Virus genome (UHGV): UHGV-0205585
Strand: one strand, 5' to 3'
Source of the DNA: a virus
Length of the DNA: 39,500 bases
Shown here: piece by piece, positions 1 through 39,500 of the stretch
Layout: the number at the start of each line of letters is the position of its first letter
Numbering within the stretch: position 1 is the first letter of the stretch
Program-made: the position numbers and the translations under genes
The notes under the pieces: model-generated
What the model was told of the DNA's origin: nothing
The model's input: the letters and a program-made list of their open reading frames with translations, nothing else
Database searches by the model: none

Positions 1-41
1 GTGTCCGCAACATACTCTGCGTATTCTATTGGTGGTCTCAT
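1..41 (-). CDS. 5' part of a 70-aa hypothetical protein between TerL and portal; continues at 39500 if the genome is circular
   Basis: ATG at 41 overlaps the TerL stop and follows GAGGAGGG. It reads MRPPIEYAEYVAD and continues in frame into 39500..39329. Confidence 0.7.
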   Translation of the reverse strand, partial: MRPPIEYAEYVAD

Positions 42-1399
42 TTATTCTTTCCCTCCTCGAACCCAATCAGCTGCCGGTATGGAATCCAGGCGTATTGATT
101 GGCATTTATTGTATGGTCATTACGATCTTCCGGTTTGTCCTTGTCTTCGTCCCAGGAATACCGGTCTAACTCTCCTATATGCTCCACGCAGGTATCCACA
201 ACCAGATAGCACCCTTGTTGTATCCATCCAAGCTGTAAGTTAATCCTGTCTATAATCTCTACTTTCTTGTAGGATTCCACGAAGTTATACAGGCAACCGT
301 TAAGCCGCTTCCACTTCTTAAGCTCCGTTATGGTAGCCTGATCGGCGCAGTCTATAAATGTATCTTTTGCAAATCCCCATTCTTTTCTACAGCGTTCAAG
401 AAATTCTATAAATTTTACAGCCGTATCCGATGGCGCAAGCGGTATATCCAGGTCTTTGTTGCTATAAACCTTTTCTGCAAGGGTTATAAGCTTTCTATCT
501 TCTGTAATCCCCTGAAAGATCATAGAGATTGTATCTGGGCTTTTGCTGGAATACGACGTATCAAGCCCGACCGTAAATTTCTTGAACTTAATCTTTCCGG
601 CTGCTATCTGCTGTTTTAGCCATGCTGCAGTAACTACATGCTGTTTTCTATCGAAGTTAGAGAAGATTAAACCAGTTGCTTTTCCTCTAAGTCCTTGGAT
701 CTTATTCTTATACAATTTGGTCCCTGGAGGCGCAGATCGGATCTTCTTTTCTATCGCTTCCGGCGTAAGGCTTAAATTATCCCGGAACGTAAAAAACCAG
801 TACCTCCACTTCGGCACTGGATCTTCTTTTAATTCCTGCATTATTTCCTCCGGCACATCGGCAGCATATTTCTTATATGGTCTCGACCGGTTAATAAATT
901 CTTTATATACATCCAGGTTAGGATCGTCTGGATTGAGCGTTGCCATCAGGTAGTCATTCCTGGTGGAAATCTCCCTTATAAAATCTATATTTGCTGTGTT
1001 AATTTCGTCTATATAAACACATCCAAACTGAGATCCGAGTACCAGCTCCCATTTATCCCGGTTATCATACCCCAGGATATATATTACTTTTCCCTCGAAT
1101 TTAATATGTGGGAGTTTGTTATCCTTGTCCCCGTTGCCGTAGTATCTGGCTTTGGGATGTATGTCCAGGATGCCATTGTCTTGTTGGATAATATTCTTCT
1201 CTGCCGTTCCTGTTGTCTTGGAAGCGATAATATGCAGCTTCTTTCGGCTCCGACTTACCATCCGCATAAATTTAACTCCTGCGCCGACCGTGGTCTTTCC
1301 CGAAGCTGTGGTGCCCTCAAGGAAGTCAGCATCCACATTGTCTACCGTATTAATAAAGTCTTTGTACTTCTGAGATAGTGGAAAGCTGTTACTCTTCAA
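38..1399 (-). CDS. terL: Terminase large subunit
   Basis: Walker A-like EGTTASGKT, Walker B YIDE, motif III TLNP, and RNase H-like nuclease residues (GLD...DCAD...DHTINA). Likely TTG start at 1399 overlapping the TerS end (ORF track start 1411). Confidence 0.93.
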   Translation of the reverse strand: MKSNSFPLSQKYKDFINTVDNVDADFLEGTTASGKTTVGAGVKFMRMVSRSRKKLHIIASKTTGTAEKNIIQQDNGILDIHPKARYYGNGDKDNKLPHIKFEGKVIYILGYDNRDKWELVLGSQFGCVYIDEINTANIDFIREISTRNDYLMATLNPDDPNLDVYKEFINRSRPYKKYAADVPEEIMQELKEDPVPKWRYWFFTFRDNLSLTPEAIEKKIRSAPPGTKLYKNKIQGLRGKATGLIFSNFDRKQHVVTAAWLKQQIAAGKIKFKKFTVGLDTSYSSKSPDTISMIFQGITEDRKLITLAEKVYSNKDLDIPLAPSDTAVKFIEFLERCRKEWGFAKDTFIDCADQATITELKKWKRLNGCLYNFVESYKKVEIIDRINLQLGWIQQGCYLVVDTCVEHIGELDRYSWDEDKDKPEDRNDHTINANQYAWIPYRQLIGFEEGKNK

Positions 1400-1904
1400 G
1401 CCCCACACCACCCATCTGTGATAGGATATCGTCCAGTTTATCTGATGTTTGTACCTCGAGATTAACCTTGTCTGTAAACATTCCTAAATGCTTGCCAAGT
1501 AATTCTAAGGCCTTGATTTTATCTGCCATCTTAATCTCTCTTTCCACTCCCTCTCCATCTTTAGTGGGAATGCTCTTAACCTTTACGGATTGTATGGCGG
1601 CGGTATCCTCCGGCAATGCTCCGTCTTTCAGCGTGGCATCTTCTGTATTTATTACGTCCACTGCATTAATAAAAGCCATCTTTGCCAGTTCCTGTATAAC
1701 TCGGTCTGCGTTAACCCCTGTGCGCTTTGATCGTTCAGCCATAGCCTTGTCTATATGCGCGCGTATGTACGGGTTATTCATATTGTCACAACCGCTTTGC
1801 CTTGCACTGTCCGGGCTATATCCTGCTCTAATGGCAGCCTGAGTAGCGTTTAAGTCTATTAGGTATTCATCTATAAATGTTTTTTGCTTCTTAGTAAGTG
1901 CCAT
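1389..1904 (-). CDS. terS: Terminase small subunit (Terminase_2 type)
   Basis: LTKKQKTFIDEYLIDLNATQAAIRAGYS and KIKALELLGKHLGMF signatures; lies upstream of terL. Confidence 0.95.
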   Translation of the reverse strand: MALTKKQKTFIDEYLIDLNATQAAIRAGYSPDSARQSGCDNMNNPYIRAHIDKAMAERSKRTGVNADRVIQELAKMAFINAVDVINTEDATLKDGALPEDTAAIQSVKVKSIPTKDGEGVEREIKMADKIKALELLGKHLGMFTDKVNLEVQTSDKLDDILSQMGGVGLEE

Positions 1905-2190
1905 TCAGACTCACCTTCTTTCTTAGGAGGACCGGCCGCCCTGTATTTCATGCAGCCGGTTTTATATGTTAGTAAGCTATAATTAATGTCTTTACGCGAA
2001 GAAGCACCCACCCGGCAATCGCCTAAGTAGATGCTTCTCTATGTGTTTTCCCCGGTTCTTTCTGGCTGCCGGCTTCCTATTGTTCCGTGCTCGGAACCTA
2101 CGGTTTAAAGTATATGCGCCGTAAACTTTACTATGTCTGGAGAACTTTTTCGTAACAACAGATGAGCTATATCTAATTGTCTACATTACC

Positions 2191-2199
2191 ATAATATCA
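2191..2199 (-). promoter_or_regulatory. Probable late promoter (extended -10, TG-A-TATTAT)
   Basis: Directly downstream of the ArpU/RinA-like activator gene and upstream of terS; no consensus -35. Confidence 0.5.
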
Positions 2200-2236
2200 C
2201 GGAAGTACCCCCTCGTAGTTATCCACTTTTTATAAA

Positions 2237-2635
2237 TTATCTTTTTTGAGCCAATAAGTAGAAAAAATATCGTCTTGATTCATAAAATTGCTTTCTGGCT
2301 TTTGGTACTCTTCCCATATATTCATACGAGATTCCGTCTGTCACATTTTCAATCAAGTATGGGTATATATCTGGGTCCGCTTCCATTGCTGTTTGCTCTA
2401 TCAATTCAATATCATTTTCAAGCATAACATTCCGTATAGCTTTTCTTTCAACTGGGTTTCCTACCGTGTTGCCATGCGGCATCCCGTCGCCAACTATAGC
2501 GCCAAGTCCATAGCTTTCCCTGAGTTGCTTTTTCTTCTCGTTGTATTGCATACAAAAGTACTTAAGTTCATTATATTTTTCCCTGGATATATTGTAGTCG
2601 CTAAGCTTCATGTCTCGTTTTCTTACCCTATCCAC
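2237..2635 (-). CDS. ArpU/RinA-like late transcriptional activator
   Basis: YNELKYFCMQY...NPVERKAI...FYESRRYFFYLL pattern; last early gene before terS. Confidence 0.7.
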   Translation of the reverse strand: MDRVRKRDMKLSDYNISREKYNELKYFCMQYNEKKKQLRESYGLGAIVGDGMPHGNTVGNPVERKAIRNVMLENDIELIEQTAMEADPDIYPYLIENVTDGISYEYMGRVPKARKQFYESRRYFFYLLAQKR

Positions 2636-2646
2636 TTATTCCCCTC

Positions 2647-2835
2647 CTATCTAAATTCTTTCCCTGTAGTCTTATCCTTAAGCCAGATCCTCCCCTGTAT
2701 ATCGAATCCTGCTAAGCTCGCCACCTGTCTAAGCGCTTCTATTACCGCAAGCACATGCTTTGGTGTCTTACTGGCGTTATGTATTGCCCTGCCGGCTGTG
2801 CTGTCTGCGTAGCCTTCTTTATTTTTGTAGCCCAA
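2647..2835 (-). CDS. Conserved small phage protein
   Basis: AGGAGG RBS, TTG start; KNKEGYADSTAGRA...LKDKTTGKEFR pattern typical of Firmicute phages. Confidence 0.7.
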   Translation of the reverse strand: MGYKNKEGYADSTAGRAIHNASKTPKHVLAVIEALRQVASLAGFDIQGRIWLKDKTTGKEFR

Positions 2836-2850
2836 TGCTATCCTCCTTGT

Positions 2851-3138
2851 TTATAAAGATATATGTCTGCATTCCTCCGCTGGCTTTTCCATGTCCTTAA
2901 GAATTTTGTTAAATTCCTTTTTAGACATATTGCCTGGAACAAAATTCCTCTTTACATCTTCTATATCTTTTAAATACTTTTCTAAGATCATCCTCGTATC
3001 GTGCTCTGCTTGCTTCTTTGCTCTCTGCACCTGCAAATCAATGCATTCCTCATCCGTCATGTTGTAATTTGTAACGCATTCCACTATAGAAGAGTGTCTG
3101 CATAATAATCCATTTGGCTGCCTTGCTATAAAACTCAT
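2851..3138 (-). CDS. Hypothetical protein (last cassette of the array)
   Basis: 95-aa ORF with AAGGAG RBS, downstream of the motif copy at 3161-3173. Confidence 0.75.
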   Translation of the reverse strand: MSFIARQPNGLLCRHSSIVECVTNYNMTDEECIDLQVQRAKKQAEHDTRMILEKYLKDIEDVKRNFVPGNMSKKEFNKILKDMEKPAEECRHISL

Positions 3139-3172
3139 TTGGTTTTCTCCTTGTTCTCTGTTATATTTCAGT

Positions 3173-3397
3173 TTATTGACTTAACGCGTGTGCCTTTTTA
3201 TATAAGTCTTCTCTTATTGAGGACTCAAAAAACATACACGATAAATTATTTTCTGCAATCTTTTCAACTATTTCTTCCCTCGTAAGATCTCCATATGCAA
3301 ATACTGCAATAAAATCTCCGTATTCCGGTGCGCTATCTCTAATAATTTTGCATCTTACATTTTTACTTTTAAAATACTCAAAGGTTTTTTCAATCAT
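3173..3397 (-). CDS. Hypothetical protein (cassette)
   Basis: 74-aa ORF; AGGAG RBS fused to the motif. Confidence 0.75.
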   Translation of the reverse strand: MIEKTFEYFKSKNVRCKIIRDSAPEYGDFIAVFAYGDLTREEIVEKIAENNLSCMFFESSIREDLYKKAHALSQ

Positions 3398-3412
3398 ATT
3401 AGCTCCTAAATT

Positions 3413-3589
3413 TTAATTATTATACTGAATGCATAATCGCCTATACTGGCTTAACGTAACTTCTCTTATATCTTCACAATTATAATTTTTTTTAAGTTTC
3501 TCTGATGGCGCCGTTGCTGCTTCTGATCTTTCCTCTATTTCCAATTTAGCTGCAACTCTTTTGTCGTGCAGATCGTAATATCTTTTCAT
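3413..3589 (-). CDS. Hypothetical 58-aa protein (cassette; not in ORF track)
   Basis: MKRYYDLHDKRVAAK...RRLCIQYNN*; AGGAG RBS; stop codon lies inside the motif. Confidence 0.7.
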   Translation of the reverse strand: MKRYYDLHDKRVAAKLEIEERSEAATAPSEKLKKNYNCEDIREVTLSQYRRLCIQYNN

Positions 3590-3613
3590 TGTTTTTTCTC
3601 CTAAATTTTAATT

Positions 3614-3922
3614 TTAGCGAAATATCCGTGATACAGCTTCCCTGCCAGACATCCTCTCGATTACTTCCATTTTCTCAACATCAGACACACCGTTTTCATC
3701 TATGCATGGAAGCAGTTCGTTGCCCTCCCAGCAGAAGAATATTCCTGTAATAGATACTTCCGCTGTCTCTGGCTCAAATCCTGGAAGTGTCTTAACTGTG
3801 GTTCTTTTCACAGTTTTAAAACACACTTCAAATTCCCTAACTTCGCCGTCTTCTAAAACTAATCTGGTTCTATCTCCGATATTGATATGTGTTCCATTTT
3901 TATCAAATAATCCTGTATTCAT
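3614..3922 (-). CDS. YopX-like domain protein (cassette)
   Basis: TGLFDKNGTHINIGD resembles the YopX TGLKDKNGKEIYEGD motif; ends ..MEVI. Confidence 0.55.
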   Translation of the reverse strand: MNTGLFDKNGTHINIGDRTRLVLEDGEVREFEVCFKTVKRTTVKTLPGFEPETAEVSITGIFFCWEGNELLPCIDENGVSDVEKMEVIERMSGREAVSRIFR

Positions 3923-3953
3923 TCTTTACCCTTTCCGGCTTTTCGCCTAAATG

Positions 3954-4214
3954 TTAATTATCATCTTCACTTATTTCACCATCATACACATTCGGCATGT
4001 GTATCCAGGCTATAACCTCGCTGACCTCTGGAAGTAGTACATACTCATCAGCTCCATACATATAAAATCCATATCCTCCAGAATACGTATTTTGCCTGTA
4101 GAATACTGGTTATCTTAGTTCTCTACGGTTTCTTATATGGTCATAAACCGTTACTATCAGGCATTGCCCTATTGCTGGTAAGCATTTTTTTATTGATATC
4201 CAATCTGCGTTCAT
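3954..4214 (-). pseudogene. DUF551-like gene with one in-frame TAA (4110-4112)
   Basis: MNADWISIKKCLP...RELR*PVFY...VIAWIHMPNVY; AGGAGG RBS; frame stays open after the stop to 3954. Confidence 0.7.
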
Positions 4215-4238
4215 CTCTTTTCCTCCTAAATTTTAATC

Positions 4239-4395
4239 AATAGTGGCTTTGTGGACATTTCAGCTACCCACTTATGCACCGTTTCCGGCTAGGATCGTGA
4301 GGAATTGATTTCCCATTAAGCACCTCTACATGTCCGCCCTTTATTACTGCCCTTGCACAGTCCACCACCATAACATGCACACCCAATTTTATTGA
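4239..4395 (-). ncRNA. Putative structured non-coding cassette
   Basis: Lies between two motif copies with no RBS-led ORF. Ends pair (TCAATA/TATTGA); GGACAT/ATGTCC stem; CCG-GAAA-CGG hairpin. Confidence 0.4.
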
Positions 4396-4410
4396 CTAAA
4401 TTTTAATTTT

Positions 4411-5343
4411 CTATGCTACATAATCTTCAAACCGACTGCATGATCTCCATATAATCCGGTTGTTTACCCACCGGGCAAGTGCTTTATGAGTCTGATCAGC
4501 ATGTGCCTTATCATAGATCATTATATAAGGATCATATTTTAGATCTCTTAAAGTGTATATTCTATACAAATCCTGCTCAATTGTACTGTTAAAGTTCGTA
4601 AGTACATAGACAACTTTTCCACTCGCTGATTTACGTTTATAACACTCGCTGAATCTCCTGAAATCCTCAGTTAAATCCTGTTTTGGATGATCCCAGGCTA
4701 AATGTACACGCTTAATGCGCATCTGATTTAGCATTTCTATCTTTTCCGCTGTTGCTATCCTGACATCTATCCCCTGGGTAAAATCAATTATTGCTTTAGA
4801 TTCTATTAGCTGGCCGAGTAAATCCACACTTTCCTTGCAAGCAAATGTATTTGGATCACATAGGCGTATATTTGTCTGCCCATTCCAAAACGTTCTCAAG
4901 TCTGCAACCTTTATGCTACACCGTCCTTCTTTGTCTACTACATGGCAAAAATCACAACCGCGCGGACAACCACGTGTCATAAATCCAAAAGCTGTATCTT
5001 TTGTAAGTTGTCCGTATAGCTCATAATCTGGATATATTTGTTCAACCTCTTCCTGCAGATTTATATTTTTACTTTTATCAAATATTTCCTTCCCGTTTTT
5101 CAGCGATATGCAGTAACCAGTTCCTCCCCTTATGACTTCATCCGCATTAATGATATCTGCGTAATCATCAGTAAAAGAAAATACCTTACTCATGTAAACC
5201 CTGTCACAATGTCCGCTGAACATCGGATGATACCAATCCACCATATCCCCTTGCTTTTTATGCCATGCAGATAATTTCATCAAAGGTATATTTGGGAAGT
5301 TGTGTCCGTCAACGTCTATAAGTCCAATTTTTATGCTGTCCAC
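4411..5343 (-). CDS. Radical SAM protein (cassette)
   Basis: CxxxCxxC motif in RGCPRGCDFCHV; N-terminal IGLIDVDGHNFPNIPLMKLS; AGGAG RBS; GTG start. Confidence 0.85.
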   Translation of the reverse strand: MDSIKIGLIDVDGHNFPNIPLMKLSAWHKKQGDMVDWYHPMFSGHCDRVYMSKVFSFTDDYADIINADEVIRGGTGYCISLKNGKEIFDKSKNINLQEEVEQIYPDYELYGQLTKDTAFGFMTRGCPRGCDFCHVVDKEGRCSIKVADLRTFWNGQTNIRLCDPNTFACKESVDLLGQLIESKAIIDFTQGIDVRIATAEKIEMLNQMRIKRVHLAWDHPKQDLTEDFRRFSECYKRKSASGKVVYVLTNFNSTIEQDLYRIYTLRDLKYDPYIMIYDKAHADQTHKALARWVNNRIIWRSCSRFEDYVA

Positions 5344-5381
5344 CTCCTGATCAGTTAAATTTTAATATTTCAGTTTGTGAA

Positions 5382-5534
5382 CTAATCTCTACTAAACATA
5401 ATCACTTCATCAGCGTCATAACCCGCTGAATCATCGTAGTGACAAGATGTTGTTTCCAATGGTTTATTTGTTAATGTGCAATAACTTCCTAATGGTGTAT
5501 CGCATACATATTCGCATTTTTCGCATTCCCTCAT
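5382..5534 (-). CDS. Small Cys-rich 50-aa protein (cassette; not in ORF track)
   Basis: MRECEKCEYVCDTPLGSYCTLTNKPLETTSCHY...; AGGAGG RBS. Confidence 0.7.
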   Translation of the reverse strand: MRECEKCEYVCDTPLGSYCTLTNKPLETTSCHYDDSAGYDADEVIMFSRD

Positions 5535-5563
5535 AACTTCCTCCTGGCTTAAATTTTAATTTT

Positions 5564-5701
5564 AACTATGCGGACAAGGAATCGAACCTTATAGTATTGC
5601 CATGCCTTTCCCAATACAGAAATTACAAGCCGGACTTGAACCGGAATGCTTAGCCACTATCTGTTTTCGTGTGTGTCTACCCTTTCCACCACCGCATAGT
5701 T
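5564..5701 (-). ncRNA. tRNA-like RNA with no recognisable anticodon arm and two T-arm-like hairpins
   Basis: 10-bp terminal stem AACTATGCGG/CCGCATAGTT; D-arm GTGGAAAGGGTAGACAC; T-arm AAGG-TTCGATT-CCTT; internal CCGG-TTCAAGT-CCGG. Confidence 0.65.
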
Positions 5702-5757
5702 GTTTAAATTTCAATTATTGAGATACAGCTAACACGTACTTTACCATTGCGACCTCC

Positions 5758-6321
5758 TTAATTGTTTACATTAACTGGTAATACCAACTTTACGTTCTTT
5801 TTTCCGTGCCTGATAATAATTGGATCTTGTGGTCCTGCTACATCCAGCCTTATTACAGGCTTTTGAACTCGTTCGTGTGCAGGGATCTGTTGTATTGCAT
5901 CCAGTAAATATTTGGCATTTACATACACGTTCGCTATTGAGTTCCTTTCTAATTCCTTTTTAAGAAAAGCATCTACATCTGGAAATTCTTTCGCTGGTTG
6001 CAAATACCCAGTAATACTATCGCCTGCAACTATATATGCCCTGTCACCGCTTAACTCAATTTCTACTTTATCAATTCCTGTAAGCTTAGGAATATTTGGT
6101 TTTATATAGCAGGTAAAAGAACCATCCGCCTGTACAAGCTCTGCGTATTCATCCGCGATTCTATAGTTATCTAATGCAGTGGCTTCTATTTCTCTCGCCT
6201 CAATATCAATCTTTAATCGTATATACTCCATCATTATGTTGGTGTGTATACTGGGGCGAATAAACCGCTTTGTATTATCAATTATTCGTTTAAATTCCCT
6301 TGCATTTATAATGGCTTTCAT
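5758..6321 (-). CDS. DNA polymerase III beta-clamp-like protein (about two domains)
   Basis: ATALDNYRIA, EFPDVDAFL, VNAKYLLDAI and KLVLPV resemble the DnaN motifs ATDGHRLA, FPDY, FNxxYLLDAL and VMPM. ATGA overlap gives a start at 6321. Confidence 0.65.
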   Translation of the reverse strand: MKAIINAREFKRIIDNTKRFIRPSIHTNIMMEYIRLKIDIEAREIEATALDNYRIADEYAELVQADGSFTCYIKPNIPKLTGIDKVEIELSGDRAYIVAGDSITGYLQPAKEFPDVDAFLKKELERNSIANVYVNAKYLLDAIQQIPAHERVQKPVIRLDVAGPQDPIIIRHGKKNVKLVLPVNVNN

Positions 6322-6635
6322 TCTTCTTCCTCCCATGCTCTTGTCTCATAATGATTGCAACTATCATATCCTTTTGATATATATCCCTCATATTCACCGC
6401 AGAATACGCCATCTGAATGATAGCAATTACGGCAGCAATCTTCTTTGCAGTGCTCCGGTTCACAGTTTTCGCAATCCGCTTTCGACTCATCATTTACGTC
6501 CTTAATTTCTGATACGTTTTCGCCTGTATCCTCCAGATCTATGTTTATATTGCTGTTCTTACTGGTAGCGCATAGTGCCATAACCAGCGCCCCGGCAAAT
6601 CCCCCTGCTATAAAGCTTATAATGCATCCGATCAT
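6318..6635 (-). CDS. DUF3789-like membrane-anchored protein with Cys-rich C-terminus
   Basis: MIGCIISFIAGGFAGALVMALC hydrophobic N-terminus; AGGAGG RBS; start at 6635. Confidence 0.6.
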   Translation of the reverse strand: MIGCIISFIAGGFAGALVMALCATSKNSNINIDLEDTGENVSEIKDVNDESKADCENCEPEHCKEDCCRNCYHSDGVFCGEYEGYISKGYDSCNHYETRAWEEEE

Positions 6636-6883
6636 ATGTTTTGCCTCCTTAATCTTGCACCTGTGTATGCCTTTTTCCGTATCCCGCGTGTAACACGGTC
6701 CCATTCATCCCACAAACTCTGCGGTATATTGCATGTCTTGTTCTGCTCTGGTGATCTCGGTTTGAGTATATAACTTACGCCCCCGTAAGACATCCCTACT
6801 ATTGCCGCTATCTGCCTTTGGGTCATGCCCTGTTTTCGCAGTCTTTTTACTTCTGCTTTCTTTTCTTCGCTTAATGCTTTCAT
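6632..6883 (-). CDS. HTH DNA-binding protein
   Basis: GMTQRQIAAIVGMSYGGVSYIL helix-turn-helix. Confidence 0.75.
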   Translation of the reverse strand: MKALSEEKKAEVKRLRKQGMTQRQIAAIVGMSYGGVSYILKPRSPEQNKTCNIPQSLWDEWDRVTRGIRKKAYTGARLRRQNI

Positions 6884-7086
6884 GCCATTTTCCCCCTTTT
6901 TTTACTTACTTTTACGTTTTCGGTAATAATCACGTTTGTATTTATTCCCTGTAACGCATTTAACGCCTGATTCACAGCATTTTATGTGTCCATTCCAGTA
7001 TTTCTATCCTGAGTTTTTATATTTCCTTAAAACGCCATTTAAACGTTAAATACAGCATATGCGTTTTTTCAATCATTTTCCCTTGA

Positions 7087-7920
7087 TTATTGTTCGCTAA
7101 TCCTCTTTAGCATTTCTGCGCTGTTTTTCTGTGCTATGTATTCCCTTACAGACTCTTCTGGAAACTGGATCTGGAATGTGCTCTCTCTTATGCGCGTTGT
7201 AACTCGCTTATCGTATGGCAATGTATTAACCGATTCATTGCTTGTAATTATCGTTACCCTTTTGTTTGCATATCGGTCATCAATGATGTAGTTAAATCTT
7301 TCCCTTACCCAGTCCGTGGGATTCTCTGCCCCAAAGTCATCGATAACTAGCACCTGTGACGTTGTAATCGCGTCAATAACGCGGCTTTCTGACTCCTGGC
7401 TATCTTTTCCCCAAGTGCGCTTTATCTCGTTTAAAATAGCCGTAGAAGAAGCGAACTTTACTTGTTTATTTTGGTTGTTCATTAATTCATTTGCGATGCT
7501 TGCTGCCATTCTGGTTTTTCCAGAGCCTTTTGTGCTGGAATATATATAAAGCCCCATCCCGCGTTCCTGGTACTCCGAAAAGTTGTTTAGGTATTCCTTA
7601 ATGGTTTTACAGGCTGTTATAATTACCGGCTTGCTTTCTGGCTGCTTGTACACATCTGCACGAAACGTCTTAAGGTCCATTCCCGAAAATGCTTCCGGGA
7701 TCTCTGCAAATCTTACGCGCCTCTTTGCGAGACTTTTCTTCCGGCACTGGCATTCTACTGCAACCTCCAACCCCTGCTCATTCTTTTGCAGTATCCATTC
7801 ATCACCGCCGCATATCGGGCATACATCAGAATCCTTCCCATTCGCCGTCCCCGTAACCGGCGTTGATCGCCTGTTGGATAAGTCCGTCTGTATCCGGTTT
7901 AACATTGCCTCTAGTGTCAC
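7087..7920 (-). CDS. DnaC/IstB-like ATPase (helicase loader)
   Basis: CPIC...CQC zinc motif, GSGKT Walker A, LVIDDFG Walker B, TIITSN; probable GTG start at 7920. Confidence 0.9.
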   Translation of the reverse strand: MTLEAMLNRIQTDLSNRRSTPVTGTANGKDSDVCPICGGDEWILQKNEQGLEVAVECQCRKKSLAKRRVRFAEIPEAFSGMDLKTFRADVYKQPESKPVIITACKTIKEYLNNFSEYQERGMGLYIYSSTKGSGKTRMAASIANELMNNQNKQVKFASSTAILNEIKRTWGKDSQESESRVIDAITTSQVLVIDDFGAENPTDWVRERFNYIIDDRYANKRVTIITSNESVNTLPYDKRVTTRIRESTFQIQFPEESVREYIAQKNSAEMLKRISEQ

Positions 7921-8635
7921 TCTGTCCGCCCCCTTTACTACTTCGGTTTGCATAATAGCCGTCAAGAATCTTTGCCATATTGGCGTCTTTAATCATCCAG
8001 TCAAAATTCGCCATCCAGTTTCTGTTGTTCCTGCCTTTCAAAAAGTCGCTACGTTCCGCTGTTTCAAATAGCGTTTTAAAATCATCGAATTTGTAATTGG
8101 CATATCTGGCTTTTATTGCTTTCTTTCGTGCATCCGATAATGTTGTGGCTCTGGAAAAAGAAATGCAAATGGAATTATACAAATCAATAATTTCCTGGTA
8201 ATCAATTTTTTCTTTAGATACGTTAGTATCTTTCTTTATGTTTTGTTTATATCTATGTTTATTTATGTCTACGGTTTGGGCTACTGTATTTACTACTGTT
8301 TCTACTTCGCTTTGTACTACTGTATTTACTTCGGTTTGTACTACGTTTTTGAAAGTAAAAGATATAAGTTTATATTTATTTGGGCTGCCCTTTTTCCCTT
8401 TTTGGTATTCGATTAAACCAGCTTTTATGAGTTCGTCCCTCACTTTTATAAATGTAGCTTCTCGACTCATTTGCATGGCTGCCATTAATCTTAGGTTATC
8501 TACTGTAACCCACTCGCTCCACCCGCTTTTGTTAAACATGAACATAAGTTTGTACCATAATAACTGCGACGAGATCGGCAAGTAGTTAGTTTCGAGCCAT
8601 CGTTCAAAGGCGTTAATCTCTGTAATATAATTCAA
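7826..8635 (-). CDS. Phage replication initiator (replisome organizer)
   Basis: N-terminal winged HTH, central repeats, C-terminal FLKG..W.ANFDWMIK..N..KILDG.Y; upstream of the loader gene. Confidence 0.8.
   Translation of the reverse strand: MNYITEINAFERWLETNYLPISSQLLWYKLMFMFNKSGWSEWVTVDNLRLMAAMQMSREATFIKVRDELIKAGLIEYQKGKKGSPNKYKLISFTFKNVVQTEVNTVVQSEVETVVNTVAQTVDINKHRYKQNIKKDTNVSKEKIDYQEIIDLYNSICISFSRATTLSDARKKAIKARYANYKFDDFKTLFETAERSDFLKGRNNRNWMANFDWMIKDANMAKILDGYYANRSSKGGGQSDTRGNVKPDTDGLIQQAINAGYGDGEWEGF
8269..8352. repeat. Seven 12-bp degenerate tandem repeats (probable origin iterons)
   Basis: CTACGGTTTGGG, CTACTGTATTTA, CTACTGTTTCTA, CTTCGCTTTGTA, CTACTGTATTTA, CTTCGGTTTGTA, CTACGTTTTTGA; inside the initiator gene next to an AT-rich tract. 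Confidence 0.7.
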
Positions 8636-8643
8636 GCCACCAC

Positions 8644-8997
8644 CTACTTTTTTACGTCCTTATTTTCCATTAAATACTTTCCAGATTCATACTCCTGGTA
8701 AAGTTTTACCCAGTCTTCCAGTTCCATAGTGGCAAGCCATTTATGGTTATTCCTCCTATGCATTACAACCGGTATCTTGCCGTCTTTTGCGTCACGTATG
8801 GATTGTTCCATAGCTTCATAAAGGTTAAGGCGTTCTACCCGCTTACACTCTATATGGACACCTGGAAGCCCGATCACATCCGCATCTCCGTTTGCGCCAC
8901 AGTACTGCTGCGACCTCCGGCATTTGTAACCGTAGGAATTAAGAAACTTTGTAAGCTCCCGCTCCCCGGCTGCACCCTTCTGTTTCCCGTTTACCAT
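8644..8997 (-). CDS. Holliday junction resolvase (Hjc-like PD-(D/E)XK)
   Basis: KGAAGERE...ADVIG...HIECKR motif. Confidence 0.8.
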   Translation of the reverse strand: MVNGKQKGAAGERELTKFLNSYGYKCRRSQQYCGANGDADVIGLPGVHIECKRVERLNLYEAMEQSIRDAKDGKIPVVMHRRNNHKWLATMELEDWVKLYQEYESGKYLMENKDVKK

Positions 8998-9322
8998 GCC
9001 TGTTGCCCTCCTTATCCCAGTTGTTATATGCTGTATCCATAGACCGCTCTTTTAACTCTGATTTCTCTCTTACGGATATACCAATCTTTTTGTACTGTTT
9101 ATACTCAAAGTCATCTATCAGATCAGACTTAACAGGTCGATAATACCCATTGCCAACATTAATAATACAGTCCCCATTATGATTTGCTTTTTCAATTAAT
9201 TTTCTTAATTCCCTGTCGATTTTCTCGTGATCAACCAGTAATTTATTCGGTCTTTTTACTGCGTTTCTGTGGCCATATGTTATACGATTAAAATAGCTTT
9301 CCGCTATTGTTTTTATATCCAT
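8939..9322 (-). CDS. Hypothetical protein, possibly winged-helix
   Basis: AGGAAGGAG RBS; DRELRKLIE...IIN.GNGYYRP pattern. Confidence 0.65.
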   Translation of the reverse strand: MDIKTIAESYFNRITYGHRNAVKRPNKLLVDHEKIDRELRKLIEKANHNGDCIINVGNGYYRPVKSDLIDDFEYKQYKKIGISVREKSELKERSMDTAYNNWDKEGNRHGKRETEGCSRGAGAYKVS

Positions 9323-9445
9323 TTACTGCTCCTTCCTCTCCCGCCACTAAGGGCAGGAGGAAACACGGCTTATAATAGTATTGTGATATATTATCTTGCC
9401 TTTACAAATAATGAATTAGCATTTACGGGTTACTTATATAAAGCA

Positions 9446-10072
9446 TCACTGCCTTATAACAATTCCATATACCTTGTACATTTTTTCAAATACATCCATG
9501 CCCCTTTGATGTGCTATTGTATGGTGTTCCCGGCAAAGACAAATCTTCCGGTAATTACTGTCATCAACTTTTCTCCGATCATTACCCATGCCGATGGTGT
9601 CAACATGGTGTATCTCGCCTTTCCTGCCACATACAGCGCACTTTTTGTGCTTAATGCAGAAATATAGGTACTTGCCTATATCGTCCGTTCTATCGACTCC
9701 TAAATCGCTTAAGGGTACACCGTTTTCAAGCGCAAATTCCATCAGGGTGTTTATATATTCCCTGGCGGTATCCATAGTGCAATCGGATAGGCTAAAATAC
9801 TTACAACCGGTTCGCTTTATCTGATGATACTTCATTATTTCCTTTACATCTTCCGGCGCATCTCCGTTCCATTTAGCGATGTCAGAAAGTGTTGCATAGG
9901 CTTTTTTTCTTTGATATATAGAAATATACCGTCCATCATCAAAACGCATCTCTGCATGACGGATATGCTTATCCAGAACCATATCTTTTATGTACTTCCC
10001 CGGAATAGAAATAAGTAATTCTGTTCCGTTCTGATCCTCTTTTATTTTGGATATTCTAACTATTTCGTACAT
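9446..10072 (-). CDS. Putative HNHc nuclease
   Basis: CAVCG..GEIHHVD.IGMG.DR...CLCREHHT.AH. Confidence 0.85.
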   Translation of the reverse strand: MYEIVRISKIKEDQNGTELLISIPGKYIKDMVLDKHIRHAEMRFDDGRYISIYQRKKAYATLSDIAKWNGDAPEDVKEIMKYHQIKRTGCKYFSLSDCTMDTAREYINTLMEFALENGVPLSDLGVDRTDDIGKYLYFCIKHKKCAVCGRKGEIHHVDTIGMGNDRRKVDDSNYRKICLCREHHTIAHQRGMDVFEKMYKVYGIVIRQ

Positions 10073-10641
10073 TACACATCACCAAATTGCTTCTTGAACA
10101 TATTGAGTATTTTTCCTGCTTGTGCCGCTGTTGGTATACCATTTACTTTTTGTTGCTTATAAAGTTTCGAAATATTTACATCATGGTTTTGGCATAATTT
10201 CTTTATAGTATTGATTTGTGCTTCATTTGCTGGTTCTCCTGTGTCGATAGCTTGGTTAGAATCCGGGTCTACTGCGTCATCAAGCAGCAGTAGTCCATTT
10301 AAAGCATATTTCCTTGCGTATGAAGAAGTAGATCCAGTTGTTTGGCTGTCATCCATTTTCGCTTTTGCTTGTGTAGGCTCCTTTGCGGATGCCTTTGCCG
10401 GGATAAACTCATCTGATTCCAAATCATATAAAATCGCAGTGCTAATAATATAATTTGATGAACCTACATTAACGATGTCATCATCAAATTTTAGTAGGAC
10501 TTTATATGGTTCTTCGAACTTCTTAAATGCCTTTAAGATATCCTCTGCACTCCGGTAATTAAAATTACCAAATTCATTGCGTTTTGATTTTGGAACTTTT
10601 ATTTCCTGCTGAATTTTTGATAACTTTTCCTTTAATGTCAT
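10072..10641 (-). CDS. erf: ERF-family single-strand annealing protein
   Basis: NEFGNFNYRSAEDIL and QTTGSTSSYARKYALNGL signatures. Confidence 0.9.
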   Translation of the reverse strand: MTLKEKLSKIQQEIKVPKSKRNEFGNFNYRSAEDILKAFKKFEEPYKVLLKFDDDIVNVGSSNYIISTAILYDLESDEFIPAKASAKEPTQAKAKMDDSQTTGSTSSYARKYALNGLLLLDDAVDPDSNQAIDTGEPANEAQINTIKKLCQNHDVNISKLYKQQKVNGIPTAAQAGKILNMFKKQFGDV

Positions 10642-10793
10642 TCTTTTTCCTCCTTTATCCAATTGCCAGAAAAGAACCAGTCCATAAATTCTTTTTTGTC
10701 CTTGCTGTCCAACAAATCTAAATTTTCTTTTGCGTAAACAAATGCATCTTCCTCAGATACCACTTCATTTGTCGTCATTTCTTTATAAAACAT
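10638..10793 (-). CDS. Hypothetical 51-aa protein (not in ORF track)
   Basis: AGGAGG RBS; MFYKEMTTNEVVSEEDAF...DWFFSGNWIKEEKE*; overlaps the erf start. Confidence 0.7.
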   Translation of the reverse strand: MFYKEMTTNEVVSEEDAFVYAKENLDLLDSKDKKEFMDWFFSGNWIKEEKE

Positions 10794-10822
10794 TGACAAA
10801 ACCTCCTGTTATGCACTATAAT
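10793..10822 (+). promoter_or_regulatory. Sigma-A promoter antisense to the early operon
   Basis: TTGACA-N18-TATAAT. Confidence 0.65.
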
Positions 10823-10844
10823 GCAAATATAATTTTTTTTGAAT

Positions 10845-10882
10845 GGTCCCTATACTTTGGTCGGTGGAGGGACTATTTTTTT
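10845..10882 (+). terminator. Intrinsic terminator
   Basis: GGTCCCT...AGGGACT hairpin followed by A and T7. Confidence 0.65.
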
Positions 10883-11061
10883 ATTAGGCTTAATGTTCCG
10901 AATAATTCGTGAATCTCTTCCGATGTAAATGATTTGCCTGGGTTAATCTCACATAGTGTTTGCAGCCATCCTTCGGAAAATGCAACTGCTTCATACTGGC
11001 ATATCTGTTCTTTAGCAGCACGTTCCTGCAATCTTATTATCAATCGTTTAATTTCGTTCAC
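10873..11061 (-). CDS. Hypothetical protein
   Basis: 62-aa ORF with GGAGGG RBS, within the operon. Confidence 0.6.
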   Translation of the reverse strand: MNEIKRLIIRLQERAAKEQICQYEAVAFSEGWLQTLCEINPGKSFTSEEIHELFGTLSLIKK

Positions 11062-11239
11062 TTGGTTCCCTCCTTCCCGAATCCTCTAATTCCTGCAAAA
11101 AGAAGTAGATTAGTATGCAGATCCAAAAGCCAACTGTTATTGCTTCTGGAAGCGTCCAAGGCGTTTGGAACATGATCTGCGCTGTTTCCATGATGCAGGT
11201 TGTTGCCAGTAGGCTAATTACTTTGTTTTTCAAGGGCAT
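11048..11239 (-). CDS. Small membrane protein
   Basis: 63 aa with two hydrophobic stretches. Confidence 0.55.
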   Translation of the reverse strand: MPLKNKVISLLATTCIMETAQIMFQTPWTLPEAITVGFWICILIYFFLQELEDSGRREPSERN

Positions 11240-11293
11240 TCCTTCTTTCTTTGTTGCTTTATAATCTGATTTAGACCCTTCTCTCCCGGCAAT

Positions 11294-11482
11294 TTAGTTA
11301 AGCCCTTTTAGGAGAAAAGCCAAAATGGTTCCCCACAATATTCCTAACGCTGGATACGTAATGCCAAAAATTTTATTGTGTAACGTATCTTTTTTATTGT
11401 TTCTAATACTGCTTACTTCTACTATAAGAAATGTCAATATCAAAGCTTCCATTAAATTTATGGTTATAATCATATCTATCAC
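11294..11482 (-). CDS. Small membrane protein (2 TM)
   Basis: 62 aa; AGGAG RBS; two hydrophobic helices. Confidence 0.6.
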   Translation of the reverse strand: MIDMIITINLMEALILTFLIVEVSSIRNNKKDTLHNKIFGITYPALGILWGTILAFLLKGLN

Positions 11483-11615
11483 TTCGTTCTCTCCTTCATA
11501 CTGCTTGTCCCACGAGTTACTTTCTAAACTTCCTTGCCATTTCCTTTCTCATCTCCTATAATATTGGTACAGGCTGTTCCAGCAGCCGAGTACATAAAGG
11601 AAGGAGTCATCCACT

Positions 11616-11834
11616 ATGTCCCTAAGCCCAAATGCCGGTAAAGATTTATACTTATTTGAAAAACAAACCGGCGTAGTACATCATCTAAAAAACGAAACCG
11701 AAGATTGTGCGATACTTAAAACCGGAATAAATAATTCTGCCATAGCTGATACGTTTGAACACGCAAGTGATGTGTGTTTATTTAAGTATGGTAAACTTGC
11801 AACTAAATGTAAGTATTGCTTTGAAGAAAAGTAA
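11616..11834 (+). CDS. Counter-oriented moron, 72-aa hypothetical protein
   Basis: Own promoter TTGCCA-N17-TATAAT (11534-11562), AGGAAGGAG RBS, hairpin at 11843-11876; contains H..H, C and CxxC residues. Confidence 0.75.
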   Translation: MSLSPNAGKDLYLFEKQTGVVHHLKNETEDCAILKTGINNSAIADTFEHASDVCLFKYGKLATKCKYCFEEK

Positions 11835-11874
11835 ATATGTGTAACTCTCTGGAATAGCCAATACGTCTGGAGAG

Positions 11875-12366
11875 TTATTCTTTTGGAAGCACGTCAAACT
11901 CAATATTAATTGTAATCTGATGCATTTTCATACCTGGTGCAAAAAGTTTGTGATTAAATATTTTAGCAAACCCCCACATATCATTTCCTGTAAGTTCTAC
12001 TATTGTAGGCTCTGTGATTTTTTCCTCATTAATAATTAGAATTTCATTTTTAAAATCTAAAACTAAATTTTCTAATGTTTCGAATTTTCTCCATTTATTG
12101 TCTGTTACGGATTTCATATAATTCTTAAACGTCTCTTCGTCGAATGACAATTTAGTAGGCATTTTTGTGTGCTTAATATCCAGTACATCAGGTTTAACGC
12201 CTTTCTCTAATAACTCGATATCATCATTAAATATTTTTTGATTTTCAAATCCTTCTGCAGCCGCCCAGCCCTCTGTAGCTGGAATATTTACTACTGTCGG
12301 GGTGGTTATATCTACCCCGTCAATTTTTAATATATTTTTTTCAAAATCCACTATAATACTTTTCAA
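11875..12366 (-). CDS. Hypothetical protein with internal domain duplication
   Basis: AGGAGG RBS, TTG start at 12366; two similar halves. Confidence 0.7.
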   Translation of the reverse strand: MKSIIVDFEKNILKIDGVDITTPTVVNIPATEGWAAAEGFENQKIFNDDIELLEKGVKPDVLDIKHTKMPTKLSFDEETFKNYMKSVTDNKWRKFETLENLVLDFKNEILIINEEKITEPTIVELTGNDMWGFAKIFNHKLFAPGMKMHQITINIEFDVLPKE

Positions 12367-12376
12367 TTTTCCTCCT

Positions 12377-12769
12377 TTAAAAAACGAATGGTGATTTACC
12401 CGTTGATCTGGTCTTTTTATTGATTTCATCAATAATAGTATCTACTGGTAAATATTTTTTCTCTTTTGCGGTTATCAATGCTGCAAGGGCATTTACCATT
12501 TCAGGAACATCGCCGTTTTCATGATATTCTTCGCGTAATTCTGTCTGAACCCAACGGCAGATATCATCAATGGTTTGATCCAGAAGCGACGCCGCCTGTT
12601 GCTCTTTGGGCTTTTCAGCTTCCGCTTCTTTGCAAACAACGTCTATAACTATTTCAGCAATAACCGATCCGTCAGACTGTATTTCTTTTGCTGAAATACA
12701 GCTTAAACACTCAAGTTTAATGCCGTCTAAAAGATATACACCTTTGTTATCAATCGTAAGTTTGTTCAT
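12377..12769 (-). CDS. Hypothetical protein
   Basis: 130 aa; AAGGAG RBS. Confidence 0.7.
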   Translation of the reverse strand: MNKLTIDNKGVYLLDGIKLECLSCISAKEIQSDGSVIAEIVIDVVCKEAEAEKPKEQQAASLLDQTIDDICRWVQTELREEYHENGDVPEMVNALAALITAKEKKYLPVDTIIDEINKKTRSTGKSPFVF

Positions 12770-12800
12770 GTACTCTCCTTTCTACTACTTGTCTAATGGG

Positions 12801-13001
12801 TTACTGGGTAGCTTGATCCCGGTAATACTCCGGGTAAGTTTCAATAAATCTCTCCAGATCAGACCCTCTTACTTTCTTACTGCCCAATTGTAAATGTGGT
12901 AGTTTATTTGAATTAATCAATTCGTAAACTTCATTGACATTTACTAATAAAATTTTTGATACCTGTTTGACGGTATACAGTGGTTTGTACGGCTCTACCA
13001 C
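12801..13001 (-). CDS. xis: Excisionase-like HTH_17 protein
   Basis: LYTVKQVSKILLVNVNEVYELIN..KLP....GSKKV. Confidence 0.75.
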   Translation of the reverse strand: MVEPYKPLYTVKQVSKILLVNVNEVYELINSNKLPHLQLGSKKVRGSDLERFIETYPEYYRDQATQ

Positions 13002-13016
13002 GGAAATTCCTCCTTT

Positions 13017-13283
13017 CTACCCTACCTTTTTGCTAATTGGTTTATTAAATTCGTGTTTCTGAACTTTTTTTGTAAAAAAATGAGAACAATATTCATTACT
13101 TGGAATGCCAAGCATCTTTGATATTTTTACAATTTCTTTTGGTGTAAATTCAATTTTGTTATTTAGTCTTTGGCTTAAAGAAGTGCGGCTCATATTTAAT
13201 TCAGCTGCGAATCTTTGCTGTGTTCTATATACTTCTTTTATTTTCCCTAACAACTTGCTGTAGTCAAATTCGAACTCTTCCAT
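13017..13283 (-). CDS. Cro-like repressor (DUF739/XRE)
   Basis: FDYSKLLGKIKEVY.TQ..FA..L.MS..SLSQRLNNK..F; divergent from cI. Confidence 0.85.
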   Translation of the reverse strand: MEEFEFDYSKLLGKIKEVYRTQQRFAAELNMSRTSLSQRLNNKIEFTPKEIVKISKMLGIPSNEYCSHFFTKKVQKHEFNKPISKKVG

Positions 13284-13305
13284 TACGGTTCCTCCTTATT
13301 TTTTT

Positions 13306-13437
13306 GTTCGTCTTCCTGAACTTGTTATTATAATAGCACTAGTTTTGTCCAAAGTCAATATGTTTTTTCGTCTTTCTGAACTAACTTTAAATTTTTCTGC
13401 GAAAAATGTTGTGTTTTCTGAACAAATATGTTAGAAT
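13306..13437. promoter_or_regulatory. Lysis-lysogeny switch: divergent promoters and GTTC-N8-GAAC-type operators
   Basis: Minus promoter TTGACT-17-TATTAT (13358-13330); plus promoter TTGTGT-17-TAGAAT (13409-13437); operators at 13306, 13366 and 13408, with related copies at 13049 and 13782. Confidence 0.75.
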
Positions 13438-13462
13438 ACCGCTATAAAGAGAGGTTGATAAA

Positions 13463-13837
13463 ATGAATACAATAGCTGATAGAATTAAAGAAGCGCTACA
13501 GGTTAAAAACATGAAGCAAATAGAATTAGTAGAAAAAACTGGCATAGGAAAATCTTCAATAAGCACATATATTTCTGGCGAGTATGAGCCCAAACAAAAA
13601 AACTTATACAAAATAGCTAATGCTTTGGATGTAGATGTTTCGTGGTTAATGGGAAACGATGTCCCTATGAATCCCGAGGCAACCCCTGGTGGAATGAGTA
13701 ATTATGAACTTGCAAATTTAATAAATGATCTTAGAAATGATAACGGGATGCAGCAATTGTTAAAAGGATACAAGGAATTAGGTTCAGAAAACAGAAAGAT
13801 TTATCTAGATTTGCTGTCAGCAATGAAAAAAGAGTGA
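13463..13837 (+). CDS. CI-like XRE repressor without a peptidase domain
   Basis: MKQIELVEKTGIGKSSISTYISGEYEPK HTH plus a short helical C-terminus. Confidence 0.88.
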   Translation: MNTIADRIKEALQVKNMKQIELVEKTGIGKSSISTYISGEYEPKQKNLYKIANALDVDVSWLMGNDVPMNPEATPGGMSNYELANLINDLRNDNGMQQLLKGYKELGSENRKIYLDLLSAMKKE

Positions 13838-13963
13838 TTATTTATCACCCTTATCCTTTGTTTTAGAAATTGTATCGACTATCGACAAGATAAATACCAT
13901 GTCACTGCCATTCATAAAAGGCAGATATTCCATTATAGTGTTCAAAAAAATTTCTTCGCTCAT
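13838..13963 (-). CDS. 41-aa putative SOS-controlled antirepressor (not in ORF track)
   Basis: AAGGAGG RBS; MSEEIFLNTIMEYLPFMNGSDMVFILSIVDTISKTKDKGDK*; abuts the cI stop; lies downstream of a LexA-box promoter. Confidence 0.6.
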   Translation of the reverse strand: MSEEIFLNTIMEYLPFMNGSDMVFILSIVDTISKTKDKGDK

Positions 13964-14048
13964 GCGTATTTCCTCCTTGTTCGCTAAGTTATAATTTTAA
14001 ATTGTCAATCAATTTTAACACAATTGCGCGATAATCACAACATTTTTA

Positions 14049-14107
14049 CGAACAAACGTTTGTCTTTTGTATGTTTACATTATAACTCTTTTAACTTGTT
14101 TAGTCAA
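14049..14107 (-). promoter_or_regulatory. Promoter TTGACT-17-TATAAT with a Firmicute LexA (Cheo) box
   Basis: -35 at 14102-14107; -10 at 14079-14084; CGAACAAACGTTTG at 14049-14062. Confidence 0.7.
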
Positions 14108-14327
14108 ATCAATCTTTTTAGGTAAAAAGATTGATTAAACGCACTTTTTGTACAAAAAGTCAAATTTATTGGTAAATTATGGAAAGTTACTAATTTAACA
14201 CTTTTGGTTTTACCAAGTAGGCAAGAATACGTACCAACTAATCAAAGTATTAGTAAAATGGTAGATATTAACTTTGTGAAAAATCACAGTTTTATAAATA
14301 ATATTTTCTAAAGAAAGGAGACAAGAC

Positions 14328-15533
14328 ATGGCACAAGTAACAGCAAGAAAAAGGGGAAAAACATGGGAATATGGATTCGAAGGATCAAAAATAGGCGGCA
14401 AGAGAAACCGGATAACTAAAGGAGGTTTTCGGACTAAAGGGGACGCTCTTGAGGCAGGGACAAAAGCCTTGGCTGAATACAATCAATCCGGAATGCACTT
14501 TGAACCTTTAAATATTAGTGTTTCGGATTATCTTGATTACTGGCTTGAAGAACATATAAAAAAGAATATGGATTACAACACTTACCTCGATTATGAAAGC
14601 AAGGTGCGTATCCATATTAAGCCTAATTTGGGGCAATACAGGCTATGCGCTCTCCGCCCAGATGCAATACAGAAGTGGATAAATTCCATCAAACAAAAAG
14701 GTTATGCAAAAAACATGGTATCAAATATACTTTCTTGCCTATCTGGGGCATTGAACTACGCAATACAGCCATGTCAGTATATCGAATCGAATCCATGCTT
14801 TTTTGTTAAGGTTCCGCGAATACAGGAAAACAAAATAAAAAAAGAACATACGGATTATATCTGTGGTAAGGAAGATTTTTCGAAAATAATAGATCGATTC
14901 GGACCTGATTCTAATTTTTATATTCCGCTTATGATCGGGTATCACTTAGGAACCAGAATAGGCGAGACTTATGGCATAGATCTGTTTAAAGATGTAGACT
15001 TCGAAAAAGGAGAATTAAAAATTCAACAGCAGGTTCAGAAGGAGGGAAAAAACTGGTATTATCGTTCCCCGAAATATGATTCCTATAGAACTATAAAGTT
15101 AGGTGCTATTATATCTGATATATTAAAAAGGGAAATGATAGAGCGAAAAAAGAACATATTAAAATATGGAGAATATTTTGTAAAAACTTATGTTATGCCA
15201 GATTGCTCTATTGTTCAGTATCCAGCCAGTATTTCTGTTCCATATAGAGAAATTATGCCAGTAAGCGCAAAGGAAAATGGAGCATTGCTAACTCCGCATT
15301 CATTCCATTACTGCGCTAGAGTTATACATTATGAGCTGGGGATGCCATTATTCCATAGCCACGCATTACGTCACACGCACGGAACTATTCTCGCTGAAAA
15401 CGGGGTTAATCCCAAAACCGTAATGGAAAGACTCGGGCACAAAAATATTCAGACCACTTTGCAAACTTATATTTTTAACACGGATAAGATGCAGCAAGAT
15501 GCCGTAAACATTTTCGAGTCTGCTATATCATAA
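14328..15533 (+). CDS. int: Tyrosine integrase
   Basis: Arm-binding N-terminus, SAM-like domain, catalytic R (GTRIGE), HALRHTH, RLGH..I.TT...Y. Confidence 0.96.
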   Translation: MAQVTARKRGKTWEYGFEGSKIGGKRNRITKGGFRTKGDALEAGTKALAEYNQSGMHFEPLNISVSDYLDYWLEEHIKKNMDYNTYLDYESKVRIHIKPNLGQYRLCALRPDAIQKWINSIKQKGYAKNMVSNILSCLSGALNYAIQPCQYIESNPCFFVKVPRIQENKIKKEHTDYICGKEDFSKIIDRFGPDSNFYIPLMIGYHLGTRIGETYGIDLFKDVDFEKGELKIQQQVQKEGKNWYYRSPKYDSYRTIKLGAIISDILKREMIERKKNILKYGEYFVKTYVMPDCSIVQYPASISVPYREIMPVSAKENGALLTPHSFHYCARVIHYELGMPLFHSHALRHTHGTILAENGVNPKTVMERLGHKNIQTTLQTYIFNTDKMQQDAVNIFESAIS

Positions 15534-15534
15534 T

Positions 15535-15820
15535 TTGTCAACCAACAAAATTTTGGTTGACAAATCGTAGACAAAAGTGCAAAACATAGATGTAGCATGA
15601 CTAAAAACCGCTATAATTACGGGTTAATAGCGCAACAGTTTCAACGTGCCCACTTTGTGCAAATATTGTGTCATGTAATATTTTATCATATTGTATTATA
15701 TTTTCTCTCTTTTTTAAATTCATTGTTTAAGCGATACTAATTGTTAAATTATATTATATCATAATGTTGGGTGTTTTGCAGTATTTTATGTGCGGTTGAC
15801 AAATGGTAGACATTGTCGAC
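15535..15820. mobile_element. attP with a replacement 3' end of an RlmD/RumA-type RNA methyltransferase gene
   Basis: Minus strand 15651-15601 reads GHVETVALLTRNYSGF*. Arm-type repeats GGTTGACAAATSGTAGACA lie at 15555 and 15794, with an inverted copy at 15535. Confidence 0.8.
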
Positions 15821-15889
15821 TAAGATTCCATTTATTCCCATTGTGTTTCATTCTTCAAAAAAGTATATTAAATATAAATAATTACTTTT

Positions 15890-16162
15890 ATGGAGAAAAT
15901 TATGGAAAGAAAAATTATAGATATAGAAGTGGAATTTCGCACCCTCCTGGGGGACGCTAAAGAACCTGTACTGGTCAGAACACTGCCGGATACGGCAGAC
16001 AGCAATTATTATAAGATATTAAACGCTAAGAGCATGCATAAAAGATACCACCGTGGAGAATGCATAGGAGTTATTGCATGTACCGTTGCAATGCATGGGA
16101 AGCCAGTAAACGCGCTTCTGCTGCACTACCCAGAGAAGTCTATATGGAAGCTTGTTATTTAG
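15890..16162 (+). CDS. Hypothetical accessory protein
   Basis: GGAG RBS before the second Met; followed by a terminator. Confidence 0.65.
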   Translation: MEKIMERKIIDIEVEFRTLLGDAKEPVLVRTLPDTADSNYYKILNAKSMHKRYHRGECIGVIACTVAMHGKPVNALLLHYPEKSIWKLVI

Positions 16163-16190
16163 CCCTGGTTAAATCCGGGGCTTTCTTTTT
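16161..16190 (+). terminator. Intrinsic terminator
   Basis: AGCCCTGG...CCGGGGCT followed by TTCTTTTT. Confidence 0.7.
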
Positions 16191-16255
16191 ACCATTTATT
16201 ACCATTATATTACTAATAACTGGTATGATAAACTACATACATGGAGGGGATTGTT

Positions 16256-16705
16256 ATGGATAGAGAAAATATAGATATTTTAAATAGTCTTATTGCCGAA
16301 ATTGACAAACAGCGTAGAGATATTATATACAAGAAGATTCTGCGAAAACGATTGATAAAGACAGTTTCCATAATCCTTGTATTTGCATTACTTTTATTTA
16401 TGCCCATAGAAGCCGCCTATCTGCAGGAACCAGAATTTGTCCTGCTGGATTCCGAGCACAACATAGATCAGAACGGGAATTGCGTGGTACATGCTATTGT
16501 AAGGCATGTGAACTTCGATAGGCAGATCGTAAGCGCTGCTACCGGGATGACTGCCAGGCACCAGGTTAAGTTTAACGATCTGCGTAAGTACCGGACGATT
16601 ATATATATGTATAGGAATATCTTTGATTATGTGGGAGGGAAGCCGTTTAAGACTGTACACATGTACTCGGATTCTAAATTTGTACATATGCCAAAAGATA
16701 ATTGA
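16256..16705 (+). CDS. Membrane-anchored hypothetical protein
   Basis: GGAGGGG RBS; one TM segment (VSIILVFALLLFMP) followed by a soluble domain. Confidence 0.7.
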   Translation: MDRENIDILNSLIAEIDKQRRDIIYKKILRKRLIKTVSIILVFALLLFMPIEAAYLQEPEFVLLDSEHNIDQNGNCVVHAIVRHVNFDRQIVSAATGMTARHQVKFNDLRKYRTIIYMYRNIFDYVGGKPFKTVHMYSDSKFVHMPKDN

Positions 16706-16841
16706 CAAATCTGGTGGATAATATTATACTATTAGTGTATTAACAACTATTGTTAATACATATGACTCATAGCCCGGAATCCATATCCGGGCTATACCTG
16801 TTTCTTTGCATAATAATAGCCCCAGAATATACAGGGGCTAT
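16702..16841 (+). ncRNA. Putative orphan small RNA
   Basis: TTGACA-17-TATACT promoter followed by hairpins at 16736-16760, 16769-16795 and 16816-16841; no ORF. Confidence 0.45.
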
Positions 16842-16851
16842 AAGATACTTA

Positions 16852-17226
16852 TTAATTCTTGGTAATAGCAGCAAGCAAATTTTGCTGGTCTTCCGAGCTT
16901 GCTGTGTCATCGTCTAACATGGAAGCTCCACTCATTACATAAGCTACAAGTCGCCTATTGTATCTGTCCTTCTCTGCTTCCGCGTCAATATTGGTGTTAA
17001 TTTTTTCCCATTTGTTCAGAAGCAAATTTCTGTATGCGGATAGCTTTTGCGGTGCATGTGTAATGTCTGCTGTTGTATGCGGTGCATTTTTTAAGTGCCC
17101 GTATGTATTAATATTGTTATATAACAACCCCATAGCATAGCAGTATGTAGCACGATCATACGGGATATTTTCTACTTCTTCCTCTGCTCCATTTTTAAAA
17201 ATATTTCTTAGTTCTTCAATTTTCAT
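16852..17226 (-). CDS. 124-aa helical protein resembling Cas11/the C-terminal domain of type I-B Cas8b; candidate anti-CRISPR
   Basis: GGAGG RBS; Y.YAMG.L...H...L.NKW.K.N..I...R...LVA.V...Q.NLLA pattern; directly downstream of the mini-CRISPR array. Confidence 0.5.
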   Translation of the reverse strand: MKIEELRNIFKNGAEEEVENIPYDRATYCYAMGLLYNNINTYGHLKNAPHTTADITHAPQKLSAYRNLLLNKWEKINTNIDAEAEKDRYNRRLVAYVMSGASMLDDDTASSEDQQNLLAAITKN

Positions 17227-17247
17227 CTCTCGTCCTCCATTTTATAC

Positions 17248-17282
17248 GAAAAGCCCCAGAAAACTATAGTCCAGGGCTTTTC
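17248..17282. terminator. Bidirectional terminator-like hairpin closing the mini-array
   Basis: GAAAAGCCC...GGGCTTTTC with flanking A and T tracts. Confidence 0.65.
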
Positions 17283-17310
17283 TTTTTTTATACTATTAAT
17301 CAATATAAAT

Positions 17311-17453
17311 GTTTCAATACGCCATGCGTTACGTTTAATTTTTTGAAACAACAAACTTAAATTAGCCTATATTTCAAAACAACTTATGTTACTATTAATT
17401 AATTAAGATATGGATTTACCAGATTTAAATACAAAATGATGTTAATATTTATG
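17311..17453 (-). CRISPR. Degenerate mini-CRISPR array: 3 type I-B-like repeats, spacers of 22 and 30 nt
   Basis: Minus-strand repeats CATAAATATTAACATCATTTTGTATTTAAAT, AATTAATAGTAACATAAGTTGTTTTGAAAT and AATTAAACGTAACGCATGGCGTATTGAAAC. Confidence 0.7.
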
Positions 17454-17458
17454 CCGTA

Positions 17459-17487
17459 ATTATACAGCATATTACTTTCTGTGTCAA
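17459..17487 (-). promoter_or_regulatory. Consensus promoter of the mini-array
   Basis: TTGACA-17-TATAAT; predicted start near 17452, at the beginning of the first repeat. Confidence 0.8.
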
Positions 17488-17509
17488 TTGCAACGCTTTT
17501 TATCTAAAT

Positions 17510-17761
17510 TTATTTAATTTTAATGCCCGTATCCCAGCATCCAAACACTAGATTATGCCCGTAGGTAGTACTTCTATTTCCGGTTCCATAAGTAACCATT
17601 AAACAACCATTTGTCGCAAGTGTTATTCCTGTAATTCCTCTTCTGGTTATTCCGTCCAGCCAAGAGTCTTCTACCTTTCGCCATCCTACTATTTCCCCTG
17701 TTTCTAGGTCGAATTTTTCGTCTAAAATATTCCATGTTCCATCTGTGTTTTTTGCTTTCAT
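17510..17761 (-). CDS. 83-aa hypothetical protein; candidate Acr
   Basis: GAGG RBS; promoter TTTACA-17-TATACT overlapped by an operator; divergent HTH gene. Confidence 0.7.
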   Translation of the reverse strand: MKAKNTDGTWNILDEKFDLETGEIVGWRKVEDSWLDGITRRGITGITLATNGCLMVTYGTGNRSTTYGHNLVFGCWDTGIKIK

Positions 17762-17812
17762 ATTATCCTCTTTTCTTCCGGTTCTCCCGGTTTCTGTTCT
17801 TTAATTGTCTTT

Positions 17813-17930
17813 AGTATACACCTGTTTTGAGTGAATGTAAATATGGAATATTCACTAAATTTGAGTGTATGTTTTTAGCAATTATATACACCTATTATAA
17901 GTTGATATGTTTTGCGTGATGTGGTATTCT
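17813..17930. promoter_or_regulatory. Divergent promoters with three ATWCAC-N9-GTGWAT-type operators
   Basis: Operators at 17816-17836, 17850-17870 and 17886-17906 (degenerate). Minus promoter 17841-17813; plus promoter TTGATA-17-TATTCT at 17902-17930. Confidence 0.7.
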
Positions 17931-17952
17931 ATTATAAAAAGGAGTTTTTAAG

Positions 17953-18183
17953 ATGATAAAATATAAAATTGAAGTCATTCCCGAATTAAAGAAGCGCGGT
18001 TATAGCGCATACCGGATTAGAAAAGAAAAAATTATAGGGGAGTCACAAATGCAAAAAATCCGTGATGGAGAACTTGCATCGAAAGAAGTTTTAAACAAAA
18101 TATGTGAGATGTTAAATTGCCAGCCCGGTGATCTGCTGGAATATATACCGGATGAACAAAAAAAGAAGACCCCTGAGGAATAA
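17953..18183 (+). CDS. Cro/C1-type HTH (HTH_26) regulator, Aca-like
   Basis: LKKRGYSAYRIRKEKIIGESQMQKIRDG...LNKICEMLNCQPGDLLEY. Confidence 0.85.
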   Translation: MIKYKIEVIPELKKRGYSAYRIRKEKIIGESQMQKIRDGELASKEVLNKICEMLNCQPGDLLEYIPDEQKKKTPEE

Positions 18184-18259
18184 TCCACAGGGGTTTTAGT
18201 TCGCAAATACATGCCGACTAATATTATATTGCTTGCCGGTCAAACCGTTTATGTCATTT

Positions 18260-18529
18260 TCAGAACAGTCTCTTCATAACACTTTCGGCTATTCCGTTTG
18301 TATCAAATACTAGCGGAACATCCTTCAATCTGTTGTCATTTTGCTTATACATTTTAAGGAAGTCCAATATGGTAACTCCTGTAACTTCGTCTGTATTCAT
18401 ATCCCTCATAACCACTATATTATCAGGGTCTTCGTCTCCGTAGGAATTAGAATTATCCCCGCATGAATAATAAAGAACATCATTGGCTTTATCGTAGTTA
18501 ATATTATTTTCGATATATTTCACTGCCAA
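18260..18529 (-). CDS. DUF2283 family protein
   Basis: YDKANDVLY...IVVMRD..T.EVTGVTILDF. Confidence 0.75.
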   Translation of the reverse strand: MAVKYIENNINYDKANDVLYYSCGDNSNSYGDEDPDNIVVMRDMNTDEVTGVTILDFLKMYKQNDNRLKDVPLVFDTNGIAESVMKRLF

Positions 18530-18833
18530 TTCCCCCTTTTATTTGCTTCTGTGGCCAAGCAGATACTACAGAACATATATTTCCTTCATTTTTTTGAGTT
18601 ACCACTTTAGTATATGCGTCATATGACGATATGCTTGATTGCTTAAAGTAAACATTTCTTGCTGGATGTTGATTGCTTTCATATATTACATCTGGATCTT
18701 CTATGGTATCTTTCACAGCATTAAGGTTGTTAGACATAATCGCATGTCCTGATGTTATATGCCCTGTCCAGGTGGTATCGGAGCATATAACTTTATCGCC
18801 TAATATGTCTACAGTTTCTATAACGTTCCCCAT
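18504..18833 (-). CDS. RelE/DUF4258-like putative ribonuclease toxin
   Basis: W..HI..GH...VKDTIEDPDVIY...R.VYFK...KVV...VVSAW; overlaps the DUF2283 gene. Confidence 0.55.
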   Translation of the reverse strand: MGNVIETVDILGDKVICSDTTWTGHITSGHAIMSNNLNAVKDTIEDPDVIYESNQHPARNVYFKQSSISSYDAYTKVVTQKNEGNICSVVSAWPQKQIKGGIGSEIYRK

Positions 18834-18844
18834 ATTACTGCCTG

Positions 18845-19144
18845 CTATACATTCTTAAAGTTTGGGATAGATCCGTACTCTTTCTCGTATGAGTCTAAAT
18901 TCCCTTCCAGCAATGTTTTCATAGCTTTAGCCATCTGCGGGCTCATTCTAATTATTATTTCATTATCTACATCTTTATGCTGACTACTATCCTTGCCCTC
19001 GTATATAAATTCTCTTTTAAATTGCAAACAGAAATCAAAAAAAGTGTTGCTGATTGTTAATCCATTTGCATATACTTCATTTCTTACCTCTTTGTTATCA
19101 TCGGTATTTGCTGCTGTTGCTGAAACTTCATTTTTGTTCTCCAT
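18845..19144 (-). CDS. DUF3467 family protein
   Basis: VYANG...DF.LQF...IRMSPQMAK.M..LL..NL..YEKEYGSI; own promoter TTGAAT-17-TATAAT (19202-19174). Confidence 0.7.
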   Translation of the reverse strand: MENKNEVSATAANTDDNKEVRNEVYANGLTISNTFFDFCLQFKREFIYEGKDSSQHKDVDNEIIIRMSPQMAKAMKTLLEGNLDSYEKEYGSIPNFKNV

Positions 19145-19256
19145 ACACTTATCCTCCACGCATTTTTTTCTTAATTATAACCTATATTCTTTTTCTATTC
19201 AACTAAAAGAACCTGCGCAAGGCTGTTTAAAATATGGCGAGAACAAACATCCGCCG

Positions 19257-20780
19257 TTAAGCCCTTATAATATATTTTTCCGCAATAAACCCGGAATACT
19301 TCTTATCTATTAGAATCTGGTACCACCCGGATTCTTTATTAATAACATCTACCAAATTCCCTTTATTAAGCTTTGGATATCCCACAATGTTGCCGTAGTT
19401 TTCCCCTGGTCCTTTGCGGACATTTACCCCGTCTCCGGTGCACTTTCCAACCCAGATAGAATTGTCCGTTCCTTTTACAATGGCATCAAATCCGGCTCCC
19501 TTAATTTGCCTTACCAGCATGTCAGCATTCTTCTTATTAGAGAATACACCACACTGCACCTTATACTGTCCTGCCTCTTCTTTTACGATAGCGTCAAAGC
19601 CCTTATTCTTTAGGACTGCCGCCAAGCTATTTGCCAGCTTCTTATCCTTGTAGCTGCCAGCCTGTACTTTATAAGTACCGGTTTGATCCGGTTCCGGCTG
19701 TGGCGCCGGTATCGGTTTATGTTGCTCTTCTTTCGTGCCGATTATAGCCTCCAGGATATTTAAAATCTTGCCGCCGTATCCACTGCCGGCAGCCCATCCT
19801 TTGCCTTTTGGATTCTCCTGGATACCCAGCCATTCTACATACTCGGCACAGCCTCTTTCTACAAAATTAAAGCGTGGATCTACGCACTCTTTCTTTAAAG
19901 GCTCTGTACAGGCGTAGGCTTTAAGATGCTGGATCTGCGCCCGGATACCGGTCTTTGTGTTGGGGAAAGAATTACCTTTCATGCCGTTTGCTGTAACCCC
20001 CATACCGCAAAAGTTGTTTTGATCCAGTGTGACGGCGCTTTCTTTAAAAGTAAAGTTCCCGGTTTCCAGGCAGCTTTGTGCAAATGCTATATCTCCCCGG
20101 ATTCCTTCAGCCTTGCCCTCTTGGATGTACTGCGAGACCGTATCCAATACCGATTGTGCGACATTGGAATTTTTAGACTTAATATACGTCTGCATCTGCT
20201 CTGCTGTAGCGGCTGTTTTACCAGTAATCTTTGTGCCGGTTACCGATGCGCTCCCGGAAAGCTTCTTTTTAAATGCCTGCCATGCAGATTCATTCAGGAC
20301 ATAAGGATTTGGGCAGATCTTCCCGTTTACATCATAGTGGCGGATAACCCGGTCAACTGGAATCCCATATTTTTGCATCAGCATCTTTGTTAACTCTATG
20401 GTTGCTTTTACTGTAGCTTCTTCGTAATACCAATCCTGGTCATTGGCATTCATGGAGGTAGTGCTACGCTTTCGGACACACATCTCTATATTTAAAGTAT
20501 TGTAATTATTTGCCTTGCCGTAGAATGCTCCGCCGCCGCTTCCCTGTCTGCCACCGCCTACGCTCCATGCTCCGTTGCTGTCTTCCACGCTCTGCCAGAC
20601 CTCTCCCGAAAATCCTACATAGTAATGTGCACTGGCTCCAACATCTCCGCTGGCATAGTAAGTACAGTTTGCTTCAGCTCCGCCCAGGGCGCCGACATAG
20701 TGTATAACAATGTACTGTATGCCTTGCCCGTTCCTGCCGTTGTAATGGTTATATGGTGTGATTTTCTTATTTATGTTCAT
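19257..20780 (-). CDS. Endolysin: Amidase_2 + glucosaminidase-like + 2x SPOR + SH3
   Basis: IVIHY..ASAHY..RHYDV..KICP; AFAQSCLETG..NNFCGMG; YKVQ.G.F repeats; GVNVRKGPG. Confidence 0.9.
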   Translation of the reverse strand: MNINKKITPYNHYNGRNGQGIQYIVIHYVGALGGAEANCTYYASGDVGASAHYYVGFSGEVWQSVEDSNGAWSVGGGRQGSGGGAFYGKANNYNTLNIEMCVRKRSTTSMNANDQDWYYEEATVKATIELTKMLMQKYGIPVDRVIRHYDVNGKICPNPYVLNESAWQAFKKKLSGSASVTGTKITGKTAATAEQMQTYIKSKNSNVAQSVLDTVSQYIQEGKAEGIRGDIAFAQSCLETGNFTFKESAVTLDQNNFCGMGVTANGMKGNSFPNTKTGIRAQIQHLKAYACTEPLKKECVDPRFNFVERGCAEYVEWLGIQENPKGKGWAAGSGYGGKILNILEAIIGTKEEQHKPIPAPQPEPDQTGTYKVQAGSYKDKKLANSLAAVLKNKGFDAIVKEEAGQYKVQCGVFSNKKNADMLVRQIKGAGFDAIVKGTDNSIWVGKCTGDGVNVRKGPGENYGNIVGYPKLNKGNLVDVINKESGWYQILIDKKYSGFIAEKYIIRA

Positions 20781-20799
20781 ATTTTTTTACCTGCCCTTT

Positions 20800-21288
20800 C
20801 TACTCTGCAAATACCCAATCTTCTGCCAACATATCCGCTTGACTTGCAAGCCACCCCATCTGTACGCCAGATGTTCCTACAAAAGCAATTGCCATGTTGC
20901 CTATGCTGTCATGATTGCAGTTAACGATGCACCCTTCCGCGTTTTGATAGCTTATATTCTTTGCCAGCTCGATATATTGTTTTTTGCCGTTCCAGCCTTT
21001 ACGGGCTACTTTAAGACCTCTTTTTAGGTATTTAATGGCATCGGAAAAACTAAAAGTTGCTGTACCTCCAAGCGCCGGAGTATTGCTGTTATCCGCGATG
21101 ATAAATTCATCAGAAGCCATATTTTCAAACGTGTACTGCGGTCGCTGTGTATCCAATAGATTTATAATCTCTCCGTCCTTTGTGTGCATCATTATAGTTT
21201 CGTCTTCCCATGCCCAATACCCTTCCCAGCTAGGAAGTTTTACCTTTGCTCCTTTTCGCATTGCCTCAAATGCTTCTCTAAAATTCAT
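20800..21288 (-). CDS. Tandem DUF2829 (Tad2-like) protein
   Basis: MNFREAFEAMRKGAKV...SDEF and FSFSDAIKYLKRGLKVARKGWNGK...WLASQADMLAEDW. Confidence 0.8.
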   Translation of the reverse strand: MNFREAFEAMRKGAKVKLPSWEGYWAWEDETIMMHTKDGEIINLLDTQRPQYTFENMASDEFIIADNSNTPALGGTATFSFSDAIKYLKRGLKVARKGWNGKKQYIELAKNISYQNAEGCIVNCNHDSIGNMAIAFVGTSGVQMGWLASQADMLAEDWVFAE

Positions 21289-21327
21289 ATATTTTACCTT
21301 CCTTTCCAAAAAAGAAAAGAGAGCGAT

Positions 21328-21534
21328 TTACTCGCCCTCTGTGATTTCCGGTAATCCAGCTACCGAAGTTAATACCGACAATACCCCAGCCAATGCCGCT
21401 GTAGATCCAACCATTACCCAGTTAACATCTCCCATAGCTGCCGTTGTACCAATGCTGGCAATCGTTGCCTGCGCTACCGTTTTAATCGCTCTAACTGCCG
21501 CTGCTTTTAACCAATTCTTTGTAAATTTACCCAT
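21328..21534 (-). CDS. Holin (r1t type)
   Basis: WLKAAAVRAIKTVAQ...LAGVLSVLTSVAGLPE. Confidence 0.9.
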   Translation of the reverse strand: MGKFTKNWLKAAAVRAIKTVAQATIASIGTTAAMGDVNWVMVGSTAALAGVLSVLTSVAGLPEITEGE

Positions 21535-21550
21535 TTTAAATCCTCTCTTT

Positions 21551-21865
21551 CTATAAGTATTGGGCTACCATTAAGATAAACCCGGTTGCCAGTGCCCCCG
21601 CTACTACGGAAACGATTGTTGTAAACGCTGTCTTCTTTGCACTATTCCAACGCTCTGCCGGTTCGTTTTCCAACTTCTGCAGCCGGTCTCCCTGCTTTTT
21701 CTGTTCTTCCATCATCGTTTTCATATTTAATGCCAGTTCTTTGACCGACATTGCCAGTTCCTGTATACACTTTTGCTGCGCTTCCAAATCTGCCACACGG
21801 GCTTTTAAAGATCTGCTATCCTTTCCAAGCTCCGCTATTTTTACTGCCACTTCTTCATCATTCAT
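21551..21865 (-). CDS. Coiled-coil plus C-terminal TM lysis accessory (XhlA-like)
   Basis: Heptad region followed by a TM helix; directly upstream of the holin. Confidence 0.7.
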   Translation of the reverse strand: MNDEEVAVKIAELGKDSRSLKARVADLEAQQKCIQELAMSVKELALNMKTMMEEQKKQGDRLQKLENEPAERWNSAKKTAFTTIVSVVAGALATGFILMVAQYL

Positions 21866-21916
21866 ATGTCCCTCTCTCCTGTCTATAAATTTGCAAAATA
21901 AAAAGACCTTTCGGCC

Positions 21917-24900
21917 TTACTTCCATCTCCCTATTGCCATCCATCTAAAGTAAGTTGCTGTGGATGTATTGGCGGCAGCCGCCCCTTGCAACACTACCCG
22001 GCATGAACCGTATTCTATATAGTCTACCCACGGTACCCCGCTGTAGGAACTATTTTCATATTGGATATTAACAGTTACGGGACAGTTGCCCCCAAATGTA
22101 TATGGGAATGTAATGGTTTTAGCGGTATTTTTATATGCGTTCGTGACTATATTTTCCCTTACCATCCCCCATTGAATCAGGGTACCATCAGATAGTTTTG
22201 TATAGCCATTTCCGGCATTTAATGATATTTGTCCAAGTTTCGCCTTTTCTGTGGAAGTCACAAAGCAATGGTCAGCATCGGTTATTACGTCAGTCGCATT
22301 GTGTGTATGTGATATAGGCGCATATTTATTTTTTAATGCTACTCCACCCTCGGTAATTCCTCCGATATAAAGATTACCGGTTCCGAAACGTAAATCAGAT
22401 CTTGCAAAATCGATATACATTTCGTCTCCATTAATAAAAGCATCGTATGAATTTGCCCCACCGCTGTTGGATTCTTTTTTTGTAAGAGTAATTCCTTTTT
22501 GATATAACGGGCTTGTTGCATTTCCTACATCCAGACCAATCCATAATTGCTTGGACTTACCGCTTTCTGGAAGAGACATTGTTGCCGATAAAATGTCAAT
22601 TGGCACATCGGGCCAATTTGCCGGGTAAATAGAATACTTATCTTTTGCCATTAATTTTGTAGCATCTACCTCTCCGATAAACTTTCCGTTCTTTGCTTCC
22701 ACACTTCCGTCTGACAGAATTTTAAAATTACTATTTGCGGTTACAACACCGTCTAAAGTTATGTTCTTAGCCTGGATCTTTGCGCTTCCACCAGAAATAA
22801 TATTAACCAGGTTTGTTGCCGACAAATCTATCCTTGCTGTTGCCAAAGATATAAGCCGGTCTGTAATCGTAAAATCTGTTGCAGATGTACCGCTCTTTAC
22901 GATCCAGTTAAACTTATCCGCTGTTTGCGTGGCTTTGGTCTCTACAGAAGTTATCCTGTTCTCCGCCGCTGTTAAGTCCGTATCCTTGGCATAGTAGCTT
23001 CCTACCGTTGCTACAATCCCATCTTTGGTAATTTTCTGGCTGGCTTCCTGCTTCCAGGTCTCCAGGGCTGTTATTTTACCGGTTGCGGTGGTTAACTCTG
23101 CCTTAGTGGAATATGTTTCGCTAACGGACGAGGTTATGGCTGTCTTGGATGCTTCTATGGCGCTGTTCATTTGTTTTGTGGTGCTGTAGTTTCCCAGTGT
23201 GTTGGATAATTCCGTCTTGGTTGTATATGTGCTGGATACGGATGTTTTAAATCCATCCAGATTGCTGCTTAAGCTGGACACCGTACTGCTAAGAGTACTT
23301 AGTGCACTGCCGTCTGCTTTCTTCTCTACGGTCTTTTCCAGGTCGGATACGTCTGTCGCAAATCCGCTAAGTGTAAGCTCGAAGTTCGCCTGCTTGCTGT
23401 TTATTGTCTCTATACTGCCGTTTACCGTCTCTAAGCCCGTTACAAGGTCTTTGGTGCTATCTGTAACCGTGGTGCTTACGTAATCAGTTACCTTTCCGGT
23501 AATTCCGGTAAGCTTTGTTTCCAGGCTTGCTGTACGGTTGCTTATTGCTGTTACTGTGCTTGTTTCTGCTTTGTTGCCGATTTGGGTTGTGTGGGTGCTT
23601 ACTGTGGTTTGTAGGTTAGATACGTTCTGGGTTATGGCATCTGTGGTCTGCTTTATTTCGGATTTGGCGGTTTTTATGGATTCTGTGGTGTTTGTTATTA
23701 CTTCTGCTATGGACGCGTCTGTGTCTTCGGAATTTGGTGTCCAATCAGTGGCTTTTGTTCCTTCTTCCAGCTTTAAATACGCAATATTAAATATCGTACT
23801 TCCGCTACCCATGAATACGAAAGGTCGCCAATACTTTCCTTTAGGTTGAAATGTTACATATAATAAAGTCCATTGATTTGCAATTGCGGATTGTTGGAAT
23901 TTTATTGTTTTGATTCCTGCAGTATTATTATTTTTGTCGACTGCGCAGTGATAATGCAAAGGAGTACTTTCACTCCCGGTTACATTAGCATTTGTTAAGA
24001 TCATTGCCGAATAAGTATAAATTTTATTTGTGTCTAATTCTATCCATTCTGTGTTATGACCATTTATTCCGTTACCAACAGTAGTACGTAAAGTGTTGTA
24101 ACCTAAATACTTAACGGTTGTGTCCAAGCTAAGAGTTCCGCCATTATTGCCCCAATATTTCGTATCGGGTAACTTCTCCCAATGTCCTGACTGTCTAAAA
24201 AGATTCCTTCCGCCAATAGTAATACTCTCCACAGCCTTATTAATATCCGTCTGTTCCACCTTGGACGTAATCTGCCCCTGTAATACGGTTATATCTGAAG
24301 TAGCCTTAGATAAATTCGAAGTATTCTTGGAAATCTTACCGTCTATCTCTTCTTTCGCTGTTGTCCACGCCTGTGTGTCTAACTTAAGCTTAATAGAATC
24401 CTGTGCCGCCTTTATAGAAGCCGCCTGCGTCCGCAACGACTCCCCGTGTTCTGTAATGGTATTGGTCTGCTCTCCAAGGTACACATTAAGACTTCTATCC
24501 CCCACCTGCACCACAGTGGACTGTATCTTCTCCGTAGCCCCGTTAACCGACCGCACAACACTATTAATATCCAACTTATTCCCGGATATATTAGCATCGT
24601 CCGCCACCTTGTTGTTGTCCACGGCACCGTTGGTTATCCCGGCATTATGTACGCCGTCCCCATCCAACATAACGGTTTTGCCATCCTTACCCCGGATTAA
24701 TAACCCGTAGGTGGTTGCGCTTCCGTTGGTGTATTTACCCAGGATTACCCGGTTGATTGGACTGGCGGCGTTGGTGGTGTCGTTTACCATAAGTTGGTTT
24801 CCAGTTATTGTTATGGCGCTGTCTTTGCTTGCTATAGTTACCTGGGATGTGTCTACCGTACCGGATTTAATCTTATTTGCGGATAGGTCGGATATCTCTG

Positions 24901-26812
24901 CATCTCCGATGGCTCCCTGTGCAATAATTCCGCTTCCGGCTGTTATTGCTCCGGTGGCTATGTTCTCCGATGTAATGTTTCCGGCCAGTAATTCTTTTAC
25001 CCTTTGTGACTCCACGTCCAGTATTTTTATTGTGGAATGGATAGAAGTAAATTCTTCATTGATAATTACTTTGTAATCGGCGAACTGCCCGTTTATGCTG
25101 TCTACTTGCCCGGTAACCGCCGTAAATTTCTGTGCTGTGGCTTCTTCGAAGTTTGCTTGCTTGGACTTTAATGTTTCGAATTCACCCGTCTTAAAGCTTG
25201 CAAAATCGCCAGTAACCGTTTCGATCTGCGCAGATACTGCTGTGAATTTTTTAACTGTAGATTCTTCAAATTCAGCCTGATCTGCCTTTAATTTTTCGAA
25301 TTCGCCAGATTTAAAATTTGCTAGGTCTCCGATAACCGTACCCAATTGTGCATTAGTAGCATTCAAGGATTCTGTAATAGTAACTTTAAAATTTGCAGTG
25401 TCGGACTTTAGTGTTTCGAATTCTCCAGTCTTGAAACCTGCAAAATCTCCACTTACGGTTTCGATCTGGGCGGTTACGGCGGAAAAGTTTTTTGTTGTGG
25501 TATCTTCGAAAGTCGCTTGTTTTCCATTAATAGTTTCTACATCTGCGTTAATTGCTTTTAAGGATTCCGTAGTTGTGTTTTTAAACTCTGCGGTATCGGA
25601 TTTTAAGGCTTCGAATTCCCCTTCTTTAAAATCCAGATAATCGCCAGACAGTTTTTTTATCTCGCCCTCTGCAGCCGTTACTTTATCTGCTACAACCCGA
25701 TCTGCTTCGTACATCTTTACATAGACTTTTTCTATGGCTTGGGCTGTGGGACCGGAAGACGAAGACATTCCATCACTTCCACCGTAAGCAGTAATGGTGG
25801 TGGTTATACCGCCGTCATATTCCATATCCATTGCCATAATTGGAACCTTATATTCTTTGCCGTCTGTATCAACCACGGTGACTATATCTCCTACTTCGAG
25901 CCGTGGATCTCCCAATATTTTTAAAGTACAGGGCTGATAAACTAGCCCCCCCATAAACCCATATATTTTATTTAATATATCTTGTGTCATAAATGGATTG
26001 CTGAATGAAATACCACCAGTACCAAGACCAGCTTTTAACTTTTCTTTTACCGTCTCTCCGTTAACTTCTTTTTCTACTATACATTCTAATTTATCTATAG
26101 AATATAGATCTCCGTTTTTCTTAAACTCATAAATTCGGTCAGGTGTGATCTTGTACACACCATAATGTTCATCGTACCATCTATGGCTATATAAGGTTTT
26201 TTTTGTTTCAATACTGTATCCACCATTGCGCGGGATGACATTCGTGCCGAACAGCTGAGAAGTATAGGCTAAAAGCTCCTTATCTTTCATATTTTTAGTG
26301 CTAGTATTAAATTTGTAATCTATAATTTGCTTGTAAAAATCATCATTAATATAAAATCCCGAAATAAAAATACCATAATAATTTTGAATATAGTTAGCTA
26401 AAAAATGTCTAACAGAAACAAATATTTCATCGCTCGTTCCAGAAATTGCCGAAAGATCATCATACGCCAGAATAGATACTGTATTCCCGTTTTTTTCTAC
26501 TTTTGTAATAGAATGTGGTCCCAGAGAAACCATTCCATAGTAAGGTGGTATATGCCCATTTGACCTGTTTATATCAATAAATAGACGAATTGTTTTTCCA
26601 GCCAAAATAGTTTCGTTGCCTAGATAATCTATTTCAAAATAAGCAGAGCAAGAGGAGCCTAAACATAAATAACTCTCTGCATTGGAGGCCTGATGGTACT
26701 TAAACTTAATAATTTTACCTTTAAGCTCTACTCCGTCCAGAAAAGCCATACATCTAAATTTACGACATGTTTTATTTATAAACTCTTCTTCATCTTTCCA
26801 TAAATTTTGCAT
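21917..26812 (-). CDS. Large tail tip/fibre (host-recognition) protein
   Basis: GDPRLEVGDIV baseplate-hub motif, long coiled-coil repeats, GGRNL...KLEEGTKATDWTP module, C-terminal GYTKLSDGTLIQWG...WMAIGRWK domain. Confidence 0.85.
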   Translation of the reverse strand: MQNLWKDEEEFINKTCRKFRCMAFLDGVELKGKIIKFKYHQASNAESYLCLGSSCSAYFEIDYLGNETILAGKTIRLFIDINRSNGHIPPYYGMVSLGPHSITKVEKNGNTVSILAYDDLSAISGTSDEIFVSVRHFLANYIQNYYGIFISGFYINDDFYKQIIDYKFNTSTKNMKDKELLAYTSQLFGTNVIPRNGGYSIETKKTLYSHRWYDEHYGVYKITPDRIYEFKKNGDLYSIDKLECIVEKEVNGETVKEKLKAGLGTGGISFSNPFMTQDILNKIYGFMGGLVYQPCTLKILGDPRLEVGDIVTVVDTDGKEYKVPIMAMDMEYDGGITTTITAYGGSDGMSSSSGPTAQAIEKVYVKMYEADRVVADKVTAAEGEIKKLSGDYLDFKEGEFEALKSDTAEFKNTTTESLKAINADVETINGKQATFEDTTTKNFSAVTAQIETVSGDFAGFKTGEFETLKSDTANFKVTITESLNATNAQLGTVIGDLANFKSGEFEKLKADQAEFEESTVKKFTAVSAQIETVTGDFASFKTGEFETLKSKQANFEEATAQKFTAVTGQVDSINGQFADYKVIINEEFTSIHSTIKILDVESQRVKELLAGNITSENIATGAITAGSGIIAQGAIGDAEISDLSANKIKSGTVDTSQVTIASKDSAITITGNQLMVNDTTNAASPINRVILGKYTNGSATTYGLLIRGKDGKTVMLDGDGVHNAGITNGAVDNNKVADDANISGNKLDINSVVRSVNGATEKIQSTVVQVGDRSLNVYLGEQTNTITEHGESLRTQAASIKAAQDSIKLKLDTQAWTTAKEEIDGKISKNTSNLSKATSDITVLQGQITSKVEQTDINKAVESITIGGRNLFRQSGHWEKLPDTKYWGNNGGTLSLDTTVKYLGYNTLRTTVGNGINGHNTEWIELDTNKIYTYSAMILTNANVTGSESTPLHYHCAVDKNNNTAGIKTIKFQQSAIANQWTLLYVTFQPKGKYWRPFVFMGSGSTIFNIAYLKLEEGTKATDWTPNSEDTDASIAEVITNTTESIKTAKSEIKQTTDAITQNVSNLQTTVSTHTTQIGNKAETSTVTAISNRTASLETKLTGITGKVTDYVSTTVTDSTKDLVTGLETVNGSIETINSKQANFELTLSGFATDVSDLEKTVEKKADGSALSTLSSTVSSLSSNLDGFKTSVSSTYTTKTELSNTLGNYSTTKQMNSAIEASKTAITSSVSETYSTKAELTTATGKITALETWKQEASQKITKDGIVATVGSYYAKDTDLTAAENRITSVETKATQTADKFNWIVKSGTSATDFTITDRLISLATARIDLSATNLVNIISGGSAKIQAKNITLDGVVTANSNFKILSDGSVEAKNGKFIGEVDATKLMAKDKYSIYPANWPDVPIDILSATMSLPESGKSKQLWIGLDVGNATSPLYQKGITLTKKESNSGGANSYDAFINGDEMYIDFARSDLRFGTGNLYIGGITEGGVALKNKYAPISHTHNATDVITDADHCFVTSTEKAKLGQISLNAGNGYTKLSDGTLIQWGMVRENIVTNAYKNTAKTITFPYTFGGNCPVTVNIQYENSSYSGVPWVDYIEYGSCRVVLQGAAAANTSTATYFRWMAIGRWK

Positions 26813-26830
26813 TTTGCTTCGCCTCCCCTC

Positions 26831-27184
26831 TTACTGTTGTATAATGCTTACACTGGCGGAGCGGTACCAGAATATTCCGTCCCCTAGATAGCCTATTTGT
26901 TCTTTTGCTAAAGTCCCACGGTAACTGCTAATGGTAATTTCTGTCCCATTATCCCGGAATGTTATGGGGAAAAATCCTGCTATAAGATTGTTTTTTATAA
27001 GCAAAAGCTCACTTTCTTGGAGAATACCCCACTCTATGTTTATTGTCTTTTTCTCTGCTACGATATCGCCTATAAAAGTCCCGTCTGACGCTCTGCCAGC
27101 GTTTGAACTCCAGATAATTTCATCTGCAGTAGATATTTTTATTGGTGCCGGGAGGGCTACACCTCCCGCTGTCAATATTGCCAT
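26831..27184 (-). CDS. Distal tail protein-like
   Basis: LPAP...WSSNAGR..DG.FIGDIVAEK; follows the tape measure gene. Confidence 0.7.
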   Translation of the reverse strand: MAILTAGGVALPAPIKISTADEIIWSSNAGRASDGTFIGDIVAEKKTINIEWGILQESELLLIKNNLIAGFFPITFRDNGTEITISSYRGTLAKEQIGYLGDGIFWYRSASVSIIQQ

Positions 27185-27197
27185 GTGTACCCCCTCC

Positions 27198-30100
27198 CTA
27201 GAAGATTAATTCGCAAACACCGTTTGAATATGTTTCCCGGTTCGTTTTTTCGATGAAGTATTTTCTAAGACTTTCCTCATCTATCGAAACCGGTTTAATG
27301 CTTTTTAAAATCTTAAGTATCTCTTTAAGAAGCAATAACAATTCCATATTACTGTTTCCAGAACCCGCCATAACTGCAGCACGCCTCGCCATCTCTTCCA
27401 GCTTACCTTCCGGTGCCACAACTTCTCCCTGGTGCCGGTTATCTCCGATCATTGCCAACTGTGGGGTATTAGGTTTTACATAACCGCCCTGTGCCAATGC
27501 CGGGATCTGTGGAGTATCTATGGTTGGAAGCCAGGTAAACGGTTCGAATCCGGCTATACTTACGCTTCTAAGCTGGTCTAACGCCCAGTTAATGCCGTTA
27601 AACGGTACCGATATAACAGAGTTTATCCCGTTAATTAATCCGTTTATAACACCCTTGAGTCCGTCTAAAATACCTTCCTTAATTCCGTCAAACGCCGCAC
27701 CGCCGGAGCTGAATACATTCTTAACTGCATTCCAGGCTGCGGAGAACTTATCTTTAAACCATCCGGTTATATTCCCGAATGCGCCGGTTATTCCCTTCCA
27801 TACGCCGCTAAAGAATCCTTTAGGATCGGAAAATGCATTTTTTGTATTGGTCCATGCGCTCTTAAACTTTTCTCCGAACCATGCATTTGTACTTGCAAAT
27901 ACATTTTTAATGTCCGACCATCTGTTTCCCATCCAGCCGCCTATCCCGCTAAATGCTCCATGTATGCCGTTTTTGGCTGCGGTAAATTTCTCCCCGAACC
28001 AGTTTCCAACGCTTGCAAAGGTTTCTTTAATTCCTTTCCAAAGTCCCGAGAAGAAACCTCCTATGGAATTAAGCGTCTTCTCGAACCATTTTGCTATACC
28101 GCCCCATATTTCCTTTGCTTTGCTGCATATAGTGTCCCAGTTCTTCCACAAAAGAACACCCACTGCGATTACCGCTGCAATGGCAACTTTTATTAATCCG
28201 ATTGGAGTAAATAAACTTGTCAATAACGTTATTACAGTTGTTATAATTGAAACAGCCTTGAAGGCAACAAAAAAAGCAACTACCGTTGTCGTAATTGCTT
28301 CTACAACTCCTTTATGTTCGCTCAAAAAATTAAATAAATTGGTGAACCACCCTAAAACTGTTGGAATAGCGGTTTCTATTAACCAGCTAAAAAACGGAAG
28401 CGCATAATTCTTCCAAATATCTGATAGTGTCTGCCCTATTATATCAATTACGGGTTTGGCTGATTCTAACAAGGATTTTATCCCGCTAATCAAAGGTTCC
28501 AAATTTAGTTTGGAAGCCCAGTTTGCTGTTGCTGTTACAATACGGTCAACAGTCCCCAGAACACTATTGAATATATCCAATATTGCCTGAATTATCATTT
28601 TCCCGTTTCCGTTTTTGTTCCATGCTTCATCCAATTTAAGCGCGATGTTAGATATTGTATCGATTATTCCTTTAAAAATACTTAATATATGCGTACAAAT
28701 TTCTACTCCTACACCCGAATTCCACGCATCCTTAAATCCAGTACCTATATCTCTTATTAGCGTTAATGTATTATTTAACAAGTTGAATATGCTCTGTATA
28801 ACTGATGTGCCTAGTCCTTCCGTGCTCCATGCCACACTAAACGCTTTTGCTATGTCTCCTAAAATTCCAAGTATATTTTGCAAATTTTGATGTATTAATG
28901 TCAAGAATTTTGTTCCGGTGCCATTCGTCCAAACACTTAAAAAACTTGTGCCGATGTTTTTTATTAGATCCAGTATATTATTTAAGGCATATTTAAAAGC
29001 ATTGATTGTGTTTTGCCCTTCTGCGCCCCATGACTCCTGAAACGGTTGAAATATCTTAGACAAAACATCCTTAAATTTCTGGACCCAGGGCATAGTTGTT
29101 GTATCCAATGTCGCCATATTAACGGAAGGTTGCACCATTACCGGTGCGTTTGATCCAGAGTCGCTATCACTATCCGAATCTGTGTCAGCATTTAACTTAT
29201 TAACTTGATCAAAAGGCATAATGGAACGATTTAGATCTTTGTTTGCTTTTGTTGCTGCTTTTGTAGCATTGGCCGCTTTTTTCGAAGCGGACCCGTAAGC
29301 TCCCATTGCATCTTTTGCATTAATTAGACCCTGCGTTGCTTGAAAACTCGACTGATAACTTTTTCCAAACAGTTGGCTAATAAATGATGCAACATATGCC
29401 GTTGCCTTAGATAAGGCACCCATAAGCGCATTTATAGCTGGTAATATCGCCTGATATATTGGTGTAAATGCTACCATTAAATTCGTTTTTATCTGCCCCA
29501 ATGAATTGCTAAACTGTTCATTTGTCATCAAAGAATTGTACAATGATTTAGCCATCGCAGTAATTCCTTTAACAATCATCGGCAAAACAATCATCCACTT
29601 AAACATTTGCTTTATTGTTCCGCCTAAACCATTTTTAAAATAGTCATTATTCGTTTTTGCAGTCTTCGTAGCCTTGCTAAAAGAATTTACTTTGGGTGTT
29701 AATTTGCTTAACGTTTTATTAACACTACTTATTTTAGAAGGCAGGCTTGCAAAAGCGCTTCCGAGATTTTTTATGCCCGCAACTGAAAATACCCTTTTTA
29801 AAAGTGCGCTCATGTTATTTAATGGTGTCGATGTTTCTGCCGTTTTAACCCTTACTTTCGCTACCGCAGCGCTCAAATTCTCCACGGAAGCCACGGAAGG
29901 TGCTGTATTAACTGGCGGTATAACAATGCTGGAACCGCTAATTTTACCGAATGCTGCTGCAGATGTGGCTGAAAACGCGCTAATTTTACTTTCTAGACCT
30001 GTATATTTTTGTCCAAGCGAATCCATCTTATTTCCAAGACTAATTATGCTATTTTCAGCCTTTAACATCTGTTCGTTTATTTTTATTTTTTGTGGCTCGC

Positions 30101-30551
30101 TGAACGTGCTCCTGTACTGCTCCTGTAATTCCTTTAGTTTCTGCTTCTGTAGTCTTATTTTTGCCTCTACGTTATCCATTTCCTTTTCTATGGACTGCAT
30201 CTGACTATTTATTACATCTGCATTTATATCAACCGGTGGACCTCTAGGAATTTTTATTTCGGGTGTAGCATTTTGGGGTGCGGAAACACTGCGTGGGACC
30301 TTAACTGATGGAATTTTAACCTGTGTCATTTTTTTTAATACTGCATCTAATTGTCTCGACAAGTTATCCATTGTTCGCCTCAAATTAGCGTCAAGAATTT
30401 TGGTTAGATTTTCAAACATTTTAGATAACCCTGAATTGCTCAGCGCTTTTTCTAATTGCTTGCCTATATTCGCCGCTGCTTCTTTTATTTGCTTATCTAA
30501 ATCAGATTGTACTTCTAGATCCAGACTTATTTTTCCTACACTCTCGCCCAT
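27198..30551 (-). CDS. Tape measure protein
   Basis: About 1117 aa, helical, with W/F periodicity and IPALAQGG..LAMIGD motif; start MGESVG at 30551. Confidence 0.92.
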   Translation of the reverse strand: MGESVGKISLDLEVQSDLDKQIKEAAANIGKQLEKALSNSGLSKMFENLTKILDANLRRTMDNLSRQLDAVLKKMTQVKIPSVKVPRSVSAPQNATPEIKIPRGPPVDINADVINSQMQSIEKEMDNVEAKIRLQKQKLKELQEQYRSTFSEPQKIKINEQMLKAENSIISLGNKMDSLGQKYTGLESKISAFSATSAAAFGKISGSSIVIPPVNTAPSVASVENLSAAVAKVRVKTAETSTPLNNMSALLKRVFSVAGIKNLGSAFASLPSKISSVNKTLSKLTPKVNSFSKATKTAKTNNDYFKNGLGGTIKQMFKWMIVLPMIVKGITAMAKSLYNSLMTNEQFSNSLGQIKTNLMVAFTPIYQAILPAINALMGALSKATAYVASFISQLFGKSYQSSFQATQGLINAKDAMGAYGSASKKAANATKAATKANKDLNRSIMPFDQVNKLNADTDSDSDSDSGSNAPVMVQPSVNMATLDTTTMPWVQKFKDVLSKIFQPFQESWGAEGQNTINAFKYALNNILDLIKNIGTSFLSVWTNGTGTKFLTLIHQNLQNILGILGDIAKAFSVAWSTEGLGTSVIQSIFNLLNNTLTLIRDIGTGFKDAWNSGVGVEICTHILSIFKGIIDTISNIALKLDEAWNKNGNGKMIIQAILDIFNSVLGTVDRIVTATANWASKLNLEPLISGIKSLLESAKPVIDIIGQTLSDIWKNYALPFFSWLIETAIPTVLGWFTNLFNFLSEHKGVVEAITTTVVAFFVAFKAVSIITTVITLLTSLFTPIGLIKVAIAAVIAVGVLLWKNWDTICSKAKEIWGGIAKWFEKTLNSIGGFFSGLWKGIKETFASVGNWFGEKFTAAKNGIHGAFSGIGGWMGNRWSDIKNVFASTNAWFGEKFKSAWTNTKNAFSDPKGFFSGVWKGITGAFGNITGWFKDKFSAAWNAVKNVFSSGGAAFDGIKEGILDGLKGVINGLINGINSVISVPFNGINWALDQLRSVSIAGFEPFTWLPTIDTPQIPALAQGGYVKPNTPQLAMIGDNRHQGEVVAPEGKLEEMARRAAVMAGSGNSNMELLLLLKEILKILKSIKPVSIDEESLRKYFIEKTNRETYSNGVCELIF

Positions 30552-30619
30552 TTCATTCACCTTCTTTCGGCTATTTTTGCAATAAAAAACCACTTACTTG
30601 ACTGTAAGTGGTTTGGATA

Positions 30620-31009
30620 TCATATTCTTTGTTTCCATGTGCAACCGCAATTATTACAATGTATTTTCTGCTTGCCAGAATATTTATGATTTACCAGTGT
30701 GTGCGGGTGCCCTATCGGGTTTAAATTCATAGTGGTTTTTGCCTTGCTTGGTATTATTTGTATATTTGCGTTATTGCATTTTGGGCATATTAATTTTGCA
30801 TTATCTGCCTTGCAGCGCTTAACAGTAACCAAAATATAGACTATTAAGGCTGTAATTATTACATTTACAAATAAAATAGCGATTCCGGCTCCTTCAGATC
30901 CTCGTTCGCCAAATAAGGATATCATCATTACAATGCCAAACACCAACATAAGAGATAATCCTACCAACAATACTTTAACAATAATCTTTTTGATATTACT
31001 CACTTCCAT
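30620..31009 (-). CDS. Moron: 2-TM protein with a zinc ribbon
   Basis: CPKC...CNNCG; promoter TTGCAA-17-TATACT (31061-31033); terminator at 30587-30614. Confidence 0.75.
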   Translation of the reverse strand: MEVSNIKKIIVKVLLVGLSLMLVFGIVMMISLFGERGSEGAGIAILFVNVIITALIVYILVTVKRCKADNAKLICPKCNNANIQIIPSKAKTTMNLNPIGHPHTLVNHKYSGKQKIHCNNCGCTWKQRI

Positions 31010-31041
31010 ACCTCCCATACTTTTATATAGAAAGTATACCT

Positions 31042-31416
31042 CTATCCGAACGCCTTTGCAAATATTTCCTGTACTTTTTTTGCAGCTTCCGCTTTCTCTT
31101 CCTCCGTCATCTCTTTAATAACGGAATGCCGGTTTCTCCAATCGTTCCGGATTCTATGTTCTTCTTCGCTGAAATGCTTTAATATATCCGGATCTTCCTC
31201 CGTCCTGATCTTAATGATCTGCCCGAGCGGAGTCTCCGGCATTAGACCGTAAAGGAGTACTGTAAACTCCTTCCAGTCCATTTCCGTTTCGATTAGCCTT
31301 ATGCCGTACTGTGTAACAAATGATGCTTCTATTAGATCCCAGTCTTCTTCCAAGTCATACCACTTACTTGCTTTTCTTCCCGGGCTTTTTCGCTTCCTCC
31401 TTGGACATTTCTTCAA
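31042..31416 (-). CDS. Gp15-like tail assembly chaperone (C-terminal part; start uncertain)
   Basis: YDLEEDWDLIEASFVTQYGIRL...W.EF..LL.GL.PETPLGQI..IR.E. Confidence 0.8.
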   Translation of the reverse strand: MKKCPRRKRKSPGRKASKWYDLEEDWDLIEASFVTQYGIRLIETEMDWKEFTVLLYGLMPETPLGQIIKIRTEEDPDILKHFSEEEHRIRNDWRNRHSVIKEMTEEEKAEAAKKVQEIFAKAFG

Positions 31417-31714
31417 TTTCTTCTAAGGTAACGTCTGCTACCGCTGCCATTACTGTATTAACGATGGTTACGATTACCGGAAGTGTATAATCCTGCTCGT
31501 TTATGTAGTCTGCAGCTTCTTTTCCCAGGGATGTAAGGATAATCTTATCCATCTTTTCAACATCATTAATTTTCTCATCCCCTGAAATTCCATGTATCAT
31601 AAGCACCGCGCTTTTGCTGGTGTTGATCTTATATACATGGTTTTCATCCAAGCTTACTGTTGGCTTTTCATTTCCTGTTCTCATTCGTTCCGCTATATCA
31701 TAAAATTTTGCCAT
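31364..31714 (-). CDS. Tail assembly chaperone
   Basis: Position between the tail tube and Gp15-like genes. Confidence 0.7.
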   Translation of the reverse strand: MAKFYDIAERMRTGNEKPTVSLDENHVYKINTSKSAVLMIHGISGDEKINDVEKMDKIILTSLGKEAADYINEQDYTLPVIVTIVNTVMAAVADVTLEEIEEMSKEEAKKPGKKSK

Positions 31715-31737
31715 TCTTATATCCTCTCTTTATACAA

Positions 31738-32193
31738 TTATTCACTGTCTGGTGCTGGAGTATAGGTTGGTCTTCCATCACCGGTTATTGTAAATTCTAA
31801 TGGTGCCGTATTCGTGGAATCTCCGCCGCCTACATTGGTTACGTTTAATACACAATTAAATGCCAGTTTTGCGCCATCCGGGAACTCAATTTCTGCTTTT
31901 GTGGAGCACTCGAGGCCGTCTTTCCATGCTGTACCGGCCACATAATCGTTTCCGTCATCTCCTACACATCTTTTGCCTTTTAAGTCCATGCTAAATTTCT
32001 TACCAGTCATCAGCGCGCTGGCCCACCCAGCCTGATCCATGTTAGTCCATTCGTCCACATTGCCGTCGATGGAAATACCGAAGGATTCCAGTTCCTTGAT
32101 CTCCACCATATCTGCAGGCGCTGTACTGCTTTTTCCTTTTTTACCAATCTTAAATTTCATGTTATATACTGGAAATACACCAATAAATGCCAT
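31738..32193 (-). CDS. Major tail tube protein
   Basis: G.VDEW..MDQAGW..ALMTGK...GKR..GD.GNDY...LEF.I..DG.PT. Confidence 0.85.
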   Translation of the reverse strand: MAFIGVFPVYNMKFKIGKKGKSSTAPADMVEIKELESFGISIDGNVDEWTNMDQAGWASALMTGKKFSMDLKGKRCVGDDGNDYVAGTAWKDGLECSTKAEIEFPDGAKLAFNCVLNVTNVGGGDSTNTAPLEFTITGDGRPTYTPAPDSE

Positions 32194-32210
32194 AAATATA
32201 CCTCTCTTCC

Positions 32211-32597
32211 TTATCTGTTATAATAAATCACAAAATTAATCACATACTCATATACGCCCTTGTCATCTGTGCCCATTCCAAGCGGCTCTGACGTGCGCAT
32301 ATCGTACTTTACTATCGTCTTTCCTCCAATTGTACCCTGCTGTCCAAAAATGGCGCTATAGACCTCCTGCGCTTTCTCTTCTGCGGGCGTCGCATACTTT
32401 CCCCAGTGCACCAATACAGATACCGCCTTTGCTGCATAGGTGGAATTGCACAACCCGCCAATCGGTATTACCGGTGCCGGTCCCTGCGTAGGATATACGG
32501 TAATGCTTTGCTCTTTTGCGTCATCCCGCTTTCCTACATACCAGTTTGGACACTCTATCTTTTCTTTTAAGAAGTCCTTTACATCTGCAAGCGTCAC
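32211..32597 (-). CDS. Tail terminator/minor structural protein
   Basis: Synteny; P.GMGTDDKGVYEYVINF C-terminus. Confidence 0.7.
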   Translation of the reverse strand: MTLADVKDFLKEKIECPNWYVGKRDDAKEQSITVYPTQGPAPVIPIGGLCNSTYAAKAVSVLVHWGKYATPAEEKAQEVYSAIFGQQGTIGGKTIVKYDMRTSEPLGMGTDDKGVYEYVINFVIYYNR

Positions 32598-32962
32598 TGT
32601 ATCAATCCACCTCCTAGTTGCTTAAGGAACTTACCATAAGTTTCTTTAACGAAGTTCTTTTTCGGTCCGTCTATGTATGTTTGCATCCACAATCCGCCCG
32701 CATTTGGGTTTTTGTCCTTGCGGAAGTTGTACTCCGGGTGCCAGTAATGTTTACGAGCGTATGGGGTATCGAAAATAATGCGCCCCACCATATTTTTTAC
32801 GTCAACATCTGCGAAGCCGCTTTCTTCCAATATGCCCTCTGCTTTCGGGACTGTCTGGGAAGCTACAATATCGCTTAACACCGCTTCTACCGTAAGTTCA
32901 AACGCCCGCTGGCTTATCTCCTGCAGGCGTGCTATCTTATCCGGGTATAATGTTATTTTCAT
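32594..32962 (-). CDS. Tail completion/minor capsid protein
   Basis: VPK..G.LE.S...DTPYARK.Y.HPEYNF....NPNAGG.W. Confidence 0.75.
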   Translation of the reverse strand: MKITLYPDKIARLQEISQRAFELTVEAVLSDIVASQTVPKAEGILEESGFADVDVKNMVGRIIFDTPYARKHYWHPEYNFRKDKNPNAGGLWMQTYIDGPKKNFVKETYGKFLKQLGGGLIQ

Positions 32963-33366
32963 TCTTCGATCATAAACAGTAACGCTCTTTGCTCCTTAAC
33001 TGTGGGAATATCATAATCTCCTGTGTCGCACATTTCCAATGCTGCGGAAGGAACAGTGAACAGCATGATATCTGTTTCTGTGTCAAGCACCTCTGCGTAT
33101 GCCTCGTTGCATTTTTTCTCGTTATCTCCGGCAAATGCGTAGATTGTATTATCTCCAGATGTAACCGTAACTGGATTTCCACTTTTGTCTTTTTTAGCAA
33201 ACTCTTTACAGATTTTAATTCTCTCTTCTTCCAGTCTCTCGAATTCTTTCTTTAGTTTTTCCGTGTTTCTTCCTACGGCATATCGGAGTTTGAAAGGGAA
33301 CTTTTTATCTCCTAAATCCATTAGTTCTATTAAGTGGGTCTTTACCTCTCTCGACTTAATTTTCAT
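32959..33366 (-). CDS. Hypothetical protein (DUF1617-like)
   Basis: K.PFKL.YA..RN..KL pattern. Confidence 0.55.
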   Translation of the reverse strand: MKIKSREVKTHLIELMDLGDKKFPFKLRYAVGRNTEKLKKEFERLEEERIKICKEFAKKDKSGNPVTVTSGDNTIYAFAGDNEKKCNEAYAEVLDTETDIMLFTVPSAALEMCDTGDYDIPTVKEQRALLFMIEE

Positions 33367-33611
33367 TTCGCCACCTTCGCTTTCTCTGCGATTAGCTTAT
33401 CCTGCTCCGAATAAACTGCGTCTTCGAACGTTTTTTGATCCGCTTTTACCTTTTCTCGATTAGTTTTATATAGATCCTGATTATTAATGGACGGACTATA
33501 ATAAAGATCCGCTGGATTATCGGAGTTAATTCTTGCGCTTAAAAACATTACGGAACTTCCGTCTTCCGTTTCTAAGTTGGATGTAAATTCTATATTTTTT
33601 CTTATTTCCAT
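33363..33611 (-). CDS. Hypothetical protein
   Basis: 82-aa ORF with RBS; I.NQDLY..NR..V.AD...FE..VY pattern. Confidence 0.65.
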   Translation of the reverse strand: MEIRKNIEFTSNLETEDGSSVMFLSARINSDNPADLYYSPSINNQDLYKTNREKVKADQKTFEDAVYSEQDKLIAEKAKVAK

Positions 33612-33625
33612 AACAGTTCCTTTCT

Positions 33626-33964
33626 TTAAATAAGTCTAAGTTCTACAAAATTAACAGTGCCATCCGGGTTTCTTGCCCTATTGCCCTGGAAGATTGTGCG
33701 CTCAACCCCGAATACCGTAGCGGTTCCCCCGCTCAAAGTAGGTAGATCAGGCGCAATGTCCTGGCAGAACAACGCAATACCGGATAACTGTATTTTCTTT
33801 CCATCTGCGGTCATTACCGTTTTTGCCGTGTCCTGGTAATTGCAAAATAGGTCCCCATCGAATCCCGGCATGGGGCCTCCGTCCTCGCTCACGCCTTCCT
33901 GAGCAATACAAACGTGGATTGGAATTGTGCAAAAATGCTTTGGTACCAGCTTCGGATATTCCAT
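33626..33964 (-). CDS. Head closure protein
   Basis: Start MEYPKLVP at 33964; ends RNPDGTVNFVEL.L; synteny. Confidence 0.7.
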   Translation of the reverse strand: MEYPKLVPKHFCTIPIHVCIAQEGVSEDGGPMPGFDGDLFCNYQDTAKTVMTADGKKIQLSGIALFCQDIAPDLPTLSGGTATVFGVERTIFQGNRARNPDGTVNFVELRLI

Positions 33965-33965
33965 G

Positions 33966-34352
33966 CTACACCGCCAATCTGCAGCATAACCCGGTCTGGC
34001 ATAACTGCTCATAGGTGTCTCTACGCATTGGAATGCCTTTCTGTACTGTAACATTCCAACTTTCCCCAGAGAATTGCATATTTACTCCATTAATGGAATA
34101 CCCGGACAGTACCATATCGAATACATCTTTGTTCTGGTATTCAAATTCCGCCTGCATACACACCACTTCTTTCACAATTTCATCCTGGAATGGCGTAAGA
34201 TTAGAAAATCCCCGGCTTACAATTCGATTGTAAGTCAGGGAATCAATATGCCTGCTGGCCTGCTTAAGATACTTTTTTATATCATCACTGGGGATGGATG
34301 TCCCCTGGTATGTAGAAACGTAATACTCAATATCTGCGTATGGTTCATACAA
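33966..34352 (-). CDS. Head-tail adaptor
   Basis: YAD..YY...Y.G...AS.HIDSLTYNRI...L.QTGL. Confidence 0.8.
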   Translation of the reverse strand: MYEPYADIEYYVSTYQGTSIPSDDIKKYLKQASRHIDSLTYNRIVSRGFSNLTPFQDEIVKEVVCMQAEFEYQNKDVFDMVLSGYSINGVNMQFSGESWNVTVQKGIPMRRDTYEQLCQTGLCCRLAV

Positions 34353-34353
34353 T

Positions 34354-34620
34354 TTATTCGCCCTTCTTTCTTCCTGCCGGCTTTGCTTCTTGGTCTTCTG
34401 CTGGCTCTTTCGGAAGCTTGACTTCCAGATTCTTTATAACACCATGTAGCCGTTCATTCTCCTTCAAAATTGCTGCATGGATCTCATATGGAACTGTCTT
34501 TCCGCGTCCATAAGCAATTACATTACCGGAGTCGTCCACAATATCGAATCCGCTATCCTGGTAAAACTTCTTCTGTTCATCACCGATTGTATATTCTTTA
34601 TTCCCTTTTATTGCTTTCAT
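34354..34620 (-). CDS. Hypothetical protein following the major capsid gene
   Basis: MKA.KGNKEYTI...Y...GFDI; AGGAGG RBS. Confidence 0.7.
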   Translation of the reverse strand: MKAIKGNKEYTIGDEQKKFYQDSGFDIVDDSGNVIAYGRGKTVPYEIHAAILKENERLHGVIKNLEVKLPKEPAEDQEAKPAGRKKGE

Positions 34621-34630
34621 TTCGTCCTCC

Positions 34631-35515
34631 TTACGCCTGCACGTTCATTGCGCATCCTTCCACCTTCTTTTCTAACAGGAAAAGATCACCATAGTTGCGG
34701 TTCTGGTACATATACCCATCTGCTGTACGGGTATCTGTTCCGGGTGTAAACAATTTAATATAGCTATATTTGTCCCTTGCCACAACACAGGATGGATGAA
34801 TTAAAATCCAATTAATCTGCTTCGCGTCCGAAGCGGCAACACATCCGTTTGTAAAGTCATATTTTGTTTTCATTCTGGATGCAGGAACCATCTTGATCGT
34901 GACATCATCGAGCGAATGGACATTCCGGTTAATTGTGGATGGGCTTGTTACCGTCATAACTCTCTGGATTCCTTCTGCTTCCTTTGCGATTTTTTTCATT
35001 CCCGGGGTAACATATAAAATTCTGCTTTCTTCCGGAACGCCGGCCTCATCCATTCTCGCCATCTCTTCGTCAAATGCTTCCAGGAAGTTAACGGCCGTAA
35101 TTACCGTGGAATCGATTCTTCCAGAATAAGTTGTAAGTTCGGCGTGCAGCTTAGAAAAACGGTATGAATCCTTTTCGGGAATAGCCTGTTCTGTCTCAAA
35201 AGTGTTCTGAATGTTTGCCACTGATAAAGTAAGGTTTGTTTCGTCAATATCCATCGGATCTACGAAAAATTCAATATCCCTATCATGCGCAAGCTTCTTT
35301 GCTTCCCAGCCATTGCTAAGCGTACCAGAATTAAAACCCGGTGTTCTTGTGTGGTCTTTATATCCCGTAACTGCCATATTGGGCAATTTAATAGTTTGTG
35401 CATTGATGAATTTTACCTGCATATTGCTTTTTGTAAGTTCGTCTGAGCACAGTTCCTTTGCGTATTTCTGCTGTAAAAGCTGTGTAAATTGTGTTGCATA
35501 TTCGTATACTGCCAT
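34631..35515 (-). CDS. Major capsid protein
   Basis: 294 aa; HDR.IEF.VDPMDIDETN...IPEKDSYRFSKL; follows the scaffold gene. Confidence 0.9.
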   Translation of the reverse strand: MAVYEYATQFTQLLQQKYAKELCSDELTKSNMQVKFINAQTIKLPNMAVTGYKDHTRTPGFNSGTLSNGWEAKKLAHDRDIEFFVDPMDIDETNLTLSVANIQNTFETEQAIPEKDSYRFSKLHAELTTYSGRIDSTVITAVNFLEAFDEEMARMDEAGVPEESRILYVTPGMKKIAKEAEGIQRVMTVTSPSTINRNVHSLDDVTIKMVPASRMKTKYDFTNGCVAASDAKQINWILIHPSCVVARDKYSYIKLFTPGTDTRTADGYMYQNRNYGDLFLLEKKVEGCAMNVQA

Positions 35516-35535
35516 ATTCTATAATCCTCTCTTTC

Positions 35536-36147
35536 TTATAAACCAAACGCTGCCTTTAAAGCGTCATCTGTGTTTGTCTGCTGCTGACTGCCGGAGGCTC
35601 CAATCTGTCTAAAGCCTGAGGTCTGTTCTGCTGTTGGTTTTAATGCGGGTACATCTTCTAAAACCTTATTTAAGGCTGTCTTTAAAGACTCTTCATTAAT
35701 CTTTCCATCCTGCCCGGTAACACTGCTTAAATCCGCTAATTTTAGCACATATGGCACTGTCTTAGCGTCTATACCCAACTGAATAGCCTGCAAAATTGCT
35801 TGATTCTCTACTTCCTTCTGCTGTGCCATAGCCTGTGCCTGTGCTGCCTGTGTCTGTAATGCATTAACATCCGGCTGCTGTGCTGCCTGTTGCTGCTTAA
35901 AGGTAGCCATAGCCTGCTCTGCTTCCTCTTTGGAAAGCCCTTGCTGCTTAAAATAGCCTTTCAGCACACTTTCTTCTGTCACGGACTGTTTTCCCTGGAC
36001 AAGCTGTATAAGTTTGTCATAGTCGATCTGTGGCGTTGCAGCCGCTGTACCGGGTTGCGATTGCACTACAGGTGGTGTTTGTGCTCCCGGATCTGTTCCT
36101 CCCGGCTCTGCAAAAATTTGTAATTTCATTGGTAATTTTCTTCTCAT
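35536..36147 (-). CDS. Capsid scaffolding protein
   Basis: N-terminal MKLQIFAE (Prp-type cleavage motif); Q/A-rich coiled coil. Confidence 0.85.
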   Translation of the reverse strand: MRRKLPMKLQIFAEPGGTDPGAQTPPVVQSQPGTAAATPQIDYDKLIQLVQGKQSVTEESVLKGYFKQQGLSKEEAEQAMATFKQQQAAQQPDVNALQTQAAQAQAMAQQKEVENQAILQAIQLGIDAKTVPYVLKLADLSSVTGQDGKINEESLKTALNKVLEDVPALKPTAEQTSGFRQIGASGSQQQTNTDDALKAAFGL

Positions 36148-36162
36148 AGCAAAATCTCCTTT

Positions 36163-36244
36163 ACAGTTAAATGGTGTCTCCATGTTTCTACAGTTTTATG
36201 GGTGTCTCCCGTTAACAGTTTTTTTTACAGTGTGTCTCACTGTA
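36163..36244 (-). repeat. Three AGACA-loop hairpins, each followed by AACTGT, in the scaffold leader
   Basis: TACAGTG-AGACA-CACTGTA, GGG-AGACA-CCC and ATGG-AGACA-CCAT. Confidence 0.75.
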
Positions 36245-36318
36245 GTTTAAAGCCTTCGGGCATAAAAATAAGACGATTCACCCCGCGTCTCAGAGGGAGA
36301 AATGGATCACCGCCTTTC

Positions 36319-36363
36319 TTATCTTCCTTTTCCTTTTTTGCCGCCTTTTCCTTTACATGCCAT
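36319..36363 (-). CDS. 14-aa Lys/Gly-rich peptide MACKGKGGKKGKGR
   Basis: Strong AGGAGGTG RBS; lies between the minor capsid gene and the scaffold leader. Confidence 0.5.
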   Translation of the reverse strand: MACKGKGGKKGKGR

Positions 36364-36376
36364 TGCCCTCACCTCC

Positions 36377-37765
36377 TTAATATATTTTTTCTCTACGGTA
36401 TGAACGTCTAAGTTCCGGGTGTTTTTCTAAATGCTCCCGCATCTTATTCTGGTACTCTTTAACCTTTTCTTTAGCATATTTAGCGCTCACAGGGTCCTGG
36501 GAACCCTCCGCAGATCGTTTCCACTTCTTTATCTGGCGTTCTAACTCCCTTTGCTCTTGTTCCGCCTTATATGTTTCTACAGCTTTCTTTGTATCTGGTA
36601 CTTTCGGAAGCTGTGTAATGCCGGGGAAATAAGTTGCTATGTTGTGCCTGCAATTTGGATGAAGAAGGCCTGCTTTAATCGCTGTGGACAGAAGCGGATA
36701 CCCTAGTATCTCTGCTTCTTCCTTCGTGCCACTAGAAAATACATCGTCTATCAGTATTTTCCCTTGCCAGGGAGCACATAACGGACAGGTATTGGCATGG
36801 CCAGAAACAAATACCGTATGTATGCCCCATTCATCCCGCTTCTTTCCTTCTCCCAGGAGTTTTGCTCGGTGTGCTGCGGTTCTTAACGCCATCTCTGCAT
36901 AACTGGCTATATTAACTCGTTTGCCGTCCTTATATTCGATGCAGTCAATCCCCTTTTGCAGAAATTCCTTCGTAGCCATGTCTATGGCCTGTTCCAGCGT
37001 CTTTGCACCTGCAGCCAAATTCATTTCTGCTCGGTAAACTGTCTGCCGGTAAACGTCATCCATCCGGCGCCACACAGCCGCCTGCACTTTTTTTAGATCG
37101 TGCGCAATCTTTTCCTTTGTATTATCCAGTTTAATATCATTGCCTCCGGTGGTTGGCGGTTGCGCTTTCCCCTCCGGCCTAAACGGTTCCGCTTCCTGGG
37201 CTTCTGCCTCTTTCGGAGGTTCTGGCTGGTCTTTCTCTGTTTCGGGTTCGCCCGCCTTTGTTTCTTCTTTCGGCTTTGCCTGCTCTGCTTTGGGAGAATC
37301 TTTTTTGCTCTCCGGCAAGACTTTCTCGGCTTCCTCTTGTAACACTTGGAGTTTCTTTTTATTTATACCAAAAAAGTTGTCTTCCTGTGGAGGAGGTGTC
37401 GAAAGTTTATGGTGGGATATATCTTTCGGGAAATCCACACGCTTCTTCTTAAAGAATAACGTTTTTATACGTTGTATTATCTTGTTAAATATGTTCTGCC
37501 CGGTTCTGTAGCTACTCTGCAGCGCTTCTTCCACAATCTTCTCTACTTCCGGGCTTATCTTATCGATTATTTCCTTATTCTCTTTGCGGTACTTCCGCAG
37601 GTTCCGAAGTTTGGCTTTCTGCCACATCTCCCAGCGGAACCCCTCTTCTTCCTCTTCCTTTTGGTGGCGTTTAAGATTGCGGCGTAAACTTTTAACCAGT
37701 TCCAATTCCATCTCTTCGAAGATCCTCCGTAGATTATATGGATCGTCTCTTTTATCGTCTGCCAA
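36377..37765 (-). CDS. Minor capsid protein (A118 gp4-like)
   Basis: YAEMALRT...HANTCPLCAPWQGKI...GLLHPNCRH...QRELERQI..WKR. Confidence 0.85.
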   Translation of the reverse strand: MADDKRDDPYNLRRIFEEMELELVKSLRRNLKRHQKEEEEEGFRWEMWQKAKLRNLRKYRKENKEIIDKISPEVEKIVEEALQSSYRTGQNIFNKIIQRIKTLFFKKKRVDFPKDISHHKLSTPPPQEDNFFGINKKKLQVLQEEAEKVLPESKKDSPKAEQAKPKEETKAGEPETEKDQPEPPKEAEAQEAEPFRPEGKAQPPTTGGNDIKLDNTKEKIAHDLKKVQAAVWRRMDDVYRQTVYRAEMNLAAGAKTLEQAIDMATKEFLQKGIDCIEYKDGKRVNIASYAEMALRTAAHRAKLLGEGKKRDEWGIHTVFVSGHANTCPLCAPWQGKILIDDVFSSGTKEEAEILGYPLLSTAIKAGLLHPNCRHNIATYFPGITQLPKVPDTKKAVETYKAEQEQRELERQIKKWKRSAEGSQDPVSAKYAKEKVKEYQNKMREHLEKHPELRRSYRREKIY

Positions 37766-37767
37766 TC

Positions 37768-39318
37768 TTATTCACCTTCTTCCGGCTCCTGGCTGTTTAT
37801 ATCTGCGTTTCCTTCTTGCACCGGTGTATCTTGGATTATTCCATCCATACCGGCTACGCTCGGCTCGTCTTCCGTTAGAAGCCCTTGCTCCGCTTTAAGC
37901 CTTTGGATCTCTTCCTGTTTACAGTGTTCATCCAGGGTATCGCCATACAGTTCTTCCACCACCCGCTCAATAGACATAATGCCCTGGGTTTTCGCTTTGC
38001 CTATGGTCTCTACTTGGGATTCGAAGCTTGGATTAGCGTATTCCCCAAACGGAATATTAACTTCCACCTCTTCCACCGGCTTTCCATATAACAAGTTGTA
38101 AGCATTTATACACGCGGTAACCACTTCTGGCAATGTCTCCTGCAGCGCTTCTATAATTGCATTCCTAGTGTACAGAGTGGCTTTCTCTTTTTCCCTCTGC
38201 GCTTCTGCATTGTCTAATTTCTTTGTGTCTATGCCAAGCGTAGAAGGAGATATAACGCCCTGTAAGCACTGGTCAAGTGCTGTTATGTAGGATGCAAGGT
38301 AGCTTTCGTGCGGGATATCTGGCTGCTGCACTTCTATCTGGTTCTTAGCGCCCTCTCCCATGTTCGTGTCGCATTCTATAAACCTGTTGTCAAAAGAATT
38401 GGGTTTAACCAATTTCCCTTTTTCTGGATCGCGTGGAATTAACGATTCCGGTATATATGTCTTCGCTCTGCCGGCTCTTAATGCATCCATCCATTGCGAC
38501 CATGTTTCGTCAAATGCATCGTAACTGTCTAATTTACCATCATAGATGCTACCGCCTCTGCCTTCGTATTTGGCGCTTTCATAGACTTTAAACGGTACTG
38601 CCAGTATTACGCTTTCGTCAAATGCCCAGTCTTCCACGCCTTTCGTATTGTCTATAGAATGCAGGTCAACCGGTTTATCGCCTTTATACAGCTCATTTCG
38701 GATATACCCATAACCATAATGCTCGTACAGAGTATATTGCTGTGTACGGACGGCATATGGCGTCTTGAACACTACTTCTTCCAGCTCGTCTCCGTCATGC
38801 ACCATCTCGATTCTTTCTCCTGGATACCAGCGCAGGATTGGGAACTCACTTTTCTTAGTATTTATTGTTACTTTGTAAGCGCCATCCCCTATAAACAAGA
38901 CTTCTTTTAGGGATCTCTCGAACTTCTTCCTAAATTTGTTTGCTTTCTCTATATCCTTCCACAATAATTCCTGTGCCGGATTCTTAAACTCGAAGTCGTT
39001 CATATCTTCGACAATAATTCCGGTTAGAATCCGAACAATCATCCCTGGCAATCCGGTGTGTATCTTCCGCATTTCCATACCAGGCGTGCACCTGGAAGCC
39101 CAGAACTTATACTTATCTGCATATTCTGGATTCTGCTGGTACATTTGTTCTAACTCGTTTCCTTCTCCCCTGTACCAGATTCTATTTCGTATTGCGCTTT
39201 GTTCAAAGTCCATTACTTCTGTAATCTGTATCTTGGAAGAGGATGGCTGCTTATTAAGCCAATTAACTATCCCTCTTTTTATATTGTCACTCATGCGTCT
39301 TGCCCACCCCACTTTCAT
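37768..39318 (-). CDS. Portal protein (SPP1/A118-like)
   Basis: About 515 aa; YIPESL, QGVISPSTLG, MSIE..VEELYG..E.I.RLK.E; start at 39318 or GTG at 39312. Confidence 0.88.
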   Translation of the reverse strand: MKVGWARRMSDNIKRGIVNWLNKQPSSSKIQITEVMDFEQSAIRNRIWYRGEGNELEQMYQQNPEYADKYKFWASRCTPGMEMRKIHTGLPGMIVRILTGIIVEDMNDFEFKNPAQELLWKDIEKANKFRKKFERSLKEVLFIGDGAYKVTINTKKSEFPILRWYPGERIEMVHDGDELEEVVFKTPYAVRTQQYTLYEHYGYGYIRNELYKGDKPVDLHSIDNTKGVEDWAFDESVILAVPFKVYESAKYEGRGGSIYDGKLDSYDAFDETWSQWMDALRAGRAKTYIPESLIPRDPEKGKLVKPNSFDNRFIECDTNMGEGAKNQIEVQQPDIPHESYLASYITALDQCLQGVISPSTLGIDTKKLDNAEAQREKEKATLYTRNAIIEALQETLPEVVTACINAYNLLYGKPVEEVEVNIPFGEYANPSFESQVETIGKAKTQGIMSIERVVEELYGDTLDEHCKQEEIQRLKAEQGLLTEDEPSVAGMDGIIQDTPVQEGNADINSQEPEEGE

Positions 39319-39328
39319 TCCTCCCTAT

Positions 39329-39500
39329 CTATCGGATTTCATCTTTGAGAAGATAAATACTTATTTTTTCCAATAATCTTTGAGCAGAATCAATGGTCAT
39401 TCCTTCCAGGCTTTTTACTATTCCTTCCGCTCTGTAAATCTCATCTTTATTGAATATCCGGGTTGTTACTTCCCTTTTGCACCCGTCAATATTTATGTAA
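39329..39500 (-). CDS. 3' part of the 70-aa protein that starts at position 41
   Basis: Open frame YINIDGCKRE...LLKDEIR*, in frame with 41..1. Confidence 0.7.
   Translation of the reverse strand, partial: YINIDGCKREVTTRIFNKDEIYRAEGIVKSLEGMTIDSAQRLLEKISIYLLKDEIR

Follow-up and report, generated by a model that had tools for sequence, protein, structure and literature searches.

A conserved phage unit joining a type I-B-like repeat array to a remote Cas11 homologue, a likely two-part anti-CRISPR

Cracr RNAs and arrays are viral, lie apart from cas genes, carry degenerate repeats and short spacers, are often multiplexed and include type I-B candidates (Liu et al., bioRxiv 10.1101/2024.10.29.618823). 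The same preprint reports synergy of a Cracr with a co-encoded protein anti-CRISPR (Acr), AcrIF24. A regulatory RNA of this class has at least 9 PAM-proximal spacer bases in common with the host CreR or CreA, and its target is the promoter of cas genes or of creT. The array that we analyzed here is likewise viral and cas-less, with degenerate repeats and short spacers. However, its partner is a copy of a Cascade subunit, while the word Cas11 is absent from the main text of that preprint, and the 30 multi-spacer Cracr arrays listed there belong to types I-C, I-E and I-F rather than I-B. On the protein side, AcrIB4 is a homologue of the Cas8b tail that shares 38% identity with the final 90 aa of its Cas8b, and the preprint describing it reports it as limited to Listeria (Katz et al., bioRxiv 10.1101/2023.06.24.545427); it has been proposed to replace Cas11 in the type I-B Cascade (EVADES, 10.1101/2025.06.06.658234). 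The 124-aa gene in our locus resembles AcrIB4 in being a stand-alone phage copy of a Cas8b C terminus, but its product has the full length of Cas11, is far more diverged, comes from a Lachnospiraceae phage and is encoded behind a guide array.

Regulatory I-B mini-arrays of clostridial and fusobacterial phages have shortened spacers and lie near Acr-like genes, and the spacer there has matches both in a host mini-array and at a site that precedes cas6 (bioRxiv 10.1101/2023.03.03.530964). Our array shares the I-B type, the short spacers and the Acr-like neighbours, whereas the viral-genome section of that preprint describes no Cas11 copy beside them. Racr and solitary repeat units are phage repeat mimics placed behind a promoter (PMC10651486); promoter-led mimicry is common to both, but our array has three units with conserved spacers instead of a solitary repeat. 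Finally, acr-aca operons and AcrIB2 have been described (PMC10732046), and the present locus resembles such operons in having an HTH regulator and inverted-repeat sites beside small uncharacterized genes near the lysis module, although we identified no validated Acr or named Aca family in it. Viral regulatory arrays have a precedent in Cracr, and Cas11 mimicry has one in AcrIB4; notable here is that an RNA mimic and a subunit mimic recur as a pair. We did not find this pairing in the literature covered (titles and the starts of abstracts, with few subscription journals); supplementary tables of the preprints may list such loci.

The window, that is, the whole 39.5-kb stretch of DNA that was analyzed, is a nearly whole, circularly permuted temperate tailed phage with terminase, portal, head, tail, lysis, replication, repressor and integrase modules. 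The named relatives of the 124-aa protein and of a neighbouring 83-aa protein come from Robinsoniella, and DNA nearly identical to the window occurs in mouse gut data sets; from these two observations we infer that the host is a Robinsoniella. The locus belongs to the accessory zone bounded by the integrase (ending at 15533) and the amidase (ending at 19257). As the first-pass annotation had stated, no other cas genes accompany it: none was found among the 44 other window ORFs scanned or among 10 accessory-zone proteins, and a weak partial match of one window ORF to Cas12a (E 4e-4) was taken as chance. Several other features of the window were noted. Inverted and direct repeats just past the integrase (15534-15573 and 15794-15812) are likely att core or arm sites. 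A toxin-antitoxin-like cassette of three genes, DUF3467, a PBECR2-like nuclease and DUF2283, occupies 18260-19159 on the minus strand; it is represented by RNA contigs in both RNA runs examined and is replaced by other DNA in one related strain. A gene with a Tad2-like (Thoeris anti-defence 2-like) domain (Pfam E 5e-24) lies between holin and amidase at 20800-21309, also on the minus strand.

That annotation had combined an HTH regulator, an 83-aa gene, the array and the 124-aa gene into one composite system. The real unit is two of these four parts, the array and the 124-aa gene, both on the minus strand, which run from the 83-aa stop codon through 23 nt, a promoter, the succession R1-S1-R2-S2-R3-S3 of pseudo-repeats (R) and spacers (S), a 13-bp hairpin and a Shine-Dalgarno sequence to the 124-aa gene and two closing hairpins. 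The features of the region are as follows.

17953..18183, plus strand: Cro/C1-type HTH regulator, 76 aa, Aca-like by position; Pfam HTH_26 E 2.8e-13; divergent from the 83-aa gene
17816..17906, no strand assigned: three inverted-repeat operator-like sites, ATWCAC-N9-GTGWAT, overlapping divergent promoter-like sites
17510..17761, minus strand: 83-aa protein, anti-defence candidate by context only; 5 relatives at 63-98% and a homologue in a second prophage (L002)
17459..17487, minus strand: sigma70 consensus promoter TTGACA-17-TATAAT ahead of the array, 12/12 match
17423..17452, minus strand: pseudo-repeat R1, the most degenerate, with the 8-nt handle ATTTAAAT at its end; 13-17/30 ungapped to other I-B-type repeats
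17401..17422, minus strand: spacer S1, 22 nt; differs in L002 at positions 1, 6 and 16
17371..17400, minus strand: pseudo-repeat R2; 24/30 to the Clostridium butyricum I-B repeat and 26/30 to the first repeat of a viral record, L011
17341..17370, minus strand: spacer S2, 30 nt, whose 3' end can pair with the R2 handle
17311..17340, minus strand: pseudo-repeat R3, ending in ATTGAAAC; 27/30 to the second L011 repeat and 19/30 to the C. butyricum repeat
17283..17310, minus strand: S3, a trailing segment resembling a spacer, about 27 nt; conserved in L002 except for an indel
17248..17282, minus strand: 13-bp hairpin with a short U tract, -18.7 kcal/mol (L002 copy, -20.3)
16852..17226, minus strand: 124-aa stand-alone remote homologue (HHalign) of the Cas8b1 C-terminal domain (Cas11); Shine-Dalgarno GGAGG at 17238-17234
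16769..16836, no strand assigned: two hairpins closing the unit

The earlier description of a promoter-driven mini-array was borne out, with the full sigma70 match (TTGACA at 17487, TATAAT ending at 17459) followed by three repeat-like units. Each unit has at its end an 8-nt handle of the ATTTAAAT/ATTGAAAC kind, and Cas6 cleavage leaves 8-nt handles of this kind. Against the repeat of an annotated C. butyricum array, our I-B reference, R2 was the top-scoring 30-mer on either strand of the 39.5-kb window (24/30, runner-up 19); such reference repeats belong to other hosts and not to the cognate one. R1 has both 11-nt halves in common with the repeat of another viral record (L042) if one base is gapped, as read by eye. 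The self-similarity of the array is modest, with a best self-match of 21/29 that was reached in 4 of 300 dinucleotide shuffles, and a search of Rfam gave no CRISPR family match up to an E value of 5. Compared with these non-cognate I-B repeats, the units are of a CRISPR repeat family, and they are viral and located outside a cas locus, as in Cracr arrays.

The second prophage, L002, is on contig OKWQ01000015 beside tad pilus genes. Its promoter, array, hairpin and gene follow one another as they do in the window; both promoter hexamers are retained, and the spacing sequence between them varies. Between the window and L002, the array is identical at 129/143 positions (90%), the neighbouring coding sequence at 288/375 and its four-fold sites at only 15/29 (52%). 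Because the array is so much better conserved than the four-fold sites, we read purifying selection as acting on repeats and spacers alike, and the alignment indicates that this non-coding array is under selection. The 3' end of S2 and the R2 handle (17341-17378, minus strand) can also form a long hairpin, the complementary ends of which are kept in L002.

The array spacers are 22-30 nt long, compared with about 34-37 nt in the C. butyricum array, a shortness of the kind described for regulatory guides. No spacer had a target with a convincing seed in the window, in L002 or in 11 plasmid-borne cas loci (75 kb, non-cognate). Seed-only matches, including one of S3 over the 83-aa promoter at 17842, occurred at the level expected by chance for AT-rich 8-mers and were rejected. 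In the I-B locus of C. butyricum (L022, 7700-7790), we also observed by eye an element of two repeats that resembles CreR and precedes cas6. Homologues of the array or the 124-aa gene were absent from a BLAST search of phages and plasmids, none of 50,697 phage records matched the array region in a meaningful way, and IMG/VR scans returned nothing for the 124-aa protein, the 83-aa protein or three exact repeat patterns. Two raw DNA runs had no reads on the array, an outcome to which we gave no weight.

These spacer properties bear on two other readings of the unit. The guides could use the host Cascade against competing phages and plasmids or to regulate host genes, with the Cas11 copy tuning or completing the complexes. 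Viral mini-arrays often target other viruses (10.1101/2023.03.03.530964), and contigs from RNA runs cover the 124-aa gene, as would suit such a function. However, the repeats are degenerate, the spacers do not reach the length seen in the C. butyricum array, the same spacers are kept between phages whose protein is only 76-77% identical, and the phage records held no meaningful match to the array region; we therefore regard this reading as improbable. It is the combination of degenerate repeats, short spacers and their retention between phages that makes regulatory guides a better fit than acquired ones. The other reading is a CreTA-like, CRISPR-guarded toxin, in which the guides would direct Cascade to repress the promoter of the unit itself and the 124-aa protein would become toxic once an incoming Acr disabled Cascade. 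A single promoter for array and gene, with a hairpin between them, is the layout that such a device would have, but no spacer matched the unit's own promoter or any other part of the window beyond chance, and the 124-aa protein is a Cas11 homologue, which together make a guarded toxin very improbable.

The conserved 13-bp hairpin between the array and the 124-aa gene had been missed in the first-pass annotation, and a terminator scan did not call it. In L002 it carries a U-G to U-A change and a different loop. It is likely a leaky terminator or the 3' end of the last guide, the former because only four U residues follow its GC core. The 124-aa gene lies directly behind the array in both the window and L002 and has no strong promoter of its own, only a single 9/12 site. 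In two RNA runs of a single study, contigs span 16760-17304 and 16772-17300, with strand unspecified and DNA carry-over possible. They bridge the 3' end of the hairpin, and neither a single transcript nor its level can be read from them. The same runs gave no coverage of 17334-17464, and the contigs end 14-18 nt downstream of the predicted cut in R3, an observation on contigs of one study that we did not count as evidence. Converging on the end of the 124-aa gene, an 11/12 promoter on the plus strand is followed by a palindrome and a strong hairpin (16702-16798), possibly a small RNA; a 36-79-nt piece like this segment was found at other loci in DNA and RNA runs.

The 124-aa protein had been called Cas11-like from the window alone, where the likeness is invisible; it emerged once distant relatives were added. 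The close family comprises 14 relatives at 72-95%, and none of the 15 family members matched a library HMM. Aligned to the C termini of 11 plasmid-borne Cas8b proteins, the close family by itself gave a weak score of 17 (P 0.05); the alignment was collinear end to end over 117 columns, and block shuffles scored as high in 4/150 global and 30/150 local trials. Searching 1.84 billion representatives with the profile added four proteins, three of which were retained as full-length distant relatives; the fourth (P0069, 267 aa, repetitive) was left out. The expanded alignment consisted of these three, chosen without reference to Cas8b, and six close members. Against the 11 Cas8b C termini, it reached 89% HHalign probability with a pairwise E value of 2e-6 over 116 columns, and 0/100 block shuffles scored as high. 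Two of the distant relatives, P0068 and P0067, matched the Cas8b-tail HMM singly at E 9e-6 and 1e-4 (in a database of 4 sequences). Among 39 ORFs of 100-145 aa, only 3 aligned to the Cas8b tail over at least 100 columns, namely the L011 copy described below, the window protein and its L002 homologue. At the level of these profile comparisons, the family of the 124-aa protein is remotely homologous to the C-terminal (Cas11) domain of Cas8b, and, as with AcrIB4, homology (remote only) extends over the length of a stand-alone gene outside a cas operon.

The structural model of the protein is all-helical with a pLDDT of 54. Its predicted helices (residues 25-39, 59-76, 82-98 and 111-122) are placed similarly to those of the L011 copy (27-44, 62-75, 81-96 and 111-118). 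Foldseek searches of PDB and viral structures and a VIA-wide search found no Cas11 for the window model, and a control Cas11 copy (pLDDT 60) also retrieved none in PDB. These fold searches were uninformative because the PDB searches failed for the positive control as well and both models are of low confidence. The ESM Atlas held no usable match. Weak nuclease and enterovirus matches in a PDB sequence search (E 0.02 or worse) and a single 17-residue cyanobacterial match in a GTDB scan were set aside as chance.

The order of repeat RNA, terminator and toxin gene is identical to that of a type III toxin-antitoxin locus, and toxins of such loci are RNases of the ToxN/CptN/TenpN families. Our units, however, alternate as repeat and spacer rather than running head to tail and match CRISPR I-B repeats, no Pfam family of that kind matched the 15 family members, and the model is all-helical. 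This reading is scarcely credible and is already largely excluded by the Cas8b-tail homology.

The pairing of an I-B pseudo-repeat array with a stand-alone Cas11 recurs, as judged from the alignments, in an independent phage lineage. A scan of viral records with the R2/R3 consensus gave 17 matches, 15 of which were dropped for lying in long open frames; the remaining two, L011 and L012, are closely related and were counted as one lineage. Both have promoter-led two-repeat arrays with the same two repeat variants (26/30 to R2, 27/30 to R3) and different spacers. Downstream follow a terminator-like hairpin, a new promoter-like site, a 226-aa protein and then a Cas11 copy of 118-119 aa, which matches PADLOC Cas8b at positions 433-544 of 559 (E 2e-13; HHalign 95%); in L011, an HTH_26 gene comes directly after it. 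The whole arrangement occupies 2768-4135 of L011, a record with a ParA-like gene, and 858-1958 of L012. A search for longer proteins with the L011 copy found none. Their clear homology to Cas11 makes these two phages more suitable for testing than the window. No direct similarity links the window family to the L011 copy, which suggests separate captures or long divergence.

The first-pass annotation had named co-occurrence across phages as a check. L002 and L011/L012 pair an array with a Cas11 copy, but a Cas8b match was present in only 2 of 12 array-bearing viral records (L011 and L012), and the other 10 contained neither a detectable Cas8b-tail gene nor a relative of the window 124-aa family. 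Thus, the pairing is not general, with the qualification that the Cas8b model would miss a Cas11 copy as diverged as that of the window. Further viral arrays with degenerate I-B repeats and AT-rich spacers were seen in L038 and L040 (near 2480-2640) and L039 (near 2501); those of L038 and L040 lie near a 144-aa gene, and a short motif is common to it and the L011 226-aa protein. Arrays of I-B-type repeats in four other viral records (L033, L036, L037 and L042) lie beside genes of 444-451 aa that look TnpB/Cas12f-like by eye.

The second lineage also bears on whether array and gene act together. The RNAs could be pure decoys, Racr-like, that titrate Cas6 or Cas7 without a DNA target, with the Cas11 copy an independent Acr clustered in the same anti-defence island. 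Clustering of Acr genes is known, the array of L011/L012 appears to form a unit separate from the Cas11 copy, and the absence of spacer targets in the window, L002 and the 11 plasmid cas loci would be expected of decoys. We nevertheless consider independent decoys unlikely: the spacers are nearly as conserved as the repeats between the window and L002, which a decoy would not need, and in both phages the gene follows the array directly without a strong promoter of its own.

Upstream of the unit, the predicted HTH_26 gene facing the 83-aa gene across three inverted repeats has an Aca-like layout, and the earlier description of a divergent HTH gene with operators agrees with what we found. The operator-like sites lie at 17816-17836, 17850-17870 and 17886-17906, the third being imperfect; the pattern has one additional match in the window, at 3984, and the sites are presumably bound by the HTH protein. 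A small HTH protein with inverted-repeat sites over a neighbouring promoter is what describes an Aca, with the adjacent Acr a candidate only. That candidate, by position only, is the 83-aa protein, which matched no family in Pfam, NCBIfam, PHROGs or PADLOC; the ESM Atlas offered only propeller-like leads, which were rejected. It was also correctly noted that this gene has no evident terminator, since the 23 nt from its stop codon to the array promoter contain no terminator call.

The 83-aa and 124-aa families travel together among close relatives (for 10 of 15 cluster members, the longest contig has the same length as that of a member of the other cluster, an indirect sign), for which shared descent is a sufficient explanation. 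In L002, six small ORFs precede the array. The 83-aa homologue is number two among them, with one upstream and four intervening, and a shared leader motif precedes four of the six. The divergent gene there encodes a different small regulator and not an HTH_26 protein. Also in L002, a DhiT/DhiA-like toxin-antitoxin pair (1769-2363, minus strand) stands at the position of the three-gene cassette of the window. Because of the intervening ORFs and the different regulator, the four parts are not one fixed cassette, and the four-part composite system was overstated, with an 83-aa protein that matches no family and is loosely linked to the array. In our reading, the region is a variable island of early genes that ends in the array-Cas11 unit.

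Taken from sequence comparison, the conserved promoter-array-gene unit probably acts as a two-part anti-CRISPR against a putative host type I-B system. It would be transcribed from its own promoter, in the lysogen as well, and more strongly by read-through if HTH repression of the upstream 83-aa gene were lifted. Host Cas6 would cut R1-R3, yielding 8-nt handles and two or three short-spacer guides, which would occupy Cascade and, by Cracr-like partial pairing, could steer it to cas or guarded-toxin promoters. Read-through of the hairpin would yield the 124-aa protein, which would replace host Cas11 and spoil R-loop completion or Cas3 licensing, in the manner suggested for AcrIB4. In the earlier proposal, guide-like RNAs and a Cascade small subunit jam or reprogram the host I-B complex; the I-B-like array, the remote Cas11 homology and the second lineage speak for it, but no spacer target was found in the sequences searched. 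The hairpin that separates array and gene in the window counts against this reading, as does the position of the L011/L012 Cas11 copy, which is not directly behind the array. Additionally, a native-like Cas11 might help Cascade rather than harm it.

A bolder and rather doubtful version holds that array and Cas11 copy form a matched kit that turns the host Cascade into a phage-programmed repressor. The phage Cas11 would block R-loop locking and Cas3 licensing on full-length immune crRNAs and leave seed binding by the short guides intact, the Cas6 cut at R3 would mature the Cas11 mRNA and so tie inhibitor output to the host CRISPR machinery, and the pairing would have arisen at least twice in Bacillota phages.

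If the two-part reading is true, guide-RNA hijacking and subunit poisoning, both recent additions to the known counter-defence strategies, are joined in one transcription unit against type I-B CRISPR. The unit offers a test of the Cas11-replacement mechanism, which is proposed but unproven. It also provides a search rule, in which an I-B pseudo-repeat array flags a Cas11 copy too diverged for standard HMM libraries to detect. Finally, a small protein that makes the native Cascade a non-cutting repressor could serve gene silencing in gut Clostridia.

Follow-up and report, generated by a model that had tools for sequence, protein, structure and literature searches.

Cracr arrays, as presented in the text of Liu et al. 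(10.1101/2024.10.29.618823), include arrays with 24- and 21-nt spacers, and the 30 arrays of that text target type I-C, I-E or I-F systems, I-B figuring only among the targets of candidates generally. Type I-B mini-arrays are described in Clostridium and Fusobacterium phages in the account of Shmakov et al. (10.1101/2023.03.03.530964), where the phage spacer has its match in a mini-array that the host carries upstream of cas6. Racrs, in the description by Camara-Wilpert et al. (PMC10651486), are solitary repeats without a targeting spacer. The host elements CreR and CreA, as outlined in 10.1101/2023.03.10.532045, are located within cas loci, whose immediate surroundings they target. Viral anti-phage mini-arrays, according to PMC11656645, carry repeats identical to those of the host and spacers matching related viruses.

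Here we describe an array of three pseudo-repeats (R1 to R3) and a repeat fragment in the 39,500-nt genome of phage UHGV-0205585 (hereafter, the window). As with the Cracr arrays of Liu et al., it is phage-borne and outside cas loci, has degenerate repeats and several short spacers, possesses its own promoter and terminator and sits beside small genes without a known family; unlike Cracrs as described there, it is of type I-B, its target is putative and one of its handles is predicted to fold on itself. It shares with the mini-arrays of Shmakov et al., as reported, the I-B type, the phage setting, a conserved seed, a shortened spacer and nearby candidate acr genes, and differs in its three repeats plus fragment and its Lachnospiraceae host. 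The Racrs of PMC10651486 resemble it in mimicking repeats and in standing behind a prophage promoter, without cas genes, and competition for Cas6 and Cas7 is plausible here also; however, they are solitary, whereas this array has three repeats, a fragment and conserved spacers. CreR/CreA, by the outline cited above, have in common with it a degenerate mini-CRISPR, a short spacer and I-B among their subtypes, but no Cas family was found among the 31 window proteins scanned, and no local target. Viral anti-phage mini-arrays as described are likewise virus-borne, with one or two spacers and no cas genes. In contrast to these, R1 to R3 differ from one another at 9-16 of 30 positions, so that at most one of them can equal the host repeat, and no spacer match to related viruses was seen. 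Having two distinct short spacers flanked by degenerate repeats, a promoter of its own and a terminator-like end, the element would work most like the Cracr arrays and the I-B mini-arrays of Shmakov et al., its target and processing being putative. It is likely a variant of the known RNA anti-CRISPR arrays, the unusual part being a second RNA predicted to hide its own handle.

RESULTS

A promoter-driven array in the accessory region of a temperate phage

The window is a temperate phage genome with terminase, portal, tail, lysin, holin, repressor and integrase genes and a Tad2-like gene; the array is thus phage-borne and outside any CRISPR-cas locus. It occupies an accessory stretch with the integrase (14328-15533) on one side and the lysin (19257-20780) on the other. 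The Tad2-like (Thoeris anti-defence) gene (20800-21309, minus strand; E 4.9e-24) lies between holin and lysin. Clusters of the neighbouring proteins include members named uncultured Robinsoniella sp. and Robinsoniella peoriensis, and from these names the host is very likely Robinsoniella (Lachnospiraceae). At least half of the sampled words of 16700-18300 were present in 17 of 24 listed runs, mostly mouse gut metagenomes; the stretch was absent from the raw reads of two related isolates.

All of the parts named in a first-pass annotation of this DNA are present, and all are on the minus strand. The perfect promoter that it had placed upstream of the first repeat is a sigma-70-type TTGACA-17-TATAAT promoter (17459..17487; TTGACA 17487-17482, TATAAT 17464-17459) with 12 of 12 consensus bases, ranking first of the 49 promoter sites in 12000-24000. 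Only two perfect TTGACA-TATAAT sites occur in the window; the other, at 10793 on the plus strand, precedes a short RNA-like stretch antisense to early genes, with a weak ctRNA match (E 0.53). Transcription from the array promoter is expected to start about 6 nt before R1, so there is no leader. R1 (17423..17453) is 31 nt long with one extra loop base, or 17452-17423 when taken as 30 nt. It is followed by spacer 1 (17401..17422, 22 nt), a candidate guide, by R2 (17371..17400, 30 nt), by spacer 2 (17341..17370, 30 nt), for which pairing with its own handle (8 nt) and seed is predicted, and by R3 (17311..17340), which has a GC-strengthened 4-bp stem. After a 9-nt remnant spacer comes the 5' end of a fourth repeat (17291..17301), and the array closes with a GC-rich hairpin (17248..17282) whose predicted fold is terminator-like in both directions. 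The longer T run of the hairpin is on the plus strand, and on the minus strand it is probably leaky as a terminator. It was missed by a terminator scan, having a 9-nt loop against a scan maximum of 8. Similar GC-stem hairpins punctuate the accessory region at 16161, 16769, 16817, 17250 and 18170.

The repeats belong to a clostridial type I-B family

Pairwise, R1 to R3 are identical at 14, 15 and 21 of 30 positions. An equally similar triple arose in 49 of 300 dinucleotide shuffles, so their self-similarity alone is within chance; what places the array above chance is its similarity to I-B repeats, weak Rfam CRISPR-DR matches and conservation in another prophage. A whole-window Rfam search returned no CRISPR family. 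The same search with 321 nt gave 13 weak matches, among them two CRISPR families, each on a claimed repeat: R1 with CRISPR-DR3 (19.4 bits, E 4.8, far below the gathering score of 41) and the end of R3 with part of CRISPR-DR38 (16.8 bits, E 2.8, likewise far below the gathering score).

The best plasmid match of R2 was a three-repeat array on a C. baratii plasmid, and the repeat of that array led to canonical I-B reference arrays. Annotated type I-B genes lay beside the canonical arrays in five of the six loci fetched. One of these arrays, in locus L050, has a 30-nt repeat in 96 copies next to cas6-cas8b-cas7-cas5b-cas3. R2 is identical to the L050 repeat at 24 of 30 positions, more than any other site in the window (19 at most), a score inflated because the reference was reached through a BLAST search started from R2. 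R1, R3 and the fragment played no part in choosing this reference: R1 has 23 identical positions with one gap, R3 has 19 (17-21 of 30 against four canonical repeats) and the fragment matches the 5' end at 10 of 11. In a repeat profile scan of the window R2 came first (18.3) and R1 second (7.3, against a background of 7.2), and R3 was not in the top 10 sites.

An alignment of 19 repeats has the 4-bp stem paired in 73 of 76 cells. Six of the sequences, including R3, carry double compensatory changes at two stem pairs relative to canonical repeats; since several aligned rows were found with stem-containing patterns, these count as about one event rather than six. The inner stem pair is missing from both R1 and R2. 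The array has the traits of the clostridial type I-B repeat family (a repeat of about 30 nt, AAC-stem-loop-GT, an 8-nt handle), an assignment to be read with Rfam scores below gathering thresholds and with references reached from R2. Canonical spacers measure 33-38 nt in L050 (95 of 95) and 34-37 nt in L051, and the 22- and 30-nt spacers here are therefore short for I-B, as the first-pass annotation had noted.

That annotation had made a match of the repeats to known CRISPR repeats a condition of its reading; such a match is seen with clostridial I-B repeats and falters in the profile scan, with R1 barely over background and R3 outside the top 10. Its attribution to "type I-B/III" stands for I-B, there being one repeat family found beside I-B genes, and found no support for type III. 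The proposal that the repeats cover several Cas6 specificities likewise gained no support: all three align to one family, and their mix of variants recurs within other arrays, so neither several Cas6 specificities nor type III is needed.

The array is conserved in another prophage and moves with its neighbours

One metagenome locus found to encode a relative of ORF124, the gene directly downstream of the array, is L002, at the end of another prophage that appears to interrupt a tad pilus ATPase gene. Different genes lie directly upstream there, yet promoter, array, hairpin and ORF124 are all kept, with ORF124 again following the array. The array is identical at 146 of 162 nt, against 53-59% of nearby neutral positions (9 of 17 in the promoter spacer, 74 of 125 at third codon positions of ORF124). 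The promoter hexamers agree at 12 of 12 positions; R1 agrees at 29 of 30, spacer 1 at 19 of 22 and spacer 2 at 28 of 30. By this comparison the repeats and spacers evolve under purifying selection, and by its conservation the array is real and functional. Upstream of the L002 array, about seven small ORFs without a known family (L002:2786-4745, plus strand), separated by short repeated hairpin motifs, form a candidate anti-defence island; they include a homologue of ORF83, about 1.4 kb from the array.

In a contig from run X19, all 33 substitutions between 16720 and 18197 fall outside 17291-17452, where about 3.6 would be expected in proportion to length; the contig also has two short insertions within repeats and a compensatory pair (17254/17276) in the hairpin. 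Run X15 has the block 16729-18225 with other flanks, from which we take the HTH gene, ORF83, array and ORF124 to move as a cassette. Two RNA libraries of one study yielded contigs that span ORF124 and the hairpin (16760-17304 and 16772-17300); such contigs show neither strand nor ends, and a DNA origin is possible. That they stop at 17304 and 17300, with none over 17305-17621, fits processing at R3 but was not accepted as evidence, the ends being unseen and the study a single one.

The two spacers differ in variation and predicted fold

In type I Cascade every sixth guide base is unpaired. Spacer 1 differs from its L002 counterpart at positions 1, 6 and 16. Against the homologous array in locus L039, 7 of the first 8 bases are common and 4 of the other 14. 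The bases TGGT at positions 2-5 also occur in L039 and in locus L047 (chance about 0.003 each) and in none of 160 canonical spacers (0 of 96 and 0 of 64). They are present in two of five other distinct elements and absent from the other three, and L039 is related by descent. A seed-first pattern of conservation like this, in the few sequences at hand, would be expected of a guide whose target changes slowly.

Spacer 2 varies at seed positions 5, 7 and 8 and not at 6. Its unit (handle plus spacer 2) is predicted to form a single long hairpin in the window (-10.2 kcal/mol, z -4.6, 0 of 200 shuffles), a fold that starts at the expected Cas6 cut. The same unit folds in L002 (z -3.75, 1 of 200 shuffles) and L039 (z -3.0, 2 of 200), and the L002 changes keep or extend the pairing with the handle. 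The handle plus spacer 1, in contrast, has no fold above shuffles (38 of 200). On this prediction the hidden handle of unit 2 could be unwound on loading, or could block Cas5 and Cas8, an outcome like that of RacrIF1; an aberrant Cas6-Cas7 complex formed via the paired handle is conceivable.

Searches for targets gave no match above background. In the window and L002 no seed match exceeded shuffled guides (best 10 and 9 nt; shuffled guides up to 12-13). Five upstream regions from four non-host I-B loci gave best spacer matches of 8-9 nt, none convincing near cas6. Upstream of the L050 cas6, 13 nt match an L047 spacer; the match was discarded, being AT-rich and by rough estimate within chance. 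No full spacer match was present in 50,697 phage records. Neither these nor the viral contigs contain an ORF124 relative, so close rival phages are missing from the collections; the first-pass suggestion that the guides silence rival phages thus gained nothing from collections without a close relative of this phage.

Related elements occur in other phages and plasmids

Exact or narrow repeat patterns gave no matches in viral contigs, and no phage or plasmid record covered 80% of the array by BLAST. Two repeat-only patterns without spacer bases, searched in viral contigs, found seven and four loci; the layout of promoter, repeat, short spacer, repeat and hairpin is present in four of the seven and all of the four, the other three lying in or at the start of genes. 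These loci reduce to five distinct phage or plasmid elements (L039, L040/L041, L006/L037/L044, L046/L048 and L047), in which about 17-28 nt separate the repeats. L039 is a direct homologue, with R1 nearly identical and both spacers alike at their 5' ends; it lies at a prophage end beside a tmRNA, with no ORF124 relative among the ORFs of its 9.4-kb locus. A pattern of handle plus spacer-1 seed hit 28 loci, none with a second repeat or an array context.

Some of these elements have features of their own. A Paenibacillus larvae plasmid and phage SV21 have a common two-repeat element (L006:1440-1570, L037:2990-3115, L044) whose 17-18-nt spacers are kept while the repeats differ. In L040 (5936-6045) and L041, two nearly identical 25-nt spacers stand in tandem behind two repeat variants. 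Two genes after the L040 mini-array, a viral contig encodes a stand-alone 119-aa protein (7002-7361, plus strand) similar to the Cas11b portion at the C-terminus of type I-B Cas8b (95% probability in hhalign), the order being mini-array, a gene at 6259-6939, this gene and an HTH_26 gene at 7381-7626. It is possibly a phage Cas11 mimic in an anti-CRISPR cluster, and no paper on such a mimic was found by title. On a C. baratii plasmid, a TnpB-family gene is immediately preceded by a three-repeat array (L005:3000-3161) with 35-36-nt spacers, and a Clostridioides plasmid has a single repeat-like unit with a short spacer and a terminator (L007:3000-3085). We found no mention of our element in the literature; searches for its motifs and for "Robinsoniella" in the supplements of PMC10651486 and PMC10120712 were blank, and preprint tables may list it.

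The neighbouring genes encode small proteins without a known family

ORF124 (16852..17226, minus strand) encodes a helical protein with 14 homologues (72-95%), and ORF83 (17510..17761, minus strand), upstream in the same cassette, a small protein with five homologues, in whose cluster one member is named Robinsoniella peoriensis. Neither matched a Pfam, PHROG, NCBIfam or PADLOC family, a relative in viral contigs or, at significance, a solved structure. In the Atlas, ORF124 had no usable match and ORF83 low-confidence leads only. The ORF124 model is poor and uninformative (pLDDT 54, best fold Z 4.1). With hhalign probabilities of 0.7% and 0.3%, ORF124 was rejected as a mimic of Cas11b, and a single 17-residue match in a scan of genome contigs, from a cyanobacterium, was judged spurious. 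A divergent Cro/C1-type HTH gene (17953..18183, plus strand; Pfam HTH_26, E 2.8e-13) completes the cassette. By position, ORF124 and ORF83 are candidate anti-CRISPR proteins and the HTH gene a candidate Aca. A 10-nt inverted repeat at 17827/17850 was dismissed as an Aca operator, having been equalled in 4 of 15 shuffles.

Convergent with ORF124, an 11/12 promoter in 16702-16800 (plus strand) drives a short non-coding stretch that contains a GC hairpin and a palindrome. Runs X13, X14, X15 and X19 have several differently flanked copies of it, and it is possibly a small RNA or a cassette boundary. On the far side, a block of DUF3467, a PBECR2-like nuclease and DUF2283 (18260-19159, minus strand), covered by RNA-library contigs, looks like a toxin-antitoxin or defence module.

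DISCUSSION

The phage carries, behind its own promoter, an array of I-B-family repeats with short spacers, and this layout recurs in other mobile elements. The repeat family, the short spacers, the conservation and the context support the central idea of the first-pass annotation, a phage RNA aimed at host CRISPR-Cas; its extensions to several Cas6 specificities, type III and rival phages found no support. Some anti-CRISPR role, as guide or as decoy, is quite probable. Within it we lean towards a crRNA-like anti-CRISPR array of the Cracr kind, silencing host cas or toxin promoters. Short crRNA-like RNAs would be taken up by the I-B Cascade of the host, which they would direct to a host cas promoter or to that of a CRISPR-guarding toxin, and they would crowd out true crRNAs. 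For this, we infer that the array promoter is strong and active in the lysogen and that host Cas6 cuts 8 nt from the 3' end of each repeat. Unit 1 (handle plus 22 nt) would then assemble a shortened Cascade, which would bind a partial match next to a PAM and leave it uncut; unit 2 would do likewise at a second target after unfolding, or act as a decoy, and read-through past the hairpin would also express ORF124, a possible protein partner. The place between integrase and lysin and the nearby Tad2-like gene count for the guide reading. Against it count the lack of target matches in the sequences searched, the limited spread of TGGT among the five elements, the seed variation of spacer 2 and its predicted base-paired handle, which fit a guide poorly, the missing inner stem pair of R1 and R2, and the weak profile ranks of R1 and R3.

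The predicted fold of unit 2 bears most directly on a second explanation, that the units are target-free, Racr-like decoys, bound and cut by Cas6 and Cas7 so that these subunits are soaked up, with spacers kept for fold or length. The fold recurs in all three homologous arrays, the L002 changes keep or extend it, the R3 stem is strengthened, and RacrIF1 makes a Cas6f-Cas7f complex without Cas5f and Cas8f in the account of PMC10651486. Unit 1, however, is conserved, with a seed-first pattern and no comparable fold, and Racrs are solitary repeats rather than three and a fragment; we consider decoys throughout unlikely, if worth keeping in view. A more elaborate arrangement would divide the labour: unit 1 as a promoter-silencing guide, its seed common to clostridial phages, and unit 2 as a handle-locked decoy in which spacer 2 pairs its own 5' handle so that Cas5 and Cas8 could not load, Cas6 would be held by the GC-strengthened R3 stem, and Cas6 and Cas7 would be sequestered; with the third cut, the mRNA of ORF124, as a protein inhibitor, would be released too. 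This combination is rather improbable as a whole.

The remaining explanations leave aside host cas genes. Anatomy cannot tell promoter targets apart, and the guides might direct host Cascade against a promoter outside the cas genes, for instance that of a different defence operon or of a gene on a co-resident element; a Haloferax crRNA-like RNA repressing non-cas genes is mentioned in the literature. Yet the published phage cases, as far as the sources cited describe them, map to cas loci, and no seed match in the window or L002 went beyond shuffled guides, which makes such silencing very unlikely. Superinfection exclusion, with host Cascade-Cas3 guided to rival phages, is a role that PMC11656645 describes for viral mini-arrays, and a gene of an Enterocloster (Lachnospiraceae) phage contains 24 nt that match the R1 end plus spacer 1 with one mismatch. 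The match has an E value of 0.4, includes only 14 spacer bases and has a repeat-like rather than a PAM-like flank; moreover, the spacers are shorter than canonical and show no turnover between prophages, and the repeats differ among themselves where such arrays, by that description, carry host-identical ones, so the chance of this role is slight. The slimmest chance belongs to a decaying captured array or a structured leader of the ORF124 mRNA with no CRISPR role. Chance-level self-similarity of the repeats, RNA-library contigs over ORF124 and the hairpin, and folding of the array region (z -3.1) would suit it, but conservation far above neutral sites, a homologous array in L039 apart from any ORF124 relative, and the recurring layout speak against it.

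Type I-B systems are common in gut Clostridia and are used there for genome editing, and most tests of RNA anti-CRISPRs have concerned types I-E, I-F and V-A. The conserved multi-spacer I-B array of these Lachnospiraceae prophages and the five related Bacillota phage and plasmid elements are concrete candidates for I-B. ORF124 and ORF83 are, by association, candidates for protein inhibitors. One transcript would combine guide and decoy strategies if unit 2 proves to be a self-locking decoy.
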